Assembly (NCBI GenBank): GCA_024654485.1
Contig: JANLHO010000057.1
Location: 1 to 38,422 of the forward strand
Direction of reading: 5' to 3'
Length of the DNA: 38,422 nt
From: Patescibacteria group bacterium
GTDB taxonomy: Bacteria > Patescibacteriota > Minisyncoccia > Phycocordibacterales > UBA2100
Shown here: in pieces, positions 1 to 38,422 of the stretch
Position numbering within the stretch: position 1 is the stretch's first letter
Layout of the letters: each line of letters begins with the position of its first letter
Notes under the pieces: model-generated
What the model saw: only the letters and a program-made list of their open reading frames with translations
Told to the model about the DNA's origin: nothing
Databases searched by the model: none
Translations under genes and position numbers: made by a program

Positions 1-33
1 CTCAGGAAAGGAGAAACGATAACAATTCATTAA
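1..33 (+). CDS. rplW: 3' end of 50S ribosomal protein L23 (partial, runs off window)
   Basis: Frame 1 reads LRKGETITIH-stop (TAA 31-33), like L23 C-termini. Position just upstream of rplB fits S10-operon order. Confidence 0.4.
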   Translation, partial: LRKGETITIH

Positions 34-39
34 AATATG

Positions 40-130
40 TCCGAATCTACGAATACATACGAATCTACGAATATCTGCGAATCCACAGGTCGGGTTCTTG
101 GTTTTATTCGTAGCCATTCGCAGATTCGGA
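40..130 (+). repeat. Tandem 18-nt repeats plus inverted copy forming a long hairpin (rplW-rplB spacer)
   Basis: CCGAATCTACGAATACAT (41-58) and ACGAATCTACGAATATCT (59-76), with a degenerate third unit. The inverted copy TATTCGTAGCCATTCGCAGATTCGGA lies at 105-130. Confidence 0.6.
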
Positions 131-147
131 TAATGTAATTCGTTGAT

Positions 148-990
148 ATGAAAAAATACAAGCCGACCTCTCCCACGCAGCGTGCGCACACGTCCGTAAA
201 CTACCGCACCTCACTCTCGGGCCACCAGCCGCACAAAGCGCTGACGCGCGGCAAGAGGAAGACCGGAGGACGCAACAGTGACGGGCGTATCACGGTACGC
301 CATCATGGCGGGGGGCACAAAAAGAGATTCCGCGACGTGGACTTCCGCTTCAACAAGAAAGACGTCCCCGCCCGCGTGTCTTCAATAGAGTACGATCCGT
401 TCCGTTCCGCGTTCATAGGGCTCGCCGTTTACCGCGACGGGGAGAAGCGCTATGTCGTCGTACCCAAAGAGATGAAGGTGGACGACACTTTCGTCGTCTC
501 GGAGTCCGCGCCTGCGAAATCGGGCAACCGCCTTCCGCTTGGGAAGATACCGGTCGGCGCTTTCGTTTACTGCGTTGAAATAAAGCCGGGTGCCGGAGCG
601 GTGCTCGCGCGCTCCGCCGGCAACTACGCCGAGGTCATCGCGCAGGATGCCGGCTATACGCACCTGAAGCTGCCTTCCACGGAGGTACGCAAGGTAATAA
701 GCACGGCGTGGGCATCCATAGGCGCGGTTTCCAACGAAGAGCATCGTCTCGTGAATCTCGGCAAGGCAGGCAGAAGCCGATGGATGGGGAAGCGCCCCAC
801 GGTTCGCGGAACCGCAATGAACCCCGTAGACCACCCGCACGGAGGCGGCGAGGGTCGTCAGGGCCGCGGTCACCGCCGAGCGCGCACGCTCTGGGGCAAA
901 CCTTCCGGCAAAGGCCAGAAGACAAGGCGGCCCAAGAAATACAGCAACGTTTTCGTCATTTCCCGTCGCAAGGTCGGCAAACGCAGATAA
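148..990 (+). CDS. rplB: 50S ribosomal protein L2
   Basis: 280-aa ORF with L2 hallmarks ([20 protein letters not shown]) in operon context. Confidence 0.97.
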
Positions 991-994
991 GAAC

Positions 995-1022
995 AAAAGC
1001 CCGCGAATGCGGGCTTTTGTTT
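995..1022 (+). terminator. Intrinsic terminator-like hairpin after rplB
   Basis: AAAAGCCCGC-GAAT-GCGGGCTTTTGTTT: a GC stem followed by a T-rich tract, 5 nt after the rplB stop. Confidence 0.55.
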
Positions 1023-1049
1023 GACATCGCCCCCCGTTTCCTATACATT
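1021..1049 (+). promoter_or_regulatory. Sigma70-like promoter upstream of rpsS
   Basis: TTGACA (1021-1026), 17-nt spacer, TACATT (1044-1049). The -35 overlaps the terminator T-tract. Confidence 0.5.
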
Positions 1050-1085
1050 GTGCGGACCCGCCGAGGCGGGATTTTGATTGAACAT

Positions 1086-1418
1086 ATGACACGATCCCTC
1101 AAAAAAGGTCCGTATGTGGACGAGAAGTTGATGAAGAAGATCGGCGCCCGTAAGCCGGGCGGCGAGCCTATAAAGACGTGGGCGCGCGCGTCAATGATCG
1201 CGCCGGAATTCGTCGGCTTCACGTTCCTCGTGCACACCGGCAAGAACTTTGACGAGGTATACGTCTCGGAAGACATGGTGGGGCATCGTTTGGGAGAGTT
1301 CGCTCCCACGACCAAATTCGTCAAGCACGGAGGCCGCATGCAGAAGGAGGCTGAAATAGCCGCGAAGGCGGCCGAGGTGTCCGCAGCACAGGCGGCAAAA
1401 GCGACCGCTGCAAAATAG
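1086..1418 (+). CDS. rpsS: 30S ribosomal protein S19 (with Ala/Lys-rich C-terminal tail)
   Basis: Internal ATG 1086 of ORF 708-1418 gives [15 protein letters not shown], a classic S19 N-terminus. Confidence 0.95.
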
Positions 1419-1427
1419 TATTTGTAC

Positions 1428-1829
1428 ATGCATATGAAAGCGCTTTTAAAAAACTATCACCAGTCGCCCCGCAAGGTGCGGCTCGTCGCCGACATGATTC
1501 GGGGCAAGAGTGTATCGGATGCCCGCGCGGCGCTCCTGTATTTGCCCAAGAAGTCCGCTCCCGCGCTCGGCAAACTTCTGGACTCGGCCGTAGCCAACGC
1601 TCGCAGCGGCGGGCACGCGGCCGAGGGACTCTTCGTCAAAACGATAACGGTGGACAAGGGTGCGGTGATGCGTCGCTATCGCCCCTTTGCGCGCGGCCGC
1701 TCCGGCACTCTGCACAAAACGATGAGTATCGTACGATTGGGGCTTGCTCCGATCGAGCGACCAGCGAACAGTAAACAGCGAACAGGAAAGAAAAAAGCCG
1801 TTTCCCGCACTAAGAAAATTGCCGCATAA
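1428..1829 (+). CDS. rplV: 50S ribosomal protein L22
   Basis: SPRKVRLVADMIRGK is an L22 signature. The ORF opens at TTG 1422; ATG 1428 or 1434 are the likely starts. Confidence 0.93.
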   Translation: MHMKALLKNYHQSPRKVRLVADMIRGKSVSDARAALLYLPKKSAPALGKLLDSAVANARSGGHAAEGLFVKTITVDKGAVMRRYRPFARGRSGTLHKTMSIVRLGLAPIERPANSKQRTGKKKAVSRTKKIAA

Positions 1830-1868
1830 TTACTGTTCACTGCTATCTACTCACTGCTCACTATTCTT

Positions 1869-2549
1869 ATGACACACACCGTACATCCATACGCCCACCG
1901 TCTCGGCATAATCCGCGACTGGAAATCGCGCTGGTTCGCGAAAAATCCGGCCGATTACCGCTTCAACGTAATGGTAGATGCCGCCATACGCCGTTTCCTA
2001 AAGAAGCGTCTGCGCGGTATGTACGTTACCTCCGTGGAAATAGAGCGCAGCCAGAATGCCATCCGCGTCATAGTAAAAACCTCGCGTCCGGGCCTCGTCA
2101 TAGGTCGCGGCGGCGAAGGCTCCACCAAGCTCACCAAGGAGATAGAGAAGATAGTAAGAAGCGTGCCATCCGGCGGGAAGAGCGAGAAGATGGCGATACG
2201 GCTAGATATAGAGGAGGTCCGCTCGCCCGAGAGCCAGTCGCCCGTCGTCGCGTACATGATCGCCGAAGGTCTGGAAAAAAGGCAGCCCTTCCGACGCGTG
2301 CTCAAGCAGACGGTGGAAAAGGTCATGGCCAACCGCGATGTGGAAGGCGTGCGCATTGCGATAGCGGGTCGTCTTGGCGGTGCCGAGATGAGTCGGCAGG
2401 AAGAGATAAAGAGAGGCCGCGTACCCCTGCAGACCCTTCGTGCCGATATAGATTTCGCGCGCGAACAGGCGTATCTCCCGTATGGAATTATCGGCATCAA
2501 GGTATGGATATATCGTGGAGATATATTCTCTGACGACAAAAAAAATTAA
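1869..2549 (+). CDS. rpsC: 30S ribosomal protein S3
   Basis: 226 aa with a KH-type GLVIGRGGEG motif, in the conserved position after rplV. Confidence 0.96.
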   Translation: MTHTVHPYAHRLGIIRDWKSRWFAKNPADYRFNVMVDAAIRRFLKKRLRGMYVTSVEIERSQNAIRVIVKTSRPGLVIGRGGEGSTKLTKEIEKIVRSVPSGGKSEKMAIRLDIEEVRSPESQSPVVAYMIAEGLEKRQPFRRVLKQTVEKVMANRDVEGVRIAIAGRLGGAEMSRQEEIKRGRVPLQTLRADIDFAREQAYLPYGIIGIKVWIYRGDIFSDDKKN

Positions 2550-2550
2550 T

Positions 2551-2676
2551 ATGAAGCGAACAGCGAACAGCGAACCCCGAATACAGCTTCGCCGACGGGG
2601 CAGGCAGCGAACAGAAACTCAAACGCGAGGACGTTCCTGCTGTTCACGGTTATCTGTTTACTGTTAACTCTCTTCT
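2551..2676 (+). repeat. GCGAACA heptamer repeats with inverted copies (rpsC-rplP spacer hairpin)
   Basis: GCGAACAGCGAACAGCGAACC (2556-2576), AGCGAACAG (2606-2614), and inverted CTGCTGTTCAC...GGTTATCTGTTTACTGTTAAC (2637-2668). Confidence 0.6.
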
Positions 2677-3099
2677 ATGTTGGCACCAAAAAAAGCAAAA
2701 TATCGCAAGTGGCAGACCGGACGCAGGAATCCGGCGCGTCTCCTGCGCCCCGAAACGCGCGGCATCACCGTGAACTTCGGTTCGTATGGTGTGAAGGCGA
2801 TGAGTCCCGCGCGCATCACATCCAACCAGCTTGAGGCCGCGCGTCGCGCGCTCTCTCGCGCCGGCGGCAAAAGCTCCAAGATATGGATACGGGTGTTTCC
2901 CGACCGACCGTTCACGAGAAAAGCCGCGGAGGTCGGCATGGGAAGCGGTAAGGGAGACGTAGCGGGTTATGTGGTGGAGGTGCGCCCCGGCCGCGTTATT
3001 TTTGAGATAGACGGCGCACCGGAAGAGGTGGCGCGTGAGGCACTACGCAAAGCGGGGACGAAGTTGCCCTGCAAGGTGCAGGTCATAGCACGCAACTAA
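2677..3099 (+). CDS. rplP: 50S ribosomal protein L16
   Basis: 140 aa starting MLAPKKAKYRK; L16 family and operon order. Confidence 0.96.
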   Translation: MLAPKKAKYRKWQTGRRNPARLLRPETRGITVNFGSYGVKAMSPARITSNQLEAARRALSRAGGKSSKIWIRVFPDRPFTRKAAEVGMGSGKGDVAGYVVEVRPGRVIFEIDGAPEEVAREALRKAGTKLPCKVQVIARN

Positions 3100-3100
3100 T

Positions 3101-3310
3101 ATGGCATCGGAATTTTCAAAAAAGGGGATAGGGGAATTGCGCAAACTTATTGCCGACAAGCGAGAGAGCCTGCGCAGCTTTCGTTTCGGGGGAGCTGGCT
3201 CACGCACACGCAACACCCGTGAAGGAAGGATGCTTCGCAAAGACATCGCGAGGATCCTCACGGAGATAAAAGCTAGGGAGATTGATTCTAAGCGTAAAAT
3301 CGCGTCTTAG
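3101..3310 (+). CDS. rpmC: 50S ribosomal protein L29
   Basis: 69-aa basic helical ORF starting 1 nt after the rplP stop, in the conserved position between rplP and rpsQ. Confidence 0.9.
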   Translation: MASEFSKKGIGELRKLIADKRESLRSFRFGGAGSRTRNTREGRMLRKDIARILTEIKAREIDSKRKIAS

Positions 3311-3465
3311 TGAAATAAGGAGCGAAGCGACTATATTTCACTTGACCCGCCTAAATTTTGAAAACCATCAAAAGCGTGATATAAAGCCGCATCCGCTATC
3401 AGTACAAATTCATTATGAAAGGCTGCGTGGCAAATTTGGGCGGGTGTAAGAGTTTCTAACTCACT
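3311..3465 (+). repeat. Structured intergenic element, family A copy 1
   Basis: 5' hairpin AGTGAAAT/ATTTCACT with loop GAGCGAAGCGA. Outer stem 3345-3358/3432-3445 (ACCCGCCTAAATTT/AAATTTGGGCGGGT). Tail TTCTAAC at 3454-3460. Confidence 0.75.
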
Positions 3466-3741
3466 ATGTTCGTAAGAACTTCTAACACAGGGAAAACATT
3501 TCAGGGCGTTGTCGTTAAGGCGGCGATGAAAGACACTGCGACGGTGATGGTTGAACGCTACGTCAAGCACCCCACATACAGAAAGTATCTCCGCAAAAGC
3601 CAGAAATTCCTCGTACACGATCCGGGCAACACGGCACAGGTAGGCGAGAAGGTCACAATCAAAGAGACCCGCCCTATCTCCAGGCGCAAGCATTTCATTC
3701 TGGTCTCCGCGCAGGGTTCGCCGGACGCGGGCACAAAATAG
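3466..3741 (+). CDS. rpsQ: 30S ribosomal protein S17
   Basis: 91 aa with [28 protein letters not shown], an S17 OB-fold signature. Confidence 0.93.
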
Positions 3742-3745
3742 GCAT

Positions 3746-4126
3746 ATGATTCAACCGCAAACCATAGTAAAGGTAGCCGATAATTCCGGAGCGATACTCG
3801 GACGTGTATTCAAGGTGCTCGGCGGTTCCAAGCGTCGGTATGCGCAGGTGGGCGATGAAGTCGTTATATCCATCCAGAGTGCACAGCCGCGCAAGAGCGT
3901 GAAGAAGAAAGAAGTGCATCGCGCTGTCGTCGTACGTCAGGCCAAAGCCCTGCGGCGCAAAGACGGCTCGTATGTGCGCTTTGATGAGAATGCGGTAGTG
4001 CTCATCACCGGGAGCGGCAAAGAGCCAAAGGAGCCTAAAGCAAACCGCGTGTTCGGACCGATACCGCGCGAACTCGTGGAAAAAGGATACCAGCGCATAG
4101 GTTCGCTGGCGGCTGAGATAGTGTAA
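3746..4126 (+). CDS. rplN: 50S ribosomal protein L14
   Basis: 126 aa starting [16 protein letters not shown]. Confidence 0.96.
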
Positions 4127-4157
4127 ATCAGGCAGCAAAGTAGTGAGAGTAATCCAT

Positions 4158-4466
4158 ATGAAATTAAAGAAAGGAGACAAAGTAATAGTCATCGCGGGCA
4201 AAGACAAGGGGGCCGTATCTACGGTCGTGCGTATCATACGCGATAGGGACCTTGTCATCCTTGATGGCGTCAATATCGCGAAGAAGCACCGCAAGCCTTC
4301 CGCCCAGAACCGTACGGGCCAGATAGTAGATAAAACGATGCCCATACACGTGTCCAACGTAATGCTGGCGGACCCGAAGACGGGCAAGCCTACCCGTATC
4401 AGGATAAGTCGCGAGAAGGGGGATAGGCGGAGGGTCGCCGTGAAAAGCGGGCAACAGGTGAATTAA
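4158..4466 (+). CDS. rplX: 50S ribosomal protein L24
   Basis: ATG 4158 gives MKLKKGDKVIVIAGKDKG (KOW motif). The ORF opens at GTG 4143. Confidence 0.93.
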   Translation: MKLKKGDKVIVIAGKDKGAVSTVVRIIRDRDLVILDGVNIAKKHRKPSAQNRTGQIVDKTMPIHVSNVMLADPKTGKPTRIRISREKGDRRRVAVKSGQQVN

Positions 4467-4495
4467 TCCCCGATTTCGTGTATACCTACCAAGAT

Positions 4496-5032
4496 ATGAA
4501 TGCAACAACCACAGCACGGCACAAGACATTTGACGCTCTCAAGAGCGAATTTGGCTACACGAGCGTGATGCAAGCGCCGCGAGTCGGCAAGATAGTTGTA
4601 TCTACGGGCGTCGGTTCGCTTAAGGACAAAAAGAAGCTTGAGCTCATCGTTGACCGCCTTGCGCGCATCACCGGCCAGATACCGGCGCCTCGCGGGGCGA
4701 AGAAATCCATAGCGAATTTCAAGATACGCTCGGGCGACATCGTGGGGTATCAGGTGACCCTGCGGGGAGCAAGAATGCGGGCTTTCCTTGATAAGCTCAT
4801 ACACATAGTGCTGCCGCGCATGAAGGACTTTCGCGGACTGAAGCCCACGGCCATAGACGAAATGGGCAACATCACAATCGGACTCAAGGAGCACACCGTA
4901 TTCCCCGAGACCTCGGACGAGGATGCGAAAGACGTATTCGGCCTCTCCATCACCATCACGACCAGTGCCAAGAACGAAAAGGAGGCCCAGGCCTTCCTGA
5001 GGCATATAGGCCTCCCTCTCCGCGAAGAATAA
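4496..5032 (+). CDS. rplE: 50S ribosomal protein L5
   Basis: L5 family (PRVGKIVVSTGVG). ATG 4496 is preferred over GTG 4478. Confidence 0.93.
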   Translation: MNATTTARHKTFDALKSEFGYTSVMQAPRVGKIVVSTGVGSLKDKKKLELIVDRLARITGQIPAPRGAKKSIANFKIRSGDIVGYQVTLRGARMRAFLDKLIHIVLPRMKDFRGLKPTAIDEMGNITIGLKEHTVFPETSDEDAKDVFGLSITITTSAKNEKEAQAFLRHIGLPLREE

Positions 5033-5186
5033 ATCGTTTCGCAAGCACGCAAGATTGTTCTCCTCAGAACAACTAATAATTGTACATCCCTAAAAATACG
5101 CCATAATATCAGGACATCCCTCAATAGAGAGTTATTCAGACTTATTGATCAGCGGTACAACATTGCCCGGTGAAAAGACCTTAGGT

Positions 5187-5215
5187 TTGACTTTGCCTGA
5201 CCAATCGTCTATAGT
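5187..5215 (+). promoter_or_regulatory. Near-consensus sigma70 promoter inside the rplE-rpsN spacer
   Basis: TTGACT (5187-5192), exactly 17 nt, TATAGT (5210-5215). Confidence 0.6.
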
Positions 5216-5245
5216 GCCCCTGCCTCGTAAGGGGCTTCGTTTTTT
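5216..5245 (+). terminator. Terminator-like hairpin abutting the -10 box
   Basis: GCCCCT (5216-5221) pairs with AGGGGC (5230-5235), followed by TTCGTTTTTT. Confidence 0.45.
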
Positions 5246-5361
5246 AGCAAGTCCCGCCAACGGCGGGATACTGCGAGAAACGGGGCACGGGGAAACTCTC
5301 TAACCCAACATCCGAAAGGTGGGGTGCCGGAGCTTCCAAACTCCTTCCGCGGCTCATATCT

Positions 5362-5547
5362 ATGGCCAAAAAATCAATGATAGTGAAGGCGAATCGCAAG
5401 CCTAAATTTTCCAGTCGCACCGTGCGGCGCTGCTTCAAGTGCGGACGCCCGCGCGGCTTTATGCGCGATTTCAACCTCTGCCGCATCTGCTTCCGGGAAG
5501 AGGCTCTTGAGGGGCACATACCCGGCATCAAAAAAAGCTCATGGTAG
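5362..5547 (+). CDS. rpsN: 30S ribosomal protein S14, short zinc-ribbon (type Z) form
   Basis: 61 aa with [10 protein letters not shown]...CRIC (two CxxC pairs). Confidence 0.93.
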
Positions 5548-5566
5548 TTCGACTACTCTCACCACT

Positions 5567-5962
5567 ATGGTAAACGACCCGGTAGGAGATTTCATAGCCC
5601 GCATTATGAACGGTGGCGCAATACGCAAGGCGTCGGTCTCTATCCCTTTCTCCAATTTGAAAATGGCGATAGCGGATAAGCTGAAAGAAACGGGACACGT
5701 AGCCTCCGTGGATAAGAAAGGGAAGAAGGTGCGCAAGACATTGGACATAACGCTCAAGTACGATGAGAGCGGAGCATCTGCTATACGCGGCGCAAGGCGC
5801 GTTTCCAAGCCGGGCCGGCGCGTCTACAAGAGGGCGCAGGAGATTACGCCGGTGCGCGGTGGAAGAGGCGTTCTTTTTCTCTCAACTCCTCAGGGCATCA
5901 AGACCGGTGCCGAAGCACGAAAAGAGCATGTCGGCGGCGAGGCGCTTTTTGAGATTTGGTAA
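5567..5962 (+). CDS. rpsH: 30S ribosomal protein S8
   Basis: ATG 5567 gives MVNDPVGDFIARIMNG, an S8 N-terminus. Confidence 0.95.
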   Translation: MVNDPVGDFIARIMNGGAIRKASVSIPFSNLKMAIADKLKETGHVASVDKKGKKVRKTLDITLKYDESGASAIRGARRVSKPGRRVYKRAQEITPVRGGRGVLFLSTPQGIKTGAEARKEHVGGEALFEIW

Positions 5963-5967
5963 TCAAT

Positions 5968-6513
5968 ATGAGTAGAATAGGCAAACTTCCAATAAATATC
6001 CCGTCGGGCACCGACGTGTCTGTGGCCGGAGGCGAAATAGTCGTCAAAGGCAAAAGCGGTACGCTCAAGCGCTCTCTGCACCCGGCCGTCTCGGTCGTCG
6101 TGGAAAGCGGTGCAGTGAAGGTCGCTCCCGCGCAGAGCTCCCGTCAGGCGCGCGCGCTTTGGGGCACTTACGCGGCGCACGTGAACAACATGATACACGG
6201 TGTCAATACGCCGTTCGTGAAAAAGCTTCAGATAGAGGGGATAGGATACCGCGCCGAGATGTCCGGCAAGCAGCTGAAGCTTATGCTCGGGTTCTCGCAC
6301 CCGGTCGTGATAGAAATACCCGAAGGCATCACGGTCTCCGTAGAGAAGAATATAGTCGCCGTCTCCGGTGCCGACATAGAGCAGGTCGGAGAGTTTGCGG
6401 CAAGCGTCCGCGCTATACGTAAGCCCGAGCCGTACAAGGGCAAGGGCATCCGCTACGAGGGTGAGGCGGTAAGACAGAAGCAGGGCAAGAAAGCCGCAGC
6501 CGCAGCCGCATAA
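5968..6513 (+). CDS. rplF: 50S ribosomal protein L6
   Basis: ATG 5968 gives MSRIGKLPINIPSG, an L6 N-terminus. Confidence 0.95.
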   Translation: MSRIGKLPINIPSGTDVSVAGGEIVVKGKSGTLKRSLHPAVSVVVESGAVKVAPAQSSRQARALWGTYAAHVNNMIHGVNTPFVKKLQIEGIGYRAEMSGKQLKLMLGFSHPVVIEIPEGITVSVEKNIVAVSGADIEQVGEFAASVRAIRKPEPYKGKGIRYEGEAVRQKQGKKAAAAAA

Positions 6514-6534
6514 AATCGTTGAACAGAAAACAAT

Positions 6535-6879
6535 ATGAAATCCATAAAATCCAGCAAACGAGAACGACGGCACGCACGCGTACGTGCGAAGGTGGCGGGC
6601 AGCGCGAAGCGCCCGAGGCTGTCTATCTACAAGTCCAACACGCGCATAATCGCACAAATCATAGACGACGAAAAAGGTACGACGATCGCATCCGTGTCGT
6701 CGCTTGGTGAAAAAGGCAAGAATCCGCGCGAGAGGGCAGAGATGGCGGCGGCAACGCTCGTCAAGAAAGCCGCTGCAGCCGGCGTGAAAGAGGTTGTGTT
6801 TGACCGCGGCGGGTTCCAATATCTCGGTACGATAAAGACGTTCGCCGAAGCAGCCCGCGCCGCAGGATTAAAATTTTAA
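6535..6879 (+). CDS. rplR: 50S ribosomal protein L18
   Basis: 114 aa with RHARVRAKV...PRLSIYKSN...FDRGGFQYLG, L18 signatures. Confidence 0.93.
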   Translation: MKSIKSSKRERRHARVRAKVAGSAKRPRLSIYKSNTRIIAQIIDDEKGTTIASVSSLGEKGKNPRERAEMAAATLVKKAAAAGVKEVVFDRGGFQYLGTIKTFAEAARAAGLKF

Positions 6880-7065
6880 AGAAGATGTTATGAGCAAAGC
6901 GAATTACATATACTTTACCCGCCTAAATTTTGCGTTCAACGTGATGCAGAATCACTCATTGCAGAGCAGTGTTGCTGCTCAAATCCCGAGTATGGCAAAT
7001 AAGATAAATTTGGGCGGGTGGAAGTTATTTCTAAACTCGTATACACTCGCTAAGAAAAACTAACC
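6880..7065 (+). repeat. Structured intergenic element, family A copy 2
   Basis: Loop GAGCAAAGCGA at 6892-6902. Stem 6917-6930/7006-7019 is identical to copy 1. Tail TTTCTAAAC plus the pre-ATG motif CTCGCTAAGAAAAACTAACC (7046-7065). Confidence 0.75.
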
Positions 7066-7659
7066 ATGGCCGCCGAAGCAGAAACAAAGACCGCACAGAG
7101 CAAAGAAGGCGCAGCATCTGCAGCGCCGCAGCGCCGCTCCATGCCGCCACATCGTGGAGCGCGCGGCCCTCGGCGCGGAGGTCCGCGCGATGATCGGCGC
7201 AGTGAATTCGCGCAAAAGCTGATAACCATTCGCCGCGTGGCGCGCGTCATGGCGGGCGGCCGCCGCTTCAACTTTTCCGCCGCGCTCGTACTCGGAGACA
7301 AAAAAGGTCGTGTCGGACTTGGCTTGGGTAAGGCTGCGGATACCGCTACGGCGATAGAAAAAGCGACAAGAGCTGCGAAGCGCAGCATGATAACGGTTGA
7401 CCTGACCAAGACACGCAGCATACCGCACGAGATAGAAGCGAAGTTCTGTGCATCCCGCGTTGCGATACGACCCAGCCCGGGCCGCGGACTCGTAGCCGGC
7501 TCATCCGTCCGCACCATACTTGAGCTTGCAGGCATCACCGATGTCACGGGGAAGCTTCTTTCGCGCAGCCACAATTCCATCAACAACGCCCGCGCCGCGC
7601 TGAAAGCTCTGCAGCAAATCGCCCCCGCGAAAGCCAAGCAGGTCACGGGCAAAAAATAG
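7066..7659 (+). CDS. rpsE: 30S ribosomal protein S5 (Arg/Gly-rich N-terminal extension)
   Basis: 197 aa with [29 protein letters not shown], an S5 core. Confidence 0.95.
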   Translation: [197 protein letters not shown]

Positions 7660-7662
7660 TAT

Positions 7663-7800
7663 GCCCGGCAGGACAATTTCGAATCGCTACCTTATGATGA
7701 ATAATCACACCAATAACGGTTACGTCATGATGAAAGAAACGAATTTTCACTTTGATCGGGTGAGCATCCACAAGAATTATTCGAAATTGTACTAGCCGGG
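7663..7800 (+). repeat. Long hairpin filling the rpsE-rplO spacer (where rpmD normally lies)
   Basis: GCCCGGCAGGACAATTTCGAAT (7663-7684) pairs with ATTCGAAATTGTACTAGCCGGG (7779-7800). No ORF lies between. Confidence 0.7.
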
Positions 7801-7801
7801 T

Positions 7802-8305
7802 ATGGCAACACTCAACCAGCTTAAGCGAATGACGAAGAGGCCGTACCGCAGGGTCGGCCGCGGTCAATCCTCTACTCGCGGCAAGCAATCCGGTCGCGGC
7901 GGCAAGGGGCAGACAGCCCGCGCCGGTGCGAAAGTGCGCCCCGCCATGCGCGACATCATAAAGAAGCTCCCGAAGCGACGCGGCTTCGGGAAGAACCGTG
8001 CGCGTACCGTGGACGGCACCCGGCCGGTCGCTTTGGCGCTCTCCGTATCGCGCCTTGAAGCGCTTTTTGAGGGCGGCGCCGAGGTCACTCAGAAGGCGTT
8101 TATTGAGAAAAAGATAGTTTCGGCGCGGCTGCACCGTCCGGTCAAGATAGTCGGCGGCGGGGAGCTTTCCAAGAAATTCATCCTAAAAGGCGTTCCCGTT
8201 TCGGCCTCGGCCAGGAGTGCGATTGAGAAAGCGGGAGGTAGCATTATAGAATCCGCCCAAGGCGGATCGGCCTTGGGCCGAAAAGCCGGCGGCAGCGTCG
8301 CATAA
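7802..8305 (+). CDS. rplO: 50S ribosomal protein L15
   Basis: 167 aa starting MATLNQLK, with GRGQSSTRGKQSGRGGKGQ. Confidence 0.93.
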   Translation: MATLNQLKRMTKRPYRRVGRGQSSTRGKQSGRGGKGQTARAGAKVRPAMRDIIKKLPKRRGFGKNRARTVDGTRPVALALSVSRLEALFEGGAEVTQKAFIEKKIVSARLHRPVKIVGGGELSKKFILKGVPVSASARSAIEKAGGSIIESAQGGSALGRKAGGSVA

Positions 8306-8313
8306 ATTAAGAT

Positions 8314-9588
8314 ATGTGGGAAACATTTTTGCGCAAGATGAAGCTGGTCGTGGAGGACGGTGAGTTGCGCACGCGCATACTATTCGTCCTCGCGGCGCTC
8401 GTAGTCTTCCGATTTCTCGCGGCTATTCCGATACCCGGCATCAATGTGGCGGAACTTCAGGGATTCCTGAGCGGCAATCAGTTCTTCGGGCTGCTAAACA
8501 TCTTCTCCGGCGGCGGATTCTCCAATCTATCCATAGTTATGCTCGGCGTGGGGCCGTACATAACCGCTTCCATCGTCATGCAGCTCATGACGATACTTAT
8601 CCCGAGACTCAAAGAAATGTATCAGGAGGAAGGGGATTCCGGACGGCAGCGTTTCATGCAATATTCGCGCTATCTTACTGTGCCTCTCGCATTCGTACAG
8701 GCTTTCGGCTTCCTTCTTCTGTTGCAGCAAAACGGAATCGTGCCGGAATTGGCGCTCTCGCAGCTTCTGACCAACGTAACCGTTATCGCGGCCGGTTCCA
8801 TACTGCTTATGTGGATAGGCGAGCTTATCTCGGAATTCGGAGTCGGCAACGGCGTGTCGCTCATCATATTCGCCGGTATCGTGTCCAGTATTCCCACGAG
8901 CGTCGCGCAATTTGTTTTCTCTTTTGACGTTTCGCAGCTGCCAGCATACATCGCATTCACGGCAGCCGCTTTGGTAATCACTGCGGGCGTCGTGTTTATC
9001 ACAGAAGCGGAGCGCCCCATACCCGTCACGTATTCGCGTCGCGTACGCGGTATGAAGGTACTCGGCGGCATATCCACCTATCTCCCGATACGCGTCAACC
9101 AAGCGGGGGTAATACCGATAATCTTCGCACTCTCCATGCTGCTTTTCCCGCAGATGATAGCGACCTTTGTTGCGCGAAGCTCCATTCCCATATTGGCCGA
9201 CGCCGCGAATGCCGTTGTTGCGGGCCTAGCCGACCAATGGATATACGGCATCCTTTACTTCGCTCTCGTCGTTCTCTTTACGTACTTCTACACCGCCATC
9301 ACCTTTGAGCCGAACCAAGTGGCGAAAAACCTCCAGAAGAACGGCGCTTTTATCCCCGGCGTTCGCCCGGGTGGGCAGACCAGCGAGCATCTCGGCAACA
9401 TAATCACGCGCATTACTCTTGTCGGCGCGCTTTTCCTCGGCTCTCTTGCAGTCCTGCCGCTTATCTTGCGCGGCATCACGGGCATCACCGCGCTAACGAT
9501 AGGTGGCACGGCGCTCCTCATCGTGGTGTCCGTCGTTCTTGATGTCGTTAAGAAGGTAGACGCACAGACATCCATCAGGGAATACTAG
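8314..9588 (+). CDS. secY: Preprotein translocase subunit SecY
   Basis: 424-aa polytopic membrane protein in the conserved position after rplO. Confidence 0.97.
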   Translation: MWETFLRKMKLVVEDGELRTRILFVLAALVVFRFLAAIPIPGINVAELQGFLSGNQFFGLLNIFSGGGFSNLSIVMLGVGPYITASIVMQLMTILIPRLKEMYQEEGDSGRQRFMQYSRYLTVPLAFVQAFGFLLLLQQNGIVPELALSQLLTNVTVIAAGSILLMWIGELISEFGVGNGVSLIIFAGIVSSIPTSVAQFVFSFDVSQLPAYIAFTAAALVITAGVVFITEAERPIPVTYSRRVRGMKVLGGISTYLPIRVNQAGVIPIIFALSMLLFPQMIATFVARSSIPILADAANAVVAGLADQWIYGILYFALVVLFTYFYTAITFEPNQVAKNLQKNGAFIPGVRPGGQTSEHLGNIITRITLVGALFLGSLAVLPLILRGITGITALTIGGTALLIVVSVVLDVVKKVDAQTSIREY

Positions 9589-10802
9589 ATGTCGTACCGG
9601 TCTCTGGTGTCATACCCGATTACGACGAACAGTTTGCCGCTTTCCGTTTCAGCAAGTTTCTTTGCGACATCTATCCCCGTTATCGTTGAGCGTCCATAGC
9701 GCTTCATGTCTTGGCGTTCAGATTCCTTAATGTCGGTTCGTACGACCTCTTCCGGCAAGTCTCTCCCGCTGCCCTCAAACTCACTCACGGTCTTTGAATC
9801 CGCGAATTCCCGTACGTCTGCCACGAGTTTCGCGGCTTGCTTGATAGCTGCGAACTCTATACCAGCAAAGGCTTGCCCTGGATGACGGTGCCGGGAGAAA
9901 TCTTCCGCTTTGAACCCCGCGAGCATCTCCTCGCGAACCTCTTTGCCATATTTTTCCTCGAACGCGACGCCTGCGGAGAATGGCTCATACGCGACAACTC
10001 GTGTCTCAGGCGCGATCTCCCTGAAGCGCTCCGTAATGCCGAGCGTGTTCGTTCCGTTGCCGACGGCCGACAATATGACGACATCCAGTGCCTCGTGCAT
10101 CGGTAAATCACGTTCTATCTCATCTGTTATCGCGTGCATTGTTTGCACGGCGTTCTCGTTCACGTCGCTGCCTGCACCGAGGATATTGCCCATGCTGTGA
10201 TTTATGAAAACTACATTGGCATGTTCTTTGAGATATTCATTCAGGAACGGTTTAAATCCGTTAACGTATAACTCAGGCGGGGTCATGTGCAGCCGTGCAC
10301 CTGCGGCCTCGATAGCCTCTTCTCGGGGCTTCTCTCCATCGGCTGGTATAGCGACCTCGCATCGGTATCCCAATCGCCTGCCCATTTCAGCGAAAGATAC
10401 GCCGGCGGTGCCAGAGGTAGTTTCAAGTACCGTGTCACCCGGTTTGATAATGCCAAGCCGCTCCTTTTCTTCGAACAAACGCAGATATACGCGGTCGTAA
10501 TGACTGTGGCCTACACCGTTCTCGAACTCCTGCTTCACGAAAAGCCTGTTTCCGTTCGGCAGTATATCTTCATGTTCCACGAGCGGCGTATCGCCGACTT
10601 CTTCCGCAAGTTCATCATATAGTGCTTGTCTGTCGGTCGGCAGCTCCACACCTTTGACAAATCGGTGCATTTGCAATGCGTGGCCGTATTCGCTCGTCGC
10701 TTGCGCAATACGCAGTTTTCTCTGGCGCGTGGTCTTTCTGGGAGTATCTCTCAACTCTTTGGCGATATGGTCACGATACTGCCGATGGTCGAAGTCTTCC
10801 AT
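9585..10802 (-). CDS. Fold-type II PLP enzyme-like protein (CysK/CBS-like), apparently lacking the catalytic lysine
   Basis: Contains ETTSGTAGVSFA, the Gly-rich loop SAVGNGTNTLG, and the C-terminal VVIGYDTRDRY. The S-x-K-D-R position reads SHYDR. Start ATG 10802 was chosen from -10 spacing; the ORF opens at TTG 10847. Confidence 0.65.
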   Translation of the reverse strand: MEDFDHRQYRDHIAKELRDTPRKTTRQRKLRIAQATSEYGHALQMHRFVKGVELPTDRQALYDELAEEVGDTPLVEHEDILPNGNRLFVKQEFENGVGHSHYDRVYLRLFEEKERLGIIKPGDTVLETTSGTAGVSFAEMGRRLGYRCEVAIPADGEKPREEAIEAAGARLHMTPPELYVNGFKPFLNEYLKEHANVVFINHSMGNILGAGSDVNENAVQTMHAITDEIERDLPMHEALDVVILSAVGNGTNTLGITERFREIAPETRVVAYEPFSAGVAFEEKYGKEVREEMLAGFKAEDFSRHRHPGQAFAGIEFAAIKQAAKLVADVREFADSKTVSEFEGSGRDLPEEVVRTDIKESERQDMKRYGRSTITGIDVAKKLAETESGKLFVVIGYDTRDRYDI

Positions 10803-10808
10803 GCCAAT

Positions 10809-10814
10809 ATGATA
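10809..10814 (-). promoter_or_regulatory. -10 box, leaderless-type spacing
   Basis: TATCAT, 6 nt before ATG 10802 (minus strand). Confidence 0.4.
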
Positions 10815-10863
10815 CCCCATGACGGGTAGATGGAAGGATATCGTCAATCGGGGCGTGAAATGT

Positions 10864-10869
10864 TAGGAT
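10864..10869 (+). promoter_or_regulatory. -10 box, leaderless-type spacing
   Basis: TAGGAT, 7 nt before ATG 10877. Confidence 0.45.
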
Positions 10870-10876
10870 GGCGCGA

Positions 10877-11455
10877 ATGGCAAAGCAGGTAGTCGTGATA
10901 GCGGGACCATCGGGTAGCGGGAAAAATACCGTGATAACGCGCATCATGCAGGGATGTCACAATTGCGCTCGTCTCGTCACCGCTACGACGCGCAGCATGC
11001 GTCCGGGCGAGGTGGACGGGGTGGACTACCATTTTTTTACGCAGGAGCGTTTTGACGAAGAGATGTCAGCCGGCAACATCCCCGAGCACCGCTTCGTTCC
11101 CGCGCTTGGCACCTACTACGGCACATATTTGCCGGACCTTGAAAGACGCATAAAGGACAAAAAGGTAGTTTTCGCGCAGGTGGATATAGAGGGGGCCAAG
11201 CTACTCAAGGAGCGCTACGGAGCGACCACCATTTTCATCATGCCGGAATCCGTAGAGCAGTTCCGCGCGCGCCTTCGCGCCCGCAATCCGGAGTGGAGCA
11301 AGAAAGAGTTTGAGGCGCGGATGGCTATCACCGAGAACGAGATGCGCGCTCATGCTCCCCAGTACGATTATCGTGTAGTCAACGCGGATGGCAGGCTGGA
11401 CGAAACGGCACGCGAGGTTGTGGAAATCTTGCGCAAAGAGGGATACAATCTCTAG
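10877..11455 (+). CDS. gmk: Guanylate kinase
   Basis: GPSGSGKNT P-loop and TTRSMRPGEVDGVDYHFF. An alternative start is ATG 10868. Confidence 0.85.
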   Translation: MAKQVVVIAGPSGSGKNTVITRIMQGCHNCARLVTATTRSMRPGEVDGVDYHFFTQERFDEEMSAGNIPEHRFVPALGTYYGTYLPDLERRIKDKKVVFAQVDIEGAKLLKERYGATTIFIMPESVEQFRARLRARNPEWSKKEFEARMAITENEMRAHAPQYDYRVVNADGRLDETAREVVEILRKEGYNL

Positions 11456-11600
11456 GAATTGTTATGAGCGAAGCGAATTATAATTTCTTGACCCTGTTTA
11501 ATCCCGCTAAAAGCGGGTCGCCGCAAAGCGGCGAATTTAACAGGGTGCAAGTGATTCTAACCTCCTCACTAACTGGCAAGTCGCCAAGAATCACTAACAT
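11456..11600 (+). repeat. Structured intergenic element, family A copy 3
   Basis: Loop GAGCGAAGCGA at 11466-11476. Compensated stem ACCCTGTTTAAT/ATTTAACAGGGT (11491-11502/11535-11546). TTCTAAC at 11555-11561. Pre-ATG motif GTCGCCAAGAATCACTAACAT. Confidence 0.7.
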
Positions 11601-12188
11601 ATGAAGCCCCTAACGGTTCTTTTTTTCGGGTCGCAAGGGGCCGGCAAGGGGACGCAGGTCAAGATGCTCATGGATTTGCTGCGCTCCAAATCCGACAGGG
11701 AAATTATCCGCATAGACATGGGTCAGGAATTGCGGAACTTGAGGGACACCGGCACGTATGCGGGGAAGCTGACGGGCGAGATAATAGACAACGGAATTCG
11801 CATATATGATTTCATGGCTATTTATCTTCAGACAAAGTTGCTGATGGAGAATTTTACGGGCGAAGAACACATAATAGCCGACGGTCTGGCTCGCGGCGAC
11901 GACCAGACGAGAGGGTTTGACGACATGATGAAATTCTTCAAGCGCGATGATCTTCAGGTGGTCAATCTTGTTATATCCGACGATACAGCGGTCAAGCGCC
12001 TCTTGGCGCGGGGCCGCAACGACGACACGGAGGAGGCGATACGAAGGCGTCTCGCGTGGACCAAGACGGATGTCCTGCCGCAGTTGGAGCTTTTGAAAAG
12101 CCGCGGGCGCACCGTACACGAAATAGACGGCGAGCCGGACGTCAAGACGATACACAATAATATACTCGCGGCACTCGGATTGTCATGA
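11601..12188 (+). CDS. adk: Adenylate kinase (short, no zinc lid)
   Basis: GSQGAGKGTQ P-loop, 195 aa, in the conserved position before map. Confidence 0.85.
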   Translation: MKPLTVLFFGSQGAGKGTQVKMLMDLLRSKSDREIIRIDMGQELRNLRDTGTYAGKLTGEIIDNGIRIYDFMAIYLQTKLLMENFTGEEHIIADGLARGDDQTRGFDDMMKFFKRDDLQVVNLVISDDTAVKRLLARGRNDDTEEAIRRRLAWTKTDVLPQLELLKSRGRTVHEIDGEPDVKTIHNNILAALGLS

Positions 12189-12318
12189 CCCGCACACTAA
12201 TTTTGCCGATGCCTCTTATGAACACTGCCGATTACATGGAAATGATTATCAATAGTCAGCATTCCGCGCGCGTAGCATATTGCTACGGCACGGAATGTCG
12301 GCAATTTTAGTGTGCGGG
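12189..12318 (+). repeat. 130-nt hairpin element flanked by CATGA direct repeats (adk-map junction)
   Basis: Inverted ends at 12189-12209 and 12298-12318. CATGA occurs at 12184-12188 and again at 12319-12323. Confidence 0.75.
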
Positions 12319-12319
12319 C

Positions 12320-13087
12320 ATGATAGTAAGAACGAAATCGGATGTTGCGGCGTTGAGAGAAGGCGGCAAGAGGCTCGCTCGTCATGTGCGCGTCCTGAGC
12401 GAGATGGTCGCCCCCGGCATCACGTCGCGCGAGCTTGAGATGCATGCACGAGAGAGGGTGCGTGCGGAGGGCGACGAGATGGCTTTTTTCGGACACAAAG
12501 AGAGGAACGAAGAGCCGTACCCTTCTGGCCTGTGTCTTTCGGTGAACGACGTTATCGTGCATTCACCCGCAGGGCAGAACGAGGTAGTAATACAGGATGG
12601 CGACATCGTGTGTCTGGACTTCGGTATCAAGCACGAGGGGCTCATCACCGACCATGCGGTAACGGTGATAGCGGGCACGCCGAAGAGTCCGGCCGACGAG
12701 AAGCTGGTGCGCGGCACGTATGAGGCGCTTGCTGCGGGCATCAAAGAGGCTAAGCCCGGCAATACGACTGGAGATATAGGATACGCGGTGCAGCAGATCG
12801 CCGAGAAATACGGCTTCGGCTACCCGAAACACCTCTCCGGGCACGGCGTCGGGCTGAAGGTACACGAGGAGCCGCACGTACCCAATTTCGGAGAGCCGGG
12901 CAAAGGAGTGAAGCTTGTGGAGGGGTTGGTGATAGCCATTGAGCCGATGATGACGCTGGGAAGCGGTGAGCTGTATATAGACAAAGACGGCAGGTCGTAC
13001 CGCACGAAGGATGGCTCGCGCACCGCGCACGCGGAGCACACAGTACTCGTCACCAAAAAAGGCCCGGAGATTTTGACCAAGGAATAG
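12320..13087 (+). CDS. map: Type I methionine aminopeptidase
   Basis: 255 aa with metal-site motifs (DIVCLDFG, GHGVGLKVHEEP, IEPM). Confidence 0.95.
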   Translation: MIVRTKSDVAALREGGKRLARHVRVLSEMVAPGITSRELEMHARERVRAEGDEMAFFGHKERNEEPYPSGLCLSVNDVIVHSPAGQNEVVIQDGDIVCLDFGIKHEGLITDHAVTVIAGTPKSPADEKLVRGTYEALAAGIKEAKPGNTTGDIGYAVQQIAEKYGFGYPKHLSGHGVGLKVHEEPHVPNFGEPGKGVKLVEGLVIAIEPMMTLGSGELYIDKDGRSYRTKDGSRTAHAEHTVLVTKKGPEILTKE

Positions 13088-13089
13088 AG

Positions 13090-13095
13090 TAGAAT
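13090..13095 (+). promoter_or_regulatory. -10 box, leaderless-type spacing
   Basis: TAGAAT, 6 nt before ATG 13102. Confidence 0.5.
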
Positions 13096-13101
13096 GCCAG
13101 C

Positions 13102-13641
13102 ATGAATATCACGTTGTTCGGCTCCGAGAATGAAGTTGCCGATATCTACAAGCAAGCAACTGTCGAGCTAGCCGGACTTGTCGCCAAGGGTGGGCATACC
13201 ATTGTATGGGGAGCAATCGACGGTGGTCTTATGAAGGTTGCGGTCGACACCATGCAAGCACGTGGCGCAAAAATTATCGGCATCGGCGCCGATTACATCA
13301 GAAGCAAAATGCGTGCCTCGGCGGATGAAATCATAATGGCGTCCGGTATGGACGATCGCAACACGAAAATGTTGGAGTATGGTGACGCTATTCTCGCCCT
13401 CCCGGGCGGCGTTGGAACGATAAATGAAGTTACGTACGTTTTGCGGCTCAAGAAGCACGGATTCGCAAAGCCGATAGCTGTGCTGAATACGGACGGATTC
13501 TTCGACGGGCTCAAAGCACAATTGGAGCGCATGAACGCGGAAGGTTTCCTCAAGAATCGTCTTGAGGGTATTGCCTGTTTCGCCGACACGCCCGAAGAGG
13601 CGATGCGGTATGTTGAGAAGCATGGTGCCGGCGCTCTTTGA
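13102..13641 (+). CDS. LOG-family (TIGR00730-like) Rossmann-fold nucleotide-binding protein
   Basis: 179 aa with the PGGVGTINE motif (PGGxGTxxE). Confidence 0.8.
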   Translation: MNITLFGSENEVADIYKQATVELAGLVAKGGHTIVWGAIDGGLMKVAVDTMQARGAKIIGIGADYIRSKMRASADEIIMASGMDDRNTKMLEYGDAILALPGGVGTINEVTYVLRLKKHGFAKPIAVLNTDGFFDGLKAQLERMNAEGFLKNRLEGIACFADTPEEAMRYVEKHGAGAL

Positions 13642-13701
13642 GTAGGCATATTACGGTGCTGGACAATGCAAGTTAACAATGCATCCGCCTATTCTAGAGA
13701 C

Positions 13702-13738
13702 GGTACAAATAAATGACACCTGTCATCCATTTGGTACC
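13702..13738. promoter_or_regulatory. 37-bp dyad, candidate operator copy 1
   Basis: GGTACA-AATAA-ATGACA-CC-TGTCAT-CCATT-TGGTACC, immediately 3' of the regulator stop codon. Confidence 0.5.
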
Positions 13739-13739
13739 A

Positions 13740-14312
13740 CTATTTCAACCCGAAATGCTTCGTGAGTTTCTCCGAGCCATCAATATTTTCTGCGCTGATG
13801 AACGAAACGTACTTTGTGATTCCATAAAATCGGCAAATCGGCAGCACGGTATCCCTTATCGGAAATGGATAAACGAGTACGGATTGCTGGTATTGCACTA
13901 ATCCAAGACCAAGCAATATACGGTTGAACGCTTTTCGCGCGGAAGATTCAGGGAGTGGGATATCAAATAAAACAAGGTGCCACGTTCCGTTCCAGTGTTG
14001 TTGACGAGGGATGCGAAGATTCTCCAGTTCTGCGGCGGACAGTATGCGCGAACCCTTGTCGCTGACGGCATATCTAACGCCATGTTTGGCAAGATACCCC
14101 TGTTTCTTCATGTTGCGGACCTTGCGTGATACGTACCGTCTGTTCTCGCGAGTGTCGCCGAGCGTGAATTCTTTGAGAAGACGGTTCATGGCGCGAGGCG
14201 ATGGAGCGCCGCCGAGCCCGATTACCAGCGCTCCTATGGCGATCATTTGTAGTATTTGCACTGTGCGTTGTCGGCCGATGCTCCTTTTGTTAGCAATTGC
14301 AGATTTCCTCAT
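13740..14312 (-). CDS. PaaX-like/Cas2-fold transcriptional regulator-like protein
   Basis: WNGTWHLVLFDIP...GLVQYQQSVLVYP module plus a wHTH-like RKVRNMKKQGYLAK. Start ATG 14312 (MRKSAIANK) is preferred over the longer ORF. Confidence 0.55.
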   Translation of the reverse strand: MRKSAIANKRSIGRQRTVQILQMIAIGALVIGLGGAPSPRAMNRLLKEFTLGDTRENRRYVSRKVRNMKKQGYLAKHGVRYAVSDKGSRILSAAELENLRIPRQQHWNGTWHLVLFDIPLPESSARKAFNRILLGLGLVQYQQSVLVYPFPIRDTVLPICRFYGITKYVSFISAENIDGSEKLTKHFGLK

Positions 14313-14319
14313 ATTATGC

Positions 14320-14355
14320 GGTACAGATAAATGACACCTGTCATGTAATTGTACC
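14320..14355. promoter_or_regulatory. 36-bp dyad, candidate operator copy 2 (regulator/purD divergent region)
   Basis: GGTACA-GATAA-ATGACA-CC-TGTCAT-GTAAT-TGTACC. On the minus strand it contains TACAAT (14348-14353). Confidence 0.5.
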
Positions 14356-14396
14356 ATCCGGAGGAGTTCTCGGTAATGGATGACGATGAACGGTGA

Positions 14397-14402
14397 TACA
14401 AT
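14397..14402 (+). promoter_or_regulatory. -10 box, leaderless-type spacing
   Basis: TACAAT, 7 nt before ATG 14410. Confidence 0.5.
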
Positions 14403-14409
14403 CCTGTCT

Positions 14410-15675
14410 ATGGACGTATTGCTTGTGGGCGGTGGTGGGCGCGAGCACTCCCTCGCGTGGAAGCTCGCGCAGTCGCCGCAGATAGGCAAGCTCTATATCG
14501 CTCCCGGCAACGGCGGCACGGCGCGTCTGGGCGAGAATGTTCCCATCGGGGCGATGGAATTTGAAAAGCTGGCGGATTTTGCCGCAGAAAAGAATGTCGG
14601 ACTTACGGTGTGCAGCATGGACGATCCGCTTGCCGCCGGTATCGTGGACCTTTTTCGGGAGCGCGGCTTGCGGATATGGGGTCCTTCCAAGTCGGCGGCC
14701 AGAGTAGAAAGCTCCAAAGCATTCGCCAAGCAGCTCATGAGCGATGCGAAAGTCCCGACCGCAGCTTTCAAGGTCTTCACCGCATACGCACCCGCTCTAG
14801 GGTATGTGCGCCGGCAGGGCGTACCTATCGTCATAAAGGCGAGCGGTCTCGCACTCGGCAAGGGAGTGTATGTGTGCAAGACAGTGGAGGAAGCGGAGGC
14901 CGCTCTAAAAGAAATTCTGGTAGACAGAGTACACAATGATGCGGGCAGCGAGGTCGTGATAGAGGAATTTCTGGACGGTCCGGAGATATCCATACACGCT
15001 CTTTGCGACGGATCCACGCACCTCATGTTCCCCCCGTCGCAGGATCACAAAACTATATTTGAAGGCAATGAAGGTCCAATGACGGGCGGGATGGGTACAT
15101 ACGTCCCGGTACCGTGGGTGGATGAGGATGCTATGAGCGGCATAGAGGCGCAGGTGGTGGGGCCGACGCTTGACGCTCTTGGTCGCTCCGGCGTGCAATT
15201 CACAGGCCTTCTTTACCCGGGGCTAAAGATGACGGCGGAGGGACCGAAGGTGCTGGAGTTCAATGCGCGCTTCGGCGACCCCGAATGCCAAGCCTACATG
15301 CGCCTCATGAAGAGCGATCTTCTGGAGCTACTGGAGGCATCCGCCGATGGCACATTGGATGGCGTGCGAATTGAGTGGCAAAGCGGCTTCGCCGTCAACA
15401 TAGTCATAGCTTCCGGCGGCTATCCGGGAGAGTACAAAAAAGGACTTCCCATCACGGGCATAGAGGAGGCGGAGAAGATATCCGGCGTCGTCGTGTTTCA
15501 CGCGGGTACGAGATTGGAGGGTGACGTGCCCGTTACGAACGGCGGGCGCGTACTCGGAGTGTCGGCTGTGGGGCGGACTCTCAAGGAAGCTCTGGACAGT
15601 GCCTACAAAGCCGCCGATACAATTCAATTTGAGGGCAAATACTTCCGCCGCGATATAGGAGCGGGGGCGCTATGA
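14410..15675 (+). CDS. purD: Phosphoribosylamine-glycine ligase
   Basis: MDVLLVGGGGREHSLAWKL N-terminus and an ATP-grasp body. Confidence 0.95.
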   Translation: MDVLLVGGGGREHSLAWKLAQSPQIGKLYIAPGNGGTARLGENVPIGAMEFEKLADFAAEKNVGLTVCSMDDPLAAGIVDLFRERGLRIWGPSKSAARVESSKAFAKQLMSDAKVPTAAFKVFTAYAPALGYVRRQGVPIVIKASGLALGKGVYVCKTVEEAEAALKEILVDRVHNDAGSEVVIEEFLDGPEISIHALCDGSTHLMFPPSQDHKTIFEGNEGPMTGGMGTYVPVPWVDEDAMSGIEAQVVGPTLDALGRSGVQFTGLLYPGLKMTAEGPKVLEFNARFGDPECQAYMRLMKSDLLELLEASADGTLDGVRIEWQSGFAVNIVIASGGYPGEYKKGLPITGIEEAEKISGVVVFHAGTRLEGDVPVTNGGRVLGVSAVGRTLKEALDSAYKAADTIQFEGKYFRRDIGAGAL

Positions 15676-16247
15676 TCGTTTGGCCTGTCATCGTTGGTTC
15701 GGTCATAAACCTTTTCGGGAGTTCATACTACATCTGGAACACGATTCGGGGAGTGACGAAACCTAATCGTGTCACTTGGCTCATGTGGGCAATTGCGCCC
15801 CTGATCGGGAGCGCAGCAGCTTTCACGAGCGGAGTGTCGTGGGCGGTCTTGCCTGTCTTTATGTCCGGATTTTTCCCACTGCTCGTATTCCTCTCATCAT
15901 TTGTCAATAAGAACGCTTACTGGCAACTTGGGAGATTCGACTATGTATGCGGTGGTATTTCCGCGCTAGCGCTCCTGCTATGGGCACTTACTAGCAATCC
16001 TATCATCGCGATCATTCTCGCTATAGCAGCAGACGCGTTCGCCGGTATCCCCACCGTTATCAAAGCATGGAAATACCCCGAGACTGAAACGGCTACAGGA
16101 TACGCGGCGAACGGCATCAACAACCTGACGAGTTTTTTCGTTATTAGGCAGTGGACGTTCGCAAGTTATGCTTTCCCGCTATATCTCGTCGCAATGAACA
16201 CGTATTTTGTCTTCGCCCTTCTTAGGAAGCGTGTGAGGTTTTCCTGA
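15672..16247 (+). CDS. Integral membrane protein, unknown function (about 6 TM)
   Basis: 191-aa hydrophobic ORF whose ATG overlaps the purD stop (ATGA). It is A/T-richer than its neighbours. Confidence 0.6.
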   Translation: MIVWPVIVGSVINLFGSSYYIWNTIRGVTKPNRVTWLMWAIAPLIGSAAAFTSGVSWAVLPVFMSGFFPLLVFLSSFVNKNAYWQLGRFDYVCGGISALALLLWALTSNPIIAIILAIAADAFAGIPTVIKAWKYPETETATGYAANGINNLTSFFVIRQWTFASYAFPLYLVAMNTYFVFALLRKRVRFS

Positions 16248-16341
16248 TATACTTTTCACATGCCTCCGACCACGCTGGAGCGGCAGCGTACCGCTGCGCC
16301 GCCGGACCCCGAAAGAAATAACGGACGCCACATGGCTGTTG

Positions 16342-16347
16342 TAGAAT
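16342..16347 (+). promoter_or_regulatory. -10 box, leaderless-type spacing
   Basis: TAGAAT, 6 nt before ATG 16354. Confidence 0.5.
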
Positions 16348-16353
16348 TAGTCT

Positions 16354-19212
16354 ATGCTTGGTAATGCTCTGGGAACGAGATTGGAGGTAGGGCATCCTAT
16401 TTCCGACGGGGCAGGGAAGTTCAAATCCCCCGAAGAGGAGCTTACTTATTTGCGCGAGCGCGTACGCCAGCAGGAAGAAAAGCTTGAGACGCCCAAGAGC
16501 AAATTTGAGCACGACCGCATCGCGCACCGCGAGGTAGCGTCATACGCGGAAGTGCCAGCCGCGACCATCTTGCATGAGACGGTAGTGATGGCGGAGCACG
16601 ACATCATCCACCACGTCCTGAAGCTGGAGCCGGAAACGCACGACAAGCAGGTAGACGAGATACTGCGGCTCGTCCAGCAGCACGGCATCAGGAACGCGCT
16701 CTCGGTTGCTGCCCGCATGAAAAACCCGCATTTGGAGGACGATGTACACCGCGCGCTCGTGCGCTACATCGCGGAAGGACTGCCGGACAAGGGGATGGCT
16801 CCGCCGGAGAAAGTGCGCCGCGCTCTAAATATGGTCCTATTTGAGATACATCCGCAAGCGCACGGCGAGGGCGATAAGCAGGAGACGCAGCAGCACAAGC
16901 TGGAGCAGCTTCTTTCTTCTTCCGAGCAGCTCTACGCGGGTCTCCTCTCACTCATAGATTCGCACGAAGGGTTCTCCCTTGAGATCGCCGTCCCAGAAGG
17001 GAGCGAGGAGGCGTATCTCTACCTTGGCGTGCCGCGTGCGAAGAAGGTACTCGCCGAGCGCCTCATATCATCGGTATTCCCGAACGCCCGCGTCTCGGAA
17101 TCACGGGGCGATTACAATATTTTCAATTTTGACGGCGTACACGCCGCTTCGTACGCCACGCTCGCCGACCATGCATCACTCCCCCTGAAGACGCCGGACA
17201 TGTTTGAGCACGACCCGATGAACGTGCTCTTGGCGGCTTTCGCGAAGATAGCGAAGCATGGCGAGGGTGCGGCCATGCAGATAACCGTCTCAACCGCAGG
17301 CGACAGATACAACCATCATTACAAGAAGGTACTGCGACAGCTGGAAAAGGGCCACAACTTCCGCAAGGCCATCAAGGTCGCCGAGTCGGAGATAGGAGAG
17401 GCGCTCCAGACGGTGGCGAAGCAGATATTTTTGCCCAAAGAATACGAGATGGAGGTTGAGCGCCAGTTTCGCCGCTCATCCGATCAGGTGGCGACCGAGG
17501 AGATAACGCGCAAGGTCAAGACACGCATCGCTCCGACCTCCATACGCCTCGTGGCATCGGCCCCCTCAAAGGAGCGCGCTCGCGAGCTGCTTAGCAATCT
17601 GGAGGCGCCCTTCGGCCAATACGACAATTCGCGCGGCAACCGCATCAAATTCAAGCGCGTCTCAAGCTGGGGCTTGGCGGATTTTCTGCGCGATTTCACT
17701 TACAGGGCATTTGACAGCTCTATCGCCATGCCGCTATCGCTCGCCGAAGTGACCTCCGTATTCCACTTCACCGCCGAGCGCGTGACGACCTCGCGCGAGC
17801 TCAAGCGCAGCTTCGCCAAGCAATCCCCCGCGCCGGTGGAGACCGCGCCCGACGGAATCACGGTAGGGATCAACTCGTACGGCGCCGACGAGACGCCCGT
17901 GCGCTTCGGCTCGCAAGACCGCCTGCGGCACGCCTACGTAATCGGGCAGACGGGTACCGGTAAGACCGGCCTCATCAAGAACATGATAATTCAGGACATA
18001 AAGAACGGGGAGGGTGTCGCTTTCATAGATCCCCACGGCAACGACATAGAGGACGTGCTCGCCAGCATCCCGCCGGAGCGGATGAACGACGTAATATACT
18101 TTGATCCCGCATACACCGAGCGTCCGATGGGTCTCAACATGCTGGAATACGACCGCTCGCGCCCCGAGATGAAGACCTTCGTCGTGGACGAAGTGTACGG
18201 AATCTTCCGCAAGCTATACGCCGACGTGCCGGAGGCCTTCGGGCCGATGTTTGAGCAATACTACCGCAACGCCGTGCAGCTGGTCGTGGAGGATCCGGAT
18301 ACCGGCTCCACTTTCGTGGAAATACCGCGCGTTTTCGCCGACCCGCAGTTCCGCTCGCTGAAGATAGCGCATTGCAAGAATCCCATCATAGTGCAATTTT
18401 GGCGGAAGATCGCGGAGCAGGCGCAGGGCGACCCCTCGCTTGAGAACGTAGCACCGTACATCACTTCCAAATTTGACGTATTCCTCACCAACGACATCAT
18501 GCGCCCTATCGTCAGTCAGGAGAAGTCGGCTTTCAACTTCCGCGAGATAATGGACGGCAAGAAGATATTCCTAGCCAATCTCTCCAAGGGTCGCCTAGGC
18601 GACCGCAACACCGCGCTCCTCGGGCTAATACTCGTATCAAAATTCCTGCAGGCCGCATTCTCACGCGTGGACACGCGCGGCGAGCTTCCGGTCTTCTATC
18701 TTTACATAGACGAGTTCCAGAACTTCGCGACACCCTCAATAGCCACCATCCTCTCCGAGGCGCGCAAATACAAGCTCTCACTCACGATAGCGCACCAATT
18801 CATCGCGCAGCTTGAGGAGGACATCCGCGATTCCGTTATAGGCAACGTCGGTACGAAAGCATCCTTCCGAATCGGCACGCAGGACGCGGAATTCCTTGAG
18901 AAGCAATTTGAGCCGCTCTTTAGCGCACAGGACCTTGAGAATCTACCCAACCGCACCGCCGTCCTCTCGCTATTGGTCAACGGCGTACCGGCGCGGCCTT
19001 TCACGATCCGCACCGCCGACCTGCCGATAATGGACTACTCCAACATAGACGCTATGAAAGAACTTTCTTATCGCACATACGGAAAGGACAGGGAAGAGGT
19101 GGAGGCAGATATACGCCGCAAATTTGACGCGGCATACGGCAAAAAGCCCGCAGGCGGACTATCCGGTCTGGATATGTCTGGCCTGCCCGACCCGTCGTCG
19201 CTGTATCAGTAG
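16354..19212 (+). CDS. Large P-loop ATPase, VirD4/TraD/HerA-like C-terminal half with uncharacterised N-terminal half
   Basis: Walker A GQTGTGKTG, Walker B-like FYLYIDEFQNF, and a coupling-protein-like KYKLSLTIAHQ. No obvious TM segment. Confidence 0.75.
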   Translation: MLGNALGTRLEVGHPISDGAGKFKSPEEELTYLRERVRQQEEKLETPKSKFEHDRIAHREVASYAEVPAATILHETVVMAEHDIIHHVLKLEPETHDKQVDEILRLVQQHGIRNALSVAARMKNPHLEDDVHRALVRYIAEGLPDKGMAPPEKVRRALNMVLFEIHPQAHGEGDKQETQQHKLEQLLSSSEQLYAGLLSLIDSHEGFSLEIAVPEGSEEAYLYLGVPRAKKVLAERLISSVFPNARVSESRGDYNIFNFDGVHAASYATLADHASLPLKTPDMFEHDPMNVLLAAFAKIAKHGEGAAMQITVSTAGDRYNHHYKKVLRQLEKGHNFRKAIKVAESEIGEALQTVAKQIFLPKEYEMEVERQFRRSSDQVATEEITRKVKTRIAPTSIRLVASAPSKERARELLSNLEAPFGQYDNSRGNRIKFKRVSSWGLADFLRDFTYRAFDSSIAMPLSLAEVTSVFHFTAERVTTSRELKRSFAKQSPAPVETAPDGITVGINSYGADETPVRFGSQDRLRHAYVIGQTGTGKTGLIKNMIIQDIKNGEGVAFIDPHGNDIEDVLASIPPERMNDVIYFDPAYTERPMGLNMLEYDRSRPEMKTFVVDEVYGIFRKLYADVPEAFGPMFEQYYRNAVQLVVEDPDTGSTFVEIPRVFADPQFRSLKIAHCKNPIIVQFWRKIAEQAQGDPSLENVAPYITSKFDVFLTNDIMRPIVSQEKSAFNFREIMDGKKIFLANLSKGRLGDRNTALLGLILVSKFLQAAFSRVDTRGELPVFYLYIDEFQNFATPSIATILSEARKYKLSLTIAHQFIAQLEEDIRDSVIGNVGTKASFRIGTQDAEFLEKQFEPLFSAQDLENLPNRTAVLSLLVNGVPARPFTIRTADLPIMDYSNIDAMKELSYRTYGKDREEVEADIRRKFDAAYGKKPAGGLSGLDMSGLPDPSSLYQ

Positions 19213-19232
19213 TTTTTGCCGTAGAAACATGC

Positions 19233-19238
19233 TACATT
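19233..19238 (+). promoter_or_regulatory. -10 box, leaderless-type spacing
   Basis: TACATT, 7 nt before ATG 19246. Confidence 0.5.
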
Positions 19239-19245
19239 GTCGCTC

Positions 19246-19851
19246 ATGAAGCACCCCAAAGAAGAACGAACGCTGGTCATCATCAAGCCCGACGGCGTGC
19301 AGCGCGGGCTCATAGGCGAGATAGTCAAGCGATACGAAGGCCTCGGACTCAAGCTCGTAGGTCTCAAGATGCTCGTTCCGGATCCCGCGCACGTGGAGGC
19401 GCACTACACGCTGGATCCCGAGTGGCGGAAGGTGACGGGGGAGAAGACGATAAAATCGTACAGAGAAAAAGGGCTCACGCCCCCGTCGGAGGATCCGCTT
19501 GAGATAACGGCGAAGATACTCGCCAACCTCAAGAAATACCTGACCGCCGGCCCCGTCATCGCCATGGTCTGGGAAGGCGCGCACGCGGTCAAAATAGTCC
19601 GAAAGATTACGGGCGGCACGGAGCCGCTGACTTCCGACGTCGGCACCATACGGGGCGATTATGTGCTTGATTCGTACACCATGGCCGACGCCGACAACCG
19701 CGCGGTACGCAACCTGATCCATGCATCGGGCTCGGCAGGGGAGGCGGAAGCAGAGATAGCGCATTGGTTCAAGCCCGGAGAGCTCACCGACTATCGCATC
19801 ATCCACGAGGAGATTCTCTACGACGTCAATCTAGACGGCATCTTGGAGTAA
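19246..19851 (+). CDS. ndk: Nucleoside diphosphate kinase (long form with internal insertion)
   Basis: RTLVIIKPDGVQRGLIGEI and the catalytic NLIHASGS. The ORF opens at TTG 19237; the first ATG is 19246. Confidence 0.9.
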   Translation: MKHPKEERTLVIIKPDGVQRGLIGEIVKRYEGLGLKLVGLKMLVPDPAHVEAHYTLDPEWRKVTGEKTIKSYREKGLTPPSEDPLEITAKILANLKKYLTAGPVIAMVWEGAHAVKIVRKITGGTEPLTSDVGTIRGDYVLDSYTMADADNRAVRNLIHASGSAGEAEAEIAHWFKPGELTDYRIIHEEILYDVNLDGILE

Positions 19852-19866
19852 CGTGTTGCGCCGTGT

Positions 19867-19954
19867 GCGCCGGCTGGGCGAGATTTCGCGCCCTGCGGGG
19901 CTTGCTTCGCTTCGGGCAGGTCCTCTCGGTCCCGAAATCTCGCCCCGCTGGCGC
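19867..19954 (+). repeat. Long hairpin after ndk
   Basis: GGGCGAGATTTCG (19876-19888) pairs with CGAAATCTCGCCC (19933-19945), with imperfect GC extension on both sides. Confidence 0.6.
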
Positions 19955-19992
19955 TGCGATGTTTTGGAGCTCATGTTTCCATCTGCCAAGCG

Positions 19993-20040
19993 GTATACCA
20001 CCACACCCACTTAGTGCACTAAGTGGGTGTGGTGGTATAC
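19993..20040. repeat. Perfect 48-bp palindrome, family P copy 1
   Basis: GTATACCACCACACCCACTTAGTG followed by its exact reverse complement. Confidence 0.85.
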
Positions 20041-20041
20041 T
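20036..20041 (+). promoter_or_regulatory. -10 box at palindrome edge
   Basis: TATACT. The predicted TSS near 20048 coincides with the 5' arm of the sRNA closing helix. Confidence 0.45.
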
Positions 20042-20047
20042 TCTAAC

Positions 20048-20199
20048 AGCGGCCGGTACTTTAACCTGCTTGGTACAAGAAAGGGATTCTCATATCGTCG
20101 TAAGTATTACACTTGCGTACTGCGGAAACCCACCTGGATTCAAACCCCAGGCTTGCCGTACCGCCGCTACCAAAAAACTCCGCAATAGCGGAGTTTTTT
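20048..20199 (+). ncRNA. Candidate small structured RNA of unknown family
   Basis: Has a -10 box upstream. The 5' AGCGGCCGGTAC (20048-20059) pairs with GTACCGCCGCT (20158-20168), leaving one bulged C. Ends in an intrinsic terminator. No ORF. Confidence 0.4.
20178..20199 (+). terminator. Intrinsic terminator
   Basis: CTCCGC-AATA-GCGGAG followed by TTTTTT. Confidence 0.75.
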
Positions 20200-20213
20200 G
20201 GTGACGCGGATGA

Positions 20214-20219
20214 TACACT
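20214..20219 (+). promoter_or_regulatory. -10 box, leaderless-type spacing
   Basis: TACACT, 6 nt before ATG 20226. Confidence 0.5.
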
Positions 20220-20225
20220 TGTACG

Positions 20226-21083
20226 ATGCAAGCATCCAAGCTCACCTTTTGCGGCGGGACAGGAGCGGTGACCGGTGCGAATTTCCTCTTAGAGTATGGC
20301 GAACCGCCAGCCGGAGGGAAGCTCTTGGTGGATTGCGGAAGCTATCAGGGTGACCGCGAGCTGGAGAAGTCCAATGCGATGCCGTTCTCGTACGACCCCA
20401 AGAGCGTCGGAGATCTGCTCGTCACACATGCTCATCAAGACCACATAGGCCGCATCCCGAAGCTCGTACGCGACGGATTTTGCGGCGTCATCCACTCTAC
20501 GCCCGCCACACGCGACCTCTCTGAAGTCATGTTTGAGGATGCGCTGGGGATCATGGAGAGGCACGCGCAGCAATTCGGACGCGAGCCGCTGTATGCGAAG
20601 GAGGATGTGGAGCGCGCCCTTTCGCTCTGGCAGACGCGCGATTATCACGACGCCTTTGCCGTCGGTGACGCGGAAGCGATGTTTCTGGACGCGGGGCACA
20701 TTCTCGGCTCCGCTCTCGTGCGGCTTTCGCGTTCGGGACGCACTATTCTTTTTACAGGAGATCTCGGCAATACGCCGGAGCCGCTTTTGCGAGATACGGA
20801 GCATGCTGAGTCTGGCGAGGAGCCGCACTATATCGTCATGGAGAGCGTATACGGGGATCGCCTGCATGAGGGACGCGAAGAACGCCGCGAATTCCTGCAC
20901 ACCGTCATAGAAGACGTGCGCAAGCGAAGCGGAGTCTTGCTCATACCGTCGTTCTCCATAGAGCGCACGCAGGTTCTTCTGTACGAGCTCAATTCCATGG
21001 TGGAGGACGGGCAGATGCGCTCACTTCCCATATACCTGGATTCTCCTCTGGCACGACGCGTCACGGATATAGTCCGGAAATAG
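20226..21083 (+). CDS. MBL-fold beta-CASP ribonuclease, N-terminal part (ends at in-frame TAG)
   Basis: HAHQDHIG metallo-beta-lactamase motif. Continues in the same frame after TAG 21081-21083. Confidence 0.8.
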   Translation: MQASKLTFCGGTGAVTGANFLLEYGEPPAGGKLLVDCGSYQGDRELEKSNAMPFSYDPKSVGDLLVTHAHQDHIGRIPKLVRDGFCGVIHSTPATRDLSEVMFEDALGIMERHAQQFGREPLYAKEDVERALSLWQTRDYHDAFAVGDAEAMFLDAGHILGSALVRLSRSGRTILFTGDLGNTPEPLLRDTEHAESGEEPHYIVMESVYGDRLHEGREERREFLHTVIEDVRKRSGVLLIPSFSIERTQVLLYELNSMVEDGQMRSLPIYLDSPLARRVTDIVRK

Positions 21084-21101
21084 ACCAAACTCTTCAACGA
21101 A

Positions 21102-21608
21102 ATGGCGCAGGCGCGTATAGAGGACGACGACGACCTGTTTTCTTTCCCCGGTCTTGAGGTTATAAAGAACACGGGAGAGTCGCGCGCCATCCACAAGACG
21201 GGGAATCCCAAAATAATCATCGCCGGAGCGGGGATGTCCAGCGGCGGAAGGATACGCTCGCACGAGCGCGAGTATCTGGGCGACAAAAATGCCACTGTGC
21301 TCTTCGTCGGCTATCAGACGCCGGGGTCGCTGGGCCGCCGCATACAGGATGGCGCGCGCGAAGTGGAGATAGACGGCGCGCGCGTTAAGGTGCGAGCCCA
21401 AATAGAGCGCCTTGGGGGCTACTCGGGACACGCGGACCGCGACCAATTGCTGGAATTCGTTGAGCACGCAGGCGGCTCCATTGAGAAAGTCTTCGTGGCC
21501 ATGGGCGAGCCGAAGAGCTCTATCTATCTTGCGCAGCGCATCCATGATTTTTTCGGTATCAACGCTACTGTGCCGGAGCAGGGGGACACGGTAGAGCTTG
21601 AGTGGTGA
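21102..21608 (+). CDS. MBL-fold beta-CASP ribonuclease, C-terminal part
   Basis: Same frame as 20226-21083. Contains GAGMSSGGRI and LGGYSGHADRDQL, typical of beta-CASP C-termini. Confidence 0.8.
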   Translation: MAQARIEDDDDLFSFPGLEVIKNTGESRAIHKTGNPKIIIAGAGMSSGGRIRSHEREYLGDKNATVLFVGYQTPGSLGRRIQDGAREVEIDGARVKVRAQIERLGGYSGHADRDQLLEFVEHAGGSIEKVFVAMGEPKSSIYLAQRIHDFFGINATVPEQGDTVELEW

Positions 21609-21659
21609 GTTTTGTGCGCCCGGATTCTATACACAGCACTTACAACGCGGTACACTTCT

Positions 21660-22349
21660 ATGGCAATGGTGCGCAAAACCCTTCATCCGAACCATACCAC
21701 TCCGCCGGCCAATTTTTGCAGGCTGCCCGATGGCTACGGAGTCGTGAAGATATGCGTGTCGGGTGCCGCAGACACTGGCACGTGCGGCTTGGACGCATTT
21801 GAGACGGCGAAGGAGCTGGGCCGCGAAATATCCAAGAAGGGGGCCATTATAACGACGGGCGCCACGACGGGTTTCCCCATGTATGCGGCGCTCGGCGCAA
21901 AGGATGAGTGCGGATTTTCTATCGGATTTTCCCCGGCATCAAACGAGCGCGAGCACGTGGAGGTCTACAAGCTTCCGCTGGAATTTATGGACGTCATTAT
22001 TTACACCGGATTTGGCTATTCCGGCCGCGACCTGCTGCTGGTGCGTTCTTCTGATGCCATAATAATAGGCTGCGGCCGCATCGGCACCATCAATGAGTTC
22101 TCGGTCGCCTTTGAGGATCGCCGCCCTATCGGCATCTTGGAAGGCTCGTGGGGGACGGACGAGATATTGCGCCAAATGATAAAAGAGGCGAACCGCCCGA
22201 ACGAAAAGCTTGTGTACGATTCGGACCCGAAGGCGCTCGTAGAGCGTCTTGTGGAGATGGTGAAGCATGACAAAGAGAAGACCATGCTGGTCTACAACAA
22301 TCACGACAGCCGGAGCGCGACCGGAAAGGATTCGGAGGTCGTCTTGTAG
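21660..22349 (+). CDS. SLOG/TIGR00725-like Rossmann-fold protein (LOG superfamily paralogue)
   Basis: ITTGATTGFPMYAA and GCGRIGTINE motifs. Start is ATG 21660 or 21666; the ORF opens at TTG 21612. Confidence 0.7.
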   Translation: MAMVRKTLHPNHTTPPANFCRLPDGYGVVKICVSGAADTGTCGLDAFETAKELGREISKKGAIITTGATTGFPMYAALGAKDECGFSIGFSPASNEREHVEVYKLPLEFMDVIIYTGFGYSGRDLLLVRSSDAIIIGCGRIGTINEFSVAFEDRRPIGILEGSWGTDEILRQMIKEANRPNEKLVYDSDPKALVERLVEMVKHDKEKTMLVYNNHDSRSATGKDSEVVL

Positions 22350-22407
22350 GCCGATTTCGCGCACCCCCACCTCTCCACCCAGCTCCCGCGTGGGAATATC
22401 TTTCATC

Positions 22408-22438
22408 CCGATACTTAACATTTTTTGTTAAGTATCGG
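22408..22438. other. 12-bp perfect hairpin in convergent intergenic region
   Basis: CCGATACTTAAC-ATTTTTT-GTTAAGTATCGG. Confidence 0.5.
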
Positions 22439-22454
22439 TCTTGTGGCGAAAGCC

Positions 22455-22486
22455 AAAAAGCCCGGCACGTTTAGCGCCGGGCTTTC
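22455..22486 (-). terminator. Intrinsic terminator of rplT (possibly bidirectional)
   Basis: The minus strand reads AAGCCCGGC-loop-GCCGGGCTTTTT, 14 nt after the rplT stop. Confidence 0.75.
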
Positions 22487-22499
22487 GCAGACCGAGGAT

Positions 22500-22847
22500 T
22501 CAGCTCTTCAGCTCTTGGGCGAGTCGTGCAAAAGTCTCGGGGTGGTCCTTGGCCAGAGCCGCGAGTGATTTGCGGTCAAGCGCTATGGACTTCTTCTTCA
22601 GTGCGTTTATGAATTTGGAATACGAGAATCCGTTCTCACGCGCGGATGCATTTATGCGGATAGCCCAGAGGCTGCGGAATTCGCGCTTCTTGGCGCGGCG
22701 GTGGCGGAAAGCGTGCGCGCCCGCGTGCCGTATCGCTTCCTTGGCGACGCGCTCTTTGGACTTGCGGCCGAAGCGGTAACCCTTGGTCTGTGCCAGTATG
22801 TTCTTTCGGCGCTTATTCTTGGTCGTTCCCCGTTTTACTCTTGCCAT
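22500..22847 (-). CDS. rplT: 50S ribosomal protein L20
   Basis: MARVKRGTTKNKRRKNIL...GYRF, an L20 N-terminus. Confidence 0.95.
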   Translation of the reverse strand: MARVKRGTTKNKRRKNILAQTKGYRFGRKSKERVAKEAIRHAGAHAFRHRRAKKREFRSLWAIRINASARENGFSYSKFINALKKKSIALDRKSLAALAKDHPETFARLAQELKS

Positions 22848-22886
22848 ACGTAATGATTTCGTTTTCCGTGTTCCCGTTATTTTATT

Positions 22887-23075
22887 CTAATTTGTGCTTG
22901 GCAGGAAACGACTGCGGTTTTTGCCCGTCATCTCCATGCTGGAAGGGCGCTTGCGGCTCATGTGGCTGGAACCGGAGTCTTTAGCGTTGAAGTGATTCTG
23001 CCCCGGCGAGCGCGAGACTATCTTGCCGCGCTTCGTGACGCGCAGGCGTTTGGTATATGATTTGTTGGTTTTCAT
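22887..23075 (-). CDS. rpmI: 50S ribosomal protein L35
   Basis: 62-aa basic ORF MKTNKSYTKRLRVTKRGKI between infC and rplT. Confidence 0.9.
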   Translation of the reverse strand: MKTNKSYTKRLRVTKRGKIVSRSPGQNHFNAKDSGSSHMSRKRPSSMEMTGKNRSRFLPSTN

Positions 23076-23125
23076 ACGTTTTTGATTTGCATACCCCGTG
23101 GCGACGCTCCGCGCCGCTTTACGGG
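23076..23125 (-). repeat. 50-nt hairpin-containing insert flanked by a 12-nt duplication of the rpmI start
   Basis: GTTGGTTTTCAT occurs at 23064-23075 and again at 23126-23137. The internal inverted repeat is ACCCCGT (23093-23099) with ACGGGGT (23121-23127). Confidence 0.65.
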
Positions 23126-23137
23126 GTTGGTTTTCAT

Positions 23138-23313
23138 ATCTTAGAGATTCTTAGCGAGCGCCACGAGCGTTAGAAGCTCTTAGACCCGCCTAAATTTGCC
23201 GAAGCAAAAGGCCGAAAAATCGGCCGTGCGGGAACTATACCGCATTGATTGCCTAGGTGCAACTTTAGAGCCAAATTTGGGCGGGCAAGGTAAAACAGTA
23301 CTTATTTTACGTC
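23138..23313 (-). repeat. Structured intergenic element, family A copy 4 (minus strand)
   Basis: Read on the minus strand: 5' hairpin GTAAAA...TTTTAC (23290-23310), stem arms at 23273-23285 and 23184-23197, TTCTAAC (23169-23175), and pre-ATG motif CTCGCTAAGAATCTCTAAGAT (23138-23158). Confidence 0.7.
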
Positions 23314-23925
23314 TTACTCTTCGGGTGCCGGTTTTGGGGCAGGCGATACCTCCTTGGGCGCCGGCTTTGGCGAGGATTTCTTGGACGAGTCGCGCTCAAT
23401 GACCACCGAGAGACCTTTGGGGCTTTTCTGTATCTGCTCGGCCACCTTGTAGTTTTCGGGTATTACGGCGAGGAAACGCTCAAGCCTCTCCTTGAGGAAA
23501 TCAAATTCCATGTATTTGTATCTGCCCCACAGGAAGAGGTCTATCTTGACGCGATGGCCTTCCTTGAGCCAGACGGCGGCCTTGGAGGCTTTTATATGCA
23601 TGTCGCGCTCCGACGTACCTATCTTTACCTGCGTCACTTTTGTCTCCGTAACGTGCGCTTTCGCCTTCACGCCCTTTTCTTTCTTTTTCTGCTCGTATTT
23701 GAATTTCCCGTAGTCAGTTATTTTGGCGACAGGCGGCTTGGCGCCCGGAGATATCTCTATGAGATCCAGACCAAGCTCCTTCGCCTTTGCGATGGCTTCG
23801 CGCACGGGCAAGACACCGAAGTTCTCTCCTTCGGGCCCGATGACGCGCACTTCCGCCGCACGGATGCCCTCGTTCATGCGCGTGCGCGCTTTCTCCGCCT
23901 GTGAAGTATACTTTGTAAATCCCAT
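23314..23925 (-). CDS. infC: Translation initiation factor IF-3
   Basis: NEGIRAAEVRVIGPEGENFGVL and the C-terminal IF-3 domain. Has a Pro/Lys-rich tail. Confidence 0.93.
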   Translation of the reverse strand: MGFTKYTSQAEKARTRMNEGIRAAEVRVIGPEGENFGVLPVREAIAKAKELGLDLIEISPGAKPPVAKITDYGKFKYEQKKKEKGVKAKAHVTETKVTQVKIGTSERDMHIKASKAAVWLKEGHRVKIDLFLWGRYKYMEFDFLKERLERFLAVIPENYKVAEQIQKSPKGLSVVIERDSSKKSSPKPAPKEVSPAPKPAPEE

Positions 23926-23942
23926 TGGAAACTTGTCGGCGG

Positions 23943-23948
23943 ATTATA
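23943..23948 (-). promoter_or_regulatory. -10 box upstream of infC
   Basis: TATAAT on the minus strand, 17 nt before ATG 23925, implying a short leader of about 10 nt. Confidence 0.4.
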
Positions 23949-23969
23949 ACACGAAAGTGAAGTGCGCAC

Positions 23970-25571
23970 CTACTCCGCGTACACCCTGGCAGGCGCGCCG
24001 CCGAAGGGCTTCAGGTAGTAGAGAGCGCGCGACACCACTTGCTTCATGTTGTCCAGAAGATTGAACAGGGCGGAATTTTGCGGGGCAGGATTGGGAGCAC
24101 TTTGCGACAAGTCCGACGATGTGAAAGTCTGCCCCCCTGCGGGCGGCTGTTGTTGGGCTGCATTCCCTTGTGCGCGTGCCTGCGCCTTCGTTAGCACCTG
24201 CACATCGGCGGATTTTGGCTCCTCGGTGTCCCCGTCGTCGCCCTCGTTGCCTGCGGGTCTGCCTATCTCTCCTGTTTCGGCCATGCCACTCGCGATTCCG
24301 CTAGCAAACTCTCCTATTTCCGGATTGAGCGCTATGGGCGTAGAGGAGGCATCTCCGTCGGGGGAACCGACATCAACAGAGCCGCTCACCGGCTCCGCGT
24401 ACAGTCCTATGATGTCCGCCGCGGATGGATTGTTCGCCGACCTTATGCTCTCCGAGACGGGATTCGTTTCCGGCGTACTGGACGGCGAGCTTGCACGCGC
24501 CGGCGACGGCTGTGCTGGCGCGCATGTGTTGCCGGAGCATCCATTGGCGCATTTCTGCAGGGCGATGGCTTGGCAGGATGAGCTGTTGTAATAGTAGGTC
24601 CCGTCCTTGCAAGAATAGCTAGGCGTGCACGGCGTGGGCGACCCCGTCTCTCCCTGCGGCTGCGAGCCGCCGCCGCTGGTACCCGCGCCGCTCGGCGAAT
24701 TGGCGCCGCCCGTGCTCTGCTGCGGAGGAGGCGGAGGAGGCGGGGGAGGCTGCTGCTGTTGCTGCTGATTTTGACCACCAAAGAATTTTCGCAATGCATC
24801 GCTCAAGCCGCCGGATGGTGCCGCATGCGGGTATTCATCGGGGAAGTCGTAATAATTCGGAGGGATATCCTGATCCGGAGGCACGTTGCCGCCCGCGCTG
24901 CAGCCGCCTTTTTTGGGCACGAAGTGCACTTTGTCCTTGAATCCGAGATAAAAAGTGAGTCCGAATGACGGGGCCGCTCTGTGCAGCTTCGCGTAGTTCG
25001 CTTCGGAATTCGTATTGATGTCTATGGCTATGCCGCTAGGATGTTCACATCGCTGTACGCCTTTCTTCCCGCACGCTATACCGCCCTTCCCGCTTATGTA
25101 TCGCTGATAGTACTCGTTCTGTTTTTCAGGAGTCCGGTATCCTTCCTTTACGCATACTGGTATCCCGTTCTGTGACGCGCTTTTGATGAAGTTGGTTGCG
25201 CATTGCGCGAATTTCGCATCCAGACCCTGTATCGTACCGTCCGCTCCTGCGCCGCCGTAGTTGTCACCGTCTACCTTGCACAAAATGCTTCTCAGGTACT
25301 CCTTAGCCTGGCCCGCGGCCTGCCCGATATTCGGGTCCGTCGGCTTCCAGCAGCTCCCGATCACGAGGTAATCGTCGGGGAACCCTGCCGCTTTCATGAG
25401 AGGCAGGTCCTCGGCCGTCGCCGGACGCTCGCCCGGATTCGGGCATGTGACGGCGAGCGTTGGACTTGGCGCAATGCCTGCTACCAGGAACACGCCAAAC
25501 ACCGCAACGGATACGGAAGCTACGCGCATACTTAGAGTATACAAGAGCTTCGGTGCTCTCGGGCGGGTCAT
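23970..25571 (-). CDS. Secreted peptidase M15 (VanY-like D,D-carboxypeptidase) with Gln/Pro-rich and Cys-rich C-terminal regions
   Basis: N-terminal signal/TM segment, the metal-site-like CEHPSGIAIDIN, a QQQQQPPPPPPPPPQQ run, and a Cys-rich module. Confidence 0.8.
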   Translation of the reverse strand: MTRPRAPKLLYTLSMRVASVSVAVFGVFLVAGIAPSPTLAVTCPNPGERPATAEDLPLMKAAGFPDDYLVIGSCWKPTDPNIGQAAGQAKEYLRSILCKVDGDNYGGAGADGTIQGLDAKFAQCATNFIKSASQNGIPVCVKEGYRTPEKQNEYYQRYISGKGGIACGKKGVQRCEHPSGIAIDINTNSEANYAKLHRAAPSFGLTFYLGFKDKVHFVPKKGGCSAGGNVPPDQDIPPNYYDFPDEYPHAAPSGGLSDALRKFFGGQNQQQQQQPPPPPPPPPQQSTGGANSPSGAGTSGGGSQPQGETGSPTPCTPSYSCKDGTYYYNSSSCQAIALQKCANGCSGNTCAPAQPSPARASSPSSTPETNPVSESIRSANNPSAADIIGLYAEPVSGSVDVGSPDGDASSTPIALNPEIGEFASGIASGMAETGEIGRPAGNEGDDGDTEEPKSADVQVLTKAQARAQGNAAQQQPPAGGQTFTSSDLSQSAPNPAPQNSALFNLLDNMKQVVSRALYYLKPFGGAPARVYAE

Positions 25572-26212
25572 GTGGACGCCGCCTTCGTGGTGTTGCCGTC
25601 GCAGGCGTCGGGCGACCAGAAGCCGAGATGCTGCTCCTCGGCTGCTTTCTGCGCGGCCCTGAAATCGTCGCGGTATTTGTAGTGCTGGCCGCTATAGGTG
25701 TATTCGTGCGCGAATCCGCGCTCTATCATGTATTCGTTGTAGAAAAGTCCGTCGGACGCGCGGAATACGTAGGCGAGCGTACGGCCGTATTTGTCGTATG
25801 TGCCGGATACCGCATCGTACTCCAGCCGCACCCACTGGCCATCAAGCAAGCGGTGCCCCTCCGCGGAGGCCTCTTTACCGAAGCATTGCACTACCTTGCG
25901 CGGGTCCACGACCTCCGGCGTGTCCATCCCGACGAGGCGCAAGCGCACGCTCTCTCCGTGCATAAAAATGTCTATCGTGTCGCCGTCCACCACTTTCAGC
26001 ACTTGGTACGTATTCGGAATCGTCGCGAGAAGCTCTTTTGGCGCAGGGACAGCGGGGGAGGGGGTGGCGCTCATTGCCGCTCCCGCCTCGGTAGATTCCA
26101 CGCCGTTTGGTGTCGCCGCCCACACGCCGCCGTACGCTCCCATCCCGACCGCGCCGAGTGCAAGCGCGCCGCATAGGCCCGCGCACGCATACCACACTCC
26201 GGGGGACTTCAT
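25568..26212 (-). CDS. Secreted thermonuclease (SNase-like)
   Basis: VVDGDTIDI...RLVGMDTPE motifs. Start ATG 26212 (MKSPGVWYACAGL, signal-like) was chosen from -10 spacing. The stop overlaps the M15 start (ATGA). Confidence 0.85.
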   Translation of the reverse strand: MKSPGVWYACAGLCGALALGAVGMGAYGGVWAATPNGVESTEAGAAMSATPSPAVPAPKELLATIPNTYQVLKVVDGDTIDIFMHGESVRLRLVGMDTPEVVDPRKVVQCFGKEASAEGHRLLDGQWVRLEYDAVSGTYDKYGRTLAYVFRASDGLFYNEYMIERGFAHEYTYSGQHYKYRDDFRAAQKAAEEQHLGFWSPDACDGNTTKAAST

Positions 26213-26218
26213 ACAGAG

Positions 26219-26224
26219 ATTATA
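26219..26224 (-). promoter_or_regulatory. -10 box, leaderless-type spacing
   Basis: TATAAT on the minus strand, 6 nt before ATG 26212. Confidence 0.55.
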
Positions 26225-26254
26225 TCCCGCGATTGCACTCGACGGATTTCCGCG

Positions 26255-26260
26255 TACTAT
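26255..26260 (+). promoter_or_regulatory. -10 box, leaderless-type spacing
   Basis: TACTAT, 6 nt before ATG 26267. Confidence 0.5.
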
Positions 26261-26266
26261 TTTCCA

Positions 26267-27676
26267 ATGCACTACGTTTCCACGCGCGGAGGGGGTGAGC
26301 CGCAGACATTCTCCAAGATACTGCTTGAGGGTCTATCGGCCGACGGCGGCCTTTATGTGCCGGAAGAATATCCGCAAGTGACGACCGAAGAGCTTGCGAA
26401 TATGCGCGGTATGAGCTACTCCGAGCTCGCCTTCGCCGTTCTCTCCAAATATATAGACGACATTCCTCCGGAGGAGCTGCGTAAGATGATATCTGAGACG
26501 TATACGAAAGAAGTGTTCGGCACCGATGAAGTAGTTCCGGTGCGCGAGTTGGGAAAAGGACTATTCCTTCTGAATCTCTCCGAAGGCCCTACGCTCGCTT
26601 TCAAAGACATCGCCTTGCAGCTTCTGGGCAGGCTCTTTGAGCACGCGCTCGCGCGAAGCGGCGAGGAGCTCAATATTTTCGGGGCCACTTCGGGCGACAC
26701 TGGAAGCGCCGCGGAATACGCGATGCGCGGCCGCAAGGGCATTCGCGTCTTCATGCTCTCTCCGCACGAGCGCATGAGCCCTTTCCAGCGCCGGCAGATG
26801 TACACGCTTCAGGACGAAAATATTTTCAACATCGCCGTTCTGGGCACTTTTGACGATTGTCAGGACGTGGTGAAGCAGGTGAATGCCGATGCCGCTTTCA
26901 AGAGCCGCTATCATCTCGGTGCCGTCAATTCCATCAATTGGGCGCGCATCGCGGCGCAGGTCGTCTACTACTTCTGGGGATACTTCAAAGCCACGCGTTC
27001 AAACGACGAACAGGCGGATTTCTCCGTCCCGACGGGCAATTTCGGCGACATACTCGCGGGCTACATAGCCAAGCGAATGGGTCTTCCGGTGAGGAGGCTC
27101 ATCCTCGCGACCAACGAAAACAACGTTCTTGAAGAATTCTTCTCTACCGGCAAGTACCGGCCGCGCACGGGTGCCGAGGTCGCCACCACATCCAGCCCTT
27201 CCATGGACATTTCCAAGGCCTCAAATTTTGAGCGCTATGTATTTGACCTAGTCGGGCGCGACGGCACGCGAATGCGGGAGCTTTGGGATGCGCTCGGCAG
27301 TGAAGGCGCTTTTGATGTCGCCGATTCGGAAGATTTCGCGCGAGTCGGGGAGAGCGGCATCGTCGCCGGCTCCTCCGCGCACGCCGACCGCGTCCGGACG
27401 ATACGCGCCATCTTTGAGAAATACGGCGTCCTCATAGACCCGCATACGGCCGATGGGGTCGCCACCGGTCTGCGGCTTCGCGAGGGGGGCGTGCCGCTTA
27501 TCTGCCTCCAGACCGCGCTGCCGGAGAAATTCGCCGACACGATACGCGAGGCGATAGGACGCGAGCCGGAGGCGAGCGCGCGCTACGCGAAGCTCGCGGA
27601 CATGCCGGAGCGTTTTGAGGTATTCCCGCCAGAGGCGGAGAAGCTAAAACAATTCATAGCGGCGCACGCGCGTTGA
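26267..27676 (+). CDS. thrC: Threonine synthase
   Basis: MHYVSTRGG N-terminus and the PLP-lysine motif PTLAFKD; 469 aa. Confidence 0.95.
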   Translation: MHYVSTRGGGEPQTFSKILLEGLSADGGLYVPEEYPQVTTEELANMRGMSYSELAFAVLSKYIDDIPPEELRKMISETYTKEVFGTDEVVPVRELGKGLFLLNLSEGPTLAFKDIALQLLGRLFEHALARSGEELNIFGATSGDTGSAAEYAMRGRKGIRVFMLSPHERMSPFQRRQMYTLQDENIFNIAVLGTFDDCQDVVKQVNADAAFKSRYHLGAVNSINWARIAAQVVYYFWGYFKATRSNDEQADFSVPTGNFGDILAGYIAKRMGLPVRRLILATNENNVLEEFFSTGKYRPRTGAEVATTSSPSMDISKASNFERYVFDLVGRDGTRMRELWDALGSEGAFDVADSEDFARVGESGIVAGSSAHADRVRTIRAIFEKYGVLIDPHTADGVATGLRLREGGVPLICLQTALPEKFADTIREAIGREPEASARYAKLADMPERFEVFPPEAEKLKQFIAAHAR

Positions 27677-27685
27677 TTTGGCACG

Positions 27686-27723
27686 CCCCCACACCGACTT
27701 TTTTGGAAAAGTCGGTGTGGGGG
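27686..27723. repeat. 38-bp palindrome, family P copy 2
   Basis: CCCCCACACCGACTTTT-TTGG-AAAAGTCGGTGTGGGGG. GCACGCC lies on both sides (27681-27687 and 27730-27736). Confidence 0.8.
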
Positions 27724-27729
27724 TATAAT
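27724..27729 (+). promoter_or_regulatory. -10 box, leaderless-type spacing
   Basis: TATAAT directly abutting the palindrome, 7 nt before ATG 27737. Confidence 0.55.
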
Positions 27730-27736
27730 GCACGCC

Positions 27737-28420
27737 ATGAAAAAGGTCACAGGCCTCATCATCGCCGCTCTCGCGCTTGCCGCTCTCGCGCAGATCGTCA
27801 TCGTCTACGCGCCGCGCCCTTCCGGCTCCGCATCTCCCGCGCAGGGACAGAGCGGCGGCACGCAGCTGACCATCGCGCGGATACACGAGCAGACACCGGC
27901 GTACGATATAGATGCGCAGTATCCGCAATTTGGACTGCCCGCCATTGATTCGCAGATAAAATATGCGGTGGAGGGTGCTGTCGCCGAGTTCAAAACTCTT
28001 CCGCCGAATCCGCCGGACTCTGCGACGACGCAAAATCAGTTCACGGGCACTTTTGATAAGGTTTACGCCGGCTCCGACACGGTATCCCTTGAGCTTATCC
28101 TCTCGCAATACACGGGCGGCGCGCACCCCATGACCCTTTTCGCGGGGCTAAACTTTGACCGCGCGACGGGTCGCTTGCTGCTCCTTGATGACGCACTCAA
28201 CCTAATCGGCAAAACGGTGCAGGAAGTTTCCGATGCCGCAAGCGCGCAATTCAGAGAGGAATTCGGCGACGCCTTCTTCTCCGAGGGCGCAACGGATAAT
28301 CCGGAGAATTTCAGCTCATTCATAATCTCCGCCGACGAAGTGACATTTATCTTCCAACAATACCAAGTGGCCGCCTACGCCGCCGGCGCGCAGGAGGTCT
28401 CCTTCCCCCGCGTGCGGTAA
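27737..28420 (+). CDS. DUF3298/DUF4163-like secreted or membrane-anchored protein
   Basis: N-terminal TM/signal segment and the YTGGAHP hallmark. Confidence 0.75.
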   Translation: MKKVTGLIIAALALAALAQIVIVYAPRPSGSASPAQGQSGGTQLTIARIHEQTPAYDIDAQYPQFGLPAIDSQIKYAVEGAVAEFKTLPPNPPDSATTQNQFTGTFDKVYAGSDTVSLELILSQYTGGAHPMTLFAGLNFDRATGRLLLLDDALNLIGKTVQEVSDAASAQFREEFGDAFFSEGATDNPENFSSFIISADEVTFIFQQYQVAAYAAGAQEVSFPRVR

Positions 28421-28533
28421 AGTCGGCAAAACAAGCTCCAAAAAGAGGTAATACCATGTAAATACAACTGAATAAGTTGGATGACCTAAACCATCGGCAA
28501 CGGTGGCATGGTCTCAAATCATAAGGCATAGAG

Positions 28534-28554
28534 AACCCGTCATTCAGGGTTTTT
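28534..28554 (+). terminator. Weak terminator-like hairpin overlapping the GIY-YIG 3' end
   Basis: AACCC-GTCATTCA-GGGTT followed by TTT. Confidence 0.3.
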
Positions 28555-28812
28555 CGTTTCTAATCCCTCCTGATATCGCTCGATGAGCATCTCTTTCTTG
28601 CCGCAGCGCCACTTTTTTATCTGAATCTCACGCTTTCGCGCGTCGGCAAGCGCTTCGTATTGCTCTAAGAAAACTATCTCGAAAGTCGGGATTCTTCTTG
28701 TGAACTGTGCGCCGCGCCTGGCGTTGTGATGGGCGAGTCGTTGTTGTGGGTTATTAGTAACACCGACGTAGAGTTTGCTTGCGGAGTTGCGAATCATGTA
28801 GACGAAATACAT
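28540..28812 (-). CDS. GIY-YIG nuclease superfamily protein (UPF0213-like)
   Basis: 90 aa with YFVYMIRN...KLYVGVTNN...RLAHHN. Confidence 0.85.
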   Translation of the reverse strand: MYFVYMIRNSASKLYVGVTNNPQQRLAHHNARRGAQFTRRIPTFEIVFLEQYEALADARKREIQIKKWRCGKKEMLIERYQEGLETKNPE

Positions 28813-28818
28813 CTACAT

Positions 28819-28824
28819 ATTTTA
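28819..28824 (-). promoter_or_regulatory. -10 box, leaderless-type spacing
   Basis: TAAAAT on the minus strand, 6 nt before ATG 28812. Confidence 0.5.
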
Positions 28825-28914
28825 GTCCCTCGACGTTGCTCGGGACACCCGCCGCGCCCGAATGTAAGGTGGCTTGCCACGAGCAAGCCCCTCCTTTAGG
28901 AGGGGCGCGTCGAG

Positions 28915-29302
28915 TGGAGATGGAGGGAATTGCACCCTCGTCCAGAGAAGAGAATATGAACGCTTCTACACAACGTAGATCATCTTGAAGATTTAAGCGA
29001 TGCGCCTTAAAGATGAACGAAACGGCGCACTGCCGAGTCCCATTTCTTAGATACGGGCGGGACAGATCCGCATCAGTACTTGAAGTTTTTTTACGCCCTT
29101 TCAAGCTTGATCAAGCTTCGGCCTGAAGGACGGCGCTTAGGCAACGTATGCGTAAGCGGGCTGCAAGTCTGCCATCTGGATAGGTGACAAAATTGCCCGT
29201 GCTACTTTGTTCGCACTTGGATTTTGAGGCAGTTTCAAAAGATGCCCCAACTTTGTTGTGCACGCACATACTCCTATTTCCCTGTCGAAACTGATCATCC
29301 CC
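28915..29302 (-). ncRNA. ssrA: tmRNA (ssrA), CCA not encoded
   Basis: The minus strand starts GGGGAUGAUCAGUUUCGACAGGGA. The 3' end is GAGGG-UGCAAUU-CCCUC-CAUCUCC-A. The acceptor stem pairs with the 5' GGGGAUG, including G3:U. The tag frame ends ...ADLQPAYAYVA-UAA. Lies downstream of smpB. Confidence 0.85.
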
Positions 29303-29348
29303 CACCTCCGATCACCGGAGTGATCAGAGGTGGGGAGGGACCAACAGG

Positions 29349-29789
29349 CTATTTTTTCAAAGTCCTCTCAATGCGGCGTTTCTCCTCGCGCGCCCGGATA
29401 TACTGACGTTTGTCCTCTTTTTTCTTTCCGCGGGCTATCGCGATGGCTACCTTCAGTTTTCGGTTTTTATTATACACTCGCAAAGGCACTATTGTCAATC
29501 CCTTCTCACCCTCCGCGGAGGCCACATGGGCTATTTCTTTGCGCGAAAGCAGCAGACGGCGCGAGCGCTCAGGATCATAGCTTTTGGGGGCATTGGCTAT
29601 CTGCCACGCCGGTATGCTCGCACCCACGAGATATGCCTCGCCACCGCGCGCGACCACCCGCGCGCCCTTCAGCGAACCCCTTCCGGCACGAAGTGACTTC
29701 ACCTCAAAGCCGTGCAGCTCAATGCCCGCCTCAATCTCTTCAAGAAGCGTGTACTCAAGCCCAATTTTCTTGTTTTCAATCAAACTCAT
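29349..29789 (-). CDS. smpB: SsrA-binding protein SmpB
   Basis: 146 aa with GIELHGFEVKSLR and a basic C-terminal tail. Confidence 0.95.
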   Translation of the reverse strand: MSLIENKKIGLEYTLLEEIEAGIELHGFEVKSLRAGRGSLKGARVVARGGEAYLVGASIPAWQIANAPKSYDPERSRRLLLSRKEIAHVASAEGEKGLTIVPLRVYNKNRKLKVAIAIARGKKKEDKRQYIRAREEKRRIERTLKK

Positions 29790-29869
29790 ACTGTCATGGC
29801 TTTTTTGCTTGCCCCGTAGCTCCGCCGAAGGCGGATGGTACCGGGGTTCTCCACGAGGCTCATGCGAAG

Positions 29870-29875
29870 ACTATA
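29870..29875 (-). promoter_or_regulatory. -10 box, 6 nt before a 25-codon uORF preceding smpB
   Basis: TATAGT on the minus strand, then CTTCGC, then ATG at 29863. Confidence 0.4.
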
Positions 29876-29888
29876 TCATCCGCGTGTC

Positions 29889-31511
29889 TCAAGCGGCTTT
29901 GCTTTTGGCTCCATCCCCAAATTCTTCCAAAACATCCTCACTCCTGCCAAGCGCGAGCATGTATGCGGAAATCTGTGCAAAATCCCGCAACTTCGCACGT
30001 TTTTCTTCGCGCCTCTCCATAAAGTTACTTGATCCCTCCTTATCCCGTCTACCGGTGACGGTCAGTATCACGGGCTCTCCCTGATATCCCCCTGTAGCTG
30101 ACGCTGAGCGGGTCTCAAATGCACACAGACCGCGATCCATAAGTAGCTTTACTACGGCGCGCTCGTGGGGCCTCAAGAGCTCGTCGGCCTCGCTTGGGCC
30201 AACCCCCTTTTCGCCATTACGCTCGGCAAGAACATCAGCCACCCCTCGCATCTGCTCATCTGTGAAGTTGGAGAGAAATTCATTCGCGAGTCCCATATAC
30301 GTCGTGTCTTGCAGAGTGCCGGGGTTTTCCCACGCGTTTATCTTCTGCTTTAGGTAATACGGGTCCAGCCCTCTCTGCATTGCTACGATGATATCCATCA
30401 TTATTGAAACATGGTCCCTGTTTTCATAGACGACGTACGTCGGTGATTTTCCGGCCGCGTCCGCTGCTTTTATCAGGTCGTTCGTTCCCCCCTCCATGTC
30501 TATAGGAACAAAACCATCGTTCACACCTGCATAAACCTTATGCTTGTCGCCGACCGGAAGGTACTCAAGGTTATTTATTTGCGTGAACTCTGCTATCAAT
30601 TTGTGGTACTCATATTTTGTCATTCCCGTGCGCTCCAAGTATTGCGCCAGATACTCCACCACCCATGTGGAGAACATGCCATACGCTATGCTAATGCCGG
30701 GAGACACGGCAATGAACTCATCCACCGGCCGCCCCCGCTCTTTCCCTATCTGGTTGGCCGTGTAGTAGCCCAGGTGAGTCCCCGCGGAATAGGAGAAGAT
30801 TTTTATCTTTTTGTTGGGATATTGCGCGATGATGTGGTCAACCGCCTCTTTGACGGCCAGTGTAGCGCGAATGCATTGCTCGGGAGTGTAGCCCGCTATT
30901 CCCGCAGGCCCGTTGAACACGAACGCCGTACCTTCTTTGGGTAAGGAGTCAAGTACTCCCGGGACCCCCAAGAACCTTGCTGCCGCGTCTTTCGCTCTTT
31001 CTGCGATCGTCGTTGTCCCCAGTATTTTCTTCATGTCACTTTCCTGATAGGCGCTTCCGAGTCCGGGAAAGCATATCCATATCACATCATCATCCGAATG
31101 CTCTATCTTGCTGATAGTGAAGGACTCGTATTTTATCGGGTCATTATGGCCTTCTATAATAGTTTGTCGCGTGTCTGGCGCGAACATTCGCTCAAACATG
31201 CCTGCGTGCTTCTCCCTCTCCCTGCGCTCCATGTAATCTGCCTCAAATTGGCCCATGGGGATAGCGGAGAGATCCCTTTCATTTACGGAGTTGCGAGGGT
31301 ATTTTCGTGCTCCGAAAGAAGCCCAAGCGGAAGTACGCTCTTCGGGCTTCGTAGAGACGAATTTCCTACCCTCGCCCTCCTCCATCTTTTCACCAAGATA
31401 AGGCGCAGGGATTTCCAAGCCGCTCTTGCGGTGGGTACTCCCCCCTCCTTCCAGTCTCATATAAGGAAAGAATATCACCGAATCCGGCCAGAAAAAACAC
31501 GGTGCGCGCAT
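29889..31511 (-). CDS. Hypothetical alpha/beta-hydrolase-like protein with uncharacterised C-terminal domain (start uncertain)
   Basis: Long ORF with a nucleophile-elbow-like FSYSAGTHLG. Candidate ATGs at 31511, 31460 and 31385. Confidence 0.55.
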   Translation of the reverse strand: MRAPCFFWPDSVIFFPYMRLEGGGSTHRKSGLEIPAPYLGEKMEEGEGRKFVSTKPEERTSAWASFGARKYPRNSVNERDLSAIPMGQFEADYMERREREKHAGMFERMFAPDTRQTIIEGHNDPIKYESFTISKIEHSDDDVIWICFPGLGSAYQESDMKKILGTTTIAERAKDAAARFLGVPGVLDSLPKEGTAFVFNGPAGIAGYTPEQCIRATLAVKEAVDHIIAQYPNKKIKIFSYSAGTHLGYYTANQIGKERGRPVDEFIAVSPGISIAYGMFSTWVVEYLAQYLERTGMTKYEYHKLIAEFTQINNLEYLPVGDKHKVYAGVNDGFVPIDMEGGTNDLIKAADAAGKSPTYVVYENRDHVSIMMDIIVAMQRGLDPYYLKQKINAWENPGTLQDTTYMGLANEFLSNFTDEQMRGVADVLAERNGEKGVGPSEADELLRPHERAVVKLLMDRGLCAFETRSASATGGYQGEPVILTVTGRRDKEGSSNFMERREEKRAKLRDFAQISAYMLALGRSEDVLEEFGDGAKSKAA

Positions 31512-31561
31512 GCGCCCAAGCCGAGATTTCGCTTAGGATCATGAGCACTAAATGACGTCAC

Positions 31562-31924
31562 TTACCATTGAGAGATCCCTGCGACAATAGGAAGCAGTGA
31601 TAAAAATACCAAAAAAATTGTAGAAGCGTTCGGTGGAATGTCTAAACCAAACCACCGTAGCGCATAGTGGTCTATGCATCCTTTGCTGTAAGTAGGTTGG
31701 CGCTCAGTTTGTCTATATTGATTTTCCCACACGGTGAAAGGGCATCCCCCGTATGTACGCCACGACCACTGTATTACCACCGCGAGCACCAATGCTCCAA
31801 TCGCCACGAATCTTCCGGAGACGGGAGGGTTGCCCCACAACAGCGAGAACGAAACGGCGGGTGATCCGACAACAAATGTTGTAAATAAAAAAGTATGAGT
31901 AAACAAAACAATCTTGGAACGCAT
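31562..31924 (-). CDS. Small membrane protein (DUF2784-like?)
   Basis: 120 aa, 3-4 hydrophobic segments, GGCPFTVWEN motif. Confidence 0.5.
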   Translation of the reverse strand: MRSKIVLFTHTFLFTTFVVGSPAVSFSLLWGNPPVSGRFVAIGALVLAVVIQWSWRTYGGCPFTVWENQYRQTERQPTYSKGCIDHYALRWFGLDIPPNASTIFLVFLSLLPIVAGISQW

Positions 31925-31994
31925 ACGGCCGCTATACTTTTGTGAGAGCTATGGTCAAAACTATATCCTACATTCCCCGCGGCGTCTTGCGCGG

Positions 31995-32000
31995 TATGAT
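31995..32000 (+). promoter_or_regulatory. -10 box, leaderless-type spacing
   Basis: TATGAT, 6 nt before ATG 32007. Confidence 0.5.
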
Positions 32001-32006
32001 GTGGGC

Positions 32007-32720
32007 ATGGCGCGCGCGAAAAATACGGAGCCGGGGGAGAAGACGTGGGCTTGGCTCAAGGAGATATGGCGCTTGTTGACGAAATACGCATACGCGGCGC
32101 TATACCGGCATCCGCCTGCGTACTACCTCGGCCTCGCGCAAGACGGCAAGGCACCGCTGGTGCTTTTGCCCGGCCTGACAAATGGATGGTCCACCATGAA
32201 GTACCTCGCCGACAAGCTGGCGCGTCGCGGACACCCCGTCTACATCATCGGGGAGCTTGGCAGCAATATGCAGGCCGTTTCCTCGGCCTCCCACATTGCC
32301 CATTCCTTCATAGAGAGGCATGACCTCCGCGGGGTCATCCTCGTAGCGCATAGCAAAGGAGGCTTGGTGGGGAAGTATTATCTTATGCACGAGAATGCGA
32401 ATGAGCGCGTTCGCGGCATGGTAGCTATCGCCGCGCCCTTCGGCGGCTCGCGTCCGGCGAGAGCGCTCCCGCTTGAAGTGTTTAAGGAGCTTAGCCAAGA
32501 CAGTCCGCTTTTGCGTGAGCTTGCGGAGAGTGTCCAGGTCAACTCCCGCATAGTTTCCATATATCCGGCATACGACACCCACGCGCTCATTCCGGATGGC
32601 AGCCGCCTTGAAGGCGCGCTTGGAAATGTGGAGATACAGACAGGCGGACACAACGCGCTGCTCTTTGACGGCCGCGTCGTCCGCGAGACAATCCATGCGA
32701 TAGAGAAGCTCTCGGCATAG
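32007..32720 (+). CDS. Alpha/beta hydrolase, lipase/esterase-like
   Basis: LVAHSKGG nucleophile elbow and PLVLLPGL. ATG 32007 is preferred over the ORF opening at 31914. Confidence 0.7.
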   Translation: MARAKNTEPGEKTWAWLKEIWRLLTKYAYAALYRHPPAYYLGLAQDGKAPLVLLPGLTNGWSTMKYLADKLARRGHPVYIIGELGSNMQAVSSASHIAHSFIERHDLRGVILVAHSKGGLVGKYYLMHENANERVRGMVAIAAPFGGSRPARALPLEVFKELSQDSPLLRELAESVQVNSRIVSIYPAYDTHALIPDGSRLEGALGNVEIQTGGHNALLFDGRVVRETIHAIEKLSA

Positions 32721-32784
32721 CGCTCTCTCTCACGGCCGGCGTTTATCAGACGTCTTTTTCTCTTTGAATCAATGCGCGATTATG

Positions 32785-32790
32785 TATAAT
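32785..32790 (+). promoter_or_regulatory. -10 box upstream of ftsH
   Basis: TATAAT, 10 nt before ATG 32801. It overlaps the alternative ATG 32789. Confidence 0.45.
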
Positions 32791-32800
32791 GCGCGTCTAT

Positions 32801-34738
32801 ATGGCAGCTCCTCTTCCACCGCAGAAAAAGCAGCAGTCCAAGGGAGGCGCCGGTACTCCCGCGCCGAAAGGCCCCTCGCTATGGGCGCAAATGGCGGCGG
32901 CGCTCGCCATCTTCCTCATGCTATCCTTTGGCTACTCGCTCGTTCGTCAGTACATCACCGACGAGATAGAGGAAGTCCCCATTTCGCAGATAGCGTCCGA
33001 CATAGACGCGGGCAAGATATCCTCCATATCCGTCGCGGGCAACAAGATCACGGCCACATACACCGATGAGAGCGAGAAGACATCGCGCAAGGAAACCGAA
33101 AGTTCGCTCACGCAGACCCTCTCGGATTACGGTCTTGCACCGGAGCGACTGGCCGGCGTAAACATAACCATCCAAGACGAAGGCGGACTGCGCTTCTGGG
33201 CGCTCACACTTTTGCCGATAATCGTCCCCATACTCTTTCTGTTCGGCATTATCTGGTATCTCTCGCGCCAGATGCGCGGCGCGGGCATGCAGGCCTTCAC
33301 CTTCGGACGCTCAATGGCTCGGCTCACTTCGCCGGAAGATCAGGGGCAAAAGGTGACCTTCAAGGACGTGGCGGGAGCAAAAGAGGCCAAGGACGAGCTC
33401 ACGGAGATAGTTGATTTCCTCAAGAATCCAAAGAAATTCATACAGATAGGGGCGCGCATACCCAAAGGGGTACTCCTAATGGGCGCGCCGGGGACGGGCA
33501 AGACACTGCTCGCACGCGCCGTCGCGGGCGAGGCGGGCGTGCCTTTCTTCTCCATCTCCGGCTCGGAATTCGTGGAGATGTTCGTGGGCGTCGGCGCATC
33601 CCGCGTGCGCGACCTTTTTGCGACGGCGAAGAAGGCCGCGCCCGCCATCATATTCCTTGATGAGATAGACGCCGTCGGGCGCGTGCGCGGCACGGGCGTC
33701 GGCGGCGGCAATGACGAGCGCGAGCAGACTCTCAATCAGATACTCGTGGAGATGGACGGATTTGAACCCAACGAGAAGGTCATAGTCATGGCGGCGACAA
33801 ACCGCCCCGACGTCCTTGACCCCGCGCTCGTCCGCCCCGGCAGATTTGACCGCCGCGTCGTCATAGACCTGCCCGACAGGAAGGACAGGGAAGAGATACT
33901 CGCGATACACGCGCGCCAGAAGCCGCTCGGTGCCGATGTGAAGCTCTCCGTCATCGCGGAGCGCACGCCGGGCTTCTCCGGCGCGGATCTCGCCAATCTC
34001 ATGAACGAAGGCGCAATACTCGCCGCGCGGGAGAACAGAAAAGAGCTGGCGCAATTTGACCTAATCCGCTCAATAGAGAAGGTGATGCTCGGCCCCGAGC
34101 GCAGGAGCCACATCCTCAACAGAAAAGAGAAGGAGATAACCGCCTACCACGAGGGCGGGCACGCGCTAGTCGCCTCCATCCTGCCGTATGCCGACCCCGT
34201 GCACAAGATATCCATAATCAGCCGCGGCCGCGCCGCCGGATACACGCTCAAGCTGCCTTTTGAGGATAAGAAGATGCAATCGCGCAAGGAATTTCTGGAC
34301 GACATCGCCGTTTCCTTGGGTGGCTACGCGGCGGAGAAAATGGTATTCGGCGACATCACGACCGGCGCGTCCAACGACCTGCAGGTTTTGACCGCGCTCG
34401 CGCGCAACATGGTCACGCGCTACGGCATGTCCGACAAGATGGGCCCGCTCGCTTTTGACAGCGCTCAGGGCAAAGCGCTCTTCGGGCAGGGCGTGGAGGG
34501 GGGCGAGCAGTCGCAGGAGGTCGCGGCGCAGATAGACGCGGAGGTGAAGAAAATAGTGGAAGGTGCGCGCAAAAAGGCGGAAAGCATACTGAATAAAAAC
34601 CGCAAGGCGCTGGACGCCATCGCGGCCAAGCTCATGGAGGTGGAAACTCTGGAACGCGACGATTTTGAAAAGCTCCTCATCGCGCACGGGATAACTCCTA
34701 AGAAAAAACAAGACATTGAGCATCAACCTATAGCCTGA
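32801..34738 (+). CDS. ftsH: ATP-dependent zinc metalloprotease FtsH
   Basis: [18 protein letters not shown] Walker A, an AAA+ body, and the HEGGHAL zinc site. An alternative start is 32789. Confidence 0.95.
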
Positions 34739-34850
34739 CGAAGCCCCGACGCTTTGGTCGGGGTCCCGCCCGCTACGCGCGTCGGGAAAGAAGGAGGACA
34801 TAGAGCACGCTCCTTTGGCATAGTTGCGCCTTGGTCGCGCGGAGCAGAAG

Positions 34851-34962
34851 ACGGCCGGCGGGATAGTATTTCTCCGGGTACGGATTTTTCCAGCAGGAAA
34901 AATCCTCGGGCTTCGCGCCGCCGCGCTGCAGAGCCCTTCCAAAATACTATCCCGCCGGCCGT
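34851..34962. repeat. Long hairpin with 21-bp perfect stem (ftsH/pyrC convergent spacer)
   Basis: ACGGCCGGCGGGATAGTATTT (34851-34871) pairs with AAATACTATCCCGCCGGCCGT (34942-34962). The inner hairpin is GGATTTTTCC-AGCA-GGAAAAATCC. Confidence 0.75.
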
Positions 34963-34966
34963 ACTC

Positions 34967-36055
34967 TTACGGCCGTAGCCGCCAACGCATTGTCTCGTTG
35001 CCGAGCCCGTGCCGGGCGCTGGCCACGGGCCATATGTTCACTCCTTCGTCGGTGACTACCGCTTCCGTGACCTGCCAGTCTTTCTTCTCCAGCGTTATTT
35101 TGTTTTCATCAGGTTCCAGTCCGAAAAATCGCGGGCCGTTCGCCGAGAGAAAATCTTCAAGCTTGTCCAATGCGCCTATCTCATCAAAAACCTGCGCGTA
35201 CATCTCCACCGCGACGGGGGAATTGAAAACGCCGAAGGCGCAGCACGATGAGAATTTCTTATTCTCCGGATGCGGCGCGGAGTCGGTGCCGGCGGAAACG
35301 AAAGGCAGACCTTTTTTTATCATCTCGCGCAATCTTTCGCGGTCCTCGCGTCGCTTCACCAGAGGTTTGCAGTGCAGGAGGGCGCGGTAGCCGCCGGAGA
35401 ATGCTTGAGTGCGGTCGTACATAAGATGATGGGGGGTCACTGTAGCGACGAGCTTGCCTTCCTTGCCGTTTTTTTCCATGAAATCTATCGCCTCGGTGGT
35501 ACTCATGTGCTCCAGCGATACTTTCAGCTCGGAGTATGTGTCCAAGAGGCGGGGCAGGGTGTCGGCGATGAAAAGCTTCTCGCCGTCATACGGGTCTTCT
35601 TCCTCGTCTTGGTCGTTTAGGTGTACTTCGCCGTGCAAGAGGAGCGGCATCCCGAGGCGCTCCATCTCTTTCAGTACATCTTTCGCCTCCAGAATGTTGC
35701 GGTAACCCCATTGCGAGTTGGTGGTGGCGCCGAAGGGATATGATTTGACGCCGTATATCCGCACGCCCTCCGCTCCGACAGCCCCGCGCTCTATCTCCGC
35801 AGGCGTCAGATTCTTCGTGAGATAAAAGGTCATGAGGGGGTCAAATCCGCCGGCACTTTCCGGAACGGCCTCTCGTATTTCTCCATAGTATTCAATTGCG
35901 GTACCAAGCGTATCAATAGGCGGCTCGGTATTGGGCATGATGATGGCGTGGCCGAATCGCTCGGCGGAGTAGGGCGTCACGGCGCGCAATACGGAGCCGC
36001 GCCGCAGATGCAAATGCGAATCAAACGGCTTGCGGATGGTAATTGAGTCGGTCAT
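34967..36055 (-). CDS. pyrC: Dihydroorotase
   Basis: ATG 36055 gives MTDSITIRKPFDSHLHLRRG (HxH metal motif). The longer ORF to 36232 crosses the palindromes. Confidence 0.9.
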   Translation of the reverse strand: MTDSITIRKPFDSHLHLRRGSVLRAVTPYSAERFGHAIIMPNTEPPIDTLGTAIEYYGEIREAVPESAGGFDPLMTFYLTKNLTPAEIERGAVGAEGVRIYGVKSYPFGATTNSQWGYRNILEAKDVLKEMERLGMPLLLHGEVHLNDQDEEEDPYDGEKLFIADTLPRLLDTYSELKVSLEHMSTTEAIDFMEKNGKEGKLVATVTPHHLMYDRTQAFSGGYRALLHCKPLVKRREDRERLREMIKKGLPFVSAGTDSAPHPENKKFSSCCAFGVFNSPVAVEMYAQVFDEIGALDKLEDFLSANGPRFFGLEPDENKITLEKKDWQVTEAVVTDEGVNIWPVASARHGLGNETMRWRLRP

Positions 36056-36062
36056 TGCGGCC

Positions 36063-36068
36063 AGTATA
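36063..36068 (-). promoter_or_regulatory. -10 box, leaderless-type spacing
   Basis: TATACT on the minus strand, 7 nt before ATG 36055. Confidence 0.5.
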
Positions 36069-36114
36069 TCACCCGACCCAATGCTCGGACTAATTAGGGC
36101 GCGATAAGGCATAC

Positions 36115-36158
36115 GCCACTTGTTTATAATCCGCGGGCGCGGATTATAAACAAGTGGC
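36115..36158. promoter_or_regulatory. 44-bp palindrome carrying TATAAT on both strands (pyrC/pyrB divergent region)
   Basis: GCCACTTGTTTATAATCCGCG-GG-CGCGGATTATAAACAAGTGGC. Confidence 0.6.
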
Positions 36159-36215
36159 CGTTCTTCTGTCTCGGCTGTTCTAAAACACATGCCTTTGCGC
36201 GGCTTGCGCGCGGGA

Positions 36216-36261
36216 GTATACCCCCACACCAACTTTGTACAAAGTTGGTGTGGGGGTATAC
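36216..36261. repeat. Perfect 46-bp palindrome, family P copy 3
   Basis: GTATACCCCCACACCAACTTTGT followed by its reverse complement. About 19 of 24 arm positions match copy 1. Confidence 0.85.
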
Positions 36262-36262
36262 T
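36257..36262 (+). promoter_or_regulatory. -10 box at palindrome edge, near-leaderless spacing
   Basis: TATACT, 8 nt before ATG 36271. Confidence 0.5.
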
Positions 36263-36270
36263 TTCTCCCG

Positions 36271-37176
36271 ATGCAACACCTCATAGAGACGCAGCAATTC
36301 ACGCGGGAGTCCCTGAAGGAGCTCTTCAAGCTGGCGTCGTCCCTTGAGGGCAGGCGCGAGGAATCGCTCAAGGGCCTGATCATGGCCTCTCTTTTTTTCG
36401 CACCCTCTACTCGCACACGATTGTCGTTTGAGTCGGCCATGTACCGTCTAGGCGGCCATGTCATAACCGTTGACGGCGACGGGTCGTCGTCGCAGTCAAA
36501 GGGCGAGACCCTGGAGGATGCAATAAAGGTCATCAACCATTACGCCGATATTATAGTTATGCGCCATGGCGAAGTAGGCGCGGCCACTCGCGCGGCCGAA
36601 GTATCCGGCGTCCCCGTCATCAACGCGGGAGACGGCAACATGGGCCAGCATCCTACTCAGGCGCTCCTTGATCTATATACCATCCAGCGCGAACTGAAGC
36701 GCGAGGATGACATCCACATCGCTTTTGTCGGAAATCTCAAGTACTACCGTTCGGCGCGTTCGCTCGCGTACCTCTTGAGCAAATACAATGATATACGCAT
36801 AACGTTCATCTCCTCTCCGGAGCTTGTCATGGGCGACGACGTCAAGACGCACCTCAAAGAGAACAATATACCGTTCACCGAAACGGAGAATATGGCCGAA
36901 GGCATCAAGGACGCCGACGTCGTATATCAGACCCGCATCGCCAAGGAGTGGATACCCGACAAAAATGAGTACGAAAAACAGCGCGGTCGCTACATAATCA
37001 CGCGCGCCGTGGCCGACGCCATGAAAGATGATGCCATCATCATTCATCCCTTGCCGCGCGTAGGAGAGATAGAAGCCGAAGTGGACGCCTCACCTCACGC
37101 GGTATATTTCAGGCAAGTCGGCTACGGCCTCATCGTCCGGATGGCGCTTCTTAAGACGATACTCGGCGGGAAATAA
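36271..37176 (+). CDS. pyrB: Aspartate carbamoyltransferase catalytic subunit
   Basis: STRTR, HPTQ and HPLPR motifs. ATG 36271 (MQHLIETQQF) is preferred. Confidence 0.93.
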   Translation: MQHLIETQQFTRESLKELFKLASSLEGRREESLKGLIMASLFFAPSTRTRLSFESAMYRLGGHVITVDGDGSSSQSKGETLEDAIKVINHYADIIVMRHGEVGAATRAAEVSGVPVINAGDGNMGQHPTQALLDLYTIQRELKREDDIHIAFVGNLKYYRSARSLAYLLSKYNDIRITFISSPELVMGDDVKTHLKENNIPFTETENMAEGIKDADVVYQTRIAKEWIPDKNEYEKQRGRYIITRAVADAMKDDAIIIHPLPRVGEIEAEVDASPHAVYFRQVGYGLIVRMALLKTILGGK

Positions 37177-37204
37177 GCCAGTTCGCGCACGACGCGATAA
37201 ATGA

Positions 37205-37210
37205 TATTGT
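37205..37210 (+). promoter_or_regulatory. -10 box, leaderless-type spacing
   Basis: TATTGT, 6 nt before ATG 37217. Confidence 0.4.
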
Positions 37211-37216
37211 GTCGGG

Positions 37217-38419
37217 ATGAAGAAAGCGAACGTTTCCAAATCCACCCGAGGCGTATCGGCCTTGGGCCGAAAGGCTCTTGCGCTGCATAAAAAGCTCGGC
37301 GGGAAGATACGGGTTGTTCCGGCCGCTGTGGTGAAAAACCGCGCCGACCTCGCTCTCGTATACACGCCGGGGGTAGCCGCCGTCTCTTCGCATGTCGCAA
37401 AAAATCCGCAAGAGGCGCGTGAATACACGATAAAAGGCCGCACGATAGCTGTCGTCTCCGACGGCTCGGCTGTCTTGGGCCTAGGCAACATAGGCGCACT
37501 CGGGGCGCTTCCCGTCATGGAAGGGAAGTGCGCTCTTTTCAAAACCTTCGCCGACGTGGATGCATTCCCAATCGTCTTGGACACGCAGGAGCCGGAGGAG
37601 ATAATAGAGACGGTCATTCGCATCGCGCCCGCATTTGGCGGTATCAATCTGGAAGACATCGCGGCGCCGAAGTGTTTTGAGATAGAGAATCGTCTGATTG
37701 ACGAGCTCAACATACCCGTCGTGCACGACGACCAGCACGGCACGGCCATAGTCGTCCTCGCCGCACTCCTGAACGCGCTCAAGGTGGTGGGCAAGAAGCT
37801 TACAAGTGCGCGCGTAGTTATATCCGGCGCCGGAGCTGCCGGCACGGCCATAGCGCGTATATTACACGTGGCGGGTTCTAAGAACATCCTGGTGCTTGAT
37901 AGCAAAGGTATCATCGCGGAAGGGCGTCCCGATCTCTCCAGACACAAAATAGAACTCGCGACATTTACCAATAGAGAGGGCGAGACAGGCGGACTGCGCG
38001 AAGCACTGCAAGGAGCCGACGCCCTTATCGGAGTATCCGGCCCGGGGCTTGCGCGGGCGGCCGACATCCGCCTGATGGCGAAGAAAGCCATCGTGCTCGC
38101 CATGGCCAATCCAGTGCCGGAGATAATGCCCGACGAGGCCAAGCGAGGCGGGGCGCTCGTCGTCGGCACGGGGCGCTCGGATTTCCCCAATCAGATAAAC
38201 AACTCGCTCGTTTTCCCCGGCCTTTTCCGCGGGGCGCTTGATAACAAGGTAACGAAGATAACGGATGAGATGAAGCTAAAGGCTGCCCGTGCGATAGCGC
38301 GCCTCGTTCCGCGTCCGACGCCCAACAAAATAATACCCGACATGTTTGACAAGCGCGTCGCCCCCGCCGTCGCTAAAGCTATGGCGGGCAAGAAAGCGGT
38401 CGCCAAAGTCATCAGTTGA
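37217..38419 (+). CDS. NAD(P)-dependent malic enzyme (short form)
   Basis: 400 aa with VYTPGVA, the dinucleotide loop ISGAGAAGTAIA, and ANPVPEI. Confidence 0.9.
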   Translation: MKKANVSKSTRGVSALGRKALALHKKLGGKIRVVPAAVVKNRADLALVYTPGVAAVSSHVAKNPQEAREYTIKGRTIAVVSDGSAVLGLGNIGALGALPVMEGKCALFKTFADVDAFPIVLDTQEPEEIIETVIRIAPAFGGINLEDIAAPKCFEIENRLIDELNIPVVHDDQHGTAIVVLAALLNALKVVGKKLTSARVVISGAGAAGTAIARILHVAGSKNILVLDSKGIIAEGRPDLSRHKIELATFTNREGETGGLREALQGADALIGVSGPGLARAADIRLMAKKAIVLAMANPVPEIMPDEAKRGGALVVGTGRSDFPNQINNSLVFPGLFRGALDNKVTKITDEMKLKAARAIARLVPRPTPNKIIPDMFDKRVAPAVAKAMAGKKAVAKVIS

Positions 38420-38422
38420 GTC

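Follow-up and report, generated by a model that had tools for sequence, protein, structure and literature searches.

Structured elements in essential operon spacers of Patescibacteria, probable derivatives of a GIY-YIG nuclease cassette

Four copies of one element

The stretch of DNA analysed here (the window) is 38,422 nucleotides long and comes from a Kaiserbacteria-like Patescibacteria group bacterium whose genes are without Shine-Dalgarno sequences upstream. Four spacers of the window, rpmC–rpsQ, rplR–rpsE, gmk–adk and infC–rpmI (according to Pfam, L29–S17, L18–S5, guanylate kinase–adenylate kinase and IF3–L35-L20), are each filled by one copy of an element, which in every case points in the same direction as its flanking genes. 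Every one of these spacers starts with the upstream stop codon and ends at or near the next start codon. A preliminary description, made from the sequence of the window, had proposed a modular, structured and strand-biased family of four copies inside essential operons, and we found the copies where it had placed them, in the orientation of transcription. All four spacers fold more stably than shuffled sequences (z from -2.5 to -5.6). A search of the window with a covariance model built from 25 copies recovered exactly these four (E from 4e-15 to 1.5e-7), with sense-strand scores 20-50 bits above the antisense scores; the remaining matches had E values of at least 0.016 and were all unrelated palindromes. 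The score of copy 1 was 58.5 bits (E 1.5e-10), or 92.1 bits over 3306-3489 in the other run. The copies and their parts, including the three helices P1, P2 and P3, are as follows.

3308..3486, plus strand: copy 1 (rpmC–rpsQ), whole element, beginning with the rpmC stop codon TAG (3308-3310) and ending with the second CTAAC
3310..3341, plus strand: copy 1, helix P1, GTGAAATA...TATTTCAC capped by AGGAGCGAAGCGACT; the helix begins with the G of the rpmC stop codon
3345..3358, plus strand: copy 1, 5' arm of helix P2, ACCCGCCTAAATTT
3359..3431, plus strand: copy 1, core of 73 nt, the place taken by a GIY-YIG ORF in full-length relatives
3375-3392, plus strand: copy 1, ORF remnant CGTGATATAAAGCCGCAT, matching the ORF codons R-D-I-K-A-R
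3432..3445, plus strand: copy 1, 3' arm of P2, AAATTTGGGCGGGT, with a U.G wobble at arm position 8
3448..3486, plus strand: copy 1, helix P3, 5' strand AAGAGTTTCT (3448-3457) and 3' strand AAGAACTTCT (3474-3483), then AAC
6877..7065, plus strand: copy 2 (rplR–rpsE), 101.2 bits in the other run of the covariance model
6880-6916, plus strand: copy 2, P1; arms at 6917-6930 and 7006-7019, core at 6931-7005
About 7022 to 7060, plus strand: copy 2, P3, then CTAACC, with the ATG at 7066
6890-7063, plus strand: copy 2, ORF of 57 aa from the P1-loop ATG to a TAA 2 nt before the rpsE ATG
11453..11600, plus strand: copy 3 (gmk–adk), 80.1 bits, E 4e-15 with the covariance model
11453-11455, plus strand: copy 3, gmk stop codon TAG, followed by P1 at 11456-11488
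11491-11502 and 11535-11546, plus strand: copy 3, variant arms; the core, 11503-11534, consists of two short hairpins
11550-11558, plus strand: copy 3, 5' strand of P3, pairing with 11587-11595 (perfect 9 bp); ATG at 11601
23138..23316, minus strand: copy 4 (infC–rpmI), 44.3 bits with the covariance model, 67.9 bits in the other run
23316-23314, minus strand: copy 4, infC stop codon TAA, followed by a variant P1 at 23310-23290
23286-23273 and 23197-23184, minus strand: copy 4, arms; core at 23272-23198
23180-23172, minus strand: copy 4, 5' strand of P3, pairing with 23151-23143; CTAAGAT follows, then ATG at 23136
23064..23136, minus strand: region 3' of copy 4, with the 12-nt string ATGAAAACCAAC twice, at 23136-23125 and at 23075-23064 (the true rpmI start)

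The core lengths of copies 1 to 4 are thus 73, 75, 32 and 75 nt. The loop motif GAGCRAAGCGA, which had been described for the 5' hairpin, is present in copies 1-3 (3320-3330, 6892-6902 and 11466-11476), and the 5' hairpin of copy 4 is different; the GCGAAGC 'mini-hairpin' recognized in it turned out to be just one variant of a covarying cap. The arm motif ACCCGCCTAAATTT, allowing up to three mismatches, has ten matches in the window, where shuffles give 2.99 +/- 1.52; six of the ten make up three pairs (3345-3358/3432-3445, 6917-6930/7006-7019 and 23286-23273/23197-23184). The outer stem proposed for copy 1 is among these pairs, and it is the 14-bp helix P2. The arms of copy 3 are compensatory variants, ACCCTGTTTAAT/ATTTAACAGGGT, which are mutually complementary.

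The sequence AAG-N4-TCTAAC occurs twice in every window copy, and the alignment of 25 copies shows that they pair with each other as the strands of P3. What had been taken for a 3' tail of the form AAG-N-TTCTAAC is the 5' strand of this helix, whose partner lies just before CTAAC-ATG, and the extent first given for copy 1 (3311-3465) was 21 nt short at the 3' end, the true end being 3486. In copy 1, the P3 loop contains the rpsQ start codon ATG (3466), and the second P3 strand (3474-3486) lies within the annotated rpsQ ORF. The N-terminus of S17 has the same length as in relatives; thus, its residues 1-7 are now encoded by sequence of the element. On the 3' side of copy 4, the two copies of ATGAAAACCAAC near rpmI enclose a 49-nt leader with a hairpin, and the duplication of this string gives rise to an upstream ORF of 20 codons whose TGA overlaps the rpmI ATG.

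A three-helix scaffold between stop and start codons

The element contains three covarying helices separated by junctions of 1-3 nt. In P1, a long hairpin rich in A and U, the foot includes the stop codon of the host gene on the 5' side, and the cap is a covarying 2-bp stem with a triloop, beneath which lie conserved tandem G.A/A.G pairs. P2 consists of the 14-bp arms. P3 includes a small inner helix, P3b, and ends in CTAAC, 0-2 nt 5' of the downstream ATG. Compensatory changes in P3 were observed in copy 3 (AGTGATTCT/AGAATCACT) and in relatives (AGATGTTGT/ACAACATCT, AGTTTG/CAAACT and AGACCGACT/AGTCGCTCT). In the MAFFT alignment, 88.3% of the cells were paired, compared with 79.0% in shuffles and 32-50% with slid partners. 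Changes on both sides were found in 23 of 38 pairs, and the observed covariation score was reached by none of 500 shuffles.

At arm position 8 (n = 46), C.A was found 22 times, U.G 12 times and a Watson-Crick pair only 4 times, which points to selection for a non-Watson-Crick pair. The possibility that U.G and C.A are exchanged by inversion of the arms together with the core was rejected, since the ORF remnants of copy 1 (U.G) and of the relative L033 (C.A) have the same orientation; furthermore, L075 (U.G) shares its core orientation with a C.A core family. When G.U and A.C pairs were counted as a test of RNA versus single-stranded DNA, P1 gave 33 versus 16 and P3 gave 3 versus 10, the two helices leaning in opposite directions. 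An archaeal-type bulge-helix-bulge around the arms was also considered and rejected: each internal loop measures 1x2 nt, where the motif calls for two 3-nt bulges.

All copies of the family are located between co-oriented genes, in the same orientation as transcription. Upstream of nearly all pattern-matched copies is an ORF in the same orientation, which terminates within P1 or shortly before it, 23-59 nt from the 5' arm, and the downstream ORF starts 41-47 nt 3' of the 3' arm where the tail is without an extra hairpin. In 31 of 34 copies, the stretch from the 3' arm to the host ATG has a stop codon in each of the three reading frames; shuffles predict 13.1 such copies, and the copies are related by descent and hence not independent. 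In 12 of 23 copies, an ORF starting at the P1-loop ATG reads through the element to the stops in the tail. Such a relay frame is closed by a stop in TTCTAA or by one that lies 1-2 nt ahead of the host ATG, for example in copies 2 and 3 and in L001. Because the relay frames differ between copies, the peptide itself is unlikely to matter; the frame could preserve translational coupling between genes that have native spacers of 2-14 nt and no Shine-Dalgarno sequence.

A pattern scan with AAATTTRGGCGGGTNNAAG, covering one genome per species (596 Gb), returned more than 118 stretches, which is about the number expected by chance. Approximately 45 of them had a matching 5' arm, and essentially all of those were from Patescibacteria; the copies were in many Kaiserbacteria and Paceibacteria MAGs. 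The preliminary description had looked to covariation and to further copies as a check on the family, and both were found: apart from the covariation of the helices, 59 Patescibacteria loci yielded 55 distinct copies with the covariance model, and often several of them lay within 8 kb. Scaffolds at unrelated sites of different genomes are 86-88% identical. The genes on the 3' side of the copies include rplC, rplJ, rpsL, rpsD, rpsM, rpsP, rpmE, rpoC, groEL, adk, rnpA and mraZ. In agreement with the preliminary description, the family had no Rfam match at gathering or permissive thresholds. The only match to Rfam 15 in the whole window at the gathering threshold was tmRNA (28912-29302). A permissive scan of 3250-7120 gave two chance-level matches, neither of them within a copy, and one of L001, L022, L045 and L050 gave only a tRNA; in these permissive scans, the self-splicing intron and ribozyme models of Rfam matched nothing even at E ≤ 10. 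Our literature searches found no description of the element family.

The same arms flank whole tRNAs in tRNA nests of other Patescibacteria. ARAGORN found no tRNA in the window and none in any operon-spacer core, tRNAs being confined to this separate context. With the insert of the nests deleted, ARAGORN called a tRNA only in L050 and none in the other six tested, of which about three (L010, L099 and L006) had mis-located arms that make the test invalid.

Nuclease cargo and occupancy of the sites in relatives

The 268-nt cores of three relatives (L081, L090 and L041) translate to a GIY-YIG protein, and the ORFs of the L081 and L090 cores match the Pfam family PF01541 (E 2.3e-12 and 9.7e-15). 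A 92-aa GIY-YIG ORF is also present in the full P1/P2/P3 scaffold at pilin–rpmG, nusG–rplK and ssb–rpsR (L124, L125 and L131). The preliminary description considered that the element fits no class that can be named; this no longer holds, as relatives carry a GIY-YIG nuclease ORF in the same scaffold in place of the free core. The full-length element is about 370 nt long, and its ORF of 279 nt has the ATG 6 nt past the 5' arm. The inverted repeat of ORF-bearing copies is 14-20 bp, with a palindrome of up to 20 bp (…AAATTTTGAACG / CGTTCAAAATTT…), and the ATG is directly atop the helix. Nearly all of 23 clusters of related protein have the C-terminus SKFRRV, which is encoded by the 3' arm of P2, the stop codon being in the following GTAAG. 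The solved structures closest to the 92-aa protein are those of the UPF0213 proteins EF2693 and BH0048. The protein comprises the catalytic domain only and has no recognisable DNA-binding domain, the part from which known GIY-YIG homing enzymes obtain their specificity. The L041 copy is pseudogenised and lies immediately 5' of an L35-like ORF, the same type of site as that of copy 4.

Core lengths in the family fall into classes of 5-14, 72-102 and 267-268 nt, and the scaffold is accordingly found in three states: with the ORF, with a core of 72-102 nt, or with only a loop of 5-14 nt. The cores had been described as completely different between copies. However, the core of copy 1 holds a 12-nt remnant of the nuclease ORF (12/12, E 0.002): it begins with TGAA and keeps CGTGATATAAAG-CGC, the ORF codons R-D-I-K-A-R, and the ORF piece GTGATATAAAG-CGC is common to copy 1 and L033. 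When both strands of the window were searched by nhmmer with a DNA profile of six ORFs, the single match was at 3375-3392 (E 1.5, weak alone), within the copy 1 core, which makes up about 0.1% of the bases searched. For copies 2 and 4, the collinear similarity of the core to the ORF is weak and at noise level, and the copy 3 core has none. In the search for ORF remnants in other cores, only copy 1 and L033 rose above noise, and for the rest plus- and minus-strand controls were alike. The remnants in copy 1 and L033 indicate that these copies descend from ORF-bearing ones. None of the window copies carries an intact nuclease ORF, and they are best regarded as derivatives, not autonomous members of the family. 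Furthermore, L090, with the ORF intact, and L014, with only the hairpin, come from the same MAG, which indicates that conversion of hairpin-only copies is not efficient.

The occupancy of the sites varies between relatives. In L001 and L002, which have an S5 97% identical to that of the window, the rplR–rpsE spacer is 12 nt and the gmk–adk spacer is 2 nt, and rplF–rplR has an element with a 7-nt loop at the place of a 21-nt spacer in the window. The more distant L003 and L005 have no element at the three ribosomal-protein sites. At infC–rpmI, the element was found in one of 36 infC loci (L168), and the others have a spacer of 57-67 nt before rpmI with a promoter-like box and a leader hairpin. 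Comparison of filled with empty spacers at three sites revealed no target-site duplication; the short native spacer was replaced. Two observations, one case each, suggest from the sequence that flanking DNA may travel with the element. The first approximately 10 residues of L18, beside the L001 insertion, are wholly different between the window and L001, and the rest of the protein is conserved. In addition, 12 nt of rpmI are duplicated 3' of copy 4, and in L168 the same tail directly abuts rpmI. An origin of copy 2 by a one-gene 'hop' of the L001 element found no support, because copy 2 is equally close or closer to copies of other genomes (86-88% to L075, L087, L022 and L001).

Origin of the element and its relation to known systems

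Our best reading is that the family is a dispersed selfish element of Patescibacteria (Kaiserbacteria/Paceibacteria), and the four window spacers are probably ORF-less derivatives of a free-standing homing-endonuclease-like cassette that has adapted to life in operons. According to this explanation, the nuclease would break DNA at or near element-free sites, and repair of the break from an element-bearing copy would install the cassette together with some flanking DNA. Later, the ORF would decay by internal deletion, leaving copies like those of the window. The scaffold would make residence in a tightly packed operon without Shine-Dalgarno sequences harmless: it would supply or embed a stop codon for the upstream gene, block every reading frame with a stop ahead of the next gene, often keep open a relay reading frame ending 1-2 nt before the host ATG, and bring a fixed start context, CTAAC-ATG. 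We infer the nuclease-driven movement from comparison of sequences. For the copies other than copy 1, the reverse order is also possible, and the ORF could have invaded an older scaffold. Several observations speak against this explanation: the protein is a catalytic domain only, intact and hairpin-only copies coexist in one MAG, copy 1 alone of the four has a clear ORF remnant, and the homing model does not account for the clean arrival of the element from stop codon to ATG with no target duplication.

An alternative, which we consider unlikely, is that the scaffold is an intercistronic RNA module serving the host, in which P2 is a processing site of double-stranded RNA (for example, for RNase III), P1 protects the upstream 3' end, P3 protects the downstream 5' end and sets the start context, and the nuclease gene came later to occupy the P2 loop. 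The strong covariation of P1 and P3 with retention of non-Watson-Crick features (the tandem G.A pairs, and C.A/U.G at arm position 8), the fixed spacing to the ATG, and the location of many copies in front of strongly expressed genes such as groEL, rpsL, rpoC, rplJ and adk would all suit such a module, and the arms around whole tRNAs in other Patescibacteria suggest a general processing helix. However, the set of filled spacers varies between genomes whose S5 is 97% identical, most relatives are empty at these sites, and no gene has a fixed association with the element; element-free spacers of 2-14 nt evidently suffice. The ORF remnants in copy 1 and L033 also argue for descent from ORF-bearing copies. 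Far less probable is a unit of terminator plus promoter that restarts transcription inside long operons, a reading to which we give almost no weight. In many copies, TTGACC immediately precedes the 5' arm and the tail contains TAAACT, and the copy 4 core has a terminator-like hairpin followed by TTTT, but these hexamers are not conserved across copies, no T run directly follows P2, and consensus scans of the four window copies gave no consistent promoter or terminator, the counts being not above those of shuffles.

The short, dispersed form of the element, its inverted repeat and its long and short forms recall a classical MITE, with the arms as terminal inverted repeats and the transposase encoded elsewhere, and the compensatory arm variants of copy 3 and L168 would also be expected if one protein binds both repeats. 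Nevertheless, the arms are internal, with conserved P1 and P3 outside them that are not inverted copies of each other, filled and empty sites differ by no target-site duplication, the only ORF found inside the arms is that of the GIY-YIG nuclease and not a transposase, and all copies are co-oriented with transcription and abut the start codon; a MITE is thus very improbable. Equally improbable, in our opinion, is that the copies are small protein-coding genes with micro-ORFs of 30-70 aa, starting at the P1-loop ATG or within the core. This idea draws on the read-through from the P1-loop ATG noted above and on four copies of an 81-nt core family, which share M-N/D-I...N-D-C...R-N-L-G-G-C-K with synonymous-type changes and no indels. 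On the other hand, the ATG is not conserved, AGG, ACG, ATA or GTG standing there in other copies; the reading frame of the 3' arm varies (KFRRV versus NLGGCK); core families contain frameshifting indels (L013 versus L020); and copies 1 and 4 have no such ORF.

By analogy, the logic of the family is that of T4-type free-standing GIY-YIG homing genes combined with MITE-like decay. T4-like phages contain free-standing GIY-YIG homing endonuclease genes, the seg genes, which undergo 'intronless homing' (PMC2988022). As in those phages, the GIY-YIG ORF described here lies between co-transcribed genes and not in an intron, its presence varies among close relatives, the ORFs decay, and suggestive single cases may point to flank transfer. 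In contrast to the seg genes, the Patescibacteria protein is a UPF0213-like catalytic domain of 92 aa only, the ORF is enclosed by an inverted repeat of 14-20 bp and flanked by two conserved covarying hairpins, one scaffold occupies dozens of unrelated spacers in cellular genomes, and ORF-less and hairpin-only derivatives are more common than intact copies. With the Correia/NEMIS repeats of Neisseria and with other operon-resident MITEs, the element shares its short, dispersed and operon-co-transcribed character, a long inverted repeat with a predicted RNA hairpin, and the existence of full-length and internally deleted size classes. Correia repeats are terminal, have a TA target duplication and enclose no ORF, whereas the repeat of the present element is internal, duplication is absent, the orientation is fixed to transcription, and the parent has a nuclease gene.

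The closest report that we found concerns the rRNA genes of CPR bacteria, in which GIY-YIG proteins are encoded by non-intron insertion sequences (PMC11270868). These belong to the same radiation, and, as here, the GIY-YIG ORF is located in an insertion that is neither a group I nor a group II intron, at stem-loops; the present copies, in contrast, are in mRNA spacers with P1 and P3 tied to stop and start codons, a comparison made at the level of description. The attC sites of integrons resemble the element in having conserved paired ends, a centre that varies in length between a few nt and over 100 nt, and a stem position that is conserved as unpaired or mismatched. However, our copies are single and lie between housekeeping genes, with no cassette arrays and no integrase at the loci seen; the ends are ACCCGCC/GGCGGGT, not the attC core sites RYYYAAC / GTTRRRY, and the variable part either derives from a nuclease ORF or is the place where one resides. 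The opinion of the preliminary description that the element is not a classical REP, MITE or attC agrees with ours. IStrons and other 'polite' mobile elements use an RNA-level device that makes a selfish insertion harmless to host expression (PMC4227781). The present element likewise appears to be selfish and to have a device sparing host gene expression, but IStrons self-splice by a group I ribozyme, whereas no ribozyme was detected here with Rfam and the site is between genes. In the literature searched, we found no counterpart of the palindrome-enclosed, domain-only nuclease, of the stop-to-start scaffold, or of the multi-site spread in essential operons of cells.

A wider proposal, which is decidedly speculative and which we regard as improbable in its joint form, is that Patescibacteria have a general cargo port in the P2 arms and that the domain-only GIY-YIG enzyme performs structure-targeted homing. 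The paired helix would admit a nuclease gene or a whole tRNA into operon spacers, tRNA anticodon arms and perhaps rRNAs, and the host RNA would be rescued by helix-directed excision or processing, or by the ribosome relay. The enzyme would recognise the hairpin or cruciform DNA of the palindrome and not a sequence. If true, the cargo port with structure-targeted homing would be a new strategy of mobility and tolerance, and possibly a protein-dependent intervening-sequence system in bacteria.

The genomes of Patescibacteria are tiny and tightly packed, and dozens of insertions in their most essential operons are thus unexpected. For annotation, the element is a trap, as copy 1 now contains the start codon of a host gene (rpsQ). 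Since presence and absence vary even between near-identical relatives, the copies can be used as strain markers. Ribosomal-protein genes of this group are often scored as horizontally transferred (PMC12455944), and we suggest that the element family may help to explain such scoring. The 92-aa protein is a candidate for a minimal GIY-YIG enzyme that may recognise its target by DNA structure and not by sequence. On our preferred explanation, the family would be an example of a selfish nuclease cassette shaped for life between translationally coupled genes that have no Shine-Dalgarno sequence.

Variation within the element family

In P2, the stem whose 14-bp arms enclose the variable core of the element, a Watson-Crick pair is almost absent at arm position 8 across the family members. 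We scored this position in 46 copies and found C.A in 22, U.G in 12, U-A in four, A.A in four and C-G in none. The two common states, C.A and U.G, are two transitions apart, and the Watson-Crick intermediates are rare. In the window, the position falls at the following places.

3352/3438, arm position 8
6924/7012, arm position 8
23279/23191, arm position 8

The loop of P3, the hairpin before the downstream ATG, is a second insertion port in this family. In four tails from other genomes (L023, L079, L081 and L115), the sequence TTTC|TAAAC is interrupted by an additional G+C-rich hairpin (CCCGCCTGCGCC...GGCGGGCAGG), and at the same place the tails of L060 and L091 have another long hairpin, unlike the former. 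P2 itself can occur in tandem: at L131:2888-3320, an empty P2 hairpin comes after P1 (the hairpin at the upstream stop codon), and an 18-nt linker joins this empty hairpin to a second P2, which carries the GIY-YIG ORF and precedes P3. Furthermore, seven loci (L013, L020, L027, L043, L064, L074 and L088) share a conserved core of 81 nt that starts with CTCAACAAAC..TATGAACATC. The frame is open in four copies, in which N-D-C and RNLGGCK.F are kept and the changes are of the synonymous type. The 81-nt core is possibly a micro-ORF, or the remnant of another cargo.

tRNA genes between the same arms

Arms of the same sequence as those of the element family (GCCCGCCYAAATTT/AAATTTRGGCGGGT) were also found in other genomes with a complete tRNA between them (Pro, Glu-CTC or Met), as 'Russian-doll' tRNAs.

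L050:877-982, tRNA nest
L010:7562-7690, tRNA nest
L108:7069-7190, minus strand, tRNA nest
L048:2349-2570, doubly nested tRNA nest
L006, L037, L099, L100, L104 and L057, further tRNA nests

The arms stand at the position expected for the anticodon loop in an outer tRNA-like sequence, and in the L050 nest a 10-bp helix is the outer anticodon stem prolonged into the arms. When the insert was removed in silico, the outer sequence of L050 was the only one called as a tRNA by ARAGORN; in some other nests the arms were mis-located, and for these the test is invalid.

Other insertions, repeats and leaders in the window

A free-standing GIY-YIG ORF and an antisense gene lie elsewhere in the window.

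28912-29302, minus strand, tmRNA gene
28540-28812, minus strand, GIY-YIG ORF of 90 aa (PF01541, E 1e-16), directly 3' of the tmRNA gene
9585-10847, minus strand, antisense gene between secY and gmk for a PLP-dependent enzyme of 420 aa (PF00291)

The GIY-YIG ORF belongs to a different subfamily from the element-borne nuclease; GGCGGGTGT and a hairpin stand ahead of it, and the P1/P2/P3 scaffold is absent. The secY-gmk spacer is 5-43 nt in the relatives L001, L003 and L005, and the PLP-dependent enzyme gene is a second insertion in the ribosomal-protein operon, unrelated to the element family.

Repeats of several other kinds were observed.

1756-1796 and 2555-2581, short tandem repeats of the AGCGAACAG type, at the rplV and rpsC 3' ends and within the 128-nt rpsC|rplP spacer
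13701-13733 and 14319-14351, 33-nt direct repeat CGGTACARATAAATGACACCTGTCAT (88% identical), each copy 5' of an ORF, one of which is a purD-like gene at 14380
19993-20040 and 36215-36262, two perfect 48-nt palindromes
about 27675-27725, a third, related palindrome

The three palindromes (…CCCCCACACC…GGTGTGGGGGTATAMT) are sited at the starts of genes or in the gaps between divergent ones and contain TATACT or TATAAT boxes; they probably function as bidirectional promoters or operators.

After copy 4, the element between infC and rpmI, the rpmI start is duplicated (window 23136-23064, minus strand): 12 nt (ATGAAAACCAAC) stand on both sides of a 49-nt hairpin leader. From this duplication arises an upstream ORF of 20 codons (MKTNPVKRRGASPRGMQIKNV), whose TGA overlaps the rpmI ATG. 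In the infC|rpmI spacers of relatives (L138-L161), an internal promoter-like box (TTGCGTTT…GGCATAMT) is conserved, and a G+C hairpin leader ahead of rpmI is likewise shared; together, these may constitute a regulatory leader of the L20/L35 type.

Follow-up and report, generated by a model that had tools for sequence, protein, structure and literature searches.

In the window (the whole stretch of 38,422 nucleotides analyzed here, from a bacterium of the Kaiserbacteria, CPR), adk and map are separated by a 130-nt palindrome, a small non-coding mobile element that recently inserted into an ancestral adk/map ATGA overlap. The insertion duplicated 4-5 target bases, (C)ATGA, and therefore the adk stop codon was kept and map still has an ATG at the same position with respect to its coding sequence. 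By comparison with other loci, the element shares its build with a wider class in Kaiserbacteria-like CPR genomes. Insertion, membership in this class and tolerance through a relay of translation together form our best explanation of the junction, which we consider probably correct.

The adk/map Junction and the Inserted Element

The adenylate kinase gene adk (11601-12188, forward strand like all features below; Pfam PF00406 ADK, E=3.2e-16) ends in GTCATGA, with the stop codon TGA at 12186-12188. Its C-terminus and stop are unaltered by the insertion, and up to the stop it shares 89% nucleotide identity with the adk of a related locus (L001). The type I methionine aminopeptidase gene map (12320-13087) has homologues that are up to 93% identical and contains a PF00557 (Peptidase_M24) domain; the N-terminus of its product, MIVRT..., agrees with that of the relatives. 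The gap between the genes is 131 nt. The left copy of a direct repeat, CATGA (12184-12188), holds both the adk stop and the ancestral map start ATG, and the right copy (12319-12323) provides the present map start codon (12320-12322), with exactly 130 nt (12189-12318) between them. The original prediction had given these coordinates and this spacing correctly, as we found on re-reading the sequence.

The element starts with a left terminal inverted repeat, CCCGCACACTAATTTTGCCGA (12189-12209), and ends with a right one, TCGGCAATTTTAGTGTGCGGG (12298-12318), in which a TAG (12308-12310) closes an open frame discussed below. The terminal repeat had been described as a 21-nt inverted repeat. It is present at that length, but its pairing is imperfect, with 19 of 21 positions complementary and two central T-T mismatches. 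A scan for arm pairs with up to three mismatches returned no further match in the window and none in 100 shuffles. The element ends are CCCGC/GCGGG, and from its left end to the map start it reads CCCGC...TAG TGTGCGGGC ATG. The interior (12210-12297) folds with a nested hairpin (12260-12297). Both inner hairpins that had been proposed, CATTCCG (12260-12266) with CGGAATG (12291-12297) and GTAGCA (12272-12277) with TGCTAC (12281-12286), appear in the minimum-energy fold. The predicted folding energy of the RNA is -76.4 kcal/mol (z = -7.8) and that of the single-stranded DNA -39.9 kcal/mol (z = -7.7), and the predicted stem of about 27 bp is nearly perfect and includes the CAUG of both flanks.

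Searches for a known function of this segment were negative. Rfam searches of the whole window at the gathering threshold and of 11440-12340 in E-value mode yielded tmRNA elsewhere and noise, and inside 12189-12318 there was no match even at E<=10. Scanning the element for terminators and promoters gave zero terminator-like sites and no plus-strand promoter. These results speak against an intrinsic terminator, a plus-strand promoter or a known structured RNA. An integron attC site was rejected as well, given that RYYYAAC/GTTRRRY core sites are missing, the ends are CCCGC/GCGGG and the setting is a conserved housekeeping operon. For the composite elements, attC-like and promoter readings failed because core motifs and spacings do not fit, and no homologue was found for the 57-aa frame that the composite element at L18/S5 contains. 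The interior of the adk/map element (12210-12297) showed no similarity to other elements, as interior comparisons among the hairpin elements of the window were not significant.

Empty Sites in Related Genomes

The ancestral state of the junction is preserved in relatives. A 4-nt ATGA overlap of adk and map (adk end = map start + 3) was kept in 13 of 13 related loci, which represent at least six relatives with Map proteins 80-93% identical. Every relative examined thus has the stop/start overlap into which the element had been proposed to insert. The closest relative reads TTATCATGATAGTAAGAAC, which equals the window minus exactly 135 nt and is the empty site that had been predicted (...TCATGATAGTAAGAAC). 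In L001 and L002 the empty site is TTATCATGATAG; there, GGATTATCATGATAGTAAGAAC corresponds to GGATTGTCATGA (130 nt) CATGATAGTAAGAAC in the window. Flank identity at the empty site is 83-89%. The 135-nt addition is in frame, and both adk and map are intact.

The sequence of the window alone would be no proof of a target duplication, because CATG is a palindrome and the flanking repeat also extends the stem. The duplication is proven by the empty sites, that is, by 135 extra bases compared to a conserved ATGA overlap. Of the 5-bp duplication in the original prediction, the comparison of filled and empty sites hence bears out the duplication but not its exact length, which may be 4 (ATGA) or 5 (CATGA). 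The element boundary is ambiguous, since the base in the right flank is C here and T both in a second copy (L017) and in a sister family, F.

A Second Copy of the adk/map Type

A further expectation was that the same terminal repeat should be found elsewhere with other flanks. This is the case on a metagenome contig from another genome (L017:202-330), where a 129-nt element of the same type (arms CCCGCACACTAA...) lies at a different junction, between a stop and the start of a 68-aa ORF. Its arms are CCCGCACACTAACATTGG and CCAATGTTAGTGTGCGGG (the left arm type at L017:202-219), and its flanks read gatcATG on the left and tATGgttc on the right, with a C-left/T-right asymmetry around the ATG. Compared to the window, one arm pair is swapped on both sides (G-C in L017, C-G in the window), and pairing is kept.

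The adk/map type is represented by these two copies in two genomes, with no other copy in the 38-kb window. Exact 21-mer arm scans found a single chance match in genome contigs (from Lachnospiraceae, where the partner arm is lacking), none in metagenome contigs and none in viral contigs; when viral contigs were scanned with a 16-mer of the right end, three chance matches appeared, none of them with a left arm. Single-arm matches were also considered as ends of long autonomous elements, but all proved to be ordinary copies with one arm mismatched or were cut by contig ends. No longer or nuclease-bearing version with CCCGCACAC arms was found among the contigs scanned.

Sister Family F

A related layout occurs within the window at the junction of the genes for ribosomal proteins S5 and L15. 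Between the S5 stop TAG (7657-7659) and the L15 start ATG (7802) lies a 137-nt element (7664-7800) with the layout TATG, CCCGGCAGGACAATTTCGAAT...ATTCGAAATTGTACTAGCCGGG, TATG. It is spanned by a single open frame (7661-7795, 44 aa). The element is missing from the S5/L15 junction in L001, and the same element is present at the L14/L24 junction in L011.

We scanned metagenomes for this family, F, and obtained 90 loci, corresponding to about 55 distinct sites. The right flank was TATG at 54 of 55 sites, and the left flank ended in ATG at 48 of 55. In five cases with TATGA or TATGG on the left, the same five bases were repeated on the right, and in one copy (L101) the 4-bp duplication, GTAT, contained no ATG. 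A T almost always preceded the right ATG, whatever the base on the left. Because this T is near-invariant and independent of the left base, the repeat is not a plain staggered-cut duplication; as far as the flanks indicate, it appears to behave more like a shared ATG core.

At 55 of 57 sites of family F, a long ORF begins at the right ATG. On the upstream side, 51 of 57 sites have a co-directional ORF, which at 42 of 57 ended no more than 8 nt from the element. The orientation is the same at nearly all sites, and the elements read CCCGG...TAG CCGGGT ATG. For the wider class, the density on some contigs reaches about one copy per 10-25 kb, ribosomal-protein operons included. Family F has no conserved, covarying interior RNA structure; only the terminal stem is shared.

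Long Versions with a GIY-YIG Gene

Some F elements are longer, 302-303 nt (L062, L065, L072/L082 and L100), and carry a nuclease gene. Two of them (L062 and L065) encode a 99-aa protein, MPGRTISNRF...NNSKLY*, and the others (L072/L082 and L100) a 93-aa version. The 99-aa protein matches the Pfam GIY-YIG family (60 bits, E=2.8e-16). The start codon of the gene is the left ATG and its stop is the TAG in the right arm, and the element has no other content. The protein has 95 homologues, many with arm-encoded termini. Short and long F elements have only their ends in common, about 27 nt on the left and about 35 nt on the right. Other GIY-YIG subfamilies (L110/L112 and L108/L109) have the same layout with different arms.

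The arms of the adk/map element are loosely similar to those of F (about 12 of 21 positions), and the interior is unrelated. By tblastn and HMM, no GIY-YIG remnant was found in the adk/map element, in the L017 copy or in the composite elements. As no sequence homology was detected, the adk/map element is linked to GIY-YIG by its shared layout, by co-occurrence and by a terminal motif of loose similarity.

The Proposed Open-Frame Relay

The former map start, the ATG of the left repeat, now opens a 41-codon frame (12185-12310, MTRTLILP...CRQF*) that runs through both arms to the TAG at 12308-12310, 9 nt before the map ATG. We propose that it serves as a relay ORF and does not encode a conserved protein; the predicted product has no homologue among 1.84 billion representatives and no Pfam match. 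The original prediction had included neither this frame nor the related elements in the window nor the GIY-YIG link.

Open frames are the rule in short F copies. A chain of ORFs leads from the left ATG to the downstream ATG in 45 of 48 copies, against a mean expectation of 15% from interior shuffles, a null that ignores descent from an open ancestor and so overestimates the strength of selection on the relay. The copies are diverse (39 clusters at 80% interior identity), and they reach the relay by four different frame solutions. The codon positions of the relay frames diverge almost equally, which argues that openness is conserved and not the peptide. The adk/map element represents the solution with one ORF, which on its own is not significant, as it is seen in 27.5% of shuffles. 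There are exceptions to the relay: the frame of the L017 copy is MPAH*, and 3 of the 48 F copies also lack a relay.

Proposed Class Membership and Mechanism

The elements of the proposed class have ends of the form CCCG...CGGG and a length of about 130-137 nt, and their right arm contains a TAG that precedes the downstream ATG by 6-9 nt. They are flanked on both sides by an ATG-containing direct repeat, the right ATG of which is the start of the downstream gene, as in the adk/map element. They have a fixed orientation and lie exactly between a co-directional upstream stop and a downstream start, and the adk/map and L017 elements do so as well. We infer that the adk/map element belongs to this class as an ORF-less, MITE-like form, which would be mobilized in trans by a nuclease or recombinase absent from the window.

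Integration could involve a staggered cut or a crossover on the ATG core. Ribosomes ending adk would reinitiate at the left ATG, as they formerly did on map, and would translate the 41-codon frame through the hairpin, which would be melted in the process. They would stop at the TAG (12308-12310) and reinitiate 9 nt downstream on map, so that coupling would be relayed, not broken. If the insert were left untranslated, the stem would hide the map ATG, and map expression would thus stay dependent on adk translation.

A broader proposal goes beyond this single junction, and we put it forward as a tentative possibility. The elements may constitute an undescribed class, in which units of about 300 bp consist only of a 90-100-aa GIY-YIG gene, with first and last codons that form the terminal inverted repeats, and are accompanied by derivatives of about 130 bp. 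Such elements would insert exactly at the start codon of a stop/start junction, with the ATG repeated, and would be selected as "translationally transparent" through the relay by small frames. If this is true, they could colonize even the ribosomal-protein operons of minimal CPR genomes. In a literature search of incomplete coverage, which cannot prove novelty, we found no account of inverted-repeat-bounded GIY-YIG minis or of MITEs that target start codons.

Alternative Explanations

Coupling of adk and map could in principle be maintained by the hairpin itself, as the original prediction had suggested. The insert would stay untranslated, the stem would juxtapose the adk stop and the map start, and a terminating ribosome would melt the base of the stem and transfer to the map AUG. 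The predicted stem does take in CAUG of both flanks, which places stop and start at the base of the helix, and pairing of YAUG with UAUG gives the same geometry at almost every F site. The L017 copy and the three F copies that lack a relay frame persist nevertheless. However, such a bridge leaves unexplained why 45 of 48 diverse copies have open frames when 15% are expected, and why copies of different length have different frame solutions. Moreover, the left ATG keeps its full ancestral initiation context, and reinitiation there is to be expected anyway. We therefore regard a hairpin bridge as rather unlikely; because the adk/map element fits the relay rule, coupling more likely occurs via translation through the insert. 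We similarly see only a small chance that the element derives, as an ordinary MITE, from a classical DDE transposon and has no relation to GIY-YIG genes, with the resemblance to F being a convergence of palindromes that survive only at gene junctions. Terminal inverted repeats with a 4-5-bp duplication are the textbook signature of a MITE, the adk/map element has no nuclease remnant, and the GTAT duplication of the L101 copy looks like the product of a staggered cut. Staggered cuts at random sites, however, do not predict a fixed orientation, nor ATG flanks at about 98% of the sites of F. In this family the T of the right flank is invariant even with a C on the left, and L017 shows the same C-left/T-right asymmetry. 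No transposase gene was found in the window or adjoining any copy examined.

The remaining alternatives appear weaker still. The host might have co-opted the hairpin as an RNA element, for example as an RNase III processing site or as a stabilizer separating the adk and map messages. The length and near-perfect pairing of the stem of about 27 bp would suit such a role, and CPR rRNA genes are reported to carry short ORF-less insertions as well as non-intron GIY-YIG insertions (PMC11270868). A hairpin that is missing in all relatives is not a conserved regulator, though, and with no covarying interior structure in the family and no Rfam match we consider this role quite improbable. It is hardly conceivable that the 41-codon frame is a real small-protein gene between adk and map. 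Its ATG does lie in a coupled context, and no stop interrupts its 41 codons, but against this stand the absence of any homologue or Pfam match in the searches described above, the absence of the frame from relatives, the stop after four codons in L017 and the lack of a codon-position signal in the relay frames of the family. We give equally little credence to an assembly artifact, a spurious palindrome made by the assembler. The source of the window was absent from all collections searched, which would fit an artifact, but several projects, with about 90 contigs assembled independently, show the same architecture, and an insertion of 135 nt that is in frame and spares both genes would not be expected from such an error.

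Significance

The insertion explains why a gene junction that is among the most conserved in bacteria has an odd gap of 131 nt here, and it indicates how a strong hairpin can be accommodated between two genes that form an essential, translationally coupled pair. The comparison with other contigs points to a prolific class of CPR elements that target start codons and carry, if any gene at all, one for a bare GIY-YIG domain. Should this nuclease move the elements, it would do so by a transposition-like GIY-YIG chemistry, which is not known from bacteria. The relay frames would amount to a natural, many-times-replicated experiment on termination-reinitiation coupling. There is also a warning for annotation, as many ORFs of 30-45 codons in CPR genomes may be by-products of such elements.

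Comparison with Known Systems

Bacterial MITEs, such as the Correia/NEMIS elements of Neisseria and the RUP elements of Streptococcus pneumoniae, are the closest match in overall form. Like the elements described here, they are about 100-150 bp long and non-coding, have terminal inverted repeats that give the transcript a hairpin fold, are flanked by a short direct repeat, vary in presence between close relatives, and have only their ends in common with a longer protein-coding element (here in the sister family F). The adk/map element itself has terminal inverted repeats at its ends, a duplication evident from filled and empty sites, and a small size with no transposase. A longer autonomous element with the same ends was found for family F (the 302-nt GIY-YIG version), but not for the CCCGCACAC arms. 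Unlike in MITEs, the flanking repeat here contains a start ATG, the orientation is fixed and the position is exactly stop-to-start. The coding partner in F is a 99-aa GIY-YIG gene that includes the inverted repeats, not a DDE transposase, and the copies keep frames open through the element.

Free-standing GIY-YIG homing endonuclease genes, such as the seg genes of T4-like phages, resemble F in being small selfish nuclease genes that encode a GIY-YIG domain, lie between host genes and are expressed from the host operon. Homing endonucleases spread into one cognate site via repair from the homologous allele. F, in contrast, occupies about 55 unrelated junctions, has terminal inverted repeats and ORF-less derivatives, and in its long version encodes a catalytic domain of about 90 aa only, with no DNA-binding domain. 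The adk/map element was accordingly rejected as a homing endonuclease gene, as it has no nuclease ORF and family F is at about 55 sites. From the same organism group, non-intron insertions that encode GIY-YIG proteins, with accompanying short ORF-less insertions, have been described in CPR rRNA genes (PMC11270868). Their hosts are rRNA genes, and the accessible part of that report mentions no architecture of inverted repeats and ATG repeats.

REP/REPIN-RAYT systems and IS200/IS605 derivatives are alike in having extragenic hairpin repeats, a small nuclease acting in trans and a specific short sequence at the insertion site. IS200/IS605 elements have neither an end-to-end inverted repeat nor a direct repeat, whereas both are present here, and the elements described here have no GTAG-type tetranucleotide and no RAYT/TnpA gene. 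An origin from either system was rejected on the basis of these repeats and of the absence of a Y1 transposase from the window (ORF lists, with Pfam searches on selected ORFs).

The Rickettsia palindromic elements (RPE) are likewise palindromic, about 100-150 bp long and repeated in a reduced genome, and they are also tolerated by preserving frames. RPE insert within genes, and their sequence is translated as a segment of the protein. The elements described here, by contrast, lie between genes, and would preserve translational coupling rather than a single ORF.

Insertion Into the adk/map Overlap

The window contains a ribosomal-protein/secY/gmk/adk/map cluster from a bacterium of Candidatus Kaiserbacteria type (Patescibacteria/CPR), judged by the names of the Map homologues. 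The adk gene (11601..12188, plus strand, Pfam ADK) ends ...GGATTGTCATGA, and map (12320..13087, plus strand) starts CATGATAGTAAG. Exactly 130 nt (12189-12318) separate the two CATGA copies, in agreement with the original prediction. The 21-nt terminal inverted repeat it described stands in that the ends CCCGCACACTAATTTTGCCGA and TCGGCAATTTTAGTGTGCGGG do pair, although at only 19 of the 21 positions; shuffled sequence yielded no comparable arm match. The element folds into a single long stem with a nested hairpin, both as RNA (-76.4 kcal/mol, z = -7.8) and as DNA (-39.9 kcal/mol, z = -7.7). The flanking repeat lengthens this stem, CATG being palindromic, so that a target duplication is unprovable from the window sequence alone.

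The adk-map regions of relatives were retrieved via Map homologues (13 loci, Map 80-93% identical, representing at least six organisms). At all 13 loci, adk ends 3 nt past the map start, the classical ATGA overlap into which an insertion had been proposed. The predicted empty site is present in the two closest loci, L001 and L002, where the flanks share 83-89% nucleotide identity with the window and the junction reads GGATTATCATGATAGTAAGAAC; the window has this sequence plus 135 nt. The ATGA overlap is therefore ancestral, and the element is polymorphic in presence and absence between relatives. The duplicated bases certainly include ATGA, and the C preceding the ATG may be either also duplicated or the final base of the element.

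Among 185,579 species-representative genomes the 21-mer arm gave a chance match only, and it had no match in JGI metagenome contigs; the window's own genome appeared in neither set. Finding copies with different flanks had been proposed as a check, and one of the same type was found in another genome on a 2.7-kb metagenome contig, L017, retrieved for another purpose. This copy (L017:202-330, 129 nt) has arms CCCGCACACTAACATTGG / CCAATGTTAGTGTGCGGG, with gatcATG as its left and tATGgttc as its right flank; a stop codon precedes it by 5 nt, and a 68-aa ORF starts just after it. The two copies are mostly unlike in their interiors, and their arms differ by one pair swapped on both sides (G-C in L017, C-G in the window), with pairing kept. 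The contig also holds, 270 nt away, a copy of a sister family, F (L017:606-736), so that both arm types coexist in one genome besides that of the window. The 68-aa ORF bracketed by the two is membrane-protein-like.

A Sister Family at Start Codons

Family F was found when all gaps between genes in the window were folded. Its copy there lies between the S5 and L15 genes (7664-7800, flanked by TATG at 7660-7663 and 7801-7804), with the layout TAG-TATG, CCCGGCAGGACAATTTCGAAT ... ATTCGAAATTGTACTAGCCGGG, TATG-GCA, and is spanned by one 44-codon frame (7661-7795). L001 lacks F at S5/L15, where its gap is 11 nt, and in L011, a relative whose Map is about 80% identical, the same element with identical arms lies at L14/L24. 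A metagenome scan with the F arms gave 90 loci, some 30-70-kb contigs holding three to four copies, and about 55 distinct sites after de-duplication. The search pattern left the flanks unconstrained but fixed the arms, so that the invariance of the latter is no evidence.

The right flank is T-A-T-G at 54 of 55 sites. On the left, the flank ends in ATG at 48 of 55, and the preceding base is T in 38 and C in 11; the C-left/T-right asymmetry also occurs in the L017:202-330 copy. Five left flanks read TATGA or TATGG, all with the same five bases on the right, and one copy has GTAT on either side. Among 57 sites analyzed for ORFs, the right ATG starts a long ORF in 55, and in 42 a co-directional ORF upstream ends no more than 8 nt before the element. 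The elements thus keep a fixed orientation with respect to the genes.

A plain staggered cut should leave the same bases on both flanks and is doubtful for F, because the right T is present at 54 of 55 sites even beside a left C. The flanking sequences rather suggest that this T is part of the element, with joining at a common ATG (or ATGA/ATGG) core. A true 4-5-bp duplication would fit better with the GTAT/GTAT copy and with the C found on both sides in the adk/map element.

A GIY-YIG Coding Partner

Five long F copies (four distinct) measure 302-303 nt. In two of them (L062 and L065) a 99-aa protein is encoded from the left ATG to the TAG in the right arm, and L072/L082 and L100 encode a 93-aa version with a TAA about 20 nt earlier. 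The 99-aa protein (MPGRTISNRFYYVYVLESMKDGKQYIGYTSDLRKRMEQHQQGKSF...NNSKLY in L065) matches Pfam GIY-YIG (60 bits, E = 2.8e-16). It has 95 homologues, many of which start with MPGRTISN and finish with NNSKLY, residues that are encoded by the arms. Short and long copies have common ends (about 27 nt on the left and 35 nt on the right) and no significant similarity between them, and they apparently relate to each other as a MITE does to an autonomous element.

Two further mini GIY-YIG subfamilies, present in TARA ocean and wastewater assemblies (genes in L110/L112:1501-1830 and in L108/L109), show the same layout with very different arms. One reads ATG, CCCAGTAGTACAACTTCGAG...CTCGAAGTTGTACTACTGGG, tATG, the other ATGGG, TCACGTTAGAGATA...TATCTCTAACGTG, ATGGG. 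The design of ATG repeat, inverted repeat and bare GIY-YIG domain is thus general, and these sequences suggest that the class is widespread beyond Kaiserbacteria.

The window itself has an intact stand-alone 90-aa GIY-YIG gene (28543-28812, minus strand; Pfam 61 bits) without inverted repeats, directly downstream of the tmRNA gene (28912-29302, minus strand). It is distantly related to the element-borne nucleases (about 30-35% identity), and no link to the adk/map element was found.

The adk/map element and F share CCCG.../...CGGG ends, an ATG-containing repeat and the stop-to-start position. They are close in size (130 nt versus 131-137), and the right-arm TAG lies 9 nt before the downstream ATG in the adk/map element versus 6 in F. 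The two have no detectable sequence homology (arms about 12/21 alike, interiors unrelated), and it is therefore on architecture that we assign the adk/map element, with somewhat better than even confidence, to the F/GIY-YIG class. The element contains no detectable GIY-YIG remnant, and no nuclease-bearing element with arms of its type was found.

Open Frames Through the Elements

Chains of open frames were followed through the short F copies from the left ATG, allowing restart at an ATG -4 to +12 nt of each stop. Such a chain hits the downstream gene's ATG exactly in 45 of 48 distinct copies, compared with a mean of 15% for shuffled interiors, an effect somewhat overstated because shuffling takes no account of descent from an open ancestor. 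Four solutions occur, set by copy length: a single ORF stopping at the right-arm TAG, two ORFs with an internal ATGA junction and the same stop, a single ORF with a terminal TGA overlapping the downstream ATG, and two ORFs with such a terminal TGA. The short copies are diverse (39 clusters at 80% interior identity), and divergence is nearly equal at the three codon positions (0.29, 0.32, 0.34). Openness, not the peptide, is conserved in these frames, and without selection it is hard to account for frame repair after length change.

The adk/map element has the one-ORF solution. From ATG 12185, which keeps its ancestral context overlapping the adk TGA, 41 codons run through both arms to a TAG (12308-12310), 9 nt upstream of the map ATG. 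By itself this frame has a chance expectation of 27.5%, and a search of 1.84 billion representatives gave no homologue of its peptide. Ribosomes leaving adk would restart at ATG 12185, the ancestral restart point, translate the 41-codon frame while unwinding the hairpin, stop just upstream of map and restart at the map ATG. The frames thus point to adk-map coupling that probably passes by translation through the insert and not across its folded stem, which would account for the insertion being tolerated. Bridging by the hairpin, as first proposed, agrees with the stem geometry and with a few element copies that have no complete chain, but it leaves the conserved open frames unexplained, and we consider it unlikely. 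RNAalifold found conserved structure in F limited to the terminal stem.

Other Features of the Window

A third, composite family is intergenic, at 3311-3465, 6880-7065, 11456-11600 and 23076-23313 (minus orientation) in the window, preceding S17, S5, adk and L35, and at L001:1199-1315. Each member combines a small hairpin on the 5' side with a large one (arms ACCCGCCTAAATTT / AAATTTGGGCGGGT) and a 3' hairpin whose final CTAAC immediately precedes the downstream ATG. The copy at gmk/adk differs in its large-hairpin arms, ACCCTGTTTAAT / ATTTAACAGGGT, which carry changes on both sides with pairing kept. Copies are gained or lost among close relatives, L001 having one at L6/L18 in place of L18/S5. 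Three start tATGAGC(G/A)AAGCGAATTA, with a frame MSKANY... or MSEANY... that reaches or overlaps the downstream start, the same layout as the chains in F; a 57-aa frame of this kind has no homologue.

Perfect or near-perfect palindromes occur at 19993-20040, 27685-27725 and 36215-36262, and also at 36115-36158, 19867-19954 and 34846-34967. Several are of the form (GTATA)CCCCCACACCNACTTT. The palindromes have no interior and resemble the adk/map element arm (CCCGCACACTAATTTT); they could be operators, terminators or repeat-element ends.

Between secY and gmk, the opposite strand carries a gene for a PLP-dependent enzyme of 420 aa (Pfam PALP; 9585-10847, minus strand). It is not at this position in any relative examined, the secY-gmk distance there being 5-90 nt. 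About 790 nt between a LOG-family gene and purD (about 13619-14412) are missing in L001, where the genes overlap. An ORF on the minus strand of this stretch encodes a PaaX_M (Cas2-like) domain, and direct repeats of 33 nt (13701-13733 and 14319-14351, 88% identical) bracket the stretch.

Comparison With Known Systems

A homing endonuclease gene, a REP/REPIN or IS200/IS605 derivative, an attC site, a terminator and a member of an Rfam family were each considered for the adk/map element and rejected. With terminal repeats, a target duplication, small size, no transposase gene and variable presence among relatives, the element resembles a MITE. One further copy of its type was found, the one in L017. 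An autonomous partner was found for the sister family F and not for the adk/map arm type. Judged from these sequence features, the element appears to work like a MITE.

In a full-text literature search of incomplete coverage, no account was found of MITEs that target start codons or of mini GIY-YIG elements bounded by inverted repeats, and the class indicated by the adk/map element could be new. According to one report, CPR rRNA genes contain non-intron GIY-YIG-encoding insertions as well as short ORF-less insertions (PMC11270868); these may be related to the present class.
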